A DNA stretch of 64,000 bases from a bacterium (GTDB lineage: Bacteria > UBA8248 > JACPRG01 > G963555815): positions 320,001 to 384,000 of the forward strand of contig CBDHDG010000006.1 in NCBI GenBank assembly GCA_965261595.1, in the 5' to 3' direction. The position numbers and the translations under genes were made by a program. Below the pieces are notes generated by a model. It saw only the letters and a list, made by a program, of their open reading frames with translations, made no database searches and had not been told where the DNA came from. How positions within the stretch are numbered: the stretch's first letter is position 1; every line of letters begins with the position of its first letter. Below are positions 1-64,000 of this stretch, piece by piece.

Positions 1-749
1 GCGGGGGACCGCCGGCAGGAGCTTCTCCATGGCGCGCACCATCACCGCGAACCCTTTCTGCGGCACGAAGCGAGCCGCGCTCGCCAGAACAAACTCATCC
101 GGCGCGGCGCCCAGCTCCGCACGCACGGCCGGCGGAGCGCCGGGTCCGGCGCGGCGAACCGGGCCGTGTCGACGGTGTTGTGTATGACCGTGACCCGGTC
201 CTCCCGGAACCCCAGGAGACGGACGGCGGACCGCTTCGCGTGACGCGAGACGGCGACGGCGTGATGGCAGAGCCGCCTGGCCGTGAACCGGTCCACCCGG
301 AGCCGCTTGCTCTGGTCGTAAAACCCCTTCCAGTCGGGCTCGTACATCGTGTTCTGGATGGAGGTCATGACGGGAACCCGGCCCGCCCCCCCCGCCCACC
401 AGCCCGCCAGGCGGGCGCAGACGTCCGCGTAGAAGAGCTGCGCGTGGACGATATCGGGGCGGCGCTTCCGGATGATCCCGCGGAGACGATAGACGCCCTT
501 CGGGATGTCCCGCGGGCCCGACACCCCGAGCCATTCGGTTTCGACCCCGAGCGCCTCCACTTCCGGTTTCAGATCGTCCGCCGGGAGGACGTAGACGACG
601 CGGCTCTCGACGGCCTCGCCGGCCAGGTAGGCGAGGTCATTGACCAGCCGACGCTCGGCCCCCCCCCGGGAGAGGGACTCGATCACCTGGAGGACGCGCA
701 GGGGGCGGCCCTCCCCCCCCCCTCCCCCTCCTTCGGCCGGCCGGCTCAA
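1..749 (-). CDS. Glycosyltransferase family 4 (runs off window; frameshift near 125-135)
   Basis: N-terminal RVLQVIESLSRGGAERRL, PDIVHAQ and VIHNTVD motifs. An alternate frame below ~130 continues AVRAELGAAPDEFVLASAARFVPQKG, a typical GT4 second domain. Probable TTG start overlaps the asnB stop. Confidence 0.8.
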
Positions 750-2716
750 ACCGCCGCCGGGGCGGCGGCCGGGGTGAGCGGACCGTCGATCATTCGCCGA
801 AACCAGAGCTCCAGATTCATCCAACTCCACAGGGCCAGACGGATATTCTGCTCGCCCCGGCAGTGGCGGTCATATTCGCGGAGAACCGTCTGGTGGTTGA
901 AGAAACCACGCGCGCGGAACGCCTCCGACTCGATGAGATCCCGGACCGTCTCGCGCATATCGGTCTTCAGCCAAAGGTCGGTGGGCGCCATAAAGCCCTT
1001 CTTGTCCGTCCGGGTGCGGATGACCTCCGGCAGGACGCCCCGCATGGCGTTTCGCAGAACGACCTTCGTCCAGCCGTCCCGGATCTTCTGATGGCCCGGC
1101 AGGCCGTAGGCGTATTCCACCAAGCGGTGATCCAGAAACGGAATCCGGGACTCGACGGAGAAGGCCATGCTGTTGCGGTCCTCGAAGTGGAGCCATCCGG
1201 GCACGGGGTAGATCCGCAGGCCCATGTAAGAGCACGTCCGAAGGCCCGAGCCGTCCCGGAGGCTCAGGGTCTCCGGCTCGCCGTGGGTCTTCACAAAATC
1301 GGGATCGAGGACGCCGTGGAAACCCGTCCCGTTCCGTTTGAGGGACCGTTTCAGCCCCTCGGGGGTCCGCAGGCTCGCCAGGACCCGCGCCGCCGACGCA
1401 ACGGCACGTCCGCCCCAGCCCCAGCCGGCGCGCCGGTAGGCGTTCACCTCGCGGGCCAGAGTCCCCCACCGGCCCGCGCCCAGCAGATCGGCGAAATGAT
1501 AGATGAAATCCTGGGGATAACCGTTGAGGAGCTCGTCCCCCCCGTGCCCGCTCAGGAGGACCTTGACGCCCCCGGCGCGGACGGACCGCATGACGTACCA
1601 CTGGGCGAACTGGTTCAGGTTGTGGAAAGGCTCGTCCTGGAACCAGATCAGGTCGGGCAGCAGGCCGAAGAGCTCATCCACCCGGGGGAAGACGTACTGC
1701 GCGTCCGCGCCGGTGTGCTCGACGACCGGATGGATGAATTCCCGCTCATCGTACTTCGGGTCCTCGAAGCAGGAGGAGAACGTCCGCAGCCGGGCCGGAC
1801 GGATCGCCTCCGCCGCCACGCAGGCGATGGAGGAGGAGTCGAGCCCCCCGCTGAGGCAGACGCCGAGCGGGACGTCGCTGCGCAGCCTGAGCCGGACGGC
1901 GTCGCTGAAGATGTCCCGGAAGCGCTCGGCGGCCTCCTCGTCGGTCCCCGGCGAATCGCCGCTTGCCGGGCGCTCGATCTCCCAATACCGCTTGACCTCG
2001 GTCCGGCCGCCCCGGAGGGTGAGAAAGTGTGAGGGCGGGATCTGCCGGATGCCGTCGAAGAACGTCGCGTCGGTGAAATCCATCAGGCCGGACCCGGTGG
2101 CCAGGTACCGATGGATGGTGGGACCGTGCGGCTTTCGCGGAACGTCCGGGTGGAGGAGGATCGACTTGATCTCCGACGCGAAGAGAAAGCGCCGTCCGTC
2201 GTCGAAGTAATAGAAGGGTTTGATGCCGAAGCGGTCGCGCGCGCAGAAGAGCTTCTTTGCGCGGCCGTCCCAGAGGGCGAAGCCCCACATGCCGTTGAAG
2301 CGCTGAAGGCAGTCCTCGCCCCATTCTTCGTAGGCGTGGAGGATGACCTCGGTGTCGCACCGGCTCCGGAAAACGTGCCCCCGGCTTTTGAGCTCCTCCG
2401 CCAGCTCCACATGGTTGTAGATCTCGCCGTTGTAGGCCACCCAGATCGAGCGGTCCTCGTTGCACATGGGCTGGGCGCCGCTTTCGGAGAGATCGATGAT
2501 GCTGAGACGCCGGTTGGCGAGGGCCAGCGGGGCGGAAGAATTGTCAGCGGGCGACGGCCGGGAATGGAATTGCGGGTCACGGACGCCGGTCGGGTCGAGC
2601 AGGATGAAGCCCTCGCCGTCCGGCCCCCGATGGGCGATGGCGTCGTTCATCCGCACCAGCGCCTCCACGTCCACCGGCGCGCCGTCGCGATGATAGATGC
2701 CTACGATTCCGCACAA
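746..2716 (-). CDS. asnB: Asparagine synthase (glutamine-hydrolysing)-like amidotransferase, probably glycan-modifying
   Basis: N-terminal MCGIVG, HRGPDG, RRLSIIDL, NGEIYN, LSGGLDSS and RIPFLD motifs. Confidence 0.95.
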   Translation of the reverse strand: MCGIVGIYHRDGAPVDVEALVRMNDAIAHRGPDGEGFILLDPTGVRDPQFHSRPSPADNSSAPLALANRRLSIIDLSESGAQPMCNEDRSIWVAYNGEIYNHVELAEELKSRGHVFRSRCDTEVILHAYEEWGEDCLQRFNGMWGFALWDGRAKKLFCARDRFGIKPFYYFDDGRRFLFASEIKSILLHPDVPRKPHGPTIHRYLATGSGLMDFTDATFFDGIRQIPPSHFLTLRGGRTEVKRYWEIERPASGDSPGTDEEAAERFRDIFSDAVRLRLRSDVPLGVCLSGGLDSSSIACVAAEAIRPARLRTFSSCFEDPKYDEREFIHPVVEHTGADAQYVFPRVDELFGLLPDLIWFQDEPFHNLNQFAQWYVMRSVRAGGVKVLLSGHGGDELLNGYPQDFIYHFADLLGAGRWGTLAREVNAYRRAGWGWGGRAVASAARVLASLRTPEGLKRSLKRNGTGFHGVLDPDFVKTHGEPETLSLRDGSGLRTCSYMGLRIYPVPGWLHFEDRNSMAFSVESRIPFLDHRLVEYAYGLPGHQKIRDGWTKVVLRNAMRGVLPEVIRTRTDKKGFMAPTDLWLKTDMRETVRDLIESEAFRARGFFNHQTVLREYDRHCRGEQNIRLALWSWMNLELWFRRMIDGPLTPAAAPAAV

Positions 2717-2777
2717 AGTCTTGGGTCTTCCCGATGAGTGTTCCGCGCCGGGGAGGATTCGAGAACGGCCGTCCGGC

Positions 2778-4145
2778 TCAGCCCGAGACGGCCTTTGGAA
2801 GCGCCGCCTCCCGGTGGGCTTCGATCCCCGCCTCGGCCAAAGCCTCCCGCGCGAAGGCCAAATTCTTCTCGACCGCGCCGGCGTTGGGCGCGACGACCTT
2901 CTCCGCCGCCAGGCAAACCCGCCGCATCGCGCCCTCGTTCCGCAGAAGGCGGAGGATCGTCGCGGCCATCTCCTCCCCGGTCTGGACCTGGAGGCCGGGG
3001 TCGGCGGCGAGCAGGATCTCCGTGACCTCCCCCCAGTGGTTCATGTGAGGGCCGAAGAGCAGGGGCCGGCCGTGGACGAGCGGCTCGATGGGGTTGTGGC
3101 CGAACGCCAGCCTCCCCTTGGGAATGATGCTCGCCCCGACGAAATTGACCGTCCCGATCCCGTAGAGGCGGCCCAGCCCGCCGAAGGTGTCCACGATGAT
3201 CACCGCGTCCCGGGGGGCCTCGCCCGCGTCCAGGGCGGTCTGCATCTGATAGTCCAATCCCGCCTTGGAGAAAACCTCATCCAGCTTGAGGGTGTTGCTG
3301 TAATAGCTCGGGGCCATCAGGAGACGGAAACCGGGATGGTGTTCCCGGACGCGCCGGAAGGCGTCCAGGATGACATCGTCCTCTCCCGCCCGGACGCTTC
3401 CGGCGACGAAAACGGGGGCGTCCGGCGGGATGCCCAGCGTCCGGCGCATCCCGCGCCGCTCCCCATCGGAGAGCCGGAGGAATTCCAAATCATACTTCAT
3501 CTCCCCGACCACCTTGATTTTCTCCGGGTCCGCGCCCAGGCGGCGACACCCCTCCGCGTCCGCCTCCGACTTCACGCCGATGCGGTCCAAAAACCGGTGA
3601 AACCTCCGGGGGATGGAGCGCGCGACAATCTCGTGCGCTTCGTAGCCGTGGCTCATAAACCCGCTGAGGAGAACCGTCCGGACCCCGGCCCGTTGGGCCT
3701 CCCGGCACAGGACCGGGTAGCTCATGTTCTCGATGAAAATCAGAACCCGGGGCCGGAGCGTCCGGATCACCCGGCGGACGACGTTTCTCAGGTCCCACGG
3801 ACTGTCGAAGACGAAATCCAGCGCTTTCCTTTTCCTGGAGAACTCGAAGGAGTACCGGTTGTTCGTCGAGAGAACGAGATTGACGTCCGGATACATCTCC
3901 CTCAACCGGTTGACGAGGGTGACGATCTGCGTGTTCTCGCCGCCCGAGAGGGCCTCGAACCAGACTGTGGGGCGCCGCCGGGCAAGCTCCCCGAGCCCCT
4001 TCGGCAGAAACCCCCACCGGCTCCGGAAAAACCTCCGGAAGTAAGGATCCCTCCCGAAAACCACCCGCTTCCAAAAGGTCACGGGGAGGTAGGCGTACGC
4101 CTTGCCGATGAACCTGGCCTCTCGCAGAAGCGCTTTCGGGTTCAA
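2778..4145 (-). CDS. WaaA/Kdo-transferase-like glycosyltransferase (GT30), divergent
   Basis: WFEALSGGE (cf. WxHAxSVGE), GEMKYD, VAGSVRAGE, IVDTFGGL and GHNPIEP..GPHM motifs. Confidence 0.8.
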   Translation of the reverse strand: MNPKALLREARFIGKAYAYLPVTFWKRVVFGRDPYFRRFFRSRWGFLPKGLGELARRRPTVWFEALSGGENTQIVTLVNRLREMYPDVNLVLSTNNRYSFEFSRKRKALDFVFDSPWDLRNVVRRVIRTLRPRVLIFIENMSYPVLCREAQRAGVRTVLLSGFMSHGYEAHEIVARSIPRRFHRFLDRIGVKSEADAEGCRRLGADPEKIKVVGEMKYDLEFLRLSDGERRGMRRTLGIPPDAPVFVAGSVRAGEDDVILDAFRRVREHHPGFRLLMAPSYYSNTLKLDEVFSKAGLDYQMQTALDAGEAPRDAVIIVDTFGGLGRLYGIGTVNFVGASIIPKGRLAFGHNPIEPLVHGRPLLFGPHMNHWGEVTEILLAADPGLQVQTGEEMAATILRLLRNEGAMRRVCLAAEKVVAPNAGAVEKNLAFAREALAEAGIEAHREAALPKAVSG

Positions 4146-4882
4146 TCCTTCCGTCCCCCCCCTCCTCCTCCCTTGCTGTCCCGCTCCAGGGCGGCCGTCC
4201 AGGCCGGCAGGAGGGATTCGGCGATCTCCAAATCGAGCTTCGAGCGCACGTCCACCCGCCCGGAGATCCCCCGGATGGGAACCATCCCCACCCGGTAGCC
4301 CAGACGGTCGCCCCGCTTGATGACCTCTCCCCGGGTCGCGCAGACCATGCCGCTGATCTCCCGGTAAATGGGCTTGCGCGCCGAGCGGGGGGCGTGGCCC
4401 GACTCCCCGATGGGCATGAGCCCCCGGTTGTCCTGAAACCAGAAGCTCGCCGTTTCCTCGAAGGCCACGAACATGGAATCCAGGTCCTGATCCAGAAGCG
4501 TCTCGACGATCCGGTCGATAAGCCCGGGCGGGCGGAACGGGTGCGACACCTCTAACAGAACCGCCACGTCCACGGCCCGGCCCTCGCTCTCCTCGAGCGA
4601 TTCGACGGCGTACTGAAGCACGCGCTCGAGGGGAACATCGGACCCGGCCAATGCCTCCGGCCGCAGAAACGGGGCCTCGGCCCCTTCCCCGCGCGCCAGC
4701 TCAGCCAGATCCGGGTCCTCCGTGCTGACGATGATCCGCTCGACAAGGCGGCTCTGCTTCGCCGCGTCCAGGGTATGGACCAGAAGCGGCTTCCCGCCTA
4801 GCCGCTTCCGGTAGAGGGGCTTGCCCTGAACCGGCACGAGGGCGATCACCTGGCGAGGATGGGGATCAGCGGGCGATGTCAT
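4142..4882 (-). CDS. Acylneuraminate cytidylyltransferase-like protein with degenerate N-terminal motif
   Basis: LGGKPLL, IVSTED, APFLRPEALA and VDV..LDL..AE motifs; lacks IPARGGSKG. Confidence 0.75.
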   Translation of the reverse strand: MTSPADPHPRQVIALVPVQGKPLYRKRLGGKPLLVHTLDAAKQSRLVERIIVSTEDPDLAELARGEGAEAPFLRPEALAGSDVPLERVLQYAVESLEESEGRAVDVAVLLEVSHPFRPPGLIDRIVETLLDQDLDSMFVAFEETASFWFQDNRGLMPIGESGHAPRSARKPIYREISGMVCATRGEVIKRGDRLGYRVGMVPIRGISGRVDVRSKLDLEIAESLLPAWTAALERDSKGGGGGGRKD

Positions 4883-5624
4883 AGATGTGCGCCCCCTCCC
4901 ATTCGGTCAAGACCTTCTCCGCCAGCCACAGGTCGAATTCGTCGTGGATGTCGATGTTGGCCGCCGGGTCGTCATACCACAGGATGTCCACGCGGTCGCC
5001 GACCCGGCGCGGCGGCTCCCCCGTCAGGAGCCGGGCCCGTGTGGCGCAGGCCAGTCCGGTGTCCTCCCGGTAGGTCGGCTTTTTCCCCTGTCGGGAGCCG
5101 TGCCCCGCATATTCGCCCAGGGGCTGAAATCCCCCATCCGGCGCGTCCTTCCAGAAATTCTTGTGCGTCTTCAGGGCGGCGAAGGCCGTGTCGATGGCGG
5201 GGTCTTCCTGAAGGCGCCGGACCACTTCGTCGATCCAGCCGGGGCGCCGGAAGACGTCGGTGGTCTGGAGGTAGACGAGGATCCCCACCTCGGTCCCTTC
5301 GTTTTGCGCGAGCCAGTGGCAGGCGTGGGCGAGGGTGTCTTCGGTGGTGGCGAGATCCGAGGTCAGGTCGACCGTCCGGCCCGCCGGCGTCCGGTGCGTC
5401 TCGGGCCGCAGGAAGGGGGTCTCCGCGCCCCACTCGCGGGCGGCGGCGGCGATCTCTTCGTCGTCCGTGGTGACGATGACCCGCTCGACCCGTTGGGCCT
5501 TGACCGCGGCCTGAACGGTGTGGGCGATGAGGGGCTTGCCGGCCAGGAGCCGGACGTTCTTCCGGGGGAGTCCCTTGGAACCGCCCCGGGCGGGGATGAC
5601 GGCGACGACGGGGCCTTCGGCCAT
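4866..5624 (-). CDS. Acylneuraminate cytidylyltransferase (NeuA/CMAS family)
   Basis: IPARGGSKGLPRKN..LAGKPL, VTTDD, PFLRP and IDIHDEFDL motifs. Confidence 0.9.
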   Translation of the reverse strand: MAEGPVVAVIPARGGSKGLPRKNVRLLAGKPLIAHTVQAAVKAQRVERVIVTTDDEEIAAAAREWGAETPFLRPETHRTPAGRTVDLTSDLATTEDTLAHACHWLAQNEGTEVGILVYLQTTDVFRRPGWIDEVVRRLQEDPAIDTAFAALKTHKNFWKDAPDGGFQPLGEYAGHGSRQGKKPTYREDTGLACATRARLLTGEPPRRVGDRVDILWYDDPAANIDIHDEFDLWLAEKVLTEWEGAHIYDIAR

Positions 5625-5645
5625 TTTCCGCTCCGGCTTTCTACC

Positions 5646-5712
5646 GTAGTGTCTCCAAAATAAATAGACACTTCACAAATTGCGTGAAAGGCGGGCGGGA
5701 TGCCCGCCCTAC
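5646..5712. repeat. GTAG...CTAC small repeated element containing a GTAG-type REP palindrome (second copy 44129-44222)
   Basis: gtagtgtct...gacacttca followed by ggcgggcgggatgcccgccctac; similar sequence at 44129. Confidence 0.65.
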
Positions 5713-5828
5713 TTTTCGCAGTTCGGCAGGCCGGGCATCTGGGTCGGCCGACCCCGCGCCCGGCCGAAAAGGGACCATTCGGGTCTCGATAGCTAAAACC
5801 ATTTCCGAGAGCAAAACCATCGAGGCGC

Positions 5829-5854
5829 GATTCCTCGCCACGCTCGGAATGACA
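5829..5854 (-). repeat. REP-like half repeat ending ggaatgaca
   Basis: gattcctcgccacgctcggaatgaca; related copies at 16121-16148 and 22815-22871. Confidence 0.55.
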
Positions 5855-5901
5855 TGGACAGGGGTATTGCCAGGACCGATAAATCGTTATCCCGCATCCT
5901 G

Positions 5902-6604
5902 CTAGTCGTCGAAGAGGGGTTCCCGGCCGTTGATCAGCTCGATCATCTTCACCACCCGCTCGGCGCGCGCCACGTCCATGGTCTGATGAATTCCGTGGTG
6001 ATGATAGACGCTGGCCTGGGGCTCATAGACAATGTGATAGCCGGCCGCGATGACCTTCTTGGCCCAGTCCCGGTCCTCCACCCCGTTGATCTCCTCATCG
6101 AACGGGATGCGCTCCCAGACGCTTCGGCGAAGCATGGCGTTGGCGTTATGGAAGAAAGAGTCCTTGACCTGGATCTTCCGGTCCAGACCGAAGGTGTTCC
6201 ACAGGTCCCGTTTGTCGAAGGTGTGCGAATCGGGGAGCGGCTCCTGCCGTCCGTAGACGGCCGCCACCTCCGCCGGGCCGAAATTCACGGCCAGCCGGTC
6301 CAGCCACTTGTTGTGGACGGGAACGCAGTGGCCGGACAGGCAGACGAGAAGCTCCCCCCCGGACGCCTCGACGCCCCGGTTGAGGGCCCGGCCGTAGGAA
6401 AACTCGGATTCGCTGATCCCCACAACCTTGCAGTTGAAGTCCCGGACGATGTCCGCTGTCTCGTCATCGGACTCATTGTCCACGATGACGATCTCCCGGT
6501 TGGGATAATCCTGGAGGGTGGCCGCCGTCAGGCAGCGCCGGATCCAGGCCGCTTCGTTTTTTGCCCGGATGATGATCGAGATCAGGGGGGGGGGGGGAGC
6601 TCAT
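5902..6604 (-). CDS. Glycosyltransferase family 2 (ATG separated from the main frame by a poly-C tract)
   Basis: LISIIIRAKNEAAWIRRCL..IVIVDNES, GRALNRG and EDRDWA motifs; ATG at 6604 overlaps the NeuB-like stop. Confidence 0.85.
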
Positions 6605-7623
6605 TCCACCTCCACCAGCCCAAACGTGATGGGCTCGTCCTTGCGGATGTCATAGAGCGCCCGCCGGCCCAGAAGCCTGGGAAGCAGTCGCGGCGTCAAT
6701 CCCCGAAGCGGGGCCTTGGTGGAAAGCATTTCCCGTGTCAGAACCGATCCCCGGGGGATGTCCATCGCCGCCACCACCGACCGGCGCTCATCGTCGAAGG
6801 TATCGAGCTCTTCCGGCAGGACCCGTTTCTCGGCCGCTCCCGAAAGGGCCCGCTCGATCCGCCGGACGGCCTCCACCCAGCGCCGGAGTGGGTCGGGCTC
6901 GGCGCTGAAGGCGTGATCGGCCCCCGGCAGGCGGCGGTCCAGGGTGAGGCGCTTCTGGAGGACCCCCGCCCCCAAGGCCGCCGCGACGGGTCCGGTCAGG
7001 ACGCCGTCCTCATGGTCATCGTACCCGATGGGGCGATCGAACCGGCGGAGCCAGCTCAGCATCTGAAGCCGGCTCTCTTCCGCCGGTGTGGGAAAACACG
7101 CGACGCCGTGCAGAAGCGTGAGGTCGCATCCCTCTAAATGGCGGACGATCTCCGAGACTTCATCGGCGTCGCACGCGCCGGTGGATACATAGAGCGGACG
7201 CCCCCGGGCGGCCAGCGCCTCCAGGAGCGGCTGATCGGTGTTGCATCCCGGGGGGACATAGTAGCCGTCCACCTCGAGGGGATCGAGAAATTCCAGGGAT
7301 TTGAGGTCGTAGGGCGTTCCCCAGAACGCCGCCCGGCCCCGCGCCGCCTCCCGAAGCCGTCCGAAGGCCTCCGCGTCCAGGTCCAGCCTGCGGGCGACTT
7401 CCCGGGCGTTCGTCCCTAACTCGGGAAAGGCGGCGTTCGCCCGCCACAGGGCCTCCCGGCCCGAGGCCGACTCGGGAGAGCGCTTCTGGAAATTCACGGC
7501 GTCGCAGCCGCACTCGACGGCGACCTCCGCAAGTCTGCGGGCTCGCTCGAAATCGCCGTTGTGATTCACCCCGATCTCCGCCGCAAGGATGCGGCGAACA
7601 GGGTCGGATTGGCTATTGATCAT
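6601..7623 (-). CDS. NeuB (N-acetylneuraminate synthase)-family protein with C-terminal SAF/AFP domain; active site looks degenerate
   Basis: AEIGVNHNGD, FQKR, VSTG, GYDDH, LTLDR..PGADH and RRSVVAAMDIPRG motifs. Confidence 0.85.
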   Translation of the reverse strand: MINSQSDPVRRILAAEIGVNHNGDFERARRLAEVAVECGCDAVNFQKRSPESASGREALWRANAAFPELGTNAREVARRLDLDAEAFGRLREAARGRAAFWGTPYDLKSLEFLDPLEVDGYYVPPGCNTDQPLLEALAARGRPLYVSTGACDADEVSEIVRHLEGCDLTLLHGVACFPTPAEESRLQMLSWLRRFDRPIGYDDHEDGVLTGPVAAALGAGVLQKRLTLDRRLPGADHAFSAEPDPLRRWVEAVRRIERALSGAAEKRVLPEELDTFDDERRSVVAAMDIPRGSVLTREMLSTKAPLRGLTPRLLPRLLGRRALYDIRKDEPITFGLVEVE

Positions 7624-7881
7624 ATCTATCGAGGGATGATTCCCGGCTCGGCGAGGGTCCCCGTCCGACCTTCAACGTGATGCGGTCAGGCCAGCCCCCG
7701 GCGCCAAAATCAGGGCGCCATCGGGGCTTTGCGGTGCATGACTCTTCGGAGGTTTTCCCGTCCAATTGGCCCATCCGGCATCAGGCCGTTCAGCGCCCTC
7801 TTATCCACGCATTTGTCTGAAAAACAATACATTCCGCCGGTCGAGGCTGTCAAGGAGGATTTTCCCGCCGGTATGGGCGCG

Positions 7882-9528
7882 TCACAACGCCCCGCGCTTG
7901 AAGCGGGCCCGGACCCGCGCCGTCAGATCCTTGACCTCGGGAACGCCGAATCCGAGGATGAGACCGGTGTAAACCAGAGCCGAGCCCCCGATGACGCCGA
8001 TCAACACGCCCCCCTTCCAAAGTCCCGAGGTCTCCGGCCCGGCCGGCCAGAGCCATTGCAAGAGCAAGGCCGCCGCCCCCATCAGAACCGCCGCGGCGAG
8101 CGAGCGGCGATTCGACGAATTCCAGAAAAACCCTTTGAGCGGAAAAGACGCCCTCAGGAAGTGCACATGCACGCCGACCAGGACGAATTGCCCCAGGACG
8201 TGGGCGATGGGCACGCCGACGTAGCCGAACATCCTCGTGAACAGGAAGTTCCCCGCGATAATGGTCCCCTGCGCCGCGCACAGGCCGATGACGACGACGC
8301 GCGTCTTTCCCAAGGCGTGGTGGGTGTTGGTGAAAAGCATCTTATAGCCCAGGGGAACGAACGCGATGAAGTAGAGGACAAGCGCCCAGGACGTCCGGAA
8401 GGCGGCCTCCGGATCGAAGGCCCCTCGCTGAAGCAGCGTCCCGACGGCCAGACCGCTGACGGCCATCATCCCGATCCCGATGGGGAGAAGGAGCAAAACG
8501 AGCGCGCGCGAGGCCTTGAAGACGAGCGCTTTGAGGTCATCCAGGCGGTCGCCCACCTTCATCCGAACCAGCTCGGGAAAGACCACATTCGGCAGGGGAA
8601 TCGTAAACAGGGCGGAGGCCGCCAGGAAAAGGCGCTCGGCATAGGCCATGGCCGAAAGGCTTCCCGGGGCCAACAGGGAGGCCACGAACCGGGTGGACAA
8701 GGTCTGGCCCTGCGTGAAGGCCGAGCTGATGAAGAACTGAGAGACGCGCCGGAGGGTCTCCCTGAGCTCCGGCCCTCGGAAATCGAGAACGGGCCGGTAG
8801 CGATAGCCCTCCCTCCACAACACCAACCCCAGGGCCGTGAGAAAGGCGGCCGGTCCGGCGAGATTCCCCAGGATCCAGGCATCCAGACCGAGCGACGGCG
8901 CAAGGATCCCCACGCAAAGGACCACGCCCAGCGTCGGCAGGAGACTCAAGGCCGCCGGCAGGACAAACAGATTGAGGGCGTTGAGCGAGATGATCAGCAC
9001 GCCGGAGAGGGTGTGGGAGAGGATGGTGAAGATCAAGAAGCGAAGCATTCGGACGCTTGCCGCCCAGGTGGCCTCATCGAACCCCGCCCCCACGACGCGG
9101 ACGATCCAGGGCGCCAAAACGAATCCCAACGCGGCCAAAACCGCGCAGAGCAAAAGGATGAAATTCAGCAGGCTGTTGAGCAACCGCCAGGCGGCCTCGG
9201 CCGAGACCTCGCGCCGGACCCGGACGAAGATCGGCAGGAAAACGCTCGGCAGGGGACCGCTCTGAAGGAGGTGGGCCAGGACAAGCGGAATCGACTGGGC
9301 CAGAAAGAAGGCGTCGGTGAGCCGCCCCGCCCCGAAGTGATAGGCGATCAGCCCGTTGGAGACGAGTCCGACGGCCGCCCCCAGGCCGGAGATGAACGTC
9401 ACCCCGCCGAAGGAGCGCGCCGCGCGCCAGGGGCGTTCGCCGCCGCCCCCCCCCTCCCCGGCCGCCCCCCCGGTCCCGGACGCTCCGGTCCCGGACGCGA
9501 AAGGATGTTCATCCGGCCGATCCGTCAC
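7882..9528 (-). CDS. MurJ/MviN-like MOP flippase
   Basis: AYHFGAGRLTDAFFLAQSIP, YAERL, VFPEL and QRGAFD motifs; many TM helices; GTG start overlaps the upstream stop. Confidence 0.85.
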   Translation of the reverse strand: MTDRPDEHPFASGTGASGTGGAAGEGGGGGERPWRAARSFGGVTFISGLGAAVGLVSNGLIAYHFGAGRLTDAFFLAQSIPLVLAHLLQSGPLPSVFLPIFVRVRREVSAEAAWRLLNSLLNFILLLCAVLAALGFVLAPWIVRVVGAGFDEATWAASVRMLRFLIFTILSHTLSGVLIISLNALNLFVLPAALSLLPTLGVVLCVGILAPSLGLDAWILGNLAGPAAFLTALGLVLWREGYRYRPVLDFRGPELRETLRRVSQFFISSAFTQGQTLSTRFVASLLAPGSLSAMAYAERLFLAASALFTIPLPNVVFPELVRMKVGDRLDDLKALVFKASRALVLLLLPIGIGMMAVSGLAVGTLLQRGAFDPEAAFRTSWALVLYFIAFVPLGYKMLFTNTHHALGKTRVVVIGLCAAQGTIIAGNFLFTRMFGYVGVPIAHVLGQFVLVGVHVHFLRASFPLKGFFWNSSNRRSLAAAVLMGAAALLLQWLWPAGPETSGLWKGGVLIGVIGGSALVYTGLILGFGVPEVKDLTARVRARFKRGAL

Positions 9529-10952
9529 CGCAACCCCAAGATCGAAAATACGCCTTGAAGAATCCCCAGCGCCCGGTCCGCGTCCGAGGCCGTCCAGAGG
9601 GTGACGGCCAACAGGAAGACCGGGGCGGCCAGCCAAACGGGACGGCCCCGGCACGCCAACGCCGTCTTCCACAGACCGGCCGCCGCCGCCAGGAGGAGAA
9701 AGGGCTCGAAGTACAGCCGGAAGCGGGGGTGCCCGTAGAACAGAAGGGTCATGGCGTTGCAATACAAGACCCCCACCCAGAGAAGCCCCGCGCCCGGGAT
9801 CGAGCGGCTCACCCACAGACCCAAGAGGGCATAAGGGAGGAGCAGGGCGTATCCCAGGAAGAACTCATCCCCAATTGGATTCCACAGCAGGACGAGCTTC
9901 CGGAACAGGAGCTTGGGAACCCGTCCGGGATGGCTCAAGAGGAAATCCCAGCCTTTGGCCATATCCGCCTTGTCCGCCTCGGCCTCCGACAAACCGGCCG
10001 TGGGATGCCGGGCCTCGATGGCGCGGACCTCGGGGGCGCGGGCGCGCATCCTCGCCGCGCGCTCGGCGAGGTAGGCCCGCTGCCGCCCACTGAGTCCGGG
10101 CCCGCGGTCCTGGTCCTGCGGGTTCACCGGAGCCCAGCCTCCACGCGCCGTGGGATTATTGGATTCCCAGAAGACGTGTCCCCCCTTCGTGCTGAAGACC
10201 GGCCGTCCGTGAATGAGATGGTTTCGGAGGACCCAGGGAGCGAGACAGGCCAAGAAGACGATGATCGTTACGCCGGTGCGCGCGCCGAGGGTCCGCCAAT
10301 TCCACCCGGAGAAGACCGCGAGATACCCCAGGACGAAAAAGGGGAGGAGAATCCCCAGACCCTTGGTGAAGGCGCACGCGGCCAGGACGAGTCCCAATCC
10401 CGCCGCGCGCCCCGCCGCCGCGCCCCGCTCCGGCGGGGTCTGAAGGAGGGCCGAGGTCCGCTCGACCGCCAGGACCACGGCCAGGATGAAAACCGTCTCG
10501 GTGAGGATAAACCCCGGCCCGTAATACCACAGGAACGCCGGGTAGACGGCGGCCAGAAGCCCGCCCAGGAGCGCCACGGGCTCCGGGAAAAACCTCCTTC
10601 CCAACCGGATCAGGAGCCAGACAGTCCACACGCCCAGAAGGGCCTGGAGAACCCTGACCGGGACAAACCAGCGGCCGAACACCCAATACGATCCGGCCAG
10701 GAGAACCGGATAAAGCGGCAGGCGGTCCGAGCGGCGAAGGGCGCCCTCGTGAAAGTTCTGGTATCCCTTGCCGGAGAGCAGGTTGACAGCGTATCCGTCG
10801 TATTCGATGCCGTCCGAGACGGGCGGCGCGTTTCCCGCTTCGAACACGACCCACAAACGCAGCCCCAGGGCGAGGACGAGAATGCCCAACAGAAGCCGCC
10901 GGTCGGACATCCGGGGCGGGGACGTTCCTATGCCGGGCGCGCCGTCTCTCAT
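9525..10952 (-). CDS. GT-C / ArnT (GT39-like) membrane glycosyltransferase
   Basis: SDGIEYD..A.NL..G.GY, RLPLYP, LTETVF, PWVLRN and HPRFRL motifs. Confidence 0.8.
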   Translation of the reverse strand: MRDGAPGIGTSPPRMSDRRLLLGILVLALGLRLWVVFEAGNAPPVSDGIEYDGYAVNLLSGKGYQNFHEGALRRSDRLPLYPVLLAGSYWVFGRWFVPVRVLQALLGVWTVWLLIRLGRRFFPEPVALLGGLLAAVYPAFLWYYGPGFILTETVFILAVVLAVERTSALLQTPPERGAAAGRAAGLGLVLAACAFTKGLGILLPFFVLGYLAVFSGWNWRTLGARTGVTIIVFLACLAPWVLRNHLIHGRPVFSTKGGHVFWESNNPTARGGWAPVNPQDQDRGPGLSGRQRAYLAERAARMRARAPEVRAIEARHPTAGLSEAEADKADMAKGWDFLLSHPGRVPKLLFRKLVLLWNPIGDEFFLGYALLLPYALLGLWVSRSIPGAGLLWVGVLYCNAMTLLFYGHPRFRLYFEPFLLLAAAAGLWKTALACRGRPVWLAAPVFLLAVTLWTASDADRALGILQGVFSILGLR

Positions 10953-11001
10953 AACGGGCGCGGCATTTCAATCGGAAGGGGACGGCGCGAGGAGGTCGGT
11001 T

Positions 11002-12051
11002 TCAGAAGATTTTTTCCAGCATTCCGCGGTTCTCCACCACCCAGGCGTGCAGTTTGCGGACGCCCTCGCCGGCGCCCGCCTTCGGCTTCCAACCCAGCTT
11101 CCGCTCGGCGAGCGTGATGTCGCTGACGAACACCCGCTGGTCGCCCGACCGCCAGTCGTCGAAGGAACGCTCGACGTCCGCACCGTTCAGGGCCTTCAGC
11201 ATCTCCAGGAGATCCAGGAGCGAGAGGACGTTCTCCGGCCCTCCGCCGAAGTTGTAGATCCCGCCCGAGACGCGGTCCGGGTGGTCAACGGCGAGGACAT
11301 AGGCGTCCACCAGGTCGTCGATGAACAGGAGGTCGCGCACCTGCTTTCCGTCTCCGTAGAGGACGATGGGCTTTCCCAGGACCGCCGCGATCGTGAACCA
11401 GGCCACCCACCCCTGGTCTTCCACGCCCAGTTGGCGGTAACCGTAAATGCAGGACTGACGAAAGACGGCGGTTTTCAGGCCGTAGATTCGCGCGTAATCC
11501 CGCACGTACTGATCGGCCGCCCCCTTGGAGCAGCCATACGGGGAGTGGAAATCCAGGGTCCGGGATTCAGGGACGCCGCCCGGCAGATCCTCGTAAGCGT
11601 AGCGGCCGTTTCTCTCGACGACGGCCACGTCCTCCATGCCGCCATAAACCTTGTTGGTGGAGGCGTAGACCATGATGGGGTCGGACGGCGCCTGGCGGAC
11701 GGCTTCCAGAACGTTGAAAGTCCCCAGGGCGTTGATGTCGAAGTCCGATCTCGGATCGGTGACCGACGTGGTGACGGCCACCTGGGCGGCCAGGTGGAGA
11801 ACGGCGTCCAGATCGCGGTCACGGCCGATCGCCTCGCGCATGGCCCCGGCGTCCCGGATGTCCGCCTGGATGAAGTCGAAGCCCCCCCCTCCCCCTCCCC
11901 CCCCCTGTTCTTTCAGCCAGGCCAGGTTGATGTCCGTCCCCTTGCGGGAAAGGTTGTCCACCACAACGACCCGGTCGCCCCGGTCCATGAACCGCTTCGC
12001 GGCGTTGCAGCCGATGAACCCGGCGCCTCCGGTAATCAAGATCCGGCTCAA
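11002..12051 (-). CDS. NAD-dependent epimerase, CDP-paratose 2-epimerase (RfbE)-like
   Basis: TGGAGFIG, HLAAQVAVTTS, STNKVYG, YGCSKG and RQSCIYG..EDQGWVAWF motifs. Confidence 0.9.
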   Translation of the reverse strand: MSRILITGGAGFIGCNAAKRFMDRGDRVVVVDNLSRKGTDINLAWLKEQGGGGGGGGFDFIQADIRDAGAMREAIGRDRDLDAVLHLAAQVAVTTSVTDPRSDFDINALGTFNVLEAVRQAPSDPIMVYASTNKVYGGMEDVAVVERNGRYAYEDLPGGVPESRTLDFHSPYGCSKGAADQYVRDYARIYGLKTAVFRQSCIYGYRQLGVEDQGWVAWFTIAAVLGKPIVLYGDGKQVRDLLFIDDLVDAYVLAVDHPDRVSGGIYNFGGGPENVLSLLDLLEMLKALNGADVERSFDDWRSGDQRVFVSDITLAERKLGWKPKAGAGEGVRKLHAWVVENRGMLEKIF

Positions 12052-12129
12052 GGGGAAATCCTCAGGATTCGCATGTCGGTCCGTGCCGCTTCCACCCGGG
12101 AAACGGCGGAAAACTCTACTGGCCGCTGT

Positions 12130-13434
12130 CTAGACCCTCGTCCTTCGGGTGTCCATTTCCGGGGCGAATTCCTTGGAAGCTCCGTCTTCGGCTGCCGAGA
12201 TAAACGGAAGCGCCATGAGGAAATAGACCATCATCACGACTTCGGAATCTCCGAAATTGTATTCGAACAGACCGGCGGTCAGAAACGCCGCCACCGCGGC
12301 GAGCCCCGCCGCGGCGATCTCCGCCCGGGGGGTCCTCCCCTCCCGCCGGATCGTCCTTCTGAGCGCTCCGCCGCCCCACCGGAAGAAGGCCGCCCAGATC
12401 CAGATCCACACCGCCAAGGCGGGGAGTCCGCGCTCGGCCCCCAAATGCACCGGGTTGGAGTGCAGGTGTCCGGTTCGGGCCTTGACGGCGCCTTCCACCC
12501 TGAAGCGGGGGTACGTCCGCCCAACCATGTCCACGCCCACGCCGAGGAAGGGATGCGCCCGCATCATCCGGAGGCCGGCCTTCCACATCCGCAGCCGCTC
12601 GCCCGAAGCCTCCTCGTCGAACCGGACGGTCAGGAGAAGCCGCTCCTTCAGGTCCGCCGGTCCCACGACGTAAAGTCCGACCGCCAGGACGGGCAAAAGC
12701 ACGAGCCACCGGGCCCGTCCGTGCAGGGCCAACAGTACCGCAACACCCGCCGCCAGGCCAATCCACGCCCCCCGGGTCAGAGAAACGAGGAGCCCGAATA
12801 TCAGAACGGCCGACGTCACGACGCCGAAAATTCTCTCCGGCCGGGAGACCCCCCGCCCCACCGCCAAAGACAGCGCCGGCAAGGTCGCCAGGAGCAGGAC
12901 GCCCGAAAAGGTCTGGACGTGGCTCAAGATCCCCTGAGGCCTCCGGGCCAGCGGCCTCCCTTCCGCGAGAAAGAACTGGGCCACCCCGAGGATGGCCGTC
13001 GCCGCCGCGACGAGGACGAACAGGTGAAGGAGCCTTCGAGCCCACGAGACGTCGGGCGCGGCCCTCAACGCCCAGTAGAGAATCAGGATCTGAACAATCT
13101 GCTTGGAATCCACCAGACTGCGCGGAACCTGCTCGGAGAACAGGGCCGAGAGAACCGTCAAGAGCGCGAAACACAGGAACGGAATCCATAACGGAAATCC
13201 ATCGGAGCCCCTCCGCGCGCCCCCCTCCCCCCCCCTTCTCTCCAGCGTCCACCCAACCGCCCCTGAGAGGACCCCGACGGCCACGCAGATCTGCGAGAGG
13301 GTGATCGAGATTGGGTCCAGCGCCACAAACCCCACCAGCGCCCAGCGGGTGAGCCGACGGCTCCACGCCAGGGAACCGCCCCTCGGGGCGGCGCGCCCCG
13401 CCGCATCCTCTTTCACAGAACCCGCCGTCATCAT
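12130..13434 (-). CDS. O-antigen ligase family protein
   Basis: SLTRGAW, RLRMW..G..M...HPFLGVG and HLHSN..AERGL motifs. Confidence 0.85.
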   Translation of the reverse strand: MMTAGSVKEDAAGRAAPRGGSLAWSRRLTRWALVGFVALDPISITLSQICVAVGVLSGAVGWTLERRGGEGGARRGSDGFPLWIPFLCFALLTVLSALFSEQVPRSLVDSKQIVQILILYWALRAAPDVSWARRLLHLFVLVAAATAILGVAQFFLAEGRPLARRPQGILSHVQTFSGVLLLATLPALSLAVGRGVSRPERIFGVVTSAVLIFGLLVSLTRGAWIGLAAGVAVLLALHGRARWLVLLPVLAVGLYVVGPADLKERLLLTVRFDEEASGERLRMWKAGLRMMRAHPFLGVGVDMVGRTYPRFRVEGAVKARTGHLHSNPVHLGAERGLPALAVWIWIWAAFFRWGGGALRRTIRREGRTPRAEIAAAGLAAVAAFLTAGLFEYNFGDSEVVMMVYFLMALPFISAAEDGASKEFAPEMDTRRTRV

Positions 13435-13453
13435 TCTCCCTGACCTGGATCCC

Positions 13454-14596
13454 TCAGTCCGGCCGGCCGGCGATCCGCTTCAGGACCTCCCGCGCCTTCC
13501 CGACCGAAACGGTCCAATTGTATTCGTTTTCGACCCGCCGGCGTCCGGCCTCGCCCATTGATTTTCTCAGGGCCGGATCCGCCAGGAGCCGGAGAACGGC
13601 CTCGGCCAGGGCGTCCGGGGAATCGGCGTCCACAACGAAGCCCGTCACACCGTCTTCCACGGTCTCGGGGGCGCCGCCGGATCGGCCGACGACGACGGGC
13701 TTTCCACAGGCCGCGGCCTCGAGGAAGGCAATCCCGAACGCCTCCACGTCGCCCGTCGCCGGGTCGGAAACGCTCGGCCCGATAAAAACGTCGCAGGCAT
13801 TGTAATACGCGTGAGGCGGCCGGCCCCACCGCTCAAACGAAACCGGGGGGATCCACTGGACGTGGTCCTCGACGCCCAGCTCGCGTGAGAGCGCCTTCCA
13901 TTTCCCCTCTTCCGGACCCTCCCCGACCAACACGTATCTGGCGTCCGGCGCTTTCGAGAGAACGGCCGGCAGGGCGCGAATCATGCGGTCGAAGCCTTTC
14001 ACGGCCCAAAACCGGCCGGCGGAGAGAATCACCGCTCCCGCCGGACGCCCCCCCCCCCCCGGTTGATCCCCGGCCAGGACCGCCGGAGGGGTGTCGGGGG
14101 AATACTTGTCCAGGGCCGCCCCGTGGAGAACCGTGTGAAGGATCTCCCGCCGGACGCCCAGGTCCAGGAGGCGGCCTTCGGCGTATCGGCTGACGGCGAA
14201 GACGGCGTCGGCGGCGTTGACCTGCGCGATGATCCTCGCCAGGTCCCGGCGGCCGTAGAGCTCGTTCCCGTGAAGGGTCAGGGCGACGGGGATTCCCCGG
14301 GCCCGTTTCGCCGCGAGGGCCCAGGTGAGAAAATCCGCCCGGTGGGTCACGAACAGGACGTCCGGCCGCTTCCGGACGCAACTCCTGAAACGCGCCCGGA
14401 GGAGGGGCTTCGCGTACGCCCGGCGAACCGGGCCTGAGCGGATCTCCCCGTCCCCCGCCCAATGCCGCACCCTGGAGCGGGCCAGAACCGTGACCCGCTC
14501 GCCCAGGCGGTCCAGCCCCCGGGCCATCTCGAAGGCGTAGGTCTCGACGCCCCCGGGGACGGGGGGATATGCGCCGGCCGTGAGGAGGATGTTCAA
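13454..14596 (-). CDS. Glycosyltransferase family 4
   Basis: YPPVPGGVE, AGRFWAVKG and EAFGIAFLEAAACGKPVV motifs. Confidence 0.9.
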   Translation of the reverse strand: MNILLTAGAYPPVPGGVETYAFEMARGLDRLGERVTVLARSRVRHWAGDGEIRSGPVRRAYAKPLLRARFRSCVRKRPDVLFVTHRADFLTWALAAKRARGIPVALTLHGNELYGRRDLARIIAQVNAADAVFAVSRYAEGRLLDLGVRREILHTVLHGAALDKYSPDTPPAVLAGDQPGGGGRPAGAVILSAGRFWAVKGFDRMIRALPAVLSKAPDARYVLVGEGPEEGKWKALSRELGVEDHVQWIPPVSFERWGRPPHAYYNACDVFIGPSVSDPATGDVEAFGIAFLEAAACGKPVVVGRSGGAPETVEDGVTGFVVDADSPDALAEAVLRLLADPALRKSMGEAGRRRVENEYNWTVSVGKAREVLKRIAGRPD

Positions 14597-14838
14597 CTCA
14601 GGTGTCCACTTGAGGATGGGTGGTCGGGTTCATGGCCGCTCCGATCAAACGCCACGACACCGTCTTTCCGCATCATAAGGCCTTTCAGAGATTTCAGGCG
14701 CGCCCCGCGAGCCTCCGTCATCCCGGAACCCGTCCGAACCCCCGGGGCCGGGACGCGCTCCATCCCGATGGAAGCGTGAAGGATAGCGGGTTTGGAGGAA
14801 CGAGCGGCGGAGGCCGGGCGGCCCGCTCCGCCGCAAGC

Positions 14839-15720
14839 TTATTGAAAGGAATGCGATTGGGTGGGGAATTCTCCGGCCGCCACTTCGTCCACGTACCGGG
14901 AGACCGCCTCTTTGACCTGCTCGCCCAGGGGCGCGTAGACCTTGGCGAACTTGGGCGTGAAATCCTCATACAGACCGAGCATGTCCTGGAGGACGAGGAC
15001 TTGGCCGTCGCAGTGCGGACCCGCGCCGATGCCGATGGTCGGGACGTGAACCGCCTCGGTGATCTTCCTCCCGAGCTCCAGCGGGATGCTTTCCAGGACG
15101 ATCGAAAACGCCCCCGCTTCGGCCACCGCCAGGGCGTCCTCGAAGACCTGTTCACCATCCCGCCCCCGGCCCTGGACCTTGAACCCCCCGAACCGGTGAA
15201 CCGCCTGGGGCGTGAGTCCGACATGCCCCATGACGGGAATGTTCGCCCCGACCAGGGAGCGGATGGTGTCGGCGACCCGCACCCCCCCTTCGAGCTTCAC
15301 GGCCTCGGCCCCCGCCTCCTGGAGGAACCGGCCGGCGTTGGCCAACGCGCGATCGACGCCCCCGTCATACGACAGGAAGGGCATGTCCGCGACCAAGAGC
15401 GCCCGGAGGCCCGCCCGGGAGACGGACAGGGTGTGATGGAGCATGGCTTCCATGCCGACGCCGATGGTGTTGGGCAGTCCCATCATCACCATGCCCAGGG
15501 AATCGCCGACCAGGACGACGTCTACGCCGGCCGCGTCCACCAGCCGGGCGAAGGTGTAATCATAGGCCGTGACGGCGGCGATCTTTCGGCCGCCGCCGTT
15601 TTCCCCGGCCTTCCCGCCGGTTGAAGCCCCCCGCGCCGTCCAGCCCGGGGCGCCGGGCTCGCGCGCCTGCTTTCGAAGAAGGATGTCGGCGGCCGTGACC
15701 TTGCGTCTGGCGGTCTCCAC
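14839..15720 (-). CDS. panB: 3-methyl-2-oxobutanoate hydroxymethyltransferase
   Basis: TAYDY, LVGDSLGM, ADMPF, VKLEGG, GHVGLTPQ and IGIGAG..CDGQVLV motifs; GTG start at 15720. Confidence 0.95.
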   Translation of the reverse strand: METARRKVTAADILLRKQAREPGAPGWTARGASTGGKAGENGGGRKIAAVTAYDYTFARLVDAAGVDVVLVGDSLGMVMMGLPNTIGVGMEAMLHHTLSVSRAGLRALLVADMPFLSYDGGVDRALANAGRFLQEAGAEAVKLEGGVRVADTIRSLVGANIPVMGHVGLTPQAVHRFGGFKVQGRGRDGEQVFEDALAVAEAGAFSIVLESIPLELGRKITEAVHVPTIGIGAGPHCDGQVLVLQDMLGLYEDFTPKFAKVYAPLGEQVKEAVSRYVDEVAAGEFPTQSHSFQ

Positions 15721-15733
15721 GATGTCACCCCCC

Positions 15734-15767
15734 AAAAAAAAAGACCCCGGAACACAGTCCGGGGATC
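15734..15767 (-). terminator. Intrinsic terminator/attenuator in panB leader
   Basis: Minus strand gatccccggactgtgttccggggtc followed by T9, ending about 13 nt before the panB start. Confidence 0.75.
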
Positions 15768-15844
15768 TCCCCTTGGAGAAGGTCTTCGGTCCGCCGGGCG
15801 GGCATGCAACCCCGCCCTCCGACTTTACCTTCTCGTTCACCATG

Positions 15845-15880
15845 CTCCGTCTCAGTCCCGAATCGGGATCCAAGCGGTAT
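15845..15880 (-). ncRNA. pan RNA motif-like hairpin
   Basis: Minus strand ACCGCTTGGATCCCGATTCGGGACTGAGACGG, a bulged hairpin upstream of panB resembling the pan motif as I recall it. Confidence 0.7.
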
Positions 15881-16120
15881 GTGCTTATGAACATAGCGCC
15901 CGAGGCTTGAGGCGTCAACACCCGCGCGTCTTCAGTGATCTCCGGTTTTCATCGGCCGTGCGGGGCACTTGCGTGCCGGCCAGGTTGCGGATGGAGGGGG
16001 GTGTGCTTATGACAACCTCTTCTGGCGCACGGTGGTCCGATTATCTGTCAACGTTTGTCCGGGAGAAGGGCCTTCGGCGCACACGGGGGTCGGATTGATT
16101 GGGACCGATCTGAATCACTT

Positions 16121-16148
16121 CTGGATTCCCGCCTGCGCGGGAATGACA
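16121..16148 (-). repeat. REP palindrome (gtcattcccgcgcaggcgggaatccag)
   Basis: ttcccgc-N4-gcgggaa hairpin 9 bp from the left TIR of the Y1 element. Confidence 0.75.
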
Positions 16149-16157
16149 ATCGGGGGG

Positions 16158-16906
16158 AATTAAGGGGACACCATACTTATTTATGCTTGTGCCCCCTTTT
16201 TGGTCCCGGCTTCCGCCGTTTCAGGACACGCCCCAATCCCTCCTCAAGCTTTTCAACAAAACCGTCATTTCCCAAGGGTCTGCCTGTCCTCTCATGTCGT
16301 CGTATCCTCTTGATCTCCTCCTCGCATACGCCACCCTGAAGAAAATCCCTCCAATTCCCCACCATTTCAAGCAGGGGCTTGACTTCAACCAGATCGTTGC
16401 TTCTGCCTGAGATATGCGCCGCTGCGCTGCTCCATGGATAAGCCCCCGGGTCCTTCACCATCCCAGCCCGCACCGGATTGAGTTCCACGTACCGTGTCGC
16501 CGCCAAAAGACGCCGCTCATCCAGTGGAAAGGAGGCAAACCGCCCTTGCCATAGATGCCCCCGCCATCCTTCACGAAAGTTGACCTGATGGGTGTAACGC
16601 CGGTGAGCTTCCCCGATCGCTCGCCTCAAGCCCTCCTCGGATTGCGGAACCACGATCAGATGCACGTGGTTAGGCATCAGGCAATAGGCCCAGACCTGCA
16701 CGGTCCGGCGAGAGCACCACGCAGACATCAAACGCATGTATTCCTCATAATCTCCTTCAGAAAAAAAAGTCTCCTGCCTGCGATTTCCCCGCTGAGTGAC
16801 GTGATGGGGTAAGCCCGGCGCCACGACCCGTGCGATTCGTGCCATCCACCGACACTATGGAGGAGCAAGACAAAAGTCAAGAATTAAGTATGGTGTCCCC
16901 TTAATT
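16158..16906 (-). mobile_element. TIR-flanked Y1/RAYT-like (TIRYT-type) element
   Basis: Perfect 22-bp inverted repeats aattaaggggacaccatactta (16158-16179 and 16885-16906) around an HUH transposase. Confidence 0.85.
16177..16845 (-). CDS. REP-associated tyrosine transposase-like HUH (Y1) protein
   Basis: HHVTQRGNRR, YCLMPNHVH, LWQGRF and YVELNPVRAG..YPWSS motifs. Confidence 0.9.
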   Translation of the reverse strand: MARIARVVAPGLPHHVTQRGNRRQETFFSEGDYEEYMRLMSAWCSRRTVQVWAYCLMPNHVHLIVVPQSEEGLRRAIGEAHRRYTHQVNFREGWRGHLWQGRFASFPLDERRLLAATRYVELNPVRAGMVKDPGAYPWSSAAAHISGRSNDLVEVKPLLEMVGNWRDFLQGGVCEEEIKRIRRHERTGRPLGNDGFVEKLEEGLGRVLKRRKPGPKRGHKHK

Positions 16907-18657
16907 ACCTGAAACCGGTCCAGGTTGAGCGAGAATCCTCGCCTTAACCCGAAGCGGTGAGAACCCCGCCCCCTTGACCGCCGCAAAGGGCGAAAGGGTA
17001 TAGGCTAACATTAAGGAGCCTTGGCGCAGCGGAAACCCACGATGCTGAACCTGAAGTCGGGATGGAAACTGAGCCGGAGGGCCGCGCGGAACTTCGCCGG
17101 ATTGCCGTAGTACCACGAGCCGCCAAGAACCACGCGACTGCTGCCCGAGGCAGGACCCTTCGGATTATGGGAGGGCGCGTTTTGGTAGTAGTCCTTTGCG
17201 TACCGATCCGAACCCACTCCCACGTGTTCCCCGACATGTCCACAGCCCCATAAGGGCTCCGGTGGGTGTTGTACGTCCGATCCACGGGGTGAGTCTTAGC
17301 ACCGCTGTTCTTATCCCAGATGACCTTCGATCCGTCCCACTGATTCCCCCAGGGGTACTTCCGCCCGTCAACCCCACGGGCCGCTTTCTCCCACTCCGCC
17401 TCCGTCGGTAAACGCTTACCCACTGAACGACAATAATCACGCGCCTGATTCCACGTCACGCCCACGACAGGCTGACGGGCACCGTTCAACTTCGAGCCTT
17501 GATCATTCTTCGGCGTTCCGAACCTCCGGAACCGGACGTTCGTCACCGGATACTTGTCGAAGTAAAAGGCATCCAGGTACACCCGCCGCTGGGGTTTCTC
17601 GCGATTCTCCCCGCGATTGCTCCCCATGATGAACCAGCCCAAAGGGACCTTGACCATCGTGTCCAGGCCGCTGCCGATCTGTTGGGGAGTGCCGGGGCCA
17701 ACGGCCACTTTCTGGCGCTTAGGCGGCCGGGACAGGGGAGGCACCCCTATATCTTTCTTCAGTGCGGCGATGCGTTTTTTCGCCGCCTCGATCCGTCTGC
17801 GCTTCGCTTCGAGGCTCTTCTGCTCGGCCTCCAGCCGCTCCCGCTCCAGGCGGGTCTCCTCGGCGTCGAGCTTCCTTCGCTCTGCTTCCAGCTTCGCTCG
17901 CATCCGGGTCAGGTCGGTCTCGGGTGATTCCCTCAAACCTCCCATCCCCTGTGCGGTAAACACGAACTGCCCCACGCCGTCCATCGTCCCGAAAAAGGGC
18001 GTCTGCCGGCTGCTGGACGAGGCGATCACCCGCCCCTGGACGAACGCCGCCACCTCCATCGCCGTGAGGACGCCGTCCCGGGGAGAATTGTCCGCCTCGC
18101 CCTCCATCGCCTCCAGGAGCCGCCGGGTGAACAGGCCGTGGCCCCCTTCCTCCAGGACCGGCTGGTCCCGCTCGCCCGCCGTGAGGATCTGCCGCAGGCG
18201 GCCCCGGGTCAGGTAAGCCGCGTCCACGCGCTTTTCCGCCCGAGGCACGCTCCGCGCGGCCAATAGCCCCGAGAAGCAGGCGTCCACGGCGAAGAAGACG
18301 TGCTTCGTCTTGAGAAGCGCCGCCAGGTCCTTCACCTCGCTCATCGGAATGGCCGTCCCAAGGATGTTCGCCGGGTCGGCCTCGACCGGAAGCAGGTATC
18401 CCATCGCCCCGCCCCCCGGACGGTCGAGCGTCAAACCGTGCGCCGCGACAAAGATGAATACCCGGTCTTGCCCCCCCGTCCTTGTAATTAGCGTGTTGAA
18501 CGCCGTCCGGATGGCCCGGGCCGTGGCCCCCTCATCCAGAAGCGTGATGATCCCAGATATTCCATATGGATCATAACTTTTGTCGGACCGGAGGACATTT
18601 TCTGGAGTAAAATCAATGCATGAGCCTCCCCGAGCCATCCTCTCGCGGGGTAATCCA

Positions 18658-18922
18658 ATGGGTGAAGCGAAAAAGTGGGCGTTGAAGGTCCGTTTTGAGC
18701 GTCGGCTGAGGCTTGAGTTTCACGGAACCAGAATGACTTCGGATGCGGGATTGCTGGCCTGCCGAGAGGGATCAAGCACTGGTCGTTACGCGGCCTTCAG
18801 CTTAAGCTCCTCAAAATGGGCGGCCGGCTCGTGCGGTACGCCCGCCACATCACCTTCCAGTTGGCCGAGGTCGGTGTATCCAGGAAGACATTTGCCCTTA
18901 TCTTGGAGAGAATCAAGCGATG
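18658..18922 (+). pseudogene. Internally deleted IS1380-family transposase
   Basis: MGEAKK..LRLEFHG..TSDAGLL joined directly to the C-terminal WSLRGLQLKLLKMGGRLVRYARHITFQLAEV. Confidence 0.85.
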
Positions 18923-19149
18923 ATGCCCGGTGCCTGTCTAGCGACCCTAAGCGGAGTCCACACAAGGGCAAAATGACGAAGACTCCAAACCTGGTGGTCA
19001 AGCCCGTTTACACGCCGGCGCTGACATGGTTTTCCAATGGCGGATACCGCTCCGATCAGGGTTTCAGGCGCCCGAAATGGTGTTGACAGCCCCGGTAAAG
19101 AGGTGGACCGCCCCTGGGTTATTGGACACTCGGGTGAGGGTATTCGACC

Positions 19150-20067
19150 TCATGCGGCCTCCGCAACTTGAGCGAGTTTTTCCTGCCTTGCCTGGGCCGG
19201 CGTTCGGTAGCCGTAGCCCTCGAGAATCCAATGATGGTTGTACAGGTTCTTGAACTCAAGCAGCGCCCACCGCAGTTCCTCTACGGTGGCGAAAGAGCGC
19301 ACCCACAGGAGATTCTCCTTCAAGATGCGGATAAACCACTCACAGTAGCCATTTCCCTCGGGCGCCCGCACGAAGCTGGGCGAACTGGTCATGCCCAGGT
19401 AGGCGATCTCCCGCTGAAAGTCATCGGACAGATAGGCGGGGCCGTGGTCGTGACGAACTTTAAGCCCCTCGGCGACGTCCGCCTCCAAGCCGGCGAAGCG
19501 CTCGGCGACCCCCTGCCGGATCGGCTCCAGGGCCTCGAAGCGGTTGCCGCTCTTGGCCGCATGGATCCCCACGCAGTCCACCGAGCAGTGATCCACCGCC
19601 ACGAACACCGAGGCCACCCCCTCCTCGGTGGTCACCGTCGTCGTCATGTCCGTGCCCCACATTCGGTCGGGCCGCTCGGTGCGGATGGTCCCGTTGTGGG
19701 CCTTGGGACCTCGGGGTTTGCCCACCCGGTGGGGGGCCTGAAGCCCCGCCTCCCGCATCAGGCGACGCACCCGCTCCTTGCTGGTGCGGATGCCCGCGAA
19801 GCGCAGCCTCGCCCACACCTTGCGGTAGCCCTCGCCATGGAAGGGAGAGTCCTCCAGGACCTGCCGGATGTGGCCGAGGAGTTCCGCATCGGTGCACGGG
19901 CCCACAGGGCCGCGCTTATTGGGCGTGGGGCGTTCATGAACGGGGACCGCCTCTCGCCGCCGTTGCGCGTAGACCGTGGAGAGCGCCAAGCCCCAAAGGG
20001 CGCACACCCGCTTCAGGCCGTAGGCTCTGCCCGTGGAGGTGAAGCGGGCCTGACTCATCGCCTCCAC
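19150..20067 (-). CDS. IS3-family transposase OrfB (DDE integrase core)
   Basis: GYRKVWARL, WGTDMT, HDHGPAY and NGYCEWF motifs. Confidence 0.9.
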   Translation of the reverse strand: MEAMSQARFTSTGRAYGLKRVCALWGLALSTVYAQRRREAVPVHERPTPNKRGPVGPCTDAELLGHIRQVLEDSPFHGEGYRKVWARLRFAGIRTSKERVRRLMREAGLQAPHRVGKPRGPKAHNGTIRTERPDRMWGTDMTTTVTTEEGVASVFVAVDHCSVDCVGIHAAKSGNRFEALEPIRQGVAERFAGLEADVAEGLKVRHDHGPAYLSDDFQREIAYLGMTSSPSFVRAPEGNGYCEWFIRILKENLLWVRSFATVEELRWALLEFKNLYNHHWILEGYGYRTPAQARQEKLAQVAEAA

Positions 20068-20440
20068 CTCCTGCCGGCTAAAGGGCGGCCGGCCTCCAGG
20101 CGGTCGATCTTCTCCCGCAGGACCTCGCCCTCCATCGTGAGTTCGCCCACCTTGGCCTTGAGCCGGGCGTTCTCCTCGTCCCGCTCATCCGCCGGGCGGG
20201 CTTTGAGCGCCGCCTCGCCCCCGCGAAGGAACGCCTCGCGCCAGGCGGAAAGCCGAACCGCTGTCGTGCCCAACTCGCGGCAGAGCGTCTCCAGGCTCTC
20301 GCCCCGCAAAAGACGCAGGACCGCCTCCCGCTTGCGCTGGCAGGAGAACCGACCCCGCTCACTGCGATGCCCTGGGGCCTTGGCTCCGTTCGCCCTGCGG
20401 GCGCCCTCCGCCAAAGCCCCCTCTTGCTTTTGTTCGTTCA
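20055..20440 (-). CDS. IS3-family OrfA (HTH)
   Basis: RFSCQRKREAVLRLLRGESLETLCRELG..W plus leucine-zipper-like LKAKVGELTME. Confidence 0.85.
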
Positions 20441-20568
20441 TCGCGACACCCCTTTCTCCATGAATCATGGATCAATCGAGTGTCCAACAAAACCCTAGAG
20501 CGGGGGAGAGGGCTCTAATTGAGTTAAAGAGCAACGGGTGGTCAATACAAGAGTTGTCTTGATTTAAA

Positions 20569-22263
20569 CCGGGATTTCCCAGATGACCACTCTTAGCCAT
20601 CCTGCGGTCCTCCTGTGTCATCAAAGTACCCCATTTTACTACAGATTCAGGGTCTCTTTGCAGAACCCTCTGCTCAATCGAGGGGCAACGGCCGTCCTAA
20701 AGCCGCAATCCCTTGAAAACCCAGCTCTACCGGCACACTCAGGGGAGTTCGGCACAGACTGATCCCCCGTCTCCACCACGTCACTAAGCTTCCGGGCCAT
20801 CTGCTCCGTCATCCGGTATCTGGTACGGGAGGCGGTAACCACAACCGTCGAATTCGTTCAAGGATTGCCCTGAACAGTTGACGCGGCACGGCCACCTCGG
20901 CCATCTGGAAGGTGGTGTGCCGGGCGTGGGTGACCACCTTGGCCCCAATCTTAATCAGCTTCTCGCGTAACGTCGTCAGCGACCAGTGCTTCACCGCTCT
21001 GGGCAACGCCAGCCGCCGCAGGAAGTTTGCCAGGTTGTACGCCAAGGCAAATAGTTGCAAGCGGACCTGGTTCTCTTCAAAGCCGTGGCAGGACAGGCGC
21101 GTCCAGTTCAGGGCGTACTTGCCCTCCTTGATCCACTGCTCCGCCGTCCCACGCTGGTTGTAGAACCTCACGACGTTCTCTTCCCGCCAGTGCAGGTTGG
21201 TCACGATGAAGCTGACTCTTGGAAACAACTCGCCCTGGTGCCACTCGACCGCCACCACCACCCGGCGAGGCTTCTCCCAACTAGCCGCCTGATAGGAGAC
21301 GCTGTGGTAGAAGATAATGGGCCTTTTGGGCGGTCGGCCAACCGGCCGGGTCAGAAGGCATTCGATGTCCCTGTACAAGATGGCGTTGGCCGGAAGCCGA
21401 ATCGCATAGGAGTAGCCCTCCGCCTCAAGGTATCGGTACACCTCCGGCTTGGCAAATGCCGCGTCGCCTTGAAAAAACCGACAGACCTTCGCATCCCGGT
21501 AGCGAGCTACCACCGGCTCCAATACAGACCACCAGTCATCAGCGCTGTGGACCTTGCCGTTGCGCAACAGCGCCCGCTCCAGATCGCCAAACTGGTTGAA
21601 GCAAAACAGTGGGTGATAGCAGGTGCAGCCGAAGTGGCCGTTGTAGGAAGAGCCTTCCTGCTCACCGTGGGTCGGGCTGACCGAACTGTCCATGTCCAGG
21701 ATCAGCTTGCGAATCGGCTTGCGTTTGCGGACACGATCCACCAACACACCGGGCAGACCGCTCAGCGCCTTGAGGGGTTAAGGGGCCGGGTGAGGGTCTG
21801 CGTCTCGAATCGGCTCATCTGGCTGGTGGAGGCAGCGGTGTGATACTTCGCTCGCCCCCCAACCACCTGACGCATGGCGGGATCGACACAGAGCCGCTCG
21901 GCATCATTGGTGTCTTTATATCCTGCCAGGCGGCTGTAGACCGACTGGCGCACCAAAGCGGTGAGGCTGTGCCGGGTGTTCCCGCCCGTCCGTGAATCGG
22001 ACAGAAACCCCTCGGCCGCCTTCGTCAGCCCCAACACCTCATCCAGTTCACGATAGGCAAGCAAACCGGCGTCACTCGTAACCTTTGCTCCGTGAAACTC
22101 CAGCCTGAGCCGACCGTCGAATTGGAGCCTCAACGGCCTCTTTTTCGCTTCACCCATTGGGTCCCCTCGCAAGATGATGGCAGGGAGAGGCCAACACCTT
22201 GATTTTACACGAGAAAACGGCCTTCGGGGCGTTAAAAATTATCATCCATATGGGAAATGCGGG
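20569..22263 (-). mobile_element. IS1380-family insertion sequence
   Basis: IRs ccgggatttcccagatg and rc cccgcatttcccatatg enclosing the transposase. Confidence 0.85.
20809..22157 (-). pseudogene. IS1380-family transposase, frameshifted near 21770
   Basis: TSDAGLL, LDMDSS..HGEQEG..YNGH..YHPL, GDAAF and YNQRGTAEQWIKEGK motifs. Confidence 0.9.
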
Positions 22264-22814
22264 ATTATATTGTTTTTGGGAAAGCCGATCCGCTGGAGGG
22301 CGGCTGTGACGCTCCGGGCGTCGTTGACGGCGTAGTGGAGGCGCAGGGCCGGTTTCGATACCGGTTGATCCCGACAACGATGGCCCAGGAGTCGCCGTAG
22401 GGCCGAGCGGCCGACGGGGCGGGACCGGTCGGCACGACGCCGATGGAGCGCCTGCCCGAGACCTCGACGAGCGACTTGAAGACCCAGCCTTCCTGGCCGG
22501 TCTCAAGCAGGATTTTGAACCAGTCGCCTTGACGAGCATCTACATCGTACTGCTCGCCCTTTTTGATTTTCCCGATGATAGGGGAAGTGGTCTCCGGCCT
22601 CGCACGTACGTTTCCACGAGGGACCCGCACGGTCAGCGATTGGGCGAACAGCGTGGATGAGAGAAAGAGGACCCCCAGAACCGAAACCGCCGCTCCACGC
22701 GCGAACGACCTCATGCCGAACCCCTTCATTGGCATCTTCGTCATTTCTGATTAGACAGCGAAAATGTTAACCGAGTTCGGGAAAGAGGTCAAAAAAACGG
22801 GAGAGCCACTGCGA

Positions 22815-22871
22815 GATTCCTCATCGGGGCCTAAAGGCCCTTGGGTCTGAGGCCCCTCGCCCGGAATGACA
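22815..22871 (-). repeat. REP-like repeat ending ggaatgaca
   Basis: gattcctc...ggaatgaca with internal hairpin; related to 5829 and 16121 copies. Confidence 0.5.
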
Positions 22872-22944
22872 ACATAGGACAAAGGCGGCGCCGGCGGACG
22901 AGCCGCCAGTGGCACACCTTCTTGAAACCTCAGCCGATCCCGAT

Positions 22945-23376
22945 TCAATCTGCCGAAGGTGATTCCGCTTCGGCCCCGACCCGGGGGTCGCCGAAGCCCA
23001 TCAGGTCCTCCTTCTTCCACTTCTCGAACTCCGCCAGGGCCCACATCCCCCGGGCGACTCCCCCGTAAACGACCGTCTGGAGAATCACCTCGCGGATCTC
23101 CTCGTCCGTCGCGCCGTAGCTCTTGCACCCGGTGAAGTGGACGCGAAGCTGCGCCGGCAGACCGGACATCATCAGCGAGGCGACGGCGCAAAGCTCCCGC
23201 GTCTTCTGGTCCAGAACGGTCCGGTCGTATAGAAACCCGAACACAAACTTTTGGAACGCCAGGGAATAGTCCGGGTCGTGCTCGGCCACCCGGTCGAAAA
23301 GCCTCTTCGCGTAATCCTCGCCGTAGCCCGCCGCGCAGCGGGCGAGTCCCTTGGGGTCGTATTGCGGATCGCTCAT
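22945..23376 (-). CDS. Carboxymuconolactone decarboxylase family protein
   Basis: FGFLYDRTVLDQKTRELCAVASL..QLRVH..GAT.EEIREVILQ..YGG. Confidence 0.85.
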   Translation of the reverse strand: MSDPQYDPKGLARCAAGYGEDYAKRLFDRVAEHDPDYSLAFQKFVFGFLYDRTVLDQKTRELCAVASLMMSGLPAQLRVHFTGCKSYGATDEEIREVILQTVVYGGVARGMWALAEFEKWKKEDLMGFGDPRVGAEAESPSAD

Positions 23377-23493
23377 CGGGTGGCCTCCTTGTTCCAAAAG
23401 CATCCGGGTGAATCCCCCGGGGGGGAGGAGAGGGAGGGGGGGTCCCCTCTGCTTTCGCGTATTCTCCGGTCCACGTGACTCCGCTCGGACGCA

Positions 23494-23527
23494 AAAGAGG
23501 GCGGCCCGCTCAGAGACCGCCCTCTTT
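23494..23527. terminator. Putative intrinsic terminator downstream of the HtrA genes
   Basis: aaagagggcgg-N12-ccgccctcttt perfect 11-bp stem. Confidence 0.55.
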
Positions 23528-23593
23528 CGGCGAACGGATGCGTTTCGGTGCAGCGTTGGGGTCTCCGGTCCGCCGGGCCTCCGGCCCTCCCCG

Positions 23594-25010
<1,417 letters not shown>

Positions 25011-25027
25011 GAGAATGCCCCAGGTGT

Positions 25028-26479
25028 TCAGGATCGCTTCAAAGCCACGAAGATGGAGTTTCGGTTCCGGCGGACGAGCAACAACACCGAGTCCAGCTCC
25101 ACGGCCTGGCGAAGCAGGCGCCGGTAATCCCTCATCCCCTGAATGGGGTTGCGGTTGATCTCCAAAATCACGTCCCCTTCCTGGAGACCGCCCGCCTGGG
25201 CCGGGCTTCCGGCCTCCACCGAGGCGATGACCACGCCGACCGGCGGGTTGAGCTTCATGCGGCGGGCCATCCGGTCGGTCATCGGCGTCACGAGAAGTCC
25301 CAGCCGCCGGCCGGACCGGTCGCCGCGCGCGGCGTCTTCATCCGCGGCGCGTACATCGACGGCCACCTCAACCGGGCGGCCGTTGCGGATCAGTTTCATC
25401 CGCGCCCGCGAGCCGGGCCGCGTCGAGGCCACGAGGAAGGGAAGCTCCCTCACCGCGCGGATGGGGCGGCCGTTGAACTCGACAATGATGTCTCCCCTCC
25501 GAACCCCCGCGGCGGCGGCCGGTCCCGATTTTGTCACGTCCGAGACGAGGGCGCCTTCCCGGCTCCCGAGGCCCAAGGTCCGCGCCAGGGAAGGCGAGAC
25601 GCCGCGCACGGCGATCCCCACCCAACCCCGGCGGACGGCGCCGTACATCTTCAAATCGGGAAGAATGGCCTTGGCGAATTTGATGGGGATGGCGAAGCCG
25701 ACCCCCAGACTCTCCGCGACGATGGCCGTGTTGAGCCCCACGACCTCTCCCCTCGTGTTGAGGAGGGGACCGCCGGAGTTGCCCACGTTGATGTAGGCGT
25801 CGGTCTGGATATAGTCATCGAAGGGACCGGACCCGATCACGCGGCCTTTCGCGCTCACGACCCCCACCGTGACGGTGTGCGCCAGGCCGAAGGGGCTTCC
25901 GATGGCCATCACCCATTCCCCCACTTCCAGCTCGTCGGAGCTCCCGAGCCGGGCCGCCGGCAGCGGCCGGACCGGATCAATCTTCAGCAGGGCGATATCG
26001 GTCTTGGGGTCGGTTCCCACAATCCGGGCGTCGTATTCGCTCCTGTCCTCCAGCGTGATCTTGATCGCCCCGGATCGCTCGATGACATGGTAGTTGGTGA
26101 GGATATACCCCTTGGGGTCCACAATGACGCCCGATCCCAGGCTGCGGCGCGGCGGCCCGCCGCCCCGGGCGCCGAAATCAGGCGCGAACCGCTCAAAGAA
26201 GTCCTTCTCCTTCCGCCGTGGGCTCCGCGGCCCGAGGAAGCGCCGGGCACGAGGCAGATTCCAGCCCTGAACCTTCTCTGTGGTGCTGATGTTGACGACA
26301 ATCGGCTTGGCGGATCGGGCGAGCCGGATGAACACCCGGCTTCCAAAGGGATGGTCACGGGAAGCGCCCCAGCCCGACGCGGTCCACACCGACGAGGCCG
26401 CCAGAAGCGCAAGGACGCCGAGCCACACGGCCGAACGTCCAATGGAACAAAGTCGGAAATGTGAAGTGAGCTGGGGCAT
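25028..26479 (-). CDS. HtrA/DegP serine protease with two PDZ domains
   Basis: SLGSGVI, TNYHV, DIALLK and INVGNSGGPL motifs. Confidence 0.92.
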   Translation of the reverse strand: MPQLTSHFRLCSIGRSAVWLGVLALLAASSVWTASGWGASRDHPFGSRVFIRLARSAKPIVVNISTTEKVQGWNLPRARRFLGPRSPRRKEKDFFERFAPDFGARGGGPPRRSLGSGVIVDPKGYILTNYHVIERSGAIKITLEDRSEYDARIVGTDPKTDIALLKIDPVRPLPAARLGSSDELEVGEWVMAIGSPFGLAHTVTVGVVSAKGRVIGSGPFDDYIQTDAYINVGNSGGPLLNTRGEVVGLNTAIVAESLGVGFAIPIKFAKAILPDLKMYGAVRRGWVGIAVRGVSPSLARTLGLGSREGALVSDVTKSGPAAAAGVRRGDIIVEFNGRPIRAVRELPFLVASTRPGSRARMKLIRNGRPVEVAVDVRAADEDAARGDRSGRRLGLLVTPMTDRMARRMKLNPPVGVVIASVEAGSPAQAGGLQEGDVILEINRNPIQGMRDYRRLLRQAVELDSVLLLVRRNRNSIFVALKRS

Positions 26480-26556
26480 CGAGCCGGCTGGTCAGCGAAT
26501 CGAATCGCTCAACGTCCCGCGAAGCAACGTTCAGCGATCGCCGGTTCGCTAAAAAT

Positions 26557-26682
26557 CCCCTCGGGTTGATGGACCCTCGGGTCGATAGACCCTCGGATGG
26601 GTGGAGTCTCGGGGTCGGTGGACCTTCGGGTCAATGGACCCCCCGGGTCGGAGGATCCCTCGGGTCGGAGGACCCCTCCGGA
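26557..26682. repeat. Degenerate tandem array of ~16-17 bp units (CCCTCGGGTCGATGGA)
   Basis: About 7-8 units in the divergent htrA/pgi intergenic region. Confidence 0.75.
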
Positions 26683-26831
26683 ATCAGCGTCTGGATTGAC
26701 AACCCCAGCGCCGCGCACTACGTTGACTTTATCCCTTGGCCATCCGGCTGTAAAGGGATTTTTTATGCAACGATTCGATGGAATACCGGCGAGGACGCGC
26801 CGAAACCCGGACCCATTCAGGAGCATCAGCG

Positions 26832-27932
26832 GTGGAGAAGGACCCTGGAACCCTCCTGGATGATCCCGGGGGCATCGCCCGGCGGGATCCGGGCGGCATG
26901 TTCGGGATTTTGGCCGAATGGCCCGGCCAATGGCGAAGCGCCGCCGCGAGGGCGATGGACGCCGAATGGCCCAAAAGCCCGCCGGGCGGCGGATTTCGTA
27001 ACTTGGTCATCTCCGGCATGGGCGGATCGGCCATCGGAGGGGACCTGTTGAACGCCTGTCTGGGGGACGCGCTGGGCATCCCGCTGGTCGTCAACCGCTC
27101 GGACGCCTGCCCGGGGTTCGTAGGACCGGGCACGCTGTTCGTCGCCGTCAGCTACTCGGGCGACACCGAGGAAACCCTCTCGGCCGCCGCGGACGCCCTC
27201 AGGCGGGGCGCGGAGGTGGTGGGCGTCACGAGCGGTGGGGCGCTGGCGTCGGAATGCCGCCGGGCGGGCAAGGCCGTCTTCTCCGCGCCCGGGGGGCTGC
27301 CTCCCCGCCAGGCCCTCGCCCATCTTTTTCTACCCATGCTCGGGCTGGTTCAAGCCCTGGGGCTTGCGGACGATCAATCCACGGCTGTCGAGGAAACGGG
27401 AGAGGTCCTGTCCGAGGCGGCGGGCCTCTACGGTCCGGACGTCCCCGTCTCTGAAAACCCGGCCAAACGTCTGGCCTCCGCCTTGCATGGGAAGATCCCC
27501 GTGGTCTGCGGCGTGCAGGGCCGCACGGATGCCGTCGCGGCGCGCTGGCGGAGCCAGTTTCACGAGAACAGCAAGAACTGGGCGGCGGCCAACGCCCTGC
27601 CCGAGCTGGCCCACAACGAAATTACGAGCTGGCTCTCCCTTTCCGCGCTGACGCGGCGGGTGGTTTGCATGATCTTTCTGGAAGACCAAGAAGACGGCGC
27701 CCGCATGGCCCGCCGCAGGCAGCTCACACGGGACGCCATCGCCCCCCATGTCGCCGGCGCGTTTAGTGTCCCATCCCGGGGACAGAGCCGTCTGGCCCGG
27801 CTGTTTTCCCTGGTGGCTCAGGGCGACTTCGTGAGCTGTTACCTCGCGGTGCTGAACGAAGCGGACCCGCTTCCCGTCCCCGCCATCGAGGACCTCAAGA
27901 CAGCCTTGGCCGCGGATTCGCCTGAAGCATGA
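26832..27932 (+). CDS. Bifunctional phosphoglucose/phosphomannose isomerase
   Basis: [26 protein letters not shown] and PELAHNE motifs; RBS AGGAG before GTG. Confidence 0.9.
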
Positions 27933-29743
27933 ACCTCACTCACCTGCGCAATTTTTCGATCATCGCCCATATCGACCATGGCAAATCCACGCTGGCCGAC
28001 CGGATGCTCGAGCTCACCCAGTCGGTGGCCTCTCGGCAGATGATGGACCAGATGCTGGATTCGATGGACATCGAGCGGGAGCGGGGGATCACCATCAAGG
28101 CCCAGACGGCCCGGATGACCTATCGGAACGCGGACGGCCGGGAATACACCCTGAACCTCATCGACACCCCGGGTCACGTGGATTTTACGTACGAGGTCTC
28201 GCGGAGCCTCGCGGCCTGCGAAGGCGTCCTGCTGATCGTGGACGCCGCGCAGGGGATCCAGGCCCAGACCCTCGCCAACGCCTACCTGGCCCTGGAGGCC
28301 GGTCTCACCATCCTCCCCGTCCTCAACAAGATCGACCTTCCCACCGCCGACCCCGAGCGGGTGTCGCGTCAGGTGATGGATTTCCTCGGCGTGGGGGAGG
28401 AGGAGATCCTCCAGGTGAGCGCCAAGGCCGGGACAGGCGTATTGGAGCTGATGGAGGAGATCGTCCGCCGGATTCGGCCGCCCGAGGGCGACCCGAGCTC
28501 CCCGCTGAAGGCCCTGATCGTGGACTGCTGGTTCGACCCGTACCGGGGTGCCGTCATCCTGGTCCGGGTCATCGACGGCGAGCTTCGCGTCGGGATGGAC
28601 ATCGAAATGATGGCGACGAACATGCGGTGCGAGATCAACGAAGTCGGGGTGCTCACGCCGGCCGCCCGCCAGGTGGAAGTCCTCGGGGCGGGCGAGGTCG
28701 GCTACCTGATAGCCGGCATCAAGCAGATCGGCGACATCAAAGTGGGCGACACCGTGACCGAGAAGGGCCGACCGACCGAAAAACCGTTTCCGGGGTACCG
28801 GGAGCCCAAGGCGATGGTCTTCTGCGGGCTCTACCCGGTGGAAGGGACCGAGTACGAATCCCTCAAAGCGGCCCTGGAGAAACTCCACCTGAACGACACC
28901 GCCTTCAGCTACGAGGCGGAGACCTCGGCCGCCCTCGGGTTCGGATACCGGTGCGGCTTCCTGGGCCTTCTGCACATGGACGTCATCCGCGAGCGGCTCG
29001 AGCGGGAGTACGATCTGACCCTTCTGACGACGTCCCCCACGGCGGCCTTCCATGTCACGACCACCGATGGAGGGGTGGTGCGGGTGGACAACCCCACGAA
29101 ACTGCCCCCGGCGGGGCGCATCGACCGGATCGAGGAGCCCTTCGTGCGGGGATCGATCGTCGTCCCCTCCGAATACCTGGGCGGCGTCATCAAGCTCTGC
29201 CAGGAGAAGCGGGGCGTCCAGAAACGCCTGGAATACCTGGACGCCCGGATCGTCCTGCTGGAGTACGAGCTGCCGCTGGCCGAAATCCTCTTTGATTTCT
29301 ACGACCGGCTGAAATCGCTCAGCCGGGGGTACGCTTCGTTCGATTACGAACCCATCGATTCCCGCGCCTCGGACCTGGTGAAGATCGACATCCTGCTCAA
29401 CGGCGAGCCCGTAGACGCCCTGTCGCTGATCATCCATAAGGAGAAGGCCTATGCGCACGGCCGGGCGTTGGTGGAGAAGATGAAGGGCATCATCCCGCGG
29501 CAGCTCTTCGAGGTGACGATCCAGGCGGCCATCGGAAGCCGGATCATTTCGCGCGAGAGCGTCAAGCCCCTGCGCAAGCAGGTCACGGCCAAATGCTACG
29601 GGGGCGACGTCACCCGCAAGCGCAAGCTGCTCGAAAAGCAGCGGGAGGGCAAGAAGCGGATGAAACGTGTGGGGCGCGTCGAAGTCCCGCAGGAGGCTTT
29701 CCTGGCCGTCCTGAACATCACCCCGGGCGGGGGGTCGGGCTGA
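27929..29743 (+). CDS. lepA: Elongation factor 4
   Basis: [26 protein letters not shown] and [14 protein letters not shown] motifs. Confidence 0.98.
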
Positions 29744-29894
29744 CGCGGCCGGAGCCCACCCAGGCCGCCTCCGCCTTGCGAACGGGAAAAAGTAAGTATA
29801 ATAAGCGCCGTTTTCGGAATCGTGCGATCACCCACGGGAAGCGGGGCATCGCCCTGCGTTGACCCGAACCCCTCCAAGCGGAATCAGGAAACCG

Positions 29895-30647
29895 ATGGTC
29901 GGAGTTAAAGAAATCGTCGCCGAAGCGAAGCGCGGCGATGAGCCGTCCAAAAAGAAAAAACCGAAGGGTGTCATCCGGGAGTACACCGAGGCCATCCTCC
30001 TCGCCCTGCTCCTGGCCCTCTTCCTGCGGGCATTCGTCGTCCAGGCCTTCAAAATCCCCTCGGGGTCCATGAAGGAGACCCTTCAGGTCGGCGACCACCT
30101 CCTGGTCAACAAGCTCCTCTACCGGACATGGACCAAGCACGACCTGGCGGAGATGTTCGAGGTGGTGCCCATCCTCGGCAATGTCGTCAAGGCCCTCACC
30201 GACCTAGTCCCGTTCGATTACCGCTTCCGGTTCCGGGACGTGGATCGCGGGGATGTGATCGTCTTCAAATATCCCCGGAACGAATCGCGCGACTTCATCA
30301 AGCGGGTCATCGGCCTGCCGGGCGAGGTGGTGGAGGTCCGGGGACGGGAGGTCCTCATCAACGGAATTCTGCTGGAGGAAACCTACACCCGGTACGACGA
30401 CCACGGCGATCAGGGGAATTTCTCCACCCGCGAGCGGTTCGGCCCGGTCCGGGTCCCCGAGGGACACCTCTTCATGATGGGGGACAACCGCGACAACTCC
30501 CTCGACAGCCGCTTCTGGGGGTTTTTGAACATGGACAAGGTCCGGGGCGAAGCGTTCATCATCTATTGGTCGTGCGAAGAGCTCGGCTTCTCATGCCTGC
30601 TCCCCCGAAACGTCCGCTGGAACCGCTTCGGCCACCTACTTTTTTAA
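29895..30647 (+). CDS. lepB: Signal peptidase I (start uncertain, 29859 or 29895)
   Basis: IPSGSM, IKRVIGLPG and GDNRDNSLDSR motifs. Confidence 0.95.
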   Translation: MVGVKEIVAEAKRGDEPSKKKKPKGVIREYTEAILLALLLALFLRAFVVQAFKIPSGSMKETLQVGDHLLVNKLLYRTWTKHDLAEMFEVVPILGNVVKALTDLVPFDYRFRFRDVDRGDVIVFKYPRNESRDFIKRVIGLPGEVVEVRGREVLINGILLEETYTRYDDHGDQGNFSTRERFGPVRVPEGHLFMMGDNRDNSLDSRFWGFLNMDKVRGEAFIIYWSCEELGFSCLLPRNVRWNRFGHLLF

Positions 30648-30709
30648 AACCGATCAGGGGACCGCCTTTCAAAAGCCTGTCCCGCGCAAAGTCGAGGGAA
30701 GCCCCCTGG

Positions 30710-31540
30710 TTAGTCCTTCAAAATTCTTCCGAGCTTATTCGAGAGGTTCGCGAACTCCTCCAGACTCAGCGTCTCCGCCCGGCGGGCGGGGTCGATTTCG
30801 CAGCCGGCCAAGACCTCGTTCACCCGTAAAGCCTCAAAATGGGATTTCAGGTTGTTCAGGAGCGTCTTGCGGCGTTGGGCGAAGGCCGCCCGGACAACGC
30901 GCTCGAAAAACGCCGGGTCGCCCACCGGCGCCCGCGGCCGGGCTTGGGGGATAAGCCGCAGGACGGTGGACACCACCTTGGGCCGGGGGGAGAAGGCGCT
31001 CGGGTCCACATCGAAACTGGGCTCCACCCCGCACCAGAGCTGGACGGCCAGGGAAAGCGTCCCGTACGCCTTGGAGCCGGCGCGGGCGGCGATCCGCTCG
31101 GCCACCTCCTTCTGGATCATCACAACGATGTCCTCGATATCCTCCCGCGATTCAAGCAGACGCAACAAAATAGCCGTGGCCGCATAGTAGGGGAGGTTCC
31201 CGACAAGCCGGTTCGCTCCCCCCCCCCCCCCGAGAAGGGATGAGAAGTCGAACTTCAACGCGTCGGCCTCCAGGATGGAGACGTTCGGCGCGGCGGCGAA
31301 TTCTTCGCGCAATTCGGCCGCGAGACGGGCGTCGATCTCCAGGGCGGTGAGACGGCCCGCCTCCCCCAGCGACCGGGCGAGGACCCGTGTGAGCGCCCCC
31401 CCTCCGGGACCGATCTCGATGACGCGGTCGCCCGGCCGGACGTGGATGAACTCGGCGATCCGGTCCAGGACAAACGGGTCTCGCAGCTCATGCTGGCCCA
31501 GACGGGCCTTCCTGCGGCGCGGCGGGATCGCCCGGCTCAT
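30710..31540 (-). CDS. rsmA: 16S rRNA dimethyladenosine transferase
   Basis: LGQH.L, EIGPGGG, GNLPY, QKEVAER and RRAETLS motifs. Confidence 0.93.
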   Translation of the reverse strand: MSRAIPPRRRKARLGQHELRDPFVLDRIAEFIHVRPGDRVIEIGPGGGALTRVLARSLGEAGRLTALEIDARLAAELREEFAAAPNVSILEADALKFDFSSLLGGGGGANRLVGNLPYYAATAILLRLLESREDIEDIVVMIQKEVAERIAARAGSKAYGTLSLAVQLWCGVEPSFDVDPSAFSPRPKVVSTVLRLIPQARPRAPVGDPAFFERVVRAAFAQRRKTLLNNLKSHFEALRVNEVLAGCEIDPARRAETLSLEEFANLSNKLGRILKD

Positions 31541-32541
31541 CCTTCCGATTGCGTCCGTGCGCGCTTCACGAGGCGGGCGGCGAGCCGGACGGCCTCGATG
31601 AGACCGCGCGGGTCCGCCTTTCCCTGTCCGGCGATATCGAACGCCGTCCCGTGGTCCGGGGAGGTCCGGATGAGCGGAAGGCCCAGCGTGACGTTCACGG
31701 CCCGTCCCCGCCCGAGCAGCTTGGCCGCGATGAGTCCCTGGTCGTGGTACATGGTGACCACGCCGTCCCAGCCGCCCGCCTTCCGGGCGAAAAGGGCGTC
31801 GGCAGGAAAGGGCCCCTCGGCAAGAATCCCCGCCCCCCGGGCGTCGGCGATGGCCGGGGCGATCTCCTTCTCTTCCTCCGCCCCGAGCCGGCCCCCTTCG
31901 CCCGCGTGCGGGTTCAGTCCCGTGACGGCGATGCGCGGGCGGCACCTGCCTTCCCCTTGGCGCAGCCAGCGGTCCAGCACCCGGATGGTTCTCCCGACGG
32001 CGCGGCGGCGGATGGCCGGAGCGACGCGTCTCAACGGGAGATGCGCCGTCACCAGGGCCACGCGGAGCTTTCCGGCAAAGAAGGCCATGGCGAACTCCTC
32101 GGCCCCGGTGAGCTCGGCCAGCGCCTCCGTGTGTCCGGGGTGCGAAATCCCGGCCAGATCCCAGGCCCGCTTCGAGATGGGGGCGGTGACCAGGGCGTCG
32201 GCCCGGCCGGATCGGACGAGGCGGACGCCGGCCTCCACGCATTCGTAAGAGAACCTTCCGGCACCGGCGGAGAGGACTCCCCACTCGAAGTTCCGGCCCC
32301 TTCCCGCCTTCTGAACGTGAAGACCGGCCAGCCAGTCCCGCGCGCCGCGGGCGGACCCGCCATTCAACGTGCGGGCGGCCCTCTCAAGAATTCGCCGGTC
32401 GCCCAGGATGATGAGCTCGCACACGCGCGCAAGGGCGGGGTCGTTCGCCGCCCGGAGGACGATCTCGGGGCCGATTCCGGCCGGGTCTCCCGGCGTGAGG
32501 ACGATGGTCGGCGGTTCGGAGGAGGGCTTACGCGCGGTCAT
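31537..32541 (-). CDS. pdxA: 4-hydroxythreonine-4-phosphate dehydrogenase
   Basis: GDPAGIGPE, GHTE, NPHAGE, MYHDQG and RTSPDHGTA motifs. Confidence 0.95.
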   Translation of the reverse strand: MTARKPSSEPPTIVLTPGDPAGIGPEIVLRAANDPALARVCELIILGDRRILERAARTLNGGSARGARDWLAGLHVQKAGRGRNFEWGVLSAGAGRFSYECVEAGVRLVRSGRADALVTAPISKRAWDLAGISHPGHTEALAELTGAEEFAMAFFAGKLRVALVTAHLPLRRVAPAIRRRAVGRTIRVLDRWLRQGEGRCRPRIAVTGLNPHAGEGGRLGAEEEKEIAPAIADARGAGILAEGPFPADALFARKAGGWDGVVTMYHDQGLIAAKLLGRGRAVNVTLGLPLIRTSPDHGTAFDIAGQGKADPRGLIEAVRLAARLVKRARTQSEG

Positions 32542-33036
32542 GGCAATCCATTCAGGGCATTCCTGTAGATTATACCACGGTGTGCGGGGCGTCCCGCGAA
32601 AACGGGTGACTTCCGCATCATCGGCCGGGGAGATTGCACCCCGCGGCGATCCGTTCCATATTTTCACCGTGATTCATCACCCGATTGACAACCCGTTCCG
32701 GTTCCGCATACGATCTGAAACAGATTCCTTCTTGCGCCCGGCATCGGATTCAATCGCGATTATATACTTGACCCCTCGACCCACTCATGTAGTAAAATGG
32801 ACCCAAAAGGCCGAACCACAAGATGTAGGGGTTGACATTCTCCCTATTTCTGCTCGAAACTGAAGCTCCTTAGATCACTAGACTTTGGTGGCAGAGATTG
32901 CACACAGGTTCTATATCCTGCAAAACGGAGCATGAACCAAATCAATCATTCTGGCATCGAAAGTACAAGATCATAATGTCAGGCCGACGGCCAATTGGTG
33001 TCGCTTGTCCTTTTCTGGGGCCTGGAGAAAACAAGA

Positions 33037-33539
33037 TGAAAAAGTGTCCCCTGTATTTTAACATCCGAGAACACGTCTTTGGCAAAGGGTTCCTCGCAGA
33101 GGTCGTAGCAAAGGGCAAGGCCTTCACCGAAGAAGAAAAAGAAGGTGTTTGGTTTTACGGTGTGGAGCCAGGTGGTCTAGCTGCGTGCGGGAAGACCAGG
33201 ACAGAGGCCTATTGGGAATTCAAAAAAACATTCATTTCAATAATCTTTGATTTCGCTGAAAAGGAGCAGAACTATGACCAATTCAGCGAACGGGTACAGC
33301 GTTTCTTCCACGAGGTAAGCCGCCCCACGCTTGAAGAATGGGAAGAGGCGGTGTGTGATGTAAGAAGCGGAAAAGTGAAGGAAGATACCCTAACGAGGGA
33401 GCCTGCGGAATCCCCTGCTCAGGTCGATGTAAGTCTAATCGTTGCCATGAATCAAGGGAGGCTCCTAGAAAATTCACTATTGCCAGAAAAGAACAAGATT
33501 GAACAGACAGAACCTAAAATCAACCTCTTGGCGGCTTAG
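33037..33539 (+). CDS. Hypothetical protein with HicB-like segment
   Basis: EGVWFYGVEPGGLAACGKTRTEAYWEFKKTF resembles the HicB pG..xG.T.eEA motif. Confidence 0.55.
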
Positions 33540-33544
33540 GGCGT

Positions 33545-33865
33545 TTGGGCTCTTTTGGCCAAGTTAAGCTCAAAAATGTCTTTGACATGCTCAAGAAGTG
33601 TGCCCAAGGACACGAGATTGAAACGACTGACCACTATTACTGCGTAAAATTTGGGGAGAAATCCTTCCCCTCATTGCCAAAAGGGGAGCACGGCTCAAAA
33701 TCACAAGCCGATATCAAGAGGGGTAAGATCAAGCAGATGGTCAATCATTTGGAGATTGACCCAAAATGTGAGAATAAAGAAATCCCATCCCTGAATCTAA
33801 AAGCCAAGCCCATAAAAAAGGCAACGTTACACTTGACATACCCAGTGATGGGTGCTAAGCTATGA
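33545..33865 (+). CDS. HicA-like small basic protein; C-terminus replaced by IS1595 insertion
   Basis: Helix, H, beta strands, LP..H, DIKRGKIKQM pattern; adjacent to the HicB-like gene. Confidence 0.5.
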   Translation: MGSFGQVKLKNVFDMLKKCAQGHEIETTDHYYCVKFGEKSFPSLPKGEHGSKSQADIKRGKIKQMVNHLEIDPKCENKEIPSLNLKAKPIKKATLHLTYPVMGAKL

Positions 33866-35481
33866 TTAAGTTGGCACCATTTACTGGGGAAAAGCGCATG
33901 ACGCCCGTGACGGTTAACCTCGACGCTCTTATACCCCGTGGCGACTTTGTCTCGGAGGCGATCCAATCCGGCGGAAGTCCACGACAAACAATCAGCATTT
34001 CAGACTTTGGCAGCAATGGTTTCTTCCAAAACTCACTTAGGAAGCCGGACTTTCAGCGCGAAACGACGCACTGGGCGCCAGCGGCAGTATACGATTTGGT
34101 CCGCGCATTCCTTCAGGGCGATCTAATCCCAGCCGTCATTCTTTGGGAGCGAGGAGACGAAGTTTTTGTTATTGATGGCGCGCACCGGCTGAGTGCTCTC
34201 ATTGGGTGGATTCGCGATGACTATGGCGACGGCACTAATTCTAACGCGATCTTTGGGAGCGGGCTGACTGACGAACAGCGAAAGATTGCCGACCGCACGA
34301 GAAAGGTCATTAATAAGGAAATTGGACCATACGCTGAGTTTATTGGTCTGATAGGGCAGTCGGTCCCCAATCCTGTAAAGGCAAGGTATCTAAGCGCAAT
34401 TGGAAAGAATTCTGTTCTTATTCAATGGGTTAAGGCAGAGAGTACCGAAGCCGCGGAGAATTCATTCTTTAAGATCAATCAAGCAGCACAGCCTATTGAT
34501 CCCGTCGAGCGGCGTATCCTTCAAAGTCGCACATCCCCGAACGCGATAGCGTCTAGATGCATAGCCAGGGGCGGTAGAGGCCACAAATATTGGGCTAAAT
34601 TCGATCTGTGCCGACAGGAACAGGTAGAGGAACTAGGGGCTCAGATTTGGGATATATTGTATAAGCCAGCTCATGCCCCGCCCATTACATCCACCGACCT
34701 GCCGATAGCCGGGCAGGGCTATAACGCTCTGCCGTTTGTGTTCAATCTGGTGAGTCTCACGAATGGATTGAAGATTCCTAATAGCCTAGCGAACAAGACC
34801 ATGGAAAATCCTCTTCCGCCTGATGAAACTGGAGAGGAAACCATTGAATACCTAGAGAATGTTAAAAAACGCCTTATTTTGGTTAGCACAAACCATGCAG
34901 GGTCTCTAGGGCTCCACCCTCTTATTTACTATTACGCGAGATCAGGTCTCTTTCTTTCAAACGCCTTCCTCGCATCTCTGGAGTTTTCCAAAAAACTAGA
35001 TAAAGAAAATAGAAAAGATGACTTTACGCGCGTTCGGAATCGATTAGAAGAGTATCTTCATGCAAACAAGTTGTTTGTATCTCTCACGATTAGTAGGTTG
35101 GGAAGTGGTGGGCGCAGCCTGAATCGTATCGCCAACCTCTACTGGTCCATCTTTGAGGGAATGCACCAAAGGCTGTCCGATGCCGATCTATTCGAGGCGT
35201 TTATCGAACGAGATGATTTTGTCCACTTGAAGCAGTCAAGCATACCGCCGCCGACGTTCGACAGGGAGGTCAGTAAGCGTGGGGCATCCCGTGAATCAAA
35301 GTCCGCAACATTCATTCGAACGGCGCTAGATAATCCCATTAGATGTGACATTTGCAAAGCGCCTATCCACAGTAATTCTGTGACATTTGATCATGTGATT
35401 CGAACAAAGGGCGGGGGAGACAACCAAAGCGATAATCTACGGCTTTCGCACCCTTACTGTAACTCGGGATTTAAGGGCTAG
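33862..35481 (+). CDS. DUF262 (ParB/Srx-like) + HNH endonuclease, GmrSD-like
   Basis: PDFQRE..W, IDGAHRL and FFKIN motifs; C-terminal CxxC..DHV..GG..N..H..CN. Confidence 0.8.
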   Translation: MIKLAPFTGEKRMTPVTVNLDALIPRGDFVSEAIQSGGSPRQTISISDFGSNGFFQNSLRKPDFQRETTHWAPAAVYDLVRAFLQGDLIPAVILWERGDEVFVIDGAHRLSALIGWIRDDYGDGTNSNAIFGSGLTDEQRKIADRTRKVINKEIGPYAEFIGLIGQSVPNPVKARYLSAIGKNSVLIQWVKAESTEAAENSFFKINQAAQPIDPVERRILQSRTSPNAIASRCIARGGRGHKYWAKFDLCRQEQVEELGAQIWDILYKPAHAPPITSTDLPIAGQGYNALPFVFNLVSLTNGLKIPNSLANKTMENPLPPDETGEETIEYLENVKKRLILVSTNHAGSLGLHPLIYYYARSGLFLSNAFLASLEFSKKLDKENRKDDFTRVRNRLEEYLHANKLFVSLTISRLGSGGRSLNRIANLYWSIFEGMHQRLSDADLFEAFIERDDFVHLKQSSIPPPTFDREVSKRGASRESKSATFIRTALDNPIRCDICKAPIHSNSVTFDHVIRTKGGGDNQSDNLRLSHPYCNSGFKG

Positions 35482-35619
35482 AGATATGCTCTTGAATGCC
35501 CGGTCAAAAGCCTTTGGGTCTTTATCCACCTCGACTTCTTCGGCGGTTTCGAGAAAACGCCTATATTGCTCAGGATCGTCAGGCTTAAAAGCTGTCTTAT
35601 GTGTGGGCTTCTGCATCAT
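35437..35619 (-). CDS. Small IS1595-associated hypothetical protein
   Basis: PEQYRRFLETAEEVEVDKDPKAFDRAFKSI; co-oriented and downstream of the transposase. Confidence 0.5.
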   Translation of the reverse strand: MMQKPTHKTAFKPDDPEQYRRFLETAEEVEVDKDPKAFDRAFKSISLALKSRVTVRVRKP

Positions 35620-35740
35620 GGGTGAACCATACCTCACAACCAGTCAGTCCTCAACGATGAAGAAAAACTCTAGTTGCGGGTCGGGCAACTGCAACCGAGC
35701 CCATACCCGCCAGCGCCGGGTTTTCTCGTTTAGCGATTGC

Positions 35741-36676
35741 TTACGAGTGAGCCGTTTCGTAGGTGAGTCGTTTGCCTTTGAACCCTTTCAGAGCGACCGC
35801 GGCGCGGCCAACGTCGTCTACGCCCAACCCTTCTCGGTTGCTGTAGCGGAAGTCGAACTCGGCCAGATAGCGATGCAGGTGTGCCTCGCTAACGTGGAAG
35901 TAGCATCCGGTGATACCGCGCTTGAGGATGCTGAAATAGTTCTCGACGGTGTTGGTGTGTGCATTCCCGCGCACGTACTCATTGGAGCTGTGGTTGACGC
36001 TATTGTGCTCGAAGTCTCGCCCCATTTGGCGGTACTGACCAGCTTCGTCAGTGTACAGATTGGACTTGCTGTCAATCTGGGCCACCAACACCGGCCGCAG
36101 ATTTCCGGCGGTGACGCTCGCAACGCGTATCGAACGAACGCGTCCATTTCTCTCCACCAGAGACAGCACGGCTACCTTGCCAACAGAGCCACGGCCAGTG
36201 CGCAGTTTCTTGTTGGCATGCTTGTTCTTCTCCTTGCCGCCGATATAGGTTTCGTCGACCTCGACCGCCCTGCCTTCGCCGCCCAGGGGATCAAGCGATC
36301 CGTCTTTCATGGCTTCGCGGATGCGATGGGCAAGGAACCACGCAGTCTTCATGCTGCACTGGAGCATCCGTTGAATTTGGCGGGTTGCGATGCCCTTCTT
36401 GCTGGCGCACATCAGATGGATCACTTGCAGCCACAAGTGCAGCGGCAGGTGCGAAGACTCGAAGATAGTCCCGATCCGAATGGTGAACGGTTTCTGGCAG
36501 GCGTAACACTTGTGCAAACCCTTGCGGGTGGTCTTGCCATTCAGCTTGCGGACATGATCTTCAGTAGCGCCACAGAACGGACAGTAAGGGCCATCTGACC
36601 AAAGGGAATTCTCGACGTATGCGAAGGCCGCATCCTCATTGTGGAAATGCGAGGCAGATAGAACAGAGTGGGCCAT
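35741..36676 (-). CDS. IS1595-family transposase (Zn ribbon, HTH, ISXO2-like DDE)
   Basis: CPFC..CYAC, KTAW..HRIR, EVDETYIGG, TDE, HTNTVEN and YLAEFDFRY motifs. Confidence 0.95.
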   Translation of the reverse strand: MAHSVLSASHFHNEDAAFAYVENSLWSDGPYCPFCGATEDHVRKLNGKTTRKGLHKCYACQKPFTIRIGTIFESSHLPLHLWLQVIHLMCASKKGIATRQIQRMLQCSMKTAWFLAHRIREAMKDGSLDPLGGEGRAVEVDETYIGGKEKNKHANKKLRTGRGSVGKVAVLSLVERNGRVRSIRVASVTAGNLRPVLVAQIDSKSNLYTDEAGQYRQMGRDFEHNSVNHSSNEYVRGNAHTNTVENYFSILKRGITGCYFHVSEAHLHRYLAEFDFRYSNREGLGVDDVGRAAVALKGFKGKRLTYETAHS

Positions 36677-37143
36677 GAGAGAATACCTCCTGACCCCAAT
36701 ATGGGGGATCGTGCGTGGTATGTCAAGTGTAACGTTGCCATAAAAAAACACTTGCCACAAAAAAGGCCACGGCGCCGGGGTCAGCCCCGATGATCCCTCG
36801 AAAAACCTCCCCCCTACATCTTGTGGTCAACCGAGACGCGGACGCGATCTACATGTTGTGGTCGTCTGTGTCAAGTATATAACTCCGGTATTCAATCATC
36901 ACCTGGCGGTCGGGTTGCGGGTTCAGATACGTCCTCTTCTTGATTGCCGCGAGAGGATTTTCCGGATAGAAGGCGGTCTAAATTCCAATCATGTCAGAGA
37001 TGGGGATTCCATCCGCCTTCGGGGGAGGGGAGGGGGAAGAATCCCCGCGCGTTTTTTTCCGTCGTTTTGTTTGATGTTTTCCAATCGGGATTATGTAGTA
37101 AGGGATCTATCCCGTCTGTTTTTCCTGCAGTAGGAGTATATGT

Positions 37144-39337
<2,194 letters not shown>

Positions 39338-39366
39338 AAGTCCTCAAGACCGGGGGTTTTTCGCAC

Positions 39367-40212
39367 GTGCGAGAGATCGAAGCCGCGCTCATCACCGAAA
39401 CCGTCCAGGAGGTGTGCGTGCGGGCCAACCGCGTCCTGGGCGGGGACATGAAGGCGGCCTTCGCGCAGTCCATGGAACGCGAGGAATCGGCCGCGGGATT
39501 GATCGTTCTCGAACAGCTCGTCGAAAATGCCCGCCTGGCTGGCGAGCGGGAATCGCCCCTTTGCCAGGATACGGGGTTTGCGGTCTTCTTCCTGGATGTG
39601 GGTCAGGATCTGCACGTCGCGGGGGGAAGCCTGGAGGGGGCCGTCCAGGAGGGCGTGCGGCGGGGTTACCGGGACGGGCTGTTGCGGGCCTCGATCGTCG
39701 AGCGGCCCTTCTCCGGCCGGTTGAACACGGGCGACAACACGCCCGCGGTGATCCATACCCGGATCGTTCCAGGAGAGGACCTCCGTATCATCTTCGACGC
39801 CAAGGGGGCCGGCAGCGAAAACCAGAGCGGGCTCCGGATGCCCAAGCCCTCCGACGGGCGGGAGGGGGTGCGGGACTTCATCGTCGAAGCGGCCGTGAGC
39901 GCCGACCCCAGCGCGTGCCTGCCTTTGATTGTGGGGGCGGGGGTCGGCGGAACGTTCGAGATGTCGGCCTTGATCGCCAAGCGGGCGCTGCTGCGGGAGC
40001 TGGGCGCGCCCCATCCAGACCCGGAAACGGCCGCGCTCGAGGCGGAGTGCCTCGAAGCCATCAATGACTCCGGCGTCGGGCCCATGGGGTTCGGCGGCCG
40101 GGTGACCGCCCTGGCGGTCCACATCGAGACCCATCCGTGCCACATCGCCAGTTTGCCCGTGGCCGTGAACATCGAGTGTCATTCCCACCGCCACGGGGAA
40201 GTGACGCTGTAA
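39367..40212 (+). CDS. Fe-S fumarate hydratase alpha subunit
   Basis: PLCQDTG, KGAGSEN, GVGPMGFGG and HIASLPVAVNIECH motifs. Confidence 0.92.
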   Translation: MREIEAALITETVQEVCVRANRVLGGDMKAAFAQSMEREESAAGLIVLEQLVENARLAGERESPLCQDTGFAVFFLDVGQDLHVAGGSLEGAVQEGVRRGYRDGLLRASIVERPFSGRLNTGDNTPAVIHTRIVPGEDLRIIFDAKGAGSENQSGLRMPKPSDGREGVRDFIVEAAVSADPSACLPLIVGAGVGGTFEMSALIAKRALLRELGAPHPDPETAALEAECLEAINDSGVGPMGFGGRVTALAVHIETHPCHIASLPVAVNIECHSHRHGEVTL

Positions 40213-40222
40213 TGGAGATCCC

Positions 40223-40792
40223 GTGTCCGAAGAAAAGCAGCTCAGCACGCCCCTGACCGACGAGGACGTAGAAGGTCTCCGGGCCGGCGACAAGGTCCGG
40301 CTCTCCGGGCCGCTCATCACGGCGAGAGACGCGGCCCACAAGCGGTGGGTGGCGTTGATCGACGCCGGCGAGCCGCTCCCTGTCGATCTGACAGGGCAAG
40401 TGATATACTTCGTCGGGCCCACGCCCCCCAAGCCCGGGGAGGTCATCGGCGCGGCCGGTCCCAGCACCGCGTCCCGAATGGACGCATACTCTCCCAAGCT
40501 GATGGCCCTGGGTCTGAAGGGAATGATCGGCAAGGGCGCGCGGGGTCCGGAACTGATCGAGGCCATCCGGAAGTACAAGTGTGTATACTTCGCCGCCGTG
40601 GGCGGGGCGGGCACGTTGCTGTCTCAATACATCAAGTCCAGCGAAATGCTGGCTTACGAGGACCTGGGAACGGAGGCCGTCCGCCGCCTGGATGTGGAGG
40701 GCTTTCCGGTGATCGTCGCCAACGACGTTTCGGGCAACGACCTCTTCCGGATGGGCAAAGAGGCGTTCGCCCGAAAGAGAAATCGGGCGTAG
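40223..40792 (+). CDS. Fe-S fumarate hydratase beta subunit
   Basis: TARDAAHKR, GPSTASRMD and MIGKG motifs. Confidence 0.92.
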   Translation: MSEEKQLSTPLTDEDVEGLRAGDKVRLSGPLITARDAAHKRWVALIDAGEPLPVDLTGQVIYFVGPTPPKPGEVIGAAGPSTASRMDAYSPKLMALGLKGMIGKGARGPELIEAIRKYKCVYFAAVGGAGTLLSQYIKSSEMLAYEDLGTEAVRRLDVEGFPVIVANDVSGNDLFRMGKEAFARKRNRA

Positions 40793-40819
40793 CGCATCCG
40801 AAAGCAAGGAGAGATTCGC

Positions 40820-41572
40820 ATGGCCAACGCGGCTGCAACCGTCGGAGGAGAAGGCTTCGGCGCGACGAAACGGCGCGACGCCTGGTGGTTGGAGCCCCTG
40901 GTGACCGGCCTGGGCCTCGGGCTCTTCGGCGTGTACGCCACCTGGGCGGCTTTTCAGGGGGAGAACTACTACGCCGCGCCTTACCTGTCCCCCTTTTACT
41001 CCCCGCTGATTCTGGTGGATTGGTGGCCCTTTTCTCCCGCCATTCTGATTTTGTGGGCGCCGCTGGGGTTCCGGGGGACCTGCTACTACTACCGCAAGGC
41101 CTACTACCGGGCCTATTTCCAGGACCCGCCCGCGTGCGCGGTGGAAGAGCGCAAGGGCCGGTACTATGTGGGCGAACGGGCCTTCCCCTTCGTTCTTCAG
41201 AACCTGCACCGGTATTTTTTCTACGCGGCCGTCGTGGTCGTGGCCTTTCTGTGGTACGACGTCTATGAAGCCTTCTTCTTCGCCGAAGGCTTCGGGATGG
41301 GCCTGGGGACGCTGGTCCTGTTGGCCAACGTCGTTCTGCTCTCCGCCTACACCTTCTCCTGCCACAGCTTCCGGCACCTCATCGGCGGAAAGCTGGACTG
41401 CATGGCGTGCACGCACCAAGGCGGCGCGCGGCACAAGGTCTGGAGCGGGGTCAGCCAGATCAACCACCACCACATGTTCTGGGCCTGGACCAGCCTGGTC
41501 ATGGTGAGCGTTGCGGATCTGTACGTCCGGCTGGTCGCCTCGGGCGTCATTCAGGACGTGAGATTCTTCTGA
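40820..41572 (+). CDS. Succinate dehydrogenase membrane anchor, mycobacterial Sdh1-like
   Basis: YLSPFYSP, FRGTCYYYRKAY, QNLHRYF, SCHSFRH and HMFWAW motifs; directly before sdhA. Confidence 0.8.
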   Translation: MANAAATVGGEGFGATKRRDAWWLEPLVTGLGLGLFGVYATWAAFQGENYYAAPYLSPFYSPLILVDWWPFSPAILILWAPLGFRGTCYYYRKAYYRAYFQDPPACAVEERKGRYYVGERAFPFVLQNLHRYFFYAAVVVVAFLWYDVYEAFFFAEGFGMGLGTLVLLANVVLLSAYTFSCHSFRHLIGGKLDCMACTHQGGARHKVWSGVSQINHHHMFWAWTSLVMVSVADLYVRLVASGVIQDVRFF

Positions 41573-43362
41573 TGGAAAAAATCGAAACCCACGAATATGA
41601 CCTGATTGTCATCGGCGCGGGAGGCACGGGACTCCGGGCGGCCATCGAGGCGTCCGCCCAGGGGGTGTCCGTGTGCCTGGTGTGCAAATCCCTGCTGGGC
41701 AAGGCCCACACGGTGATGGCCGAGGGAGGCATCGCCGCGGCCCTGGCCGGCGTAGACCCCGAGGACAACTGGCAAACCCACTTCCGCGACACGATGCGCG
41801 GCGGCAAGATGCTGAACCAGTGGGAAATGGCGCGGGTCCACGCCCAGGATTCCCCGGACCGGGTCAAAGAGCTCGAGGCCTGGGGAGCGCTCTTCGACCG
41901 CACCCCGGAAGGCGGGATCCTCCAGCGCTCCTTCGGGGGCCACCGCTACCGAAGGCTCGCACACGTGGGCGACCGGACCGGGCTGGAGATGATCCGCACC
42001 CTTCAGGACCGGGGCGTCCACCTGGGCATCGACGTCTATATGGAGTGCACCATCACCCATCTCTTCAAGGACGGCGACCGGATCAGCGGGGCCCTGGGAT
42101 ACTGGCGGGAGAGCGGCCGGTTCGTTCTGTACAAGGCCAAGGCCGTCGTCGTGGCCACGGGCGGCATCGGGATGGCCTACAAGGTCACGTCCAACTCCTG
42201 GGAGTACACCGCCGACGGCATGGCGCTCGCCTACCGGGCGGGGGCCGAGCTGATTGACATGGAGTTCGTCCAGTTCCATCCCACCGGGATGATCTGGCCC
42301 CCGGGCGTCATGGGCATCCTCGTCACCGAGGGCGTTCGGGGGGACGGCGGGCTGCTCAAGAACAACAAGGGCGAGCGGTTCATGTTCAATTACATCCCGG
42401 ACATGTTCCGCTCGGAGACCGCCGAGACCGAAGAGGAGGCCAACCGCTCGCTGGCGGGAGACAAATCCGCGCGCCGCACGCCGGACCTGCTCACCCGCGA
42501 CGTGGTGGCCCGGGCCATTCTGAACGAAGTCAAAGAGGGCCGCGGCAGCGAGCACGGCGGGGCCTATCTGGACATCTCGCACAAGCCGGCCGAATACGTC
42601 AAGAGAAAGCTGCCCAGCATGTACATGCAGTTCATGGAGCTGGCGGACGTGGACATCACGCAGCAGGCCATGGAAGTCGGGCCGACCACCCACTACATCA
42701 TGGGGGGCGTCCGCGTCGAGGGAAAGACCACCGCCGCCACGGTCCCCGGCCTGTTCGCCGCGGGCGAGGCGGCCGGAGGGCTTCACGGCTCGAACCGCCT
42801 GGGCGGCAACTCGCTCTCCGACCTGCTGGTCTTCGGCCGGCTCGCCGGCCTGGCGGCCGCCGGGTACGCCAAAGACCTGAGCACCGCCCCGACGGTGGAT
42901 TCGGAAGAAGTGGATCGCGCCGCGGCGGAGGTCCTGGCGCCCTTCGAACGCCCCGACGGCGAGGACCCCTTCCAGATCCATCGCGAGCTTCGCGACCACA
43001 TGCAGGACAACGTGGGAATCATCCGCGACGCCGAAGGGCTCGAGCGCGGATTGGAGGGGCTGAGGGGGTTCAAGGAGCGGGCCGGCCGCGTGCGGGCCAC
43101 CGGCTCCCGGTTGTTCAACCCCGGCTGGCACCTGTGCGCCGACCTGAAAAACATGATCGAGGTCTGCGAGGCGATCGCGCTGTCCGCGCTCCGGAGGGAG
43201 GAGAGCCGGGGCGCCCACACCCGCGCCGACTATCCGGACAGCACGGAGGAGCAGGGGCGCGCCAACACCGTCATCAAGCTGGAAGGCGGAGAAATGAAGA
43301 TTGATTCCGTCCCCCTTCCCGAGATGCCCGACGAGCTCAAGAAGATGTTCGAGGAGAACTAG
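41572..43362 (+). CDS. sdhA: Succinate dehydrogenase/fumarate reductase flavoprotein
   Basis: GAGGTG, AHTVMAEGG, QFHPT, HGSNRLGGNSL and ESRGAH motifs. Confidence 0.95.
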   Translation: MEKIETHEYDLIVIGAGGTGLRAAIEASAQGVSVCLVCKSLLGKAHTVMAEGGIAAALAGVDPEDNWQTHFRDTMRGGKMLNQWEMARVHAQDSPDRVKELEAWGALFDRTPEGGILQRSFGGHRYRRLAHVGDRTGLEMIRTLQDRGVHLGIDVYMECTITHLFKDGDRISGALGYWRESGRFVLYKAKAVVVATGGIGMAYKVTSNSWEYTADGMALAYRAGAELIDMEFVQFHPTGMIWPPGVMGILVTEGVRGDGGLLKNNKGERFMFNYIPDMFRSETAETEEEANRSLAGDKSARRTPDLLTRDVVARAILNEVKEGRGSEHGGAYLDISHKPAEYVKRKLPSMYMQFMELADVDITQQAMEVGPTTHYIMGGVRVEGKTTAATVPGLFAAGEAAGGLHGSNRLGGNSLSDLLVFGRLAGLAAAGYAKDLSTAPTVDSEEVDRAAAEVLAPFERPDGEDPFQIHRELRDHMQDNVGIIRDAEGLERGLEGLRGFKERAGRVRATGSRLFNPGWHLCADLKNMIEVCEAIALSALRREESRGAHTRADYPDSTEEQGRANTVIKLEGGEMKIDSVPLPEMPDELKKMFEEN

Positions 43363-43365
43363 CCC

Positions 43366-44097
43366 ATGCATGAGGCCGTTCTGAGAGTTTTTCGAGGGGA
43401 TGCCCGGGGCGGAGAAGAAAAGGAATACCGCGTCCCGGTTGAAGAAGGCATGGTCGTCCTGGACGCCATCCTTTACATCCAGGGACACATCGAGCCGGAC
43501 TTGGCCGTCCGCTGGAACTGCAAGGCCGCCAAATGCGGATCGTGCAGCGCGGAGGTGAACGGCAAGCCGAGTCTGATGTGCAAAACCCGGATGGACGATC
43601 TCCCGGAGGAGGAGCCCATCACCGTCTATCCGATGAAGGCCTTCCCGATCATCAAAGACCTGGTAACGGACGTCTCGTGGAACTACGAGGTCAACAAGAA
43701 GATCGCCCCCTTCGCCCCGGACCCCGAGACCGATTGGAAGATGTACCAACCCGACGTGGACCGGGTCCAGGAGTTCAGAAAGTGCATCGAGTGCTTCCTC
43801 TGCCAGGACGTCTGCCACGTCCTGCGGACTCACGACCTAACGCCGCAGTTCTCCGGCCCCCGGCTCTTCGTGCGCATGGCCGGACTGGAGATGCACCCCC
43901 TGGACACGGCCTCCAGGCTGGAACACCTCAAGGACGAGGCGGGCATCGGGTTATGCAACATCACCAAGTGCTGCACCGAGGTCTGCCCGGAGGGGATCCA
44001 TATCACGGACAACGCCATCATCCCCCTCAAAGAGCGGGTGGTGGATGAGTATTACGACCCCATCCGGAAACTGTTCAAAAAGATCCTGGGAAGGTGA
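43366..44097 (+). CDS. sdhB: Succinate dehydrogenase/fumarate reductase Fe-S subunit
   Basis: CKAAKCGSC, CIECFLCQDVC and CNITKCCTEVCP motifs. Confidence 0.95.
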   Translation: MHEAVLRVFRGDARGGEEKEYRVPVEEGMVVLDAILYIQGHIEPDLAVRWNCKAAKCGSCSAEVNGKPSLMCKTRMDDLPEEEPITVYPMKAFPIIKDLVTDVSWNYEVNKKIAPFAPDPETDWKMYQPDVDRVQEFRKCIECFLCQDVCHVLRTHDLTPQFSGPRLFVRMAGLEMHPLDTASRLEHLKDEAGIGLCNITKCCTEVCPEGIHITDNAIIPLKERVVDEYYDPIRKLFKKILGR

Positions 44098-44128
44098 CGG
44101 CGGGTGGGAAGGGGTCCGATCCGCGTGT

Positions 44129-44222
44129 GTAGTATCTGAAAATTAGTCGACACTTCATGAAATGCGGAGAAGATCGCTACGAGCGCCGGAGAAATTGAAG
44201 GCGGGCAGGATGCCCGCCCTAC
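44129..44222. repeat. Second copy of the GTAG...CTAC element
   Basis: gtagtatct...gacacttca...ggcgggcaggatgcccgccctac. Confidence 0.65.
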
Positions 44223-44356
44223 CGGTTTGAAATGCCGGCTTCCCGCCAATCGTCGGGCCGGGCGCCCTGCCCGGCCGGAGCCGCCGATGTGAGAGCATTG
44301 CGAACTCCTCTAACCTGAACGGGCTGAACACGACGGGTTCGTTCCGGGGCCATCGC

Positions 44357-45517
44357 ATGAAGATCCATGAATATCAAGGCAAAGAGATCCTCAAATCTTT
44401 CGGCATTCCCGTGCCCGAGGGCGGGGTGGCCGAAGCGCCCGCCGAAGCCAAAGCGATTGCCGAGCGCCTGAAAGGACGCGTCGTCGTCAAGGCGCAAATC
44501 CACGCGGGCGGACGCGGCAAGGGGGGCGGCGTCAAGCTGGCCGACACCCCGGCGGACGCGGAAGAGGCCGCGCGGAAAATCCTCGGCATGCGGCTCGTCA
44601 CCCCCCAAACCGGCGCGGAGGGGCAAAAGGTCAAAAAGGTCCTGGTGGAGGAAGCCTCGTCCATCGCCAAGGAGCTCTACGTGAGCGTGGTGATCGACCG
44701 GGCGCGGTCGGCCCCGGTCGTCATGGCCAGCGAGGCCGGCGGAATGGACATCGAAGAAGTGGCCCGGGAGACGCCGGAGAAGATTCTCACCGAAACCGCG
44801 GACCCGGCCTTCGGGCTTCAGGCTTTTCAGGCCCGCCGGCTGGCGCTCGGTCTGGGCCTGCCCAAAGAAACCCTGGGCGCGGCGTCGGAGTTTTTCCGGA
44901 ACCTGTATCGCATCTTCCAGGACAAGGACTGCTCCCTGGCGGAGATCAATCCGCTCGCCCTGATGGAAGACGGCAGGCTGCTGGCCCTGGACGCGAAGCT
45001 CAACTTCGACGACAACGCCCTGTACCGCCATGCCGATGTGGCCGGACTCCGGGACACGGACGAGGAGGCGCCCCTGGAGGTCGAGGCCTCCAAGCACGAC
45101 CTGAATTACATCAAGCTGGACGGCGAGGTGGGCTGCATGGTCAACGGGGCGGGCCTCGCCATGGCCACGATGGATATCGTCAAGATGGCCGGGTCTTCGC
45201 CCGCGAACTTCCTGGACGTGGGCGGCGGCGCCAGCCGGGAAATGGTCGAAAACGCCTTCCGCATCCTGATGGACGACGAGGCGGTCCGGGCGGTGTTCAT
45301 CAACATCTTCGGCGGCATCATGCGGTGCGACGTGCTGGCCCAGGGCGTGGTGGACGCGGTGCGAAAGCTCGAGGTGAAAGTCCCGGTCATCATCCGGATG
45401 GAAGGGACGAACGTGGAGGAAGGACGAAAGATCCTGGCGGATTCGGGCCTGAACTTCACGGTGGGCGCCGATATGCGGGACGCGGCACAGAAGGTTGTAG
45501 AAGCGCTGAAAAGGTAA
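44357..45517 (+). CDS. sucC: Succinyl-CoA synthetase beta subunit
   Basis: MKIHEYQGK, GGRGKGGGV and NGAGLAMATMD motifs. Confidence 0.97.
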   Translation: MKIHEYQGKEILKSFGIPVPEGGVAEAPAEAKAIAERLKGRVVVKAQIHAGGRGKGGGVKLADTPADAEEAARKILGMRLVTPQTGAEGQKVKKVLVEEASSIAKELYVSVVIDRARSAPVVMASEAGGMDIEEVARETPEKILTETADPAFGLQAFQARRLALGLGLPKETLGAASEFFRNLYRIFQDKDCSLAEINPLALMEDGRLLALDAKLNFDDNALYRHADVAGLRDTDEEAPLEVEASKHDLNYIKLDGEVGCMVNGAGLAMATMDIVKMAGSSPANFLDVGGGASREMVENAFRILMDDEAVRAVFINIFGGIMRCDVLAQGVVDAVRKLEVKVPVIIRMEGTNVEEGRKILADSGLNFTVGADMRDAAQKVVEALKR

Positions 45518-45710
45518 AGGTCCCAGGGGGGGCGCTTGAGTGCCGGCCAAGCTGCGGATGAAGGTGCTTGTGTTTATCACTGGCGTGGTCGGCGCACATC
45601 ATCTGTGAGTTGTTCAACCAGACACGCCAGTGGCGAATTCTAACGCCGCGTGTCTCGCCCCCCGCAACTTTCCTTTTGCGCTCGGTGCTTGAGAACAGGA
45701 GAGTCATTGG

Positions 45711-46604
45711 ATGAGTGTTCTCGTTGGCCGTGAGACGCGGATTGTCGTTCAGGGGATGGGCCGGCACGGCCGGTTTCACGCGGCCCGCTGTCTGGAGTAC
45801 GGGATAGAGAACGGGATCGAAGCCCAGGTCGTCGCGGGCGTCACGCCCGGCAAGGGGGGCGAGGAGGCCAAATCCATCCCGATCTTCGACACCGTCGCGG
45901 ACGCCTTGGCGGAGACCGGGGCGAACGCCTCGCTGGTCTTCGTCCCGCCCGCCGGCGCCGCGGACGCCATCATGGAATCCGCCGATGCCGGGTTGCCCCT
46001 GTGCGTGTGCGTCACCGAGGGCATACCCGCCCTGGACATGCTTCGGGTGCGGGATTTCCTCAAAGACCGGAAGACGCGGCTCGTAGGCCCCAACTGTCCG
46101 GGCGTCATCTCTCCCGGCGGCTGCAAGATGGGGATCATGCCGGGGCACATTCACAAATCCGGAAAGGTGGGCGTCGTCTCGCGCAGCGGGACCCTCTCCT
46201 ACGAGGCGGTGGGGCAGTTGACCGCCCTGGACATCGGGCAATCGACGTGCATCGGAATCGGCGGGGACCCCATCATCGGGACGACGTTCGTGGACGCCCT
46301 GACCCTGTTCCAGAATGATCCGGAGACCGAGGCCGTTATCCTGATTGGAGAGATCGGCGGGAGCGCCGAGGAGGAGGCGGCGGCGTTCATTCGCTCCGGC
46401 GAGTTCAACAAACCGGCCGTCGGATTCATCGCCGGCCGGACGGCGCCGCCGGGCCGGCGGATGGGCCACGCGGGGGCCATCATCTCCGGGGGCAAGGGGA
46501 CGGCCGCCGATAAGATGGCCGCCCTCGAGGCGGCGAACGTATCGGTTTGCGAGAGCCCGGCCGATATGGGAAGCCGCATGGCGGAGGTGCTGAATCGACG
46601 CTGA
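45711..46604 (+). CDS. sucD: Succinyl-CoA synthetase alpha subunit
   Basis: GPNCPG, SRSGTL and MGHAGA motifs. Confidence 0.97.
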
Positions 46605-46890
46605 CGGGTTGAATCCTCCGTTCGCGCGCGTATATTGAACTGGACAAAAAGGTTCCGCGCTGATTGCGCGCTTCAGGGAAACCGCGCGTGCGCCGATAAG
46701 CCTTTAAGAGAAAACGGCCGGGAGCCGTTTGTCGATGTCGGGGTTTGAACGTTTTCCAGGCATGTGGTACCGTGAAGATTCACCTGCCAAAACCCGAGCG
46801 GAGGAGGCTCGCGCCTCATCGCGGAGGTCGGCGCCGGGAAGGGGACGGTTTCTCTTTCTTCTGTCGAATGCTACGGGGGAAGTTTAGGAG

Positions 46891-48771
46891 ATGAGCAATA
46901 CAGTCGAAACAGACCACGGAGGGAACGGGGGCGCCGCGCCCCAGAAGGGCGTAGAGACGCTGGAGATGGTGGCCATCCGTTTCGCCGGAGACTCGGGAGA
47001 CGGAATGCAGCTTGCCGGAACGCGGTTCACGAACGCGACGGCGCTCGCCGGCAACGACCTCAGCACCCTGCCGGACTTTCCGGCGGAGATCCGGGCGCCC
47101 GCGGGCACGCTGGAGGGGGTGAGCGGATTTCAGATCAATTTCAGCAGCCACGACATCCACACCCCCGGAGACAGCCCCGATGTCCTGGTGGCCATGAATC
47201 CGGCGGCTCTGCGGGCCAACCTGGGCGACCTCAAGCGCGGGGGCATGCTCATCCTCAACACCTCCGCGTTCAACGCCAAGGCCTACGCCAAGGCGGACTA
47301 CGCGTCCGATCCCCTGACCGACGGCTCCCTGGACGGATACCGCGTCTTCGAGGTCGACATCACCAAAATGACCCAGGCCGCGCTGAAGGACATGGGACTC
47401 CAACCCAGCGTCATGGACCGCAGCAAGAATCTTTTCGCCCTCGGCATGATGTTCTGGATGTATCAGCGCCCCATGAACAACACCATCGAGTGGATCAAAG
47501 AGAAATTCAAGAACCGGGAGGAAATCGTCGAGGCCAACCTCCGGGCGCTGCACGCCGGATTCCATTTCGGCGAAAACACGGAAATCTTCCAGACCTCCTA
47601 TCTCGTCAAGGAAGCCCACCTTCCGCCCGGAACGTACCGCAACATCACAGGCAACGAATCGGTGGCCAAGGGGTTCATCGCCGCGGCGAGGCTGGCGGGG
47701 CTCCGCTTGGTGTACGGAAGCTACCCCATCACCCCCGCCAGCGACGTGCTTCACGAGCTCTCCCGTTACAAGAATTATAACGTCATCACCATCCAGGCCG
47801 AGGACGAGATCGCGGCCGTTTCCGCCGCCATCGGCGCCTCGTTCTCGGGCGCGCTGGGCGTGACGGGCACCAGCGGCCCGGGCCTGGCTCTCAAGTCCGA
47901 GGCCATGAACCTGGCGGTCATGACCGAGCTCCCCTTGGTCGTCCTGGACGTCCAGCGCGGCGGCCCCAGCACGGGGCTTCCCACCAAGACCGAACAGGCC
48001 GACCTCCTCCAGGCCCTTTACGGGCGGAACAGCGATTCACCCATCCCCGTCGTGGCCGCTACCACCCCGGGCGATTGCTTCTTCGCGGCGATTGAGGCCT
48101 CCCGGATCGCCCTCAAGTACATGACGCCGGTGGTCCTGCTCACCGACGGCTATCTGGCCAACGGGTCCGAGCCCTGGAGCATCCCCCCGGTGGAGAGCCT
48201 GCCGAAGCTGGATATCGAATTCCGCACCGATCCTGAAGGATTCCTGCCCTATCTCCGGGACCCGGAAACCCTGGCGCGGCCCTGGGCGATACCCGGAACG
48301 CCGGGACTGGAGCACCGGATCGGAGGAATCGAGAAGGAGGACGGAACGGGCGCCCTCAGCTACGACCCGGTCAACCACGAGAAAATGGTCCGGATCCGCG
48401 CGGCGAAAATCGCGGGCATCGCCAAAGACATTCCCCCGGCGGAAGTCGTGGGCGAGGAAACGGGCAAGCTGCTCGTCATCGGTTGGGGGAGCACATACGG
48501 AGCCATCACCACGGCCATCAGCGTCCTCCAGGCGCGGGGGGCCCCGGTGTCCTACGTTCACTTGCGGCATCTCAACCCGTTCCCGGAAAATCTCGGCAAG
48601 GTCATCTCGAGCTTCGACCGGGTGCTCATCCCCGAGATGAACATGGGGCAGCTCTTGTTGATCGTCCGGGCCGAGTTCCTTGTGGACGCCGTCGGTTTCA
48701 ACAAGATCCAGGGGCAACCCTTCAAGATATCCGAGCTCGTGGACAAGATTGAGGAGGTGCTTGCGTCATGA
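46891..48771 (+). CDS. korA: 2-oxoacid:ferredoxin oxidoreductase alpha subunit (likely 2-oxoglutarate)
   Basis: AGDSGDGMQ, YPITP, EDEIAA and QRGGPSTG motifs. Confidence 0.9.
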   Translation: MSNTVETDHGGNGGAAPQKGVETLEMVAIRFAGDSGDGMQLAGTRFTNATALAGNDLSTLPDFPAEIRAPAGTLEGVSGFQINFSSHDIHTPGDSPDVLVAMNPAALRANLGDLKRGGMLILNTSAFNAKAYAKADYASDPLTDGSLDGYRVFEVDITKMTQAALKDMGLQPSVMDRSKNLFALGMMFWMYQRPMNNTIEWIKEKFKNREEIVEANLRALHAGFHFGENTEIFQTSYLVKEAHLPPGTYRNITGNESVAKGFIAAARLAGLRLVYGSYPITPASDVLHELSRYKNYNVITIQAEDEIAAVSAAIGASFSGALGVTGTSGPGLALKSEAMNLAVMTELPLVVLDVQRGGPSTGLPTKTEQADLLQALYGRNSDSPIPVVAATTPGDCFFAAIEASRIALKYMTPVVLLTDGYLANGSEPWSIPPVESLPKLDIEFRTDPEGFLPYLRDPETLARPWAIPGTPGLEHRIGGIEKEDGTGALSYDPVNHEKMVRIRAAKIAGIAKDIPPAEVVGEETGKLLVIGWGSTYGAITTAISVLQARGAPVSYVHLRHLNPFPENLGKVISSFDRVLIPEMNMGQLLLIVRAEFLVDAVGFNKIQGQPFKISELVDKIEEVLAS

Positions 48772-49784
48772 GCACGGAAACGGAAAAACTCACCAAAAAG
48801 GATTTCACCTCGGACCAGGTCGTCAGGTGGTGTCCGGGTTGCGGCGACTACGCCATCCTGGCGCAAGTGCAGGCCATTTTCCCGGACTTCGGGATTCCCC
48901 GGGAGAAGGTCGCTTTCGTCTCGGGAATCGGCTGCGCGGCCCGGTTCCCCTACTACATGAACACCTACGGGTTCCACTCCATCCACGGCCGGGCGCCGGC
49001 CTTCGCCACGGGCCTCAAAACGGCCAACCCGGACCTCTCCGTCTGGGTGGTGAGCGGGGACGGGGACGCCCTGTCCATCGGGGGCAATCACCTTCTCCAC
49101 ATTCTTCGCCGCAACGTCGATGTGAAGATCCTCCTGTTCAACAACCGGATATACGGCCTGACCAAGGGGCAGTACTCTCCCACCTCGGAGCTCGGCAAGA
49201 AAACCAAGTCCACGCCGATGGGCTCGGTGGACACGCCGCTCAACCCCGTCTCCGTCGCGCTCGGCGCGGAGGCCACGTTCGTCGCCCGGACGGTGGACCG
49301 GGACGTGAAGCACATGAGAGAGGTCATCCGACAGGCCGCCGCCCACAAGGGAACGGCCTTCGTCGAGATCCTCCAGAACTGCCCCGTCTTCAACGATGGC
49401 GTCTTTTTCAACCTGACCGAGAAGGCCACCAAAGAGACCGACGGCATCCGCCTCGACATCGGACAGCCGGCCGTCTACGGGCCGAAAGACAACCTGATGG
49501 GCCTCCGGTTGAACGGGCTGAAACTCGAGTCCGTCCCGGTCAACGGAGACACCGACGGATTGCTCGTGCACGATCCGCACGCCGCCGACCCCACCCTGGC
49601 GTTTATGATCGGCCAGATGCACAACCACGGCCTCCCGGTCGCCCTGGGCGTCCTCCGCGCCGTGGAAAGACCCTGCTACGACACCCTCGTGAACGACCAG
49701 GTCCAGCAAGCCATTCAGTCCAAGGGGGAAGGCGACCTCGAAGCGCTCCTGAACGACGGAGATTCCTGGACGGTGTCCCCGTAG
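48768..49784 (+). CDS. korB: 2-oxoacid:ferredoxin oxidoreductase beta subunit
   Basis: WCPGCGD, GIGC and GDGD..N..YGLTKGQ motifs. Confidence 0.9.
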
Positions 49785-49893
49785 TCTCCGCGTCCCGAAG
49801 GTCCGTTCGAACCCCGCCGCAAGGGAAATCCGCACCGGGTTTCCCTTGTGTTTTTCCCGATGCCTGGAAGCGATTTGCAGGGAGCCGAGTTTC

Positions 49894-50307
49894 ATGGAAA
49901 ACACGTTCGCCATCATCAAGCCCGACGCCGTGGGCCGCAAGCTGACCGGCCGGATCCTCGACCGGATCGAAGCGGCCGGCTTCCGGATTCGCGCCCTGCG
50001 CCTCCTGCGCCTGACCCGGGCCGAGGCCGAGGGGTTTTACGCCGTCCACCGGGAACGGCCCTTTTTCGCCGGCCTGACCGAGTTCATGTCTTCCGGGCCC
50101 TGCGCGGCGATGGTCCTGGAGAAGGAGGACGCCATCGCGGCCTGGCGCCGTCTCATGGGGGCCACGAACCCGGAGGAGGCCGAGGAGGGCACCCTTCGAA
50201 AGGAATTCGCCGAGAACATCGAGCGCAACTGCGTCCACGGAAGCGATGCCCCCGAGACAGCGGCGTTCGAAACCGCGTACTTCTTCAGGGCCCTGGACAA
50301 GGTGTAA
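49894..50307 (+). CDS. ndk: Nucleoside diphosphate kinase
   Basis: IIKPDA, MGATNP and NCVHGSD motifs. Confidence 0.97.
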
Positions 50308-50656
50308 GGGAAGCCCTGGGGGGAGGGGGGGGGAAGAGTCCGTCCTCAAGCTCCGGGGCGGATGGACCGCCTCGTCGAACCGCCCAAGCGTAAATCGACT
50401 TCCGCGCCCGCCCGGGAGTCTCCATGACTGAAAGTGGATTGGAACGCCGCACAGGGGTTCCACCGGGCGAAATCCAACGGCCGGAATGACTTCCTTCCCG
50501 CCCGCCTTGAATCTCAAAACCCTTTGATTTAGAGTGTCCTCGCAGGCATGAGCGCGGGTCGGCCGGAAGCGGACCGGGCCCGACCGCACGGAGAACGGGC
50601 GGCTCGCCGGGTCCTCCCGGCGATTTCTCATTTCAACCTTTTATCGGGTTTAGCGA

Positions 50657-51340
50657 ATGCGCGCGGTCATTCTGGCGGGCGGGCTGGGAACGAGGCTCCG
50701 GCCTCTCACGTTCTCGATCCCCAAGCCCATCCTCCCCGTGGGGGAAAAGCCGATCCTCGAGATCATCCTCGACCGGCTCAAGGGATTCGGCTTCCATGAA
50801 TTCATCCTCTCCGTCGGATACCGGGCCGAGCTCATCGAAACCTACTTCGGCGACGGCGCGCACTTCGACACGAAAATCCATTACCTGAAAGAAGAAAAGC
50901 CCACGGGCACGGCCGGCGCTCTCCACTTGCTCCACCAGGGCTTCGACATCGCCCGGGACGAGACTTTCCTCCTCATGAACGGCGACGTCCTGACCGAGCT
51001 CGACTTCCACCGCTTCATCGACGCCCACAAGTCCGAAAGGTTCGAGCTCAGCGTGGGCGTCAAGGAGATCGAGCGCCAGCTCCCTTACGGCGTCCTCGAG
51101 GTCGAAGGCCGCCTCGTCCGGCGGATCGTTGAAAAACCCGTCTCGCGGTACCTCATCTCGGCCGGCATCTACCTGCTTCAGGGAAGCGTCCTCCCCCTGG
51201 TCCCGGCCGACACCTACTTCACCCTGCCGGACCTCGTGGAACGCCTGGTGGGGGAGAACCGGCGCGTCGGGAGCCATCTCATCCGGGAATTCTGGCTGGC
51301 CGTGGAGCACCCGGATGACATGGAAGAGGCCCGGTCCTGA
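50657..51340 (+). CDS. Sugar-phosphate nucleotidyltransferase
   Basis: ILAGGLGTRLRPLT..PKP, GTAGAL, NGD and EKP motifs. Confidence 0.9.
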   Translation: MRAVILAGGLGTRLRPLTFSIPKPILPVGEKPILEIILDRLKGFGFHEFILSVGYRAELIETYFGDGAHFDTKIHYLKEEKPTGTAGALHLLHQGFDIARDETFLLMNGDVLTELDFHRFIDAHKSERFELSVGVKEIERQLPYGVLEVEGRLVRRIVEKPVSRYLISAGIYLLQGSVLPLVPADTYFTLPDLVERLVGENRRVGSHLIREFWLAVEHPDDMEEARS

Positions 51341-51357
51341 ATCGAGGCGGGCTCGGG

Positions 51358-52056
51358 ATGAGTCTCTCGCTGCGAAAACTTTCCATCATCATTCCCGTTT
51401 ACAACGAGCGAGACACCATCGAGGAGGTCATCCGCCGGGTCCTGGCCGTGGACATCGGCCTTGAGCGCGAGATCATCATCCTGGACGGCGACTCCACCGA
51501 CGGGACCCGGGAGTTCCTGGAGACCCTCCGGGAGGAACAGGTTCGGGTGATCTTCGAAAAGGATCGGGGCGGCAAAGGCGCGGCCGTCCGGCGCGGCTTC
51601 GGCGAGGCCACGGGCGACATCGTCATCATCCAGGACGCCGACCTGGAATTGGATCCGTCCGAATATCCGGACCTTCTGGCCCCCATCCTCCGGGGCGACG
51701 CGAAAGCCGTTTACGGGAGCCGGTTCACCAACGGAAGGGGCGCGACGTCCCTCGGAAGCTACATCGGCAATCTGACCATCACCTGGGCGACCAACCTCCT
51801 CTTCTTCGCCCGGCTCACCGACATCGCGACCGGCTACAAGGTCATCCGCAGGGATGTCCTCGACACCCTGAGCCTTTCGTGCAACGGCTTCGATTTCGAC
51901 GCCGAAATCACCAACAAGCTCCTCAAGGCGGGCGTCCGCATTCACGAGGTCCCCGTCTCCTATGCGCCCCGCGACCACCAGGCCGGAAAGAAGCTTCACT
52001 GGTCCGAAGGTTTGCGGGTTCTGCTGGCGATCCTGAGAAACCGCTTCACCGACTGA
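51358..52056 (+). CDS. GT2, polyprenol-phosphate glycosyltransferase (DPM-like)
   Basis: IPVYNE, DGDSTDGT, GKGAA, QDADLE, YGSRF and TDIATGYK motifs. Confidence 0.88.
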   Translation: MSLSLRKLSIIIPVYNERDTIEEVIRRVLAVDIGLEREIIILDGDSTDGTREFLETLREEQVRVIFEKDRGGKGAAVRRGFGEATGDIVIIQDADLELDPSEYPDLLAPILRGDAKAVYGSRFTNGRGATSLGSYIGNLTITWATNLLFFARLTDIATGYKVIRRDVLDTLSLSCNGFDFDAEITNKLLKAGVRIHEVPVSYAPRDHQAGKKLHWSEGLRVLLAILRNRFTD

Positions 52057-52064
52057 CCGACGCC

Positions 52065-54083
52065 ATGCCCCCCCCCCCCCCTCCTCCCCCCCGGGACAGC
52101 CGATCAGCGCGACTCCGGACGCGGATCTTCACCTCCGTCCTCCGATTCAACGACCGGGTGGATGAATGGATCCGCCGGAACCCGGCCGCGCGCCTCCTGG
52201 GACCCGCCGGACCGTTGCGGCGATGGAGGGAAGGAGAAAGGCGCGGCCCCCGCCCATCGGGGCCGGCGGCCGACAGTGACGGCTGGATCGACGGCAGTCT
52301 CTTCATTACAGCGATCCGGAGGTTTTTGGCGGCGCTGGGCGGTCGAATCGCCGCCCAGGCGCGGGAAGGGATCTTCGGGCGCTGGCGGGACGCCGTGGCC
52401 CGCTCCCGGACGACCGCCCCGCAGCGAACCGCCGCGGCCGTTCTCTTATCGACCATCGGCGCGAACGCGGTTTTCCTTCTTGCCTCCCAAACGCTCCTGG
52501 GAGCGGAAGGCCTGGCGATTCGGGCGCTCCTGCTCACCGGTGCGGGAGCGGCGACGGTCCTGGAAGAGGGCGGGTTCGCCCGCTGGTGGCGGGCTTGGCG
52601 GCCGGTCCAATGGCTCCGGAATTCGGGAAGGAAGAAGGAGGCAACCCCCGGAACCGCCGCTCCGGCCGCTCCGGAGGGGTCTCCCGGCTTCCTCCCCGCG
52701 ATGGCGGCGGGGGTGGTTGCGGGGTTTTTCTGGTGGCTTTCGCCCGGCGCCGCATTTCTGGGACTGGCCGCGGCGGGGTTGGCGGCGGGCCTGAAGCGAT
52801 TCTGCGCCCCGGAGGATTGGGAATTTTTGCGGGGTCTTTTCATCGCTTCCCTGGCCCTTCGCCTGGCCCTCCTGGCCGTTGCGTACGCGTGGGCGATCAC
52901 GCACGTGTGGACCTACTCGAATTCGAATGTCCTGGACTTTCACTTCAGGACCCCGATGGTGTTCGGCGACGGGGGATACTTCACGGCGCGCGCCTGGGCG
53001 CTCAGCCAGATCTGGAGGGGCGCTGAGGTCTGGCCGCGGGCCCTGTATGAAATTCGCCAAACTTACGGGGCCACGTCATTTCTTTACGTCCCCACGGTCT
53101 TCTTCTATCTTTTCGGCCCCGAGGGATTGATCGCGGTCCGGCTCATCAATCCCTTCTTCGGCGCATGCCTCCCTTTGATGGTGTACGGGTTTACCCGCGA
53201 CCTGTTCGGCCGGCCGGCCGGCCGGATCGCCTCGATCACGGTCGCTCTCTTCCCTTCGCTGATCCTCTGGAGCCTGGACCTGCTCAAGGACACCACGTTC
53301 ATCGTGATGACCCTGGCGACCGTCTGGGGGCTGGTTCGATTCCAACGGCGAGAGAGATTCGGCGCCTGGCTTACCGCCGCCGTCATGGCGGCGCTTGCCT
53401 TCACCGTGCGCAATAACCTGGGCATTCTTCTCCTCATCTTGGTCGGACTCGGCTGGATACCCGCCATGTGGCGGCGGTGCGTGGGGCGGAGCCCGGCTCG
53501 GGCGCTGCTCGCCCTTTTGCTTCTGGCGGCGGTTTTCCTCTCCCCCCCCGTGCGCGGTGTGATGGGGGTTCGGCTCTACTGGCTCTTTTCCATCCAGCGG
53601 GGAGCGGCCGAAACGGCCGGAAGGTCCACCTATCCGCTGTGGAGCCGAAGACTCTACCGGCACATGACGCCCGAGACCTTCCTGAAGGATGTCAAACCCT
53701 TGGAAGTCCTCCGCGCGTTCGGACTCGGGCAACGCCATTTCTGGCTCGAACCCACCCCCTGGGGGCCGCGCTCCCGGGGAGAGCGGCTGGCCATCCCCCA
53801 GATGATGCTTTGGTACGTGATCCTCCTGGCGAGCCTCGCCGGGATATGGCGTCTGCGGCGAAACCCCTCGGAGCTCTTCGTCCTGCTTGTGTTCCTCGGG
53901 GCGACGAGCGCAAGCATCGGGATGACGGGAGGGAACGTCGGGACGATTTTCCGCCACCGGGATGTCCTGACGCCGGTCCTGATTGCCGCGGCCGGCGGAG
54001 GACTGGCCGGCTGGCTCCGCCGGACGCGGGACCCGGCCCATCAGGGCGGCCGGGCCGATCGCGGGTCGGCGGGCGAGGCCTGA
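52065..54083 (+). CDS. Multi-pass membrane protein, GT-C-like
   Basis: GDGGYF, VRLIN, PSLILWSLDLLKD and NVGTIFRHR motifs; many TM segments. Confidence 0.7.
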   Translation: MPPPPPPPPRDSRSARLRTRIFTSVLRFNDRVDEWIRRNPAARLLGPAGPLRRWREGERRGPRPSGPAADSDGWIDGSLFITAIRRFLAALGGRIAAQAREGIFGRWRDAVARSRTTAPQRTAAAVLLSTIGANAVFLLASQTLLGAEGLAIRALLLTGAGAATVLEEGGFARWWRAWRPVQWLRNSGRKKEATPGTAAPAAPEGSPGFLPAMAAGVVAGFFWWLSPGAAFLGLAAAGLAAGLKRFCAPEDWEFLRGLFIASLALRLALLAVAYAWAITHVWTYSNSNVLDFHFRTPMVFGDGGYFTARAWALSQIWRGAEVWPRALYEIRQTYGATSFLYVPTVFFYLFGPEGLIAVRLINPFFGACLPLMVYGFTRDLFGRPAGRIASITVALFPSLILWSLDLLKDTTFIVMTLATVWGLVRFQRRERFGAWLTAAVMAALAFTVRNNLGILLLILVGLGWIPAMWRRCVGRSPARALLALLLLAAVFLSPPVRGVMGVRLYWLFSIQRGAAETAGRSTYPLWSRRLYRHMTPETFLKDVKPLEVLRAFGLGQRHFWLEPTPWGPRSRGERLAIPQMMLWYVILLASLAGIWRLRRNPSELFVLLVFLGATSASIGMTGGNVGTIFRHRDVLTPVLIAAAGGGLAGWLRRTRDPAHQGGRADRGSAGEA

Positions 54084-54088
54084 GACCC

Positions 54089-55354
54089 GTGGCGAATCAT
54101 CCCCCTCCTCCCCCCCTCCCCCCAACCAACGGCGGGCGGCGGCGTCCACCCAGGATCCTCTTCCTCTCCTACAACGGCGTCCAGGAGCCCCTGACGCAAT
54201 CCCAGGCGCTGCCCTACCTCCGCGGGCTCGCCCGCCGGGGCGCCCGGGTTCATCTGCTCACCTTCGAGAAAGAAACGCCGGGGGGAAACCCGCCGGGCAA
54301 GGACCAGCGCGCGGCTTTGGCCCGCGACGGTTTGCGTTGGACCTGGCTCAGGTACCATAAGCGTCCCGCCTTCGTTTCCACACTCTTCGACGTCGCTCTC
54401 GGGATGGTCATCTCTTTTTGGCTCACCCTGCGGCATCGCGTGGACATCATCGAAGCCCGGGGGACCATCCCCGCGGGAATCGGATTTCCGGTGGCCCGGA
54501 TCCTTCGGCGGCGATTCCTCTTCAACGTCCGGGGGCTGCTCGCCGAGGAAAACGCGGACGCGGGCCGCTGGAGGCTGGATCACCCCGCGGTCCGATGGGT
54601 GAACCGGCTCGAGAAACGATGGATTTCCTCCGCGGACGCGGTCATCGTGCTCACCGAGGCATTGAAACGTCTCCTGGCGGGACCGGATTACCTGCCGCGG
54701 CCAAGGGCCGAAGGGGTGACGGTGATCCCGTGCTGTGCGGACACCGACCGGTTTCTGCCGGCCCGCGAGACGAGAGGGCCGAAGACCGCCTTCCCCACGT
54801 TCGTCTATGCGGGATCGCTCGGCGGGTACTATCTGGTCCGGGAGATGTTCGACTTTTTCGCCGCCGCCCTGGCCCGCTGGCCCCGGGCGCGTCTGCGGAT
54901 CCTGGCCAACGGGTATGAAGACGGGGCGCGCGAAGCCGTGCGCGAGACCGGCCTGGATCCCGGGCGGGTGGAGATCGAGACGGTCGCCCATGAGGATGTC
55001 CCCGGACAGCTGGCCGGCGCCGACGCGGGCCTGATCTTCGCCCGCCCGGCCTTTGCCCGGATCGGCATGTCTCCGACCAAACTGGCCGAGTATCTGGCCT
55101 GCGGTCTGCCGGTCGTCACAACGCCTGGAATCGGGGACACCGAGAGCGTTGTCCAGGAAGACCGGACCGGGGTGGTGGTTCGGGGTCTCGACCGGGCCGG
55201 GTACGAGGGGGTCTGCGAGGCGCTCTCGACGCTTTTCGAGGAAGGCGAGACCCTGCGGACCCGGTGCCGGCAATCGGCGGTTCGTCGATTCGGGTTGGAG
55301 AGAGGGCTTGCGGGATATCGTGAAGTCCTGGGATTTCTCGGGTTCCGACTGTGA
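54089..55354 (+). CDS. Glycosyltransferase family 4
   Basis: SQALPYL, VIPCCAD, YAGSLG and SPTKLAEYLACGLPVV motifs. Confidence 0.88.
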   Translation: MANHPPPPPLPPTNGGRRRPPRILFLSYNGVQEPLTQSQALPYLRGLARRGARVHLLTFEKETPGGNPPGKDQRAALARDGLRWTWLRYHKRPAFVSTLFDVALGMVISFWLTLRHRVDIIEARGTIPAGIGFPVARILRRRFLFNVRGLLAEENADAGRWRLDHPAVRWVNRLEKRWISSADAVIVLTEALKRLLAGPDYLPRPRAEGVTVIPCCADTDRFLPARETRGPKTAFPTFVYAGSLGGYYLVREMFDFFAAALARWPRARLRILANGYEDGAREAVRETGLDPGRVEIETVAHEDVPGQLAGADAGLIFARPAFARIGMSPTKLAEYLACGLPVVTTPGIGDTESVVQEDRTGVVVRGLDRAGYEGVCEALSTLFEEGETLRTRCRQSAVRRFGLERGLAGYREVLGFLGFRL

Positions 55355-55540
55355 CTTTCCCAAGGGGGTTGCGTATATAGATTTTTACATCGTTAGACGT
55401 TGGGGTGGTTGGTAAAATACGCGCTGTTCGGAGCGTCGTCCCGAGACCCGGCCGGCCGGGCCGGCGGACCGCCCCCGTCGGGGGATCGAGCAAGTTGAGT
55501 CATCGGGTTTCGCCGGAACCTCCCGGGCGCGAAAATTGGA

Positions 55541-57290
55541 GTGGGGAAAATCGCTGAGACGCCGAAAAGATTCGGCACCCATGTGCTGTACACCGCGATT
55601 TCCATCGGGACGCTCCTGCTGTTCCTGCCGGCGACCCGGGCGTGGTTCATCGGCCGGGGGATGCGGTGGTTTTTCATTTTCCTTCTGTCCCTCTTCCTGA
55701 GCCTGCTCCTGACGCCGGCCGTCCGCCGCTTGGCCCGCCGCCTTGAAGTGCTGGACGCGCCTTCATCCCGAAAGGCCCACGAGAGAAGCACCCCGCTGCT
55801 GGGCGGAATGGCTATTTTTCTCTCCTTCGCCATCGCCGTCATCTACAACCTGTATTTCTCGTTTCAACTCAAGGGCGTCGCCATCGGCGCCACGCTCGTC
55901 ATGGTTTTTGGCCTGGCGGACGACATCTGGGACCTGCCGGCGCTGATGAAGCTCATGATTCAGCTTTGCGCGGTGGGGGTCATGATCGTTTACGGGGTCA
56001 GCGGAAATTTCATGCCGACCTCCTTTCTGGGGGACGGCTTCGAGGTGCCCCTGACGATTATCTGGATGATCGGCATCACCAACGCCGTGAACTTTCTGGA
56101 CGGGATGGACGGTTTGGCGGCGGGGCTGGGCCTCATCGCATCCACGTTCATCGGTCTTGTGGCCCTGCAAACCGGCCAGCGGTTCCTGCTTTTTCTCGCC
56201 GTGGCGTTGGCGGGCAGTTGCCTGGGATTTCCCCCCTACAACTTCCATCCCCGAAAACCCGCGACCATCTTTCTCGGGGACGCGGGCAGCCAGTTCATCG
56301 GATTCACCCTGGCGGGGATGGCCATCATGGGAAATTGGGCGATCGGCGATCCGGTGAAGGCCTACAGCATGCCCATTCTGATCCTGGCCATCCCAATCTT
56401 CGACATGACCTACATCACTTCCACGCGCATTTATTGGGGGCGGATTCGCAGCTTCAGGGAGTGGCTTGAATACACCGGAAGAGACCACCTGCACCACCGC
56501 CTGGAAAACCTCGGCCTCTCCAAGAAGCAAACGGTTCTGTTCATCTACTTCCTGGCAGCCGCGTTGGGCGTCAGCGCGGTCGTCCTGAAAAACGGCCGGA
56601 CATTGGACGCCGTGGTCCTGTTGTTTCAGGCGGCGATGCTGCTGTTGATCACCGCCATGCTGATGGTCCGGGGCGCCCGCCTGGTTCAGGACGCGGGACG
56701 GGAGATCCGCCGAACCCTGACCAACATCCTCGGCTTCAGCGAAGTCATGCTGGGGGAGGAGCCGGAATCGCCGAGCGCCCGTCGGGAGTACGCGGAAATC
56801 ATCCGGCGCAAGAAGATCCGTTTGGAGAGCGAGCTCAACCGCCTTTCGGGCGCCCTCCCGCCGGAAGCCCCCGCCGGGTCGGAAGGGGACGCCGAATCCG
56901 CCGATGCGGAAGCGGAGTCCCGAACGATCCTGGTCGTCGATGACGACCTGGATTTCCGCCGGTTGATCGAGATCATCCTGGGCAAACGTAACCGGATCAT
57001 CACGGCCTCCGACGGCGCCTCAGCCATCTCCTGGGCCCTCGACGCCCGGCCCGATCTGATCCTGATGGACCTCTTCATGCCCCGCCTGGACGGCTTCGAA
57101 ACCGTCCGGATCCTTCAGGAAAACCCCGATACGCGGCAAGATTCCCGTGCTGGCCCTGAGCGCGGAGATGTCTCGGGTCAACGCCGAACGGGCCTTGGAA
57201 GCCGGATGTGTTGGCTATCTGGGGAAACCGTTCGACGCCCGGACCCTTCGCCGCGCGGTGACACGCGCCCTCCGCATCGCCGCCGACTGA
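55541..57290 (+). CDS. WecA/TagO (MraY-family) phosphoglycosyl transferase fused to a HisKA-like segment and a receiver domain; frameshift near 57137
   Basis: TPLLGG, GLADD, NAVNFLDGMDGL, FLGDAG, DHLHHRL; then REIRRTLTNILGFSE; ILVVDDD, LILMDLFMPRLDG; alternate frame KIPVLALSA..GYLGKPF. Confidence 0.85.
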
Positions 57291-57346
57291 ACCGCGCTCT
57301 TCCTTAAGGGGCTCCCCGCCTCAGGGAAGAAGTCCGCCTCGGGTTC

Positions 57347-58276
57347 TCACCCGGATCCCTCGCCGGGCCGGCCGGCCGCCTGCGGCCTTGCGCACGCCCC
57401 CGGTTTCGCCAGCCGCTCGGCGTTCCGGTAGGCGATCTTCTCGGCCACGGACCGGGGCAGCTCCTTCAGCCAGGCCCGGTGTCCGTCCAGCGTCCGCGGC
57501 AGAAACGCCCACCGGTCGTCCGCCCAAGTGTCCGTCCCCACCAGGAAGCGATCCGGGTGGCGCAGGAACAGCTTGCGCCAATCCGGCTTCAGCCCGTCGT
57601 GAGAGACGTCCCACCGAAGGGCCAGCTCGGCCCAAAGATTCGCGTGGCGGTCCAGGAGCTGTCCGATGGTCTCCGGCCCCGCCGTCATCCCCGCGTGCGC
57701 CCAGAGGACGCAGACGCCGCGCTTCATCGCCGCGATCTCCGCAACGGCCGCCGCGTCCACGTGGGCGTGGAGGAAGAGATTTTCCCGCGCCGCCAGATCG
57801 ACGATCCGTCGGAAGACCGGGGAGGCGGCGTCGCCCGCGCCCATGTGGAACTCCCCAATCCCCCGGTAGACGCCCCGCCCGGTCCGGATGCGTTCTTCGA
57901 GATAGGCCGGGATCTCCGGATCCCGAAACCACGTGGCCATGTCCGCCGGCGTCCTGTAAGGGCGCAGGACGGGGACGACGACATTCGGCGCCGCCCGGTG
58001 GAGCCTGAGCGTGCCGTCGTCCGGCGTGCTGGAGACGAAGGCCCGGATCACGCCGCCCCGCTTCAGGATCTTCAACGCCCCGGCCGGCGGGAGCCGATCC
58101 CAGGCGTCCCGGCCGTAATGGATATGGGCATCGAAGATGGGGAGCCGCTGGGCAGCCGCCGGCCCGGCGGACAAAAAAGGGACAACCGACAGACCGGCCA
58201 GGATCGCGACCCGGCCGGAAACGAGCAAGCCGGACCGCCCGAACCGCATATGGAAGAACGTGGTGATGGGCTTCAT
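57347..58276 (-). CDS. Amidohydrolase family protein, probable signal peptide
   Basis: FDAHIHY, GIGEFH, HAH, WAHAG and GTDTW motifs. Confidence 0.8.
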   Translation of the reverse strand: MKPITTFFHMRFGRSGLLVSGRVAILAGLSVVPFLSAGPAAAQRLPIFDAHIHYGRDAWDRLPPAGALKILKRGGVIRAFVSSTPDDGTLRLHRAAPNVVVPVLRPYRTPADMATWFRDPEIPAYLEERIRTGRGVYRGIGEFHMGAGDAASPVFRRIVDLAARENLFLHAHVDAAAVAEIAAMKRGVCVLWAHAGMTAGPETIGQLLDRHANLWAELALRWDVSHDGLKPDWRKLFLRHPDRFLVGTDTWADDRWAFLPRTLDGHRAWLKELPRSVAEKIAYRNAERLAKPGACARPQAAGRPGEGSG

Positions 58277-58401
58277 GGCCTTCTTCCCCGAGGATATGCG
58301 GATCGATTCGGGGAAAATGGAGAGTTCGGATGGCGAGGCGGGGGCGGCCGGTCGGAGGAACCCGCTGCCGCCGCTTTGGCTTCGGAACCGCCCGCGCGGC
58401 C

Positions 58402-59283
58402 TCAGACGGCTACGTGGATGCTGAGCTTTTCGTAGTCCTTCTCCTTCATCTCATCCCGCAGCCCCCAACTCTCCAGCCATGCGTGGTTCTCTTCAAAGAA
58501 GCCCTCGCCGTACGGCTCGAAAACCATCAACTCGCCCAGACAGAATTTGGAGTAATCATAGTCGCCGCGCATGTCCGCCGGGATGTTCCTTTCCCAAAGG
58601 GGCAGGTAAGGCGCCGGGTCCGCGCGAAGCGCCTCATCGGCCCGCCTGAGAACGCGGAAGTACGCCTTCAGGGTGTCGGGGTCCAGGTCCTCGCTCACCC
58701 AGGAAAGGATCCGGAACTGCCCCATCGCCAGCCGGCGATGGCCCCGCTGGAGGGCCATGTCGATCGCCGGGTCCACGAGGTTGATCACCTCGATCTCCCC
58801 CGACTCCAGGTATTGAAGCCGCTGAACCGGCCCGCCCAGGTTGTTGATGATGATCTTCTCTCGCGAATGGATCATCTCCATCGCCTTCAAAGTCGTGTAG
58901 TGGGTCCCCGCGCGGATTCCGACGCCGATGGGGACGTTCGCCAGGTCCAGAAGGGAGTGGTAGGGCGAATCCGGCCGGACGAAGAAGGAATAGTTGGCCA
59001 CGCCGTAGAGGTCGGGGACGATCTTCCCCATGCCCGCGCCGGCGTTGCTCGCCGCGCCCCAGTGGCAGGCCGCGTGGACGCTCGACACCCCATCCACAAA
59101 AGGGCGGTCCTGCGGCCGCTCGTAGTACGCATCGCCCTGGTGGCTGAGCAACCCGTGCGTCACGCCGTCCAGGTGCTCAGGCGCGAGGCCCTCATCTTGG
59201 TAATAGCCGTTTTCGAGCGCAATCCACTCGTGGAGCCTCATGAAATGCGGCACCACCTTGACGGGCTTCAGATGTTGCGTCAT
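58402..59283 (-). CDS. NMT1/THI5-like substrate-binding-fold protein without signal peptide
   Basis: WIALENGYYQDEGL, FVRPDSP..DLA.VPIGV and AACHW motifs. Confidence 0.7.
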   Translation of the reverse strand: MTQHLKPVKVVPHFMRLHEWIALENGYYQDEGLAPEHLDGVTHGLLSHQGDAYYERPQDRPFVDGVSSVHAACHWGAASNAGAGMGKIVPDLYGVANYSFFVRPDSPYHSLLDLANVPIGVGIRAGTHYTTLKAMEMIHSREKIIINNLGGPVQRLQYLESGEIEVINLVDPAIDMALQRGHRRLAMGQFRILSWVSEDLDPDTLKAYFRVLRRADEALRADPAPYLPLWERNIPADMRGDYDYSKFCLGELMVFEPYGEGFFEENHAWLESWGLRDEMKEKDYEKLSIHVAV

Positions 59284-59493
59284 CTCTTCATTCCCCCCTT
59301 GGCTTTTCGGGCGGCGGAACCCATTCCCGCATTTTCCGGATATCCCCACCGATGAAGCCACTTTAATACAAAACCCGGTTCGATGCAGGCCGAAACTTCC
59401 TTTCGCCCAAGCGGAGCGCCGCAGCCTCGCCGCGCGCATGTCCGAAAGCCCTTGACCCTCGGGCCGATGGGCGGTAGATTGGATTCAAGATCG

Positions 59494-59570
59494 CTAGGGG
59501 TGCCTTGTACTGAGAGTCATACTCTGACAACCCTTAGAACCTGAACTGGGTAATGCCAGCGTAGGGAAGC
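59494..59570 (+). ncRNA. TPP riboswitch
   Basis: ctaggggtgc..ctgaga..acccttagaacctgaactgggtaatgccagcgtagggaag; upstream of thiXY-like genes. Confidence 0.93.
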
Positions 59571-59661
59571 GGCGGATAGCAGGGACGTTCGTGGGGAGGG
59601 ACCTTATCCCTTCCCCGAGCCATCGCTTGACGGGCCGTTTCCCTCTCTTCGAGAGACGGCC

Positions 59662-60570
59662 TTGTTGTTGAGAGCGAAAGAAGGCCCCGCGCTGGCCAAG
59701 CCGGGGGGGGGGGGGGAGGCCGAAGTTTTCCAGCGGCCCGCGCGGGCGCCGGACGTTTCGGAACGCCGTCCCGCGGCCGTCCCGAAACGGACGAACGGCG
59801 CCGGCCGGGCCTCTTCCCGGGCGCGCGACTACGCGACCCCCGCCCTTCTCCTCCTGTTTTTTCTGGTTCTCTGGCAGGCGGCGGTCGCCGTATTCGCCCT
59901 CCCCCACTACATCCTCCCCTCTCCCATCCTGGTCTTTCAGACCCTCGGCCAATCCTGGGAAATCCTCCTGTTTCATGCCGGCCGGACGCTCGTCGAAGTC
60001 CTCGCGGGCTTCGGGGCGGCCCTGGCGGCGGGCTTCGTCCTGGCCGTCGGGATCACCTATTCACGGGCCCTCCGAAGGGCCCTGTATCCCCTGGTGATCG
60101 CCTCGCAGACCATACCGGTCATCGCCATCGCGCCGCTTCTCGTCATCTGGTTCGGCTACGACATGATGCCCAAGGTGGTGATGACGGCCCTCATCGCGTT
60201 CTTCCCGGTGGTGGTCAACACGGTGGACGGCCTCGAGGCCACCGACCCGGACCTGTTGGATCTGATGCGGCTGCTTCAAGCCGACTGGTGGCAGACCTTT
60301 CGGAAGGCGCGCTTTCCGGCGGCGCTTCCGTTCATCTTCTCCGGGCTGAAAATCGCGGCGGCGATCAGCGTCATCGGGGCCGTCATCGGCGAGTGGGTCG
60401 GGGCGGACCGGGGGCTCGGCTTTCTGATGATCCGGGCCAACGCCCAGCTTCGGACGGACCTGATCTTCGCCTCCATCGTAATCCTCTCGGCCATGGGCAT
60501 CCTGCTCTTCCTCGCCGTGTGCGCGCTGGAGCGGATCAGCATGCCCTGGGAAAGAGGAAATGAAGGCTGA
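59662..60570 (+). CDS. ABC transporter permease, ThiX/SsuC-like (start uncertain)
   Basis: ILPSP, QTIPVIAIAP..WFG, PAALP.IFSGLK and GEWVG..GLG motifs. Confidence 0.88.
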   Translation: MLLRAKEGPALAKPGGGGEAEVFQRPARAPDVSERRPAAVPKRTNGAGRASSRARDYATPALLLLFFLVLWQAAVAVFALPHYILPSPILVFQTLGQSWEILLFHAGRTLVEVLAGFGAALAAGFVLAVGITYSRALRRALYPLVIASQTIPVIAIAPLLVIWFGYDMMPKVVMTALIAFFPVVVNTVDGLEATDPDLLDLMRLLQADWWQTFRKARFPAALPFIFSGLKIAAAISVIGAVIGEWVGADRGLGFLMIRANAQLRTDLIFASIVILSAMGILLFLAVCALERISMPWERGNEG

Positions 60571-60627
60571 GCCGGCGGCGGCCTTCGACTTCCCTTCAAC
60601 GTCCTACAACGAAAGAGGAGACTCCGA

Positions 60628-61621
60628 GATGCGAATGCGACGGCGATCGATCACCTGGACGGTCCTGGCCCTGCTGGGAGCGGTTTTTCTTCTCGCGGGC
60701 TTCGGACCCGGGGCGGTCTCGGCCGAGGAGCGGGTGAACTTTCGGCTGGATTGGACTCCGTGGTCGCTTCACACCTTCCTGTTCGTGGCCGAGGAGAAGG
60801 GGTATTTCAAGCAAGAGAACCTCAAAGTCCGCCTCTACGTTCCCGCCCATCCCGAGGACACCCTGAAGCTGGTCGGCGTCGGGAAAGACCACTTCGGCCT
60901 GAGCTACCAGACCGACACCATCATCGGCCGCTCGGAAGGCCTCCCCGTCGTGTCGGTGGCCGCGGTGGTGCAGCACCCCCTGAACGTCATCCTGACGATG
61001 AAGGACTCCGGGATCACGCACCCCCGGCAGCTCAAGGGCAAGAAGATCGGCTCGCCCATGATCCCGTCCGACGACGCCTTTCTCAAGACCATCGCCCGGG
61101 CGAACGGCATGACGATGAAGGATTTCCGTGTCGTCAACGTCGGGTTCAACCTGGTCCCTCCGCTCCTTCAGGGCAGCGTGGACGCCGTCATCGGGACTTA
61201 TTGGGTGTGGGAGAAGGTCCAAATCGAGCTGGAGGGAAAGGCGGTGAACGTCATCCGCCTCACCGACCACGGCGTCCCCGATTTTTACGAATCGGTCCTG
61301 ATCACCAGCGACGGAATCGTCCGGAAGAACCCGGCCCTCATCCGCCGCTTCCTCCGGGCGTCCGACCGAGGCTGGAAGTTCGTGATGGACCGGCCCGAGG
61401 AGGCCCTCCAAATCCTGTTGAAGAAGAACAAAGACCTCCGCCCCGAGCTGGCCCGCCGGGCCATTCAGCTCCTCATCCCCCTGGTGCGCGACGGCGTCCC
61501 CAAGGTGGGCTGGCAGACGGAGGCCAAGTGGCGCGAGTTGCGGGATTACATGCTGGACAGTAAGCTGATCCGCAAGAGCGTCCCCGTGAAGCCCCTGTTC
61601 ACCACGTCCTTCCTGCCCTAA
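60628..61621 (+). CDS. ABC substrate-binding protein, ThiY/NMT1-like
   Basis: Signal peptide; LDWTP..H, KGYF, SYQ and GVPDFYE motifs. Confidence 0.88.
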
Positions 61622-61658
61622 CACGCGGGGGGGCCGGCAGCGAGACGGGAGGACCGGC

Positions 61659-62822
61659 ATGAGCGCCCCCCCCCCCCCCGAAAATCCGCCCGCTTCCCTG
61701 ACGCCGGGTTCGGCCACGCCGGAGGGCACAGCCGCCTACCGAGACCGGTTCGCCGAGGCGACCGCCGAAGGCCACTACCGGCCGTACCAGGACCTCTGGG
61801 TCTCGACCATCGGAATCGGCACCTATCTGGGAGAGGAGGACGAGCCCACCGACGACCTCTACCGCCGGGCCGTGGCCCAGTGCCTGGACCTGGGCTGCAA
61901 CGTCATCGACACGGCGGCGAACTACCGTTGCCGGCGAAGCGAGCGGTCCGTCGGCGAGGGGCTGCGGGACGCGTTTGGCGGGGGGAAGACCCGCCGGGAG
62001 GAAGTGGTCGTCACGACCAAGGGCGGCTTCATCCCCTTCGACGGCGCGCAGCCGAAGGACCGGGATGAATTCATCGGCTACATCGTCAACACCTTTCTCA
62101 AACCCGGCATCATGCGGAAAGAGGACATCGTGGCCGGCTGCCACTGCATGACCCCCGGCTATCTCCAGCACCAACTGGACGCCAGCCGCGCCAACCTGGG
62201 ACTGGACCGCCTGGACGTCTACTATATCCACAACCCGGAAACGCAGCTTCAGGAGGTCGACCGTCAGGAGTTCCTTTCCCGCGTGCGCGCGGCGTTCGAG
62301 ACCCTGGAGAAAAACGTCGGGGACGGGAAGATCCGTTACTACGGAACCGCCACCTGGTCGGGGTGCCGCCTCAAGCCCGAGGAGCGGGAATACCTCTCTC
62401 TGGCCGAACTCGTGGGGGCCGCGAAGGACGTGGCCGGAGAGGACCACCACTTCCGGGCCATCCAGCTTCCGCTCAACCTGGCGATGCCCGAGGCCATCGC
62501 CCTGGCCAACCAGCCGGTGGACGGCGAGATGACCTCGCTCGTCAACGCCGCGGGCCACTTCGGCATCTCCCTGATGGCCAGCGCGTCCATCTTCCAGGGC
62601 CGGGTGGCGGAGAACCTGCCGGATTTCGTCAGCGGGGCGTTTCCCGGGCTGAAAACCGACGCCCAGCGGGCGATCCAGTTCGTTCGCTCGACCCCCGGGA
62701 TGACGGTGGCCCTGGTGGGGATGCGTCAAACCGCCCACGTGGATGAAAACATGGCGATCTCGGGGGTTCCGCCGGCGACCATCGAGGACTACGAGAAGGT
62801 GTTCAAGCCGGCGGAAGGCTGA
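61659..62822 (+). CDS. Aldo/keto reductase
   Basis: GIGTY, IDTAANY..SE, TKGG, YYIHNPE and GKIRYYG motifs. Confidence 0.88.
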   Translation: MSAPPPPENPPASLTPGSATPEGTAAYRDRFAEATAEGHYRPYQDLWVSTIGIGTYLGEEDEPTDDLYRRAVAQCLDLGCNVIDTAANYRCRRSERSVGEGLRDAFGGGKTRREEVVVTTKGGFIPFDGAQPKDRDEFIGYIVNTFLKPGIMRKEDIVAGCHCMTPGYLQHQLDASRANLGLDRLDVYYIHNPETQLQEVDRQEFLSRVRAAFETLEKNVGDGKIRYYGTATWSGCRLKPEEREYLSLAELVGAAKDVAGEDHHFRAIQLPLNLAMPEAIALANQPVDGEMTSLVNAAGHFGISLMASASIFQGRVAENLPDFVSGAFPGLKTDAQRAIQFVRSTPGMTVALVGMRQTAHVDENMAISGVPPATIEDYEKVFKPAEG

Positions 62823-62901
62823 CCTCTTCGGCTGAGATCGCGCAGGACGCGGAGGGGGGGGGGGCTTTTTCGTTTCGGGCGGCGTGGGGTGTCCGACTTT
62901 A

Positions 62902-63050
62902 CCTCGGATTTCCCATTCGGGTCATAGGATTCGGCGGGCCGAAGGCTGTTTTCCAGCGTAAAATCAAGCGGTTACCCTCTTGCCCGCCTTTTCGCGGGGG
63001 GACCCTATGGGTGAAGCGAAAGGTGGGCTTTGAAGGTCCGTTCCGACCAT
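62902..63050 (+). mobile_element. IS1380-family left-end remnant
   Basis: cggatttcccat..ccgaaggctgtttt..gtaaaatcaag..atgggtgaagcgaaa matches the 5' ends of the elements at 18552 and 22263. Confidence 0.8.
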
Positions 63051-63184
63051 GGCGGCCGGCGATCAGCGCCCGGATTATGGCTTCGAGGGGCTCTTGACAG
63101 GGCCATTGGAGGGGGAGCCTAATGATTTCAAACCGCAAAGACGACCCGAAGAATATCGACCGAAGTTGAAAGGGAAATTCCCAT

Positions 63185-63870
63185 ATGGAACAAGTGCTGC
63201 CAACCGTTTGCCAAGAATGCTGGAACGAATGCGGTGTGCTGGTGCATGTCGAGGACGACAAGATCAAGGAGATCGTCGGCAACCCCGCGCATCCGGTGAC
63301 CAAAGGGTATATCTGCAATAAAGGATCAAGATTCACCGAAGTTGTGTACCACAAAGACCGACTGCTTCATCCCCTCAAACGGGTTGGCGCCCGCGGCGAA
63401 GGAAAATGGCAGCAGATATCGTGGGATGAGGCGTTGGACTACGCCGCCGATGCCATCCAGAAGATCCGGCGGACCCACGGCCCTCAGTCGTTCGCCATGT
63501 TTGATCACCACGTCTTTCGCGACCCCATCTGGACACTGTTCGAGCGCTTCGTCGGCAATAACAATGTGATCGGCTGCCTGGATCGATGCGACGGTTCGGC
63601 GGGCAAGGAATCGACAACGGCGACTGGTGCTGGATCCTCACGCCGAGAGGAAAGGTGAAGATGGTCGCCACCCTCACCGACCGGATGCATCCAAAGGTGG
63701 TGAGTGCACAGCATGGCTGGTGGTTTCCAGAGAAAAACACGACAAATCATGGCGTGAACGAATCAAACATTAACCTCCTAACCGACAGAGAAACGGAGCA
63801 TGCCGATCCAGTCATCGGGGGTCATACCTTCAAAGGCCTTCTCTGCACCATTGAGAAGATCGCGGATTGA
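63185..63870 (+). pseudogene. Molybdopterin oxidoreductase (MopB family), internally deleted
   Basis: CQECWNEC..ICNKG..RLLHPLKR..ISWDEA joined out of frame near 63595 to the C-terminal TPRG..HGWWFPE..NINLL domain. Confidence 0.8.
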
Positions 63871-64000
63871 GGTGGCGCGCGATCCCATCAAGCGGCAAGT
63901 GCAACCGTAGGAATTCAGCCGAAGAGATTTGAAATTCCGGTCTGGGCGCGGTTGGGGAAAACGGTGCGTGCGGTGAAGGCCCGCGTACACCGGAGTCCCT

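Follow-up and report, generated by a model that had tools for sequence, protein, structure and literature searches.

A WecA/TagO-type phosphoglycosyl transferase (PGT) is joined in a single reading frame to a helix pair that resembles the DHp domain of histidine kinases but has lost the phospho-accepting histidine, and this is followed by a receiver domain. Comparison of the sequences indicates that the fusion is old and conserved, though rare. The architecture is apparently undescribed so far: the literature searched, which took in few subscription papers, gave no account of a receiver or a DHp domain joined to a polytopic PGT. The gene in the window (the whole stretch of 64 000 nucleotides analyzed) is most likely a decaying copy, its genome having a second gene of the WecA type; it is the wrong allele to study, and P0007 (locus L024) and P0004 are intact copies. 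For such intact relatives we propose that a separate kinase phosphorylates the receiver, which would dock on the pseudo-DHp and gate glycan initiation, a mechanism to which we give about an even chance.

Domain organization and predicted structure

The features of the gene are collected in Table 1. The Pfam Glycos_transf_4 match covers residues 112–264 with 123.7 bits against a cut-off of 27, and on profile, fold and motifs the domain is a predicted transferase of the polytopic PGT class (the PNPT or MraY–WecA superfamily). The GXXDD motif is that of bioRxiv 10.1101/2023.09.19.558431, and passages of PMC5222938 describe the role of the loop Asp pair and the HIHH-type motif. Narrower models stay below their cut-offs: TIGR02380 (ECA WecA) gives 135 bits for the window, 141 for P0004, 100 for P0007 and up to 152, all under 326, and the MraY model TIGR00445 gives 52 bits against 192. 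With the WecA/TagO PNPTs (PF00953) the fusion shares the common fold, the GXXDD, D-G-x-D-G and HIHH-type motifs and a setting among glycosyltransferase genes, but it has an extra N-terminal helix and the C-terminal signalling tail.

The HisKA match in the window ORF is weak (residues 380–430, E 0.003, 18 bits against a cut-off of 26.9). PF00512 also falls below the cut-off in P0004, P0005, P0012 and P0089, and lies above it in P0007 and P0009; the helix pair of P0007 aligns to solved DHp domains, the best being 7n0e (E 7e-5). The Pfam scan found no HATPase_c match in the window ORF. The first-pass annotation of this DNA had reported Arg at the phospho-His position and no HATPase domain, and both are seen. 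With neither a phospho-accepting His nor HATPase_c, the window product is not a hybrid histidine kinase. Residues 463–530 match positions 1–69 of the 111 in the Response_reg profile (E 9e-12), while positions 71–110 are found in the next frame at 57141–57287 (E 8e-6). The motifs quoted in that annotation are all present, the Ser and Lys of the receiver lying in the next frame.

Table 1. Features of the fusion gene and the adjoining gene cluster, numbered from the first nucleotide of the window
Feature	Position	Strand	Remarks
Upstream glycan cluster, co-oriented	50657..55354	+	Nucleotidyltransferase, GT2, PMT_2-type membrane transferase, GT4; Pfam above cut-off; same order in L106
Fusion ORF as encoded	55541..57307	+	588 aa from a GTG at 55541; transferase, pseudo-DHp and cut receiver, then 56 residues out of frame
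WecA/TagO-type polytopic phosphoglycosyl transferase domain (predicted), residues 1–375	55541..56665	+	Pfam PF00953, E 9e-36
GLADD (GXXDD motif), Asp127-Asp128	55919..55924	+	Asp in 120 and 123 of 125 aligned homologs
Pro170 in predicted membrane helix, private	56048..56050	+	No Pro listed at this column for 125 homologs; Leu in sister alleles
NFLDGMDGL loop with Asp187, Asp190	56090..56116	+	Both Asp in 123 of 125 homologs
Pro231, private	56231..56233	+	Leu in 108, Phe in 14, Ile in 1 and Pro in none of 123 filled rows
DHLHHRL, HIHH-type sugar recognition motif	56483..56503	+	Each of three His in 123 of 125 homologs
His-less HisKA-like (pseudo-DHp) helix pair	56678..56848	+	PF00512, E 0.003 in window
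Arg387 at phospho-His position	56699..56701	+	Register from alignment to solved DHp domains
Flexible linker, ~23 residues	56849..56917	+	pLDDT <50 in models of orthologs P0004 and P0007
Receiver, N-terminal part	56918..57136	+	Acidic pocket 56939–56947; phospho-Asp510 57068–57070
Inserted C, shifts frame	57137..57137	+	Absent in L104, L106; P0119 reads through
Receiver, C-terminal part, out of frame	57138..57290	+	Ser 57159–61, Lys 57225–27, stop 57288–90

AlphaFold models of P0004 (pLDDT 90.7, pTM 0.83) and P0007 (pLDDT 88.6, pTM 0.81) agree on how the parts are connected. Both models are confident, and in each DHp helix 1 forms a single helix of ~50 residues with the last membrane helix, continuous over H347–397 in P0004 and H349–399 in P0007; from there the chain goes on through helix 2 and a disordered linker to a receiver fold. 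The last membrane helix is thus predicted to run on as DHp helix 1, ~10 residues above the His site. Foldseek matched the P0004 model to MraY (6oyh, E 5e-10) and DPAGT1 (5o5e), and also to receivers. Since the HLHH loop is cytoplasmic (PMC5222938) and is followed by two membrane helices, the tail should be cytoplasmic too, on the side of the active site; a hydropathy scan gave only 8–9 helices and was set aside for topology.

Complex prediction for the P0004 receiver with the transferase–DHp dimer scored 0.32, versus 0.00 for the best of three controls. Of the solved pairs, 116 of 157 attain the mark used for such complexes, as do 2 of 215 mismatched ones; at ≤0.60 it is attained by only 18 of the 157 solved pairs and by both of these mismatches. 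Contact agreement between runs was ≥93% and partner pLDDT ≥77, for unphosphorylated chains with only the receiver scored, and no interface was returned, which counts against the docking mechanism. The score hints that the receiver may sit on the transferase–DHp dimer; it may also come from likeness to solved kinase–receiver pairs alone.

Conservation and origin of the fusion

The homolog search passed 5540 of 7997 candidates, and among the best 120, which were listed, eight combine PF00953 with PF00072 and one combines PF00953 with a HATPase. Three more in-frame fusions came from a cluster look-up, making 11 in eight clusters, at 44–72% identity across the clusters compared. All five transferase motifs are kept in 11 of 11 (P0005 and P0381 lack their N-termini), as are the acidic pocket, Asp, Ser/Thr and Lys of the receiver, whose motifs were read in the 11 fused rows, three sister alleles and five other fusions. 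The phospho-His is absent from all 14 pseudo-DHp sequences read. Arg or Lys takes its place in clade A (window, P0004, P0380, P0005, P0381), and Tyr in clade B (P0007–P0012, P0400) as well as in P0089/P0397, the form with a HATPase. Within the helix pair, both clades conserve best the half of helix 1 that faces a response regulator (IRxS/TxTxILGF). None of the five DHp-REC fusions scanned has HATPase_c, P0089 being the only carrier; in P0089/P0397 the HATPase (E 8e-23) follows the pseudo-DHp at the spacing seen in the fusions. These two proteins, labelled Fidelibacterota, are WecA-type enzymes with a Tyr-for-His DHp and a HATPase, and are the closest match to a DivL-like pseudokinase.

How rare is the fusion? 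It was found in one of 51 genomes of the phylum, against 14 with the plain enzyme, and is represented once among the best 150 of the 50% library and once (L024) among the 80 GTDB loci listed; the loci listed from 40 relatives contain no fused form. A degenerate DNA pattern for the junction had no match in viral contigs and four in metagenome contigs, of which two are true (L104 and L106); the others, L105 (a PhoR/PhoB-like pair by eye) and L107 (no matching frame), arose by chance. Proteins near-identical to the window's are labelled Nitrospinota at NCBI.

On the transferase tree clades A and B each have support of 100/100, and B is sister to plain Nitrospinota enzymes (99/94). Two apparent joins, P0124 (DUF6079 with a partial transferase) and P0146 (DegT with a transferase), were excluded from the trees. 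A and B as one clade was rejected at p-AU 0.027, with 51 of 128 rows and in a test chosen after the tree was seen. The receivers of the two clades are not mutual best matches (ranks 28–162 of 256 and 16–114 of 266) and do not group, and hence receiver similarity does not support a single origin. The similarity of the pseudo-DHp is mixed, with the other clade near the top and interleaved with true HisKA and with P0089 the best match of clade B, against a background of the window genome and collected proteins, some of which had been chosen with the same profile. Clade A, clade B and P0089 have identical spacing at the junction, and this fits a single ancient joining to a kinase and subsequent losses. 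From their sequences A and B may be two convergent fusions.

Other tails are found at the same C-terminus. A search for longer relatives passed 557 of 7998 candidates, and the best 120 of these, which were listed, include in the same subfamily at least three receiver-only, at least five PilZ, at least two GGDEF and at least 13 HAD-like tails, the last under the Pfam cut-off; a further search added one more PilZ-type tail and two distant WecA–receiver fusions. The receiver-only tails are P0147–P0149, on a short helix, and those of the distant WecA group P0310 and P0366. RxxxR and DxSxxG are kept in all six PilZ tails read, and both GGDEF tails read have a broken active-site motif and an intact RxxD site. 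Each tail type is a separate clade on the transferase tree, so the C-terminus appears to have taken up signal-input modules repeatedly.

Several of these proteins deserve mention in their own right. The WecA-type enzymes with a C-terminal PilZ domain and both motifs are P0128, P0130, P0131, P0133, P0142 and P0240. L063 and L076 (Poribacteria), P0125 and P0127 carry a degenerate GGDEF with RxxD and are candidate c-di-GMP receptors. The HAD-like tails (P0129, P0132, P0134–P0141, P0143–P0145) form a well-kept clade of 13 clusters, with a DFDGT motif in the seven read. By eye we also noted an O-antigen-ligase-like membrane domain (P0309, P0353), an HD-like tail (P0273) and an HNH-like tail (P0241).

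Probable decay of the window allele and its locus

The window carries a single extra C at 57137 when compared with L104 (97% identical) and L106 (92%), after which the frame reads 56 unrelated residues to a stop at 57305–57307. The receiver Ser and Lys are untranslated in frame because of this shift. The product is without the last two receiver strands, the Ser and the Lys, and is not a canonical receiver protein. Thus where the first-pass annotation described a transferase, a pseudo-DHp and a complete receiver, the architecture in one frame stands, but the receiver is incomplete, being cut at 57137. Its suspicion of a frameshift near this position was correct, and at 57130–57140, where it proposed a check of the reads, all spanning contigs have the insertion with no gaps. 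Contigs from six of six non-RNA runs (X3, X4, X7, X9, X11, X14; six studies, of which that of X3 may be the source of the window assembly) cover the stretch with no gaps and contain the insertion, so the C belongs to the allele. Sequencing error is ruled out, the base being in every contig compared and sister alleles being without it, and programmed frameshifting was rejected, with no slippery run seen. Position 57137 is also crossed without gaps by two contigs from RNA libraries of one study (X15, X16); the RNA-library contigs cover 56701–57400 only, in pieces, and carry no evidence on transcription.

The window allele is not alone in being broken. Its two Leu-to-Pro changes are found in none of 123 aligned homologs. 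The species-level 90% cluster has 25 members, and none of the 15 listed is a whole in-frame fusion, five of these being short or partial and uninformative. P0390, P0395 and P0396 have the window frameshift. P0393 and P0394, which have their longest contig in common, are separate pieces with a break near residue 290, where a read error is possible. In a separate cluster, P0119 reads through the receiver and then into unrelated sequence at its end. The sister alleles are broken at sites other than 57137: in L106 two bases are inserted after 56157 and a stop stands at Trp266, and L104 has stops at codons 299, 391 and 461.

Between the window and L106, dN/dS by the method of Nei and Gojobori, over few codons, is 0.09 for the pseudo-DHp (2 N, 7 S), 0.28 for the N-terminal part of the receiver and 0.41 for the transferase, with 0.06–0.39 for four intact-looking neighbors and ndk. 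The PMT-type gene gives 0.98 and has two stops in the L106 copy; against L104, dN/dS is 0.70 overall. The low values in the tail therefore point to purifying selection on it until recently. The breaks in the transferase and the decay of the PMT-type gene indicate that a pathway is decaying and not the tail alone, and we take the sequences to record a long period of purifying selection, after which the pathway was lost recently and independently. A normal switch role is excluded for the window product.

The genome has two further PF00953 genes besides the fusion. An MraY-like gene (L003, named by eye) is separate from the fusion. The second WecA-type gene, L001 (G000:C7:1208210-1211647; also L014–L020), encodes ~610 aa with a C-terminal extension; similar proteins have PF13727, and its neighbor is asparagine-synthase-like by eye. 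Genes of the L001 type occur in all six same-family genomes, and the window subfamily was matched in none of the six.

The fusion gene is the last of a co-oriented glycan cluster in both the window and L106. A promoter scan of 50200–57500 gave one site against 0.6 expected, and none before the fusion gene. The PMT_2-type gene of L106 has its stops at window-equivalent 52561 and 53191, and the window copy is open. Elsewhere in the window, 33001–37000 has a GC content of 0.47–0.55 against ~0.65 and is possibly an acquired segment; 18-base stretches at 57038–57055 and 57720–57737 are matched by foreign contigs in opposite orientation, suggesting a short inverted repeat; and two short ORFs in 63185–63870 resemble by eye the start and end of a molybdopterin oxidoreductase, possibly a deleted remnant.

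Proposed control of glycan initiation in the intact relatives

Initiating transferases commit a shared, limited lipid carrier. Post-translational control of this step has been shown for the monotopic enzymes EpsZ and CapM (PMC12802240). For the polytopic superfamily of MraY, WecA and DPAGT1, itself a drug target, none was found in the literature searched. In Myxococcus xanthus EpsW~P stimulates the initiating PGT EpsZ post-translationally (passages of PMC12802240), so that there too receiver phosphorylation controls an initiating phosphoglycosyl transferase. However EpsZ belongs to the monotopic PGTs and has an unrelated fold; EpsW stands alone, its kinase (DifE) is known, and no DHp is involved. 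The EpsW model scores 62 bits on the fusion against a cut-off of 200, and the same paper mentions receiver fusions only for small monoPGTs. DivL of Caulobacter has Tyr for His, is without kinase or phosphatase activity and binds DivK~P (passages of PMC4211667). It shares the Tyr-for-His DHp with clade B and P0089, but it binds DivK~P in trans, has PAS and CA domains and controls CckA, whereas the fusion carries its receiver on the same chain, has a CA domain only in P0089 and has an enzyme as its upstream domain. REC-BcsA-like GT2 enzymes have N-terminal receivers, and HATPase-less HisKA proteins keep their His (PMC5847659, in part); the likeness lies in a receiver on a glycosyltransferase and in a DHp without an ATPase domain, and the passages of that paper on receiver–enzyme fusions do not include a polytopic PGT.

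Having no His and no ATPase domain, the fusion protein is unable to phosphorylate itself. The phosphatase motif of DHp domains is E/D-x-x-T/N, and here the site reads E-x-x-R, K-x-x-S or K-x-x-K. With self-phosphorylation and the phosphatase motif both gone, an intact receiver must be served in trans. In the mechanism we propose, a kinase encoded elsewhere would phosphorylate the receiver. The helix pair, probably a dimer, would act like DivL as a dead kinase on which the receiver docks depending on its phosphorylation state, and the continuous helix would pass this change on to the enzyme. In this way the predicted transfer of a sugar-1-phosphate, probably that of a HexNAc, to the lipid carrier would be gated on or off. 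The transferase and receiver motifs kept in every in-frame fusion argue for this, as do the loss of the His throughout, the continuous helix of both models, the low dN/dS of the tail, the PilZ, RxxD-GGDEF and receiver-only tails taken by the same C-terminus and the precedents of EpsW~P/EpsZ and DivL/DivK~P. A phosphorylation switch of glycan initiation had already been suggested in the first-pass annotation; it is plausible for the family given EpsW~P and EpsZ, but impossible for the window allele, and for the pseudo-DHp, seen there as a dimerization element, docking of the receiver is at least as likely a role. Against our mechanism, no kinase gene is adjacent in the window or found among the ATG ORFs of L024, the L024 locus lies outside a glycan cluster, the fusion is rare and dispensable with no whole copy among the cluster members listed, and the family may be two convergent fusions. 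More tentatively, and with odds clearly under even, the subfamily could be a signal-controlled gate on surface-glycan initiation, with its extra last membrane helix a socket that took up different signal modules in separate lineages, and the fusion protein a self-contained DivL-like sensor that reads the phosphorylation of its own receiver and signals back along the membrane helix to the active site.

The order of membrane domain, DHp and receiver is also that of a sensor kinase, and the signal could flow outwards. The transferase would then be the sensor of a degenerate hybrid kinase, reporting lipid-carrier or nucleotide-sugar status through the helix to a pseudo-DHp that either teams up with a genuine kinase or presents the receiver as a sink for phosphate. 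DHp pairing is known for RetS and GacS, and RetS chains are among the best solved matches to the P0007 helix pair; P0089/P0397 keep a HATPase behind the same pseudo-DHp at the same spacing. Even so we consider this unlikely, with the His lost throughout, the phosphatase site altered, the catalytic motifs fully kept and sister tails (PilZ, RxxD-GGDEF) that are typical inputs, not outputs. A slightly less probable reading is that the receiver binds the cytoplasmic loops or drives dimerization in the manner of EpsW, with the pseudo-DHp only a dimerizing stalk. EpsW~P is proposed to stabilize a dimer (passages of PMC12802240), and receivers do occur on a short helix (P0147–P0149) and in the distant WecA group, but a bare stalk would have no need of the RR-facing half of helix 1, the best kept part, though this is partly dimer core too.

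It is improbable that the tail is a passenger, a kinase remnant fused once or twice, tolerated, uncoupled and now being lost. The rare and patchy distribution, independent inactivation in at least three alleles (window, L104, L106) and plain relatives sister to clade B would suit it. However the receiver motifs are kept across 44–72% identity, dN/dS is low in the tail, and the breaks strike the transferase as often as the tail while the PMT-type gene of L106 decays too. An artefact is barely credible, whether a sequencing error, a misassembly or a recent deletion that brought wecA and a kinase gene together. Nothing was found in its favor, and it is refuted by single contigs in six runs from six studies and by homologs at 44–48% identity with the same junction spacing. 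Misassembly, a recent deletion and a lack of independent homologs were the grounds on which the fusion might have fallen in the first-pass annotation; with in-frame homologs down to 44% identity it is genuine.

That a receiver, PilZ and GGDEF are all naturally fused by way of one helix speaks for an allosteric site in the polytopic fold, and such fusions offer single-protein constructs for testing it. A motif scan of the window genome gave 17 H-box ORFs and 35 receiver ORFs, the nearest ~12 kb past the gene. At L024, the ATG ORFs of which include no glycan genes, the clade B fusion follows a nucleosidase-like gene and overlaps a convergent gene for a single-domain receiver (7640–8068 on the minus strand), the overlap with the 3′ end of the fused gene being ~80 bases.
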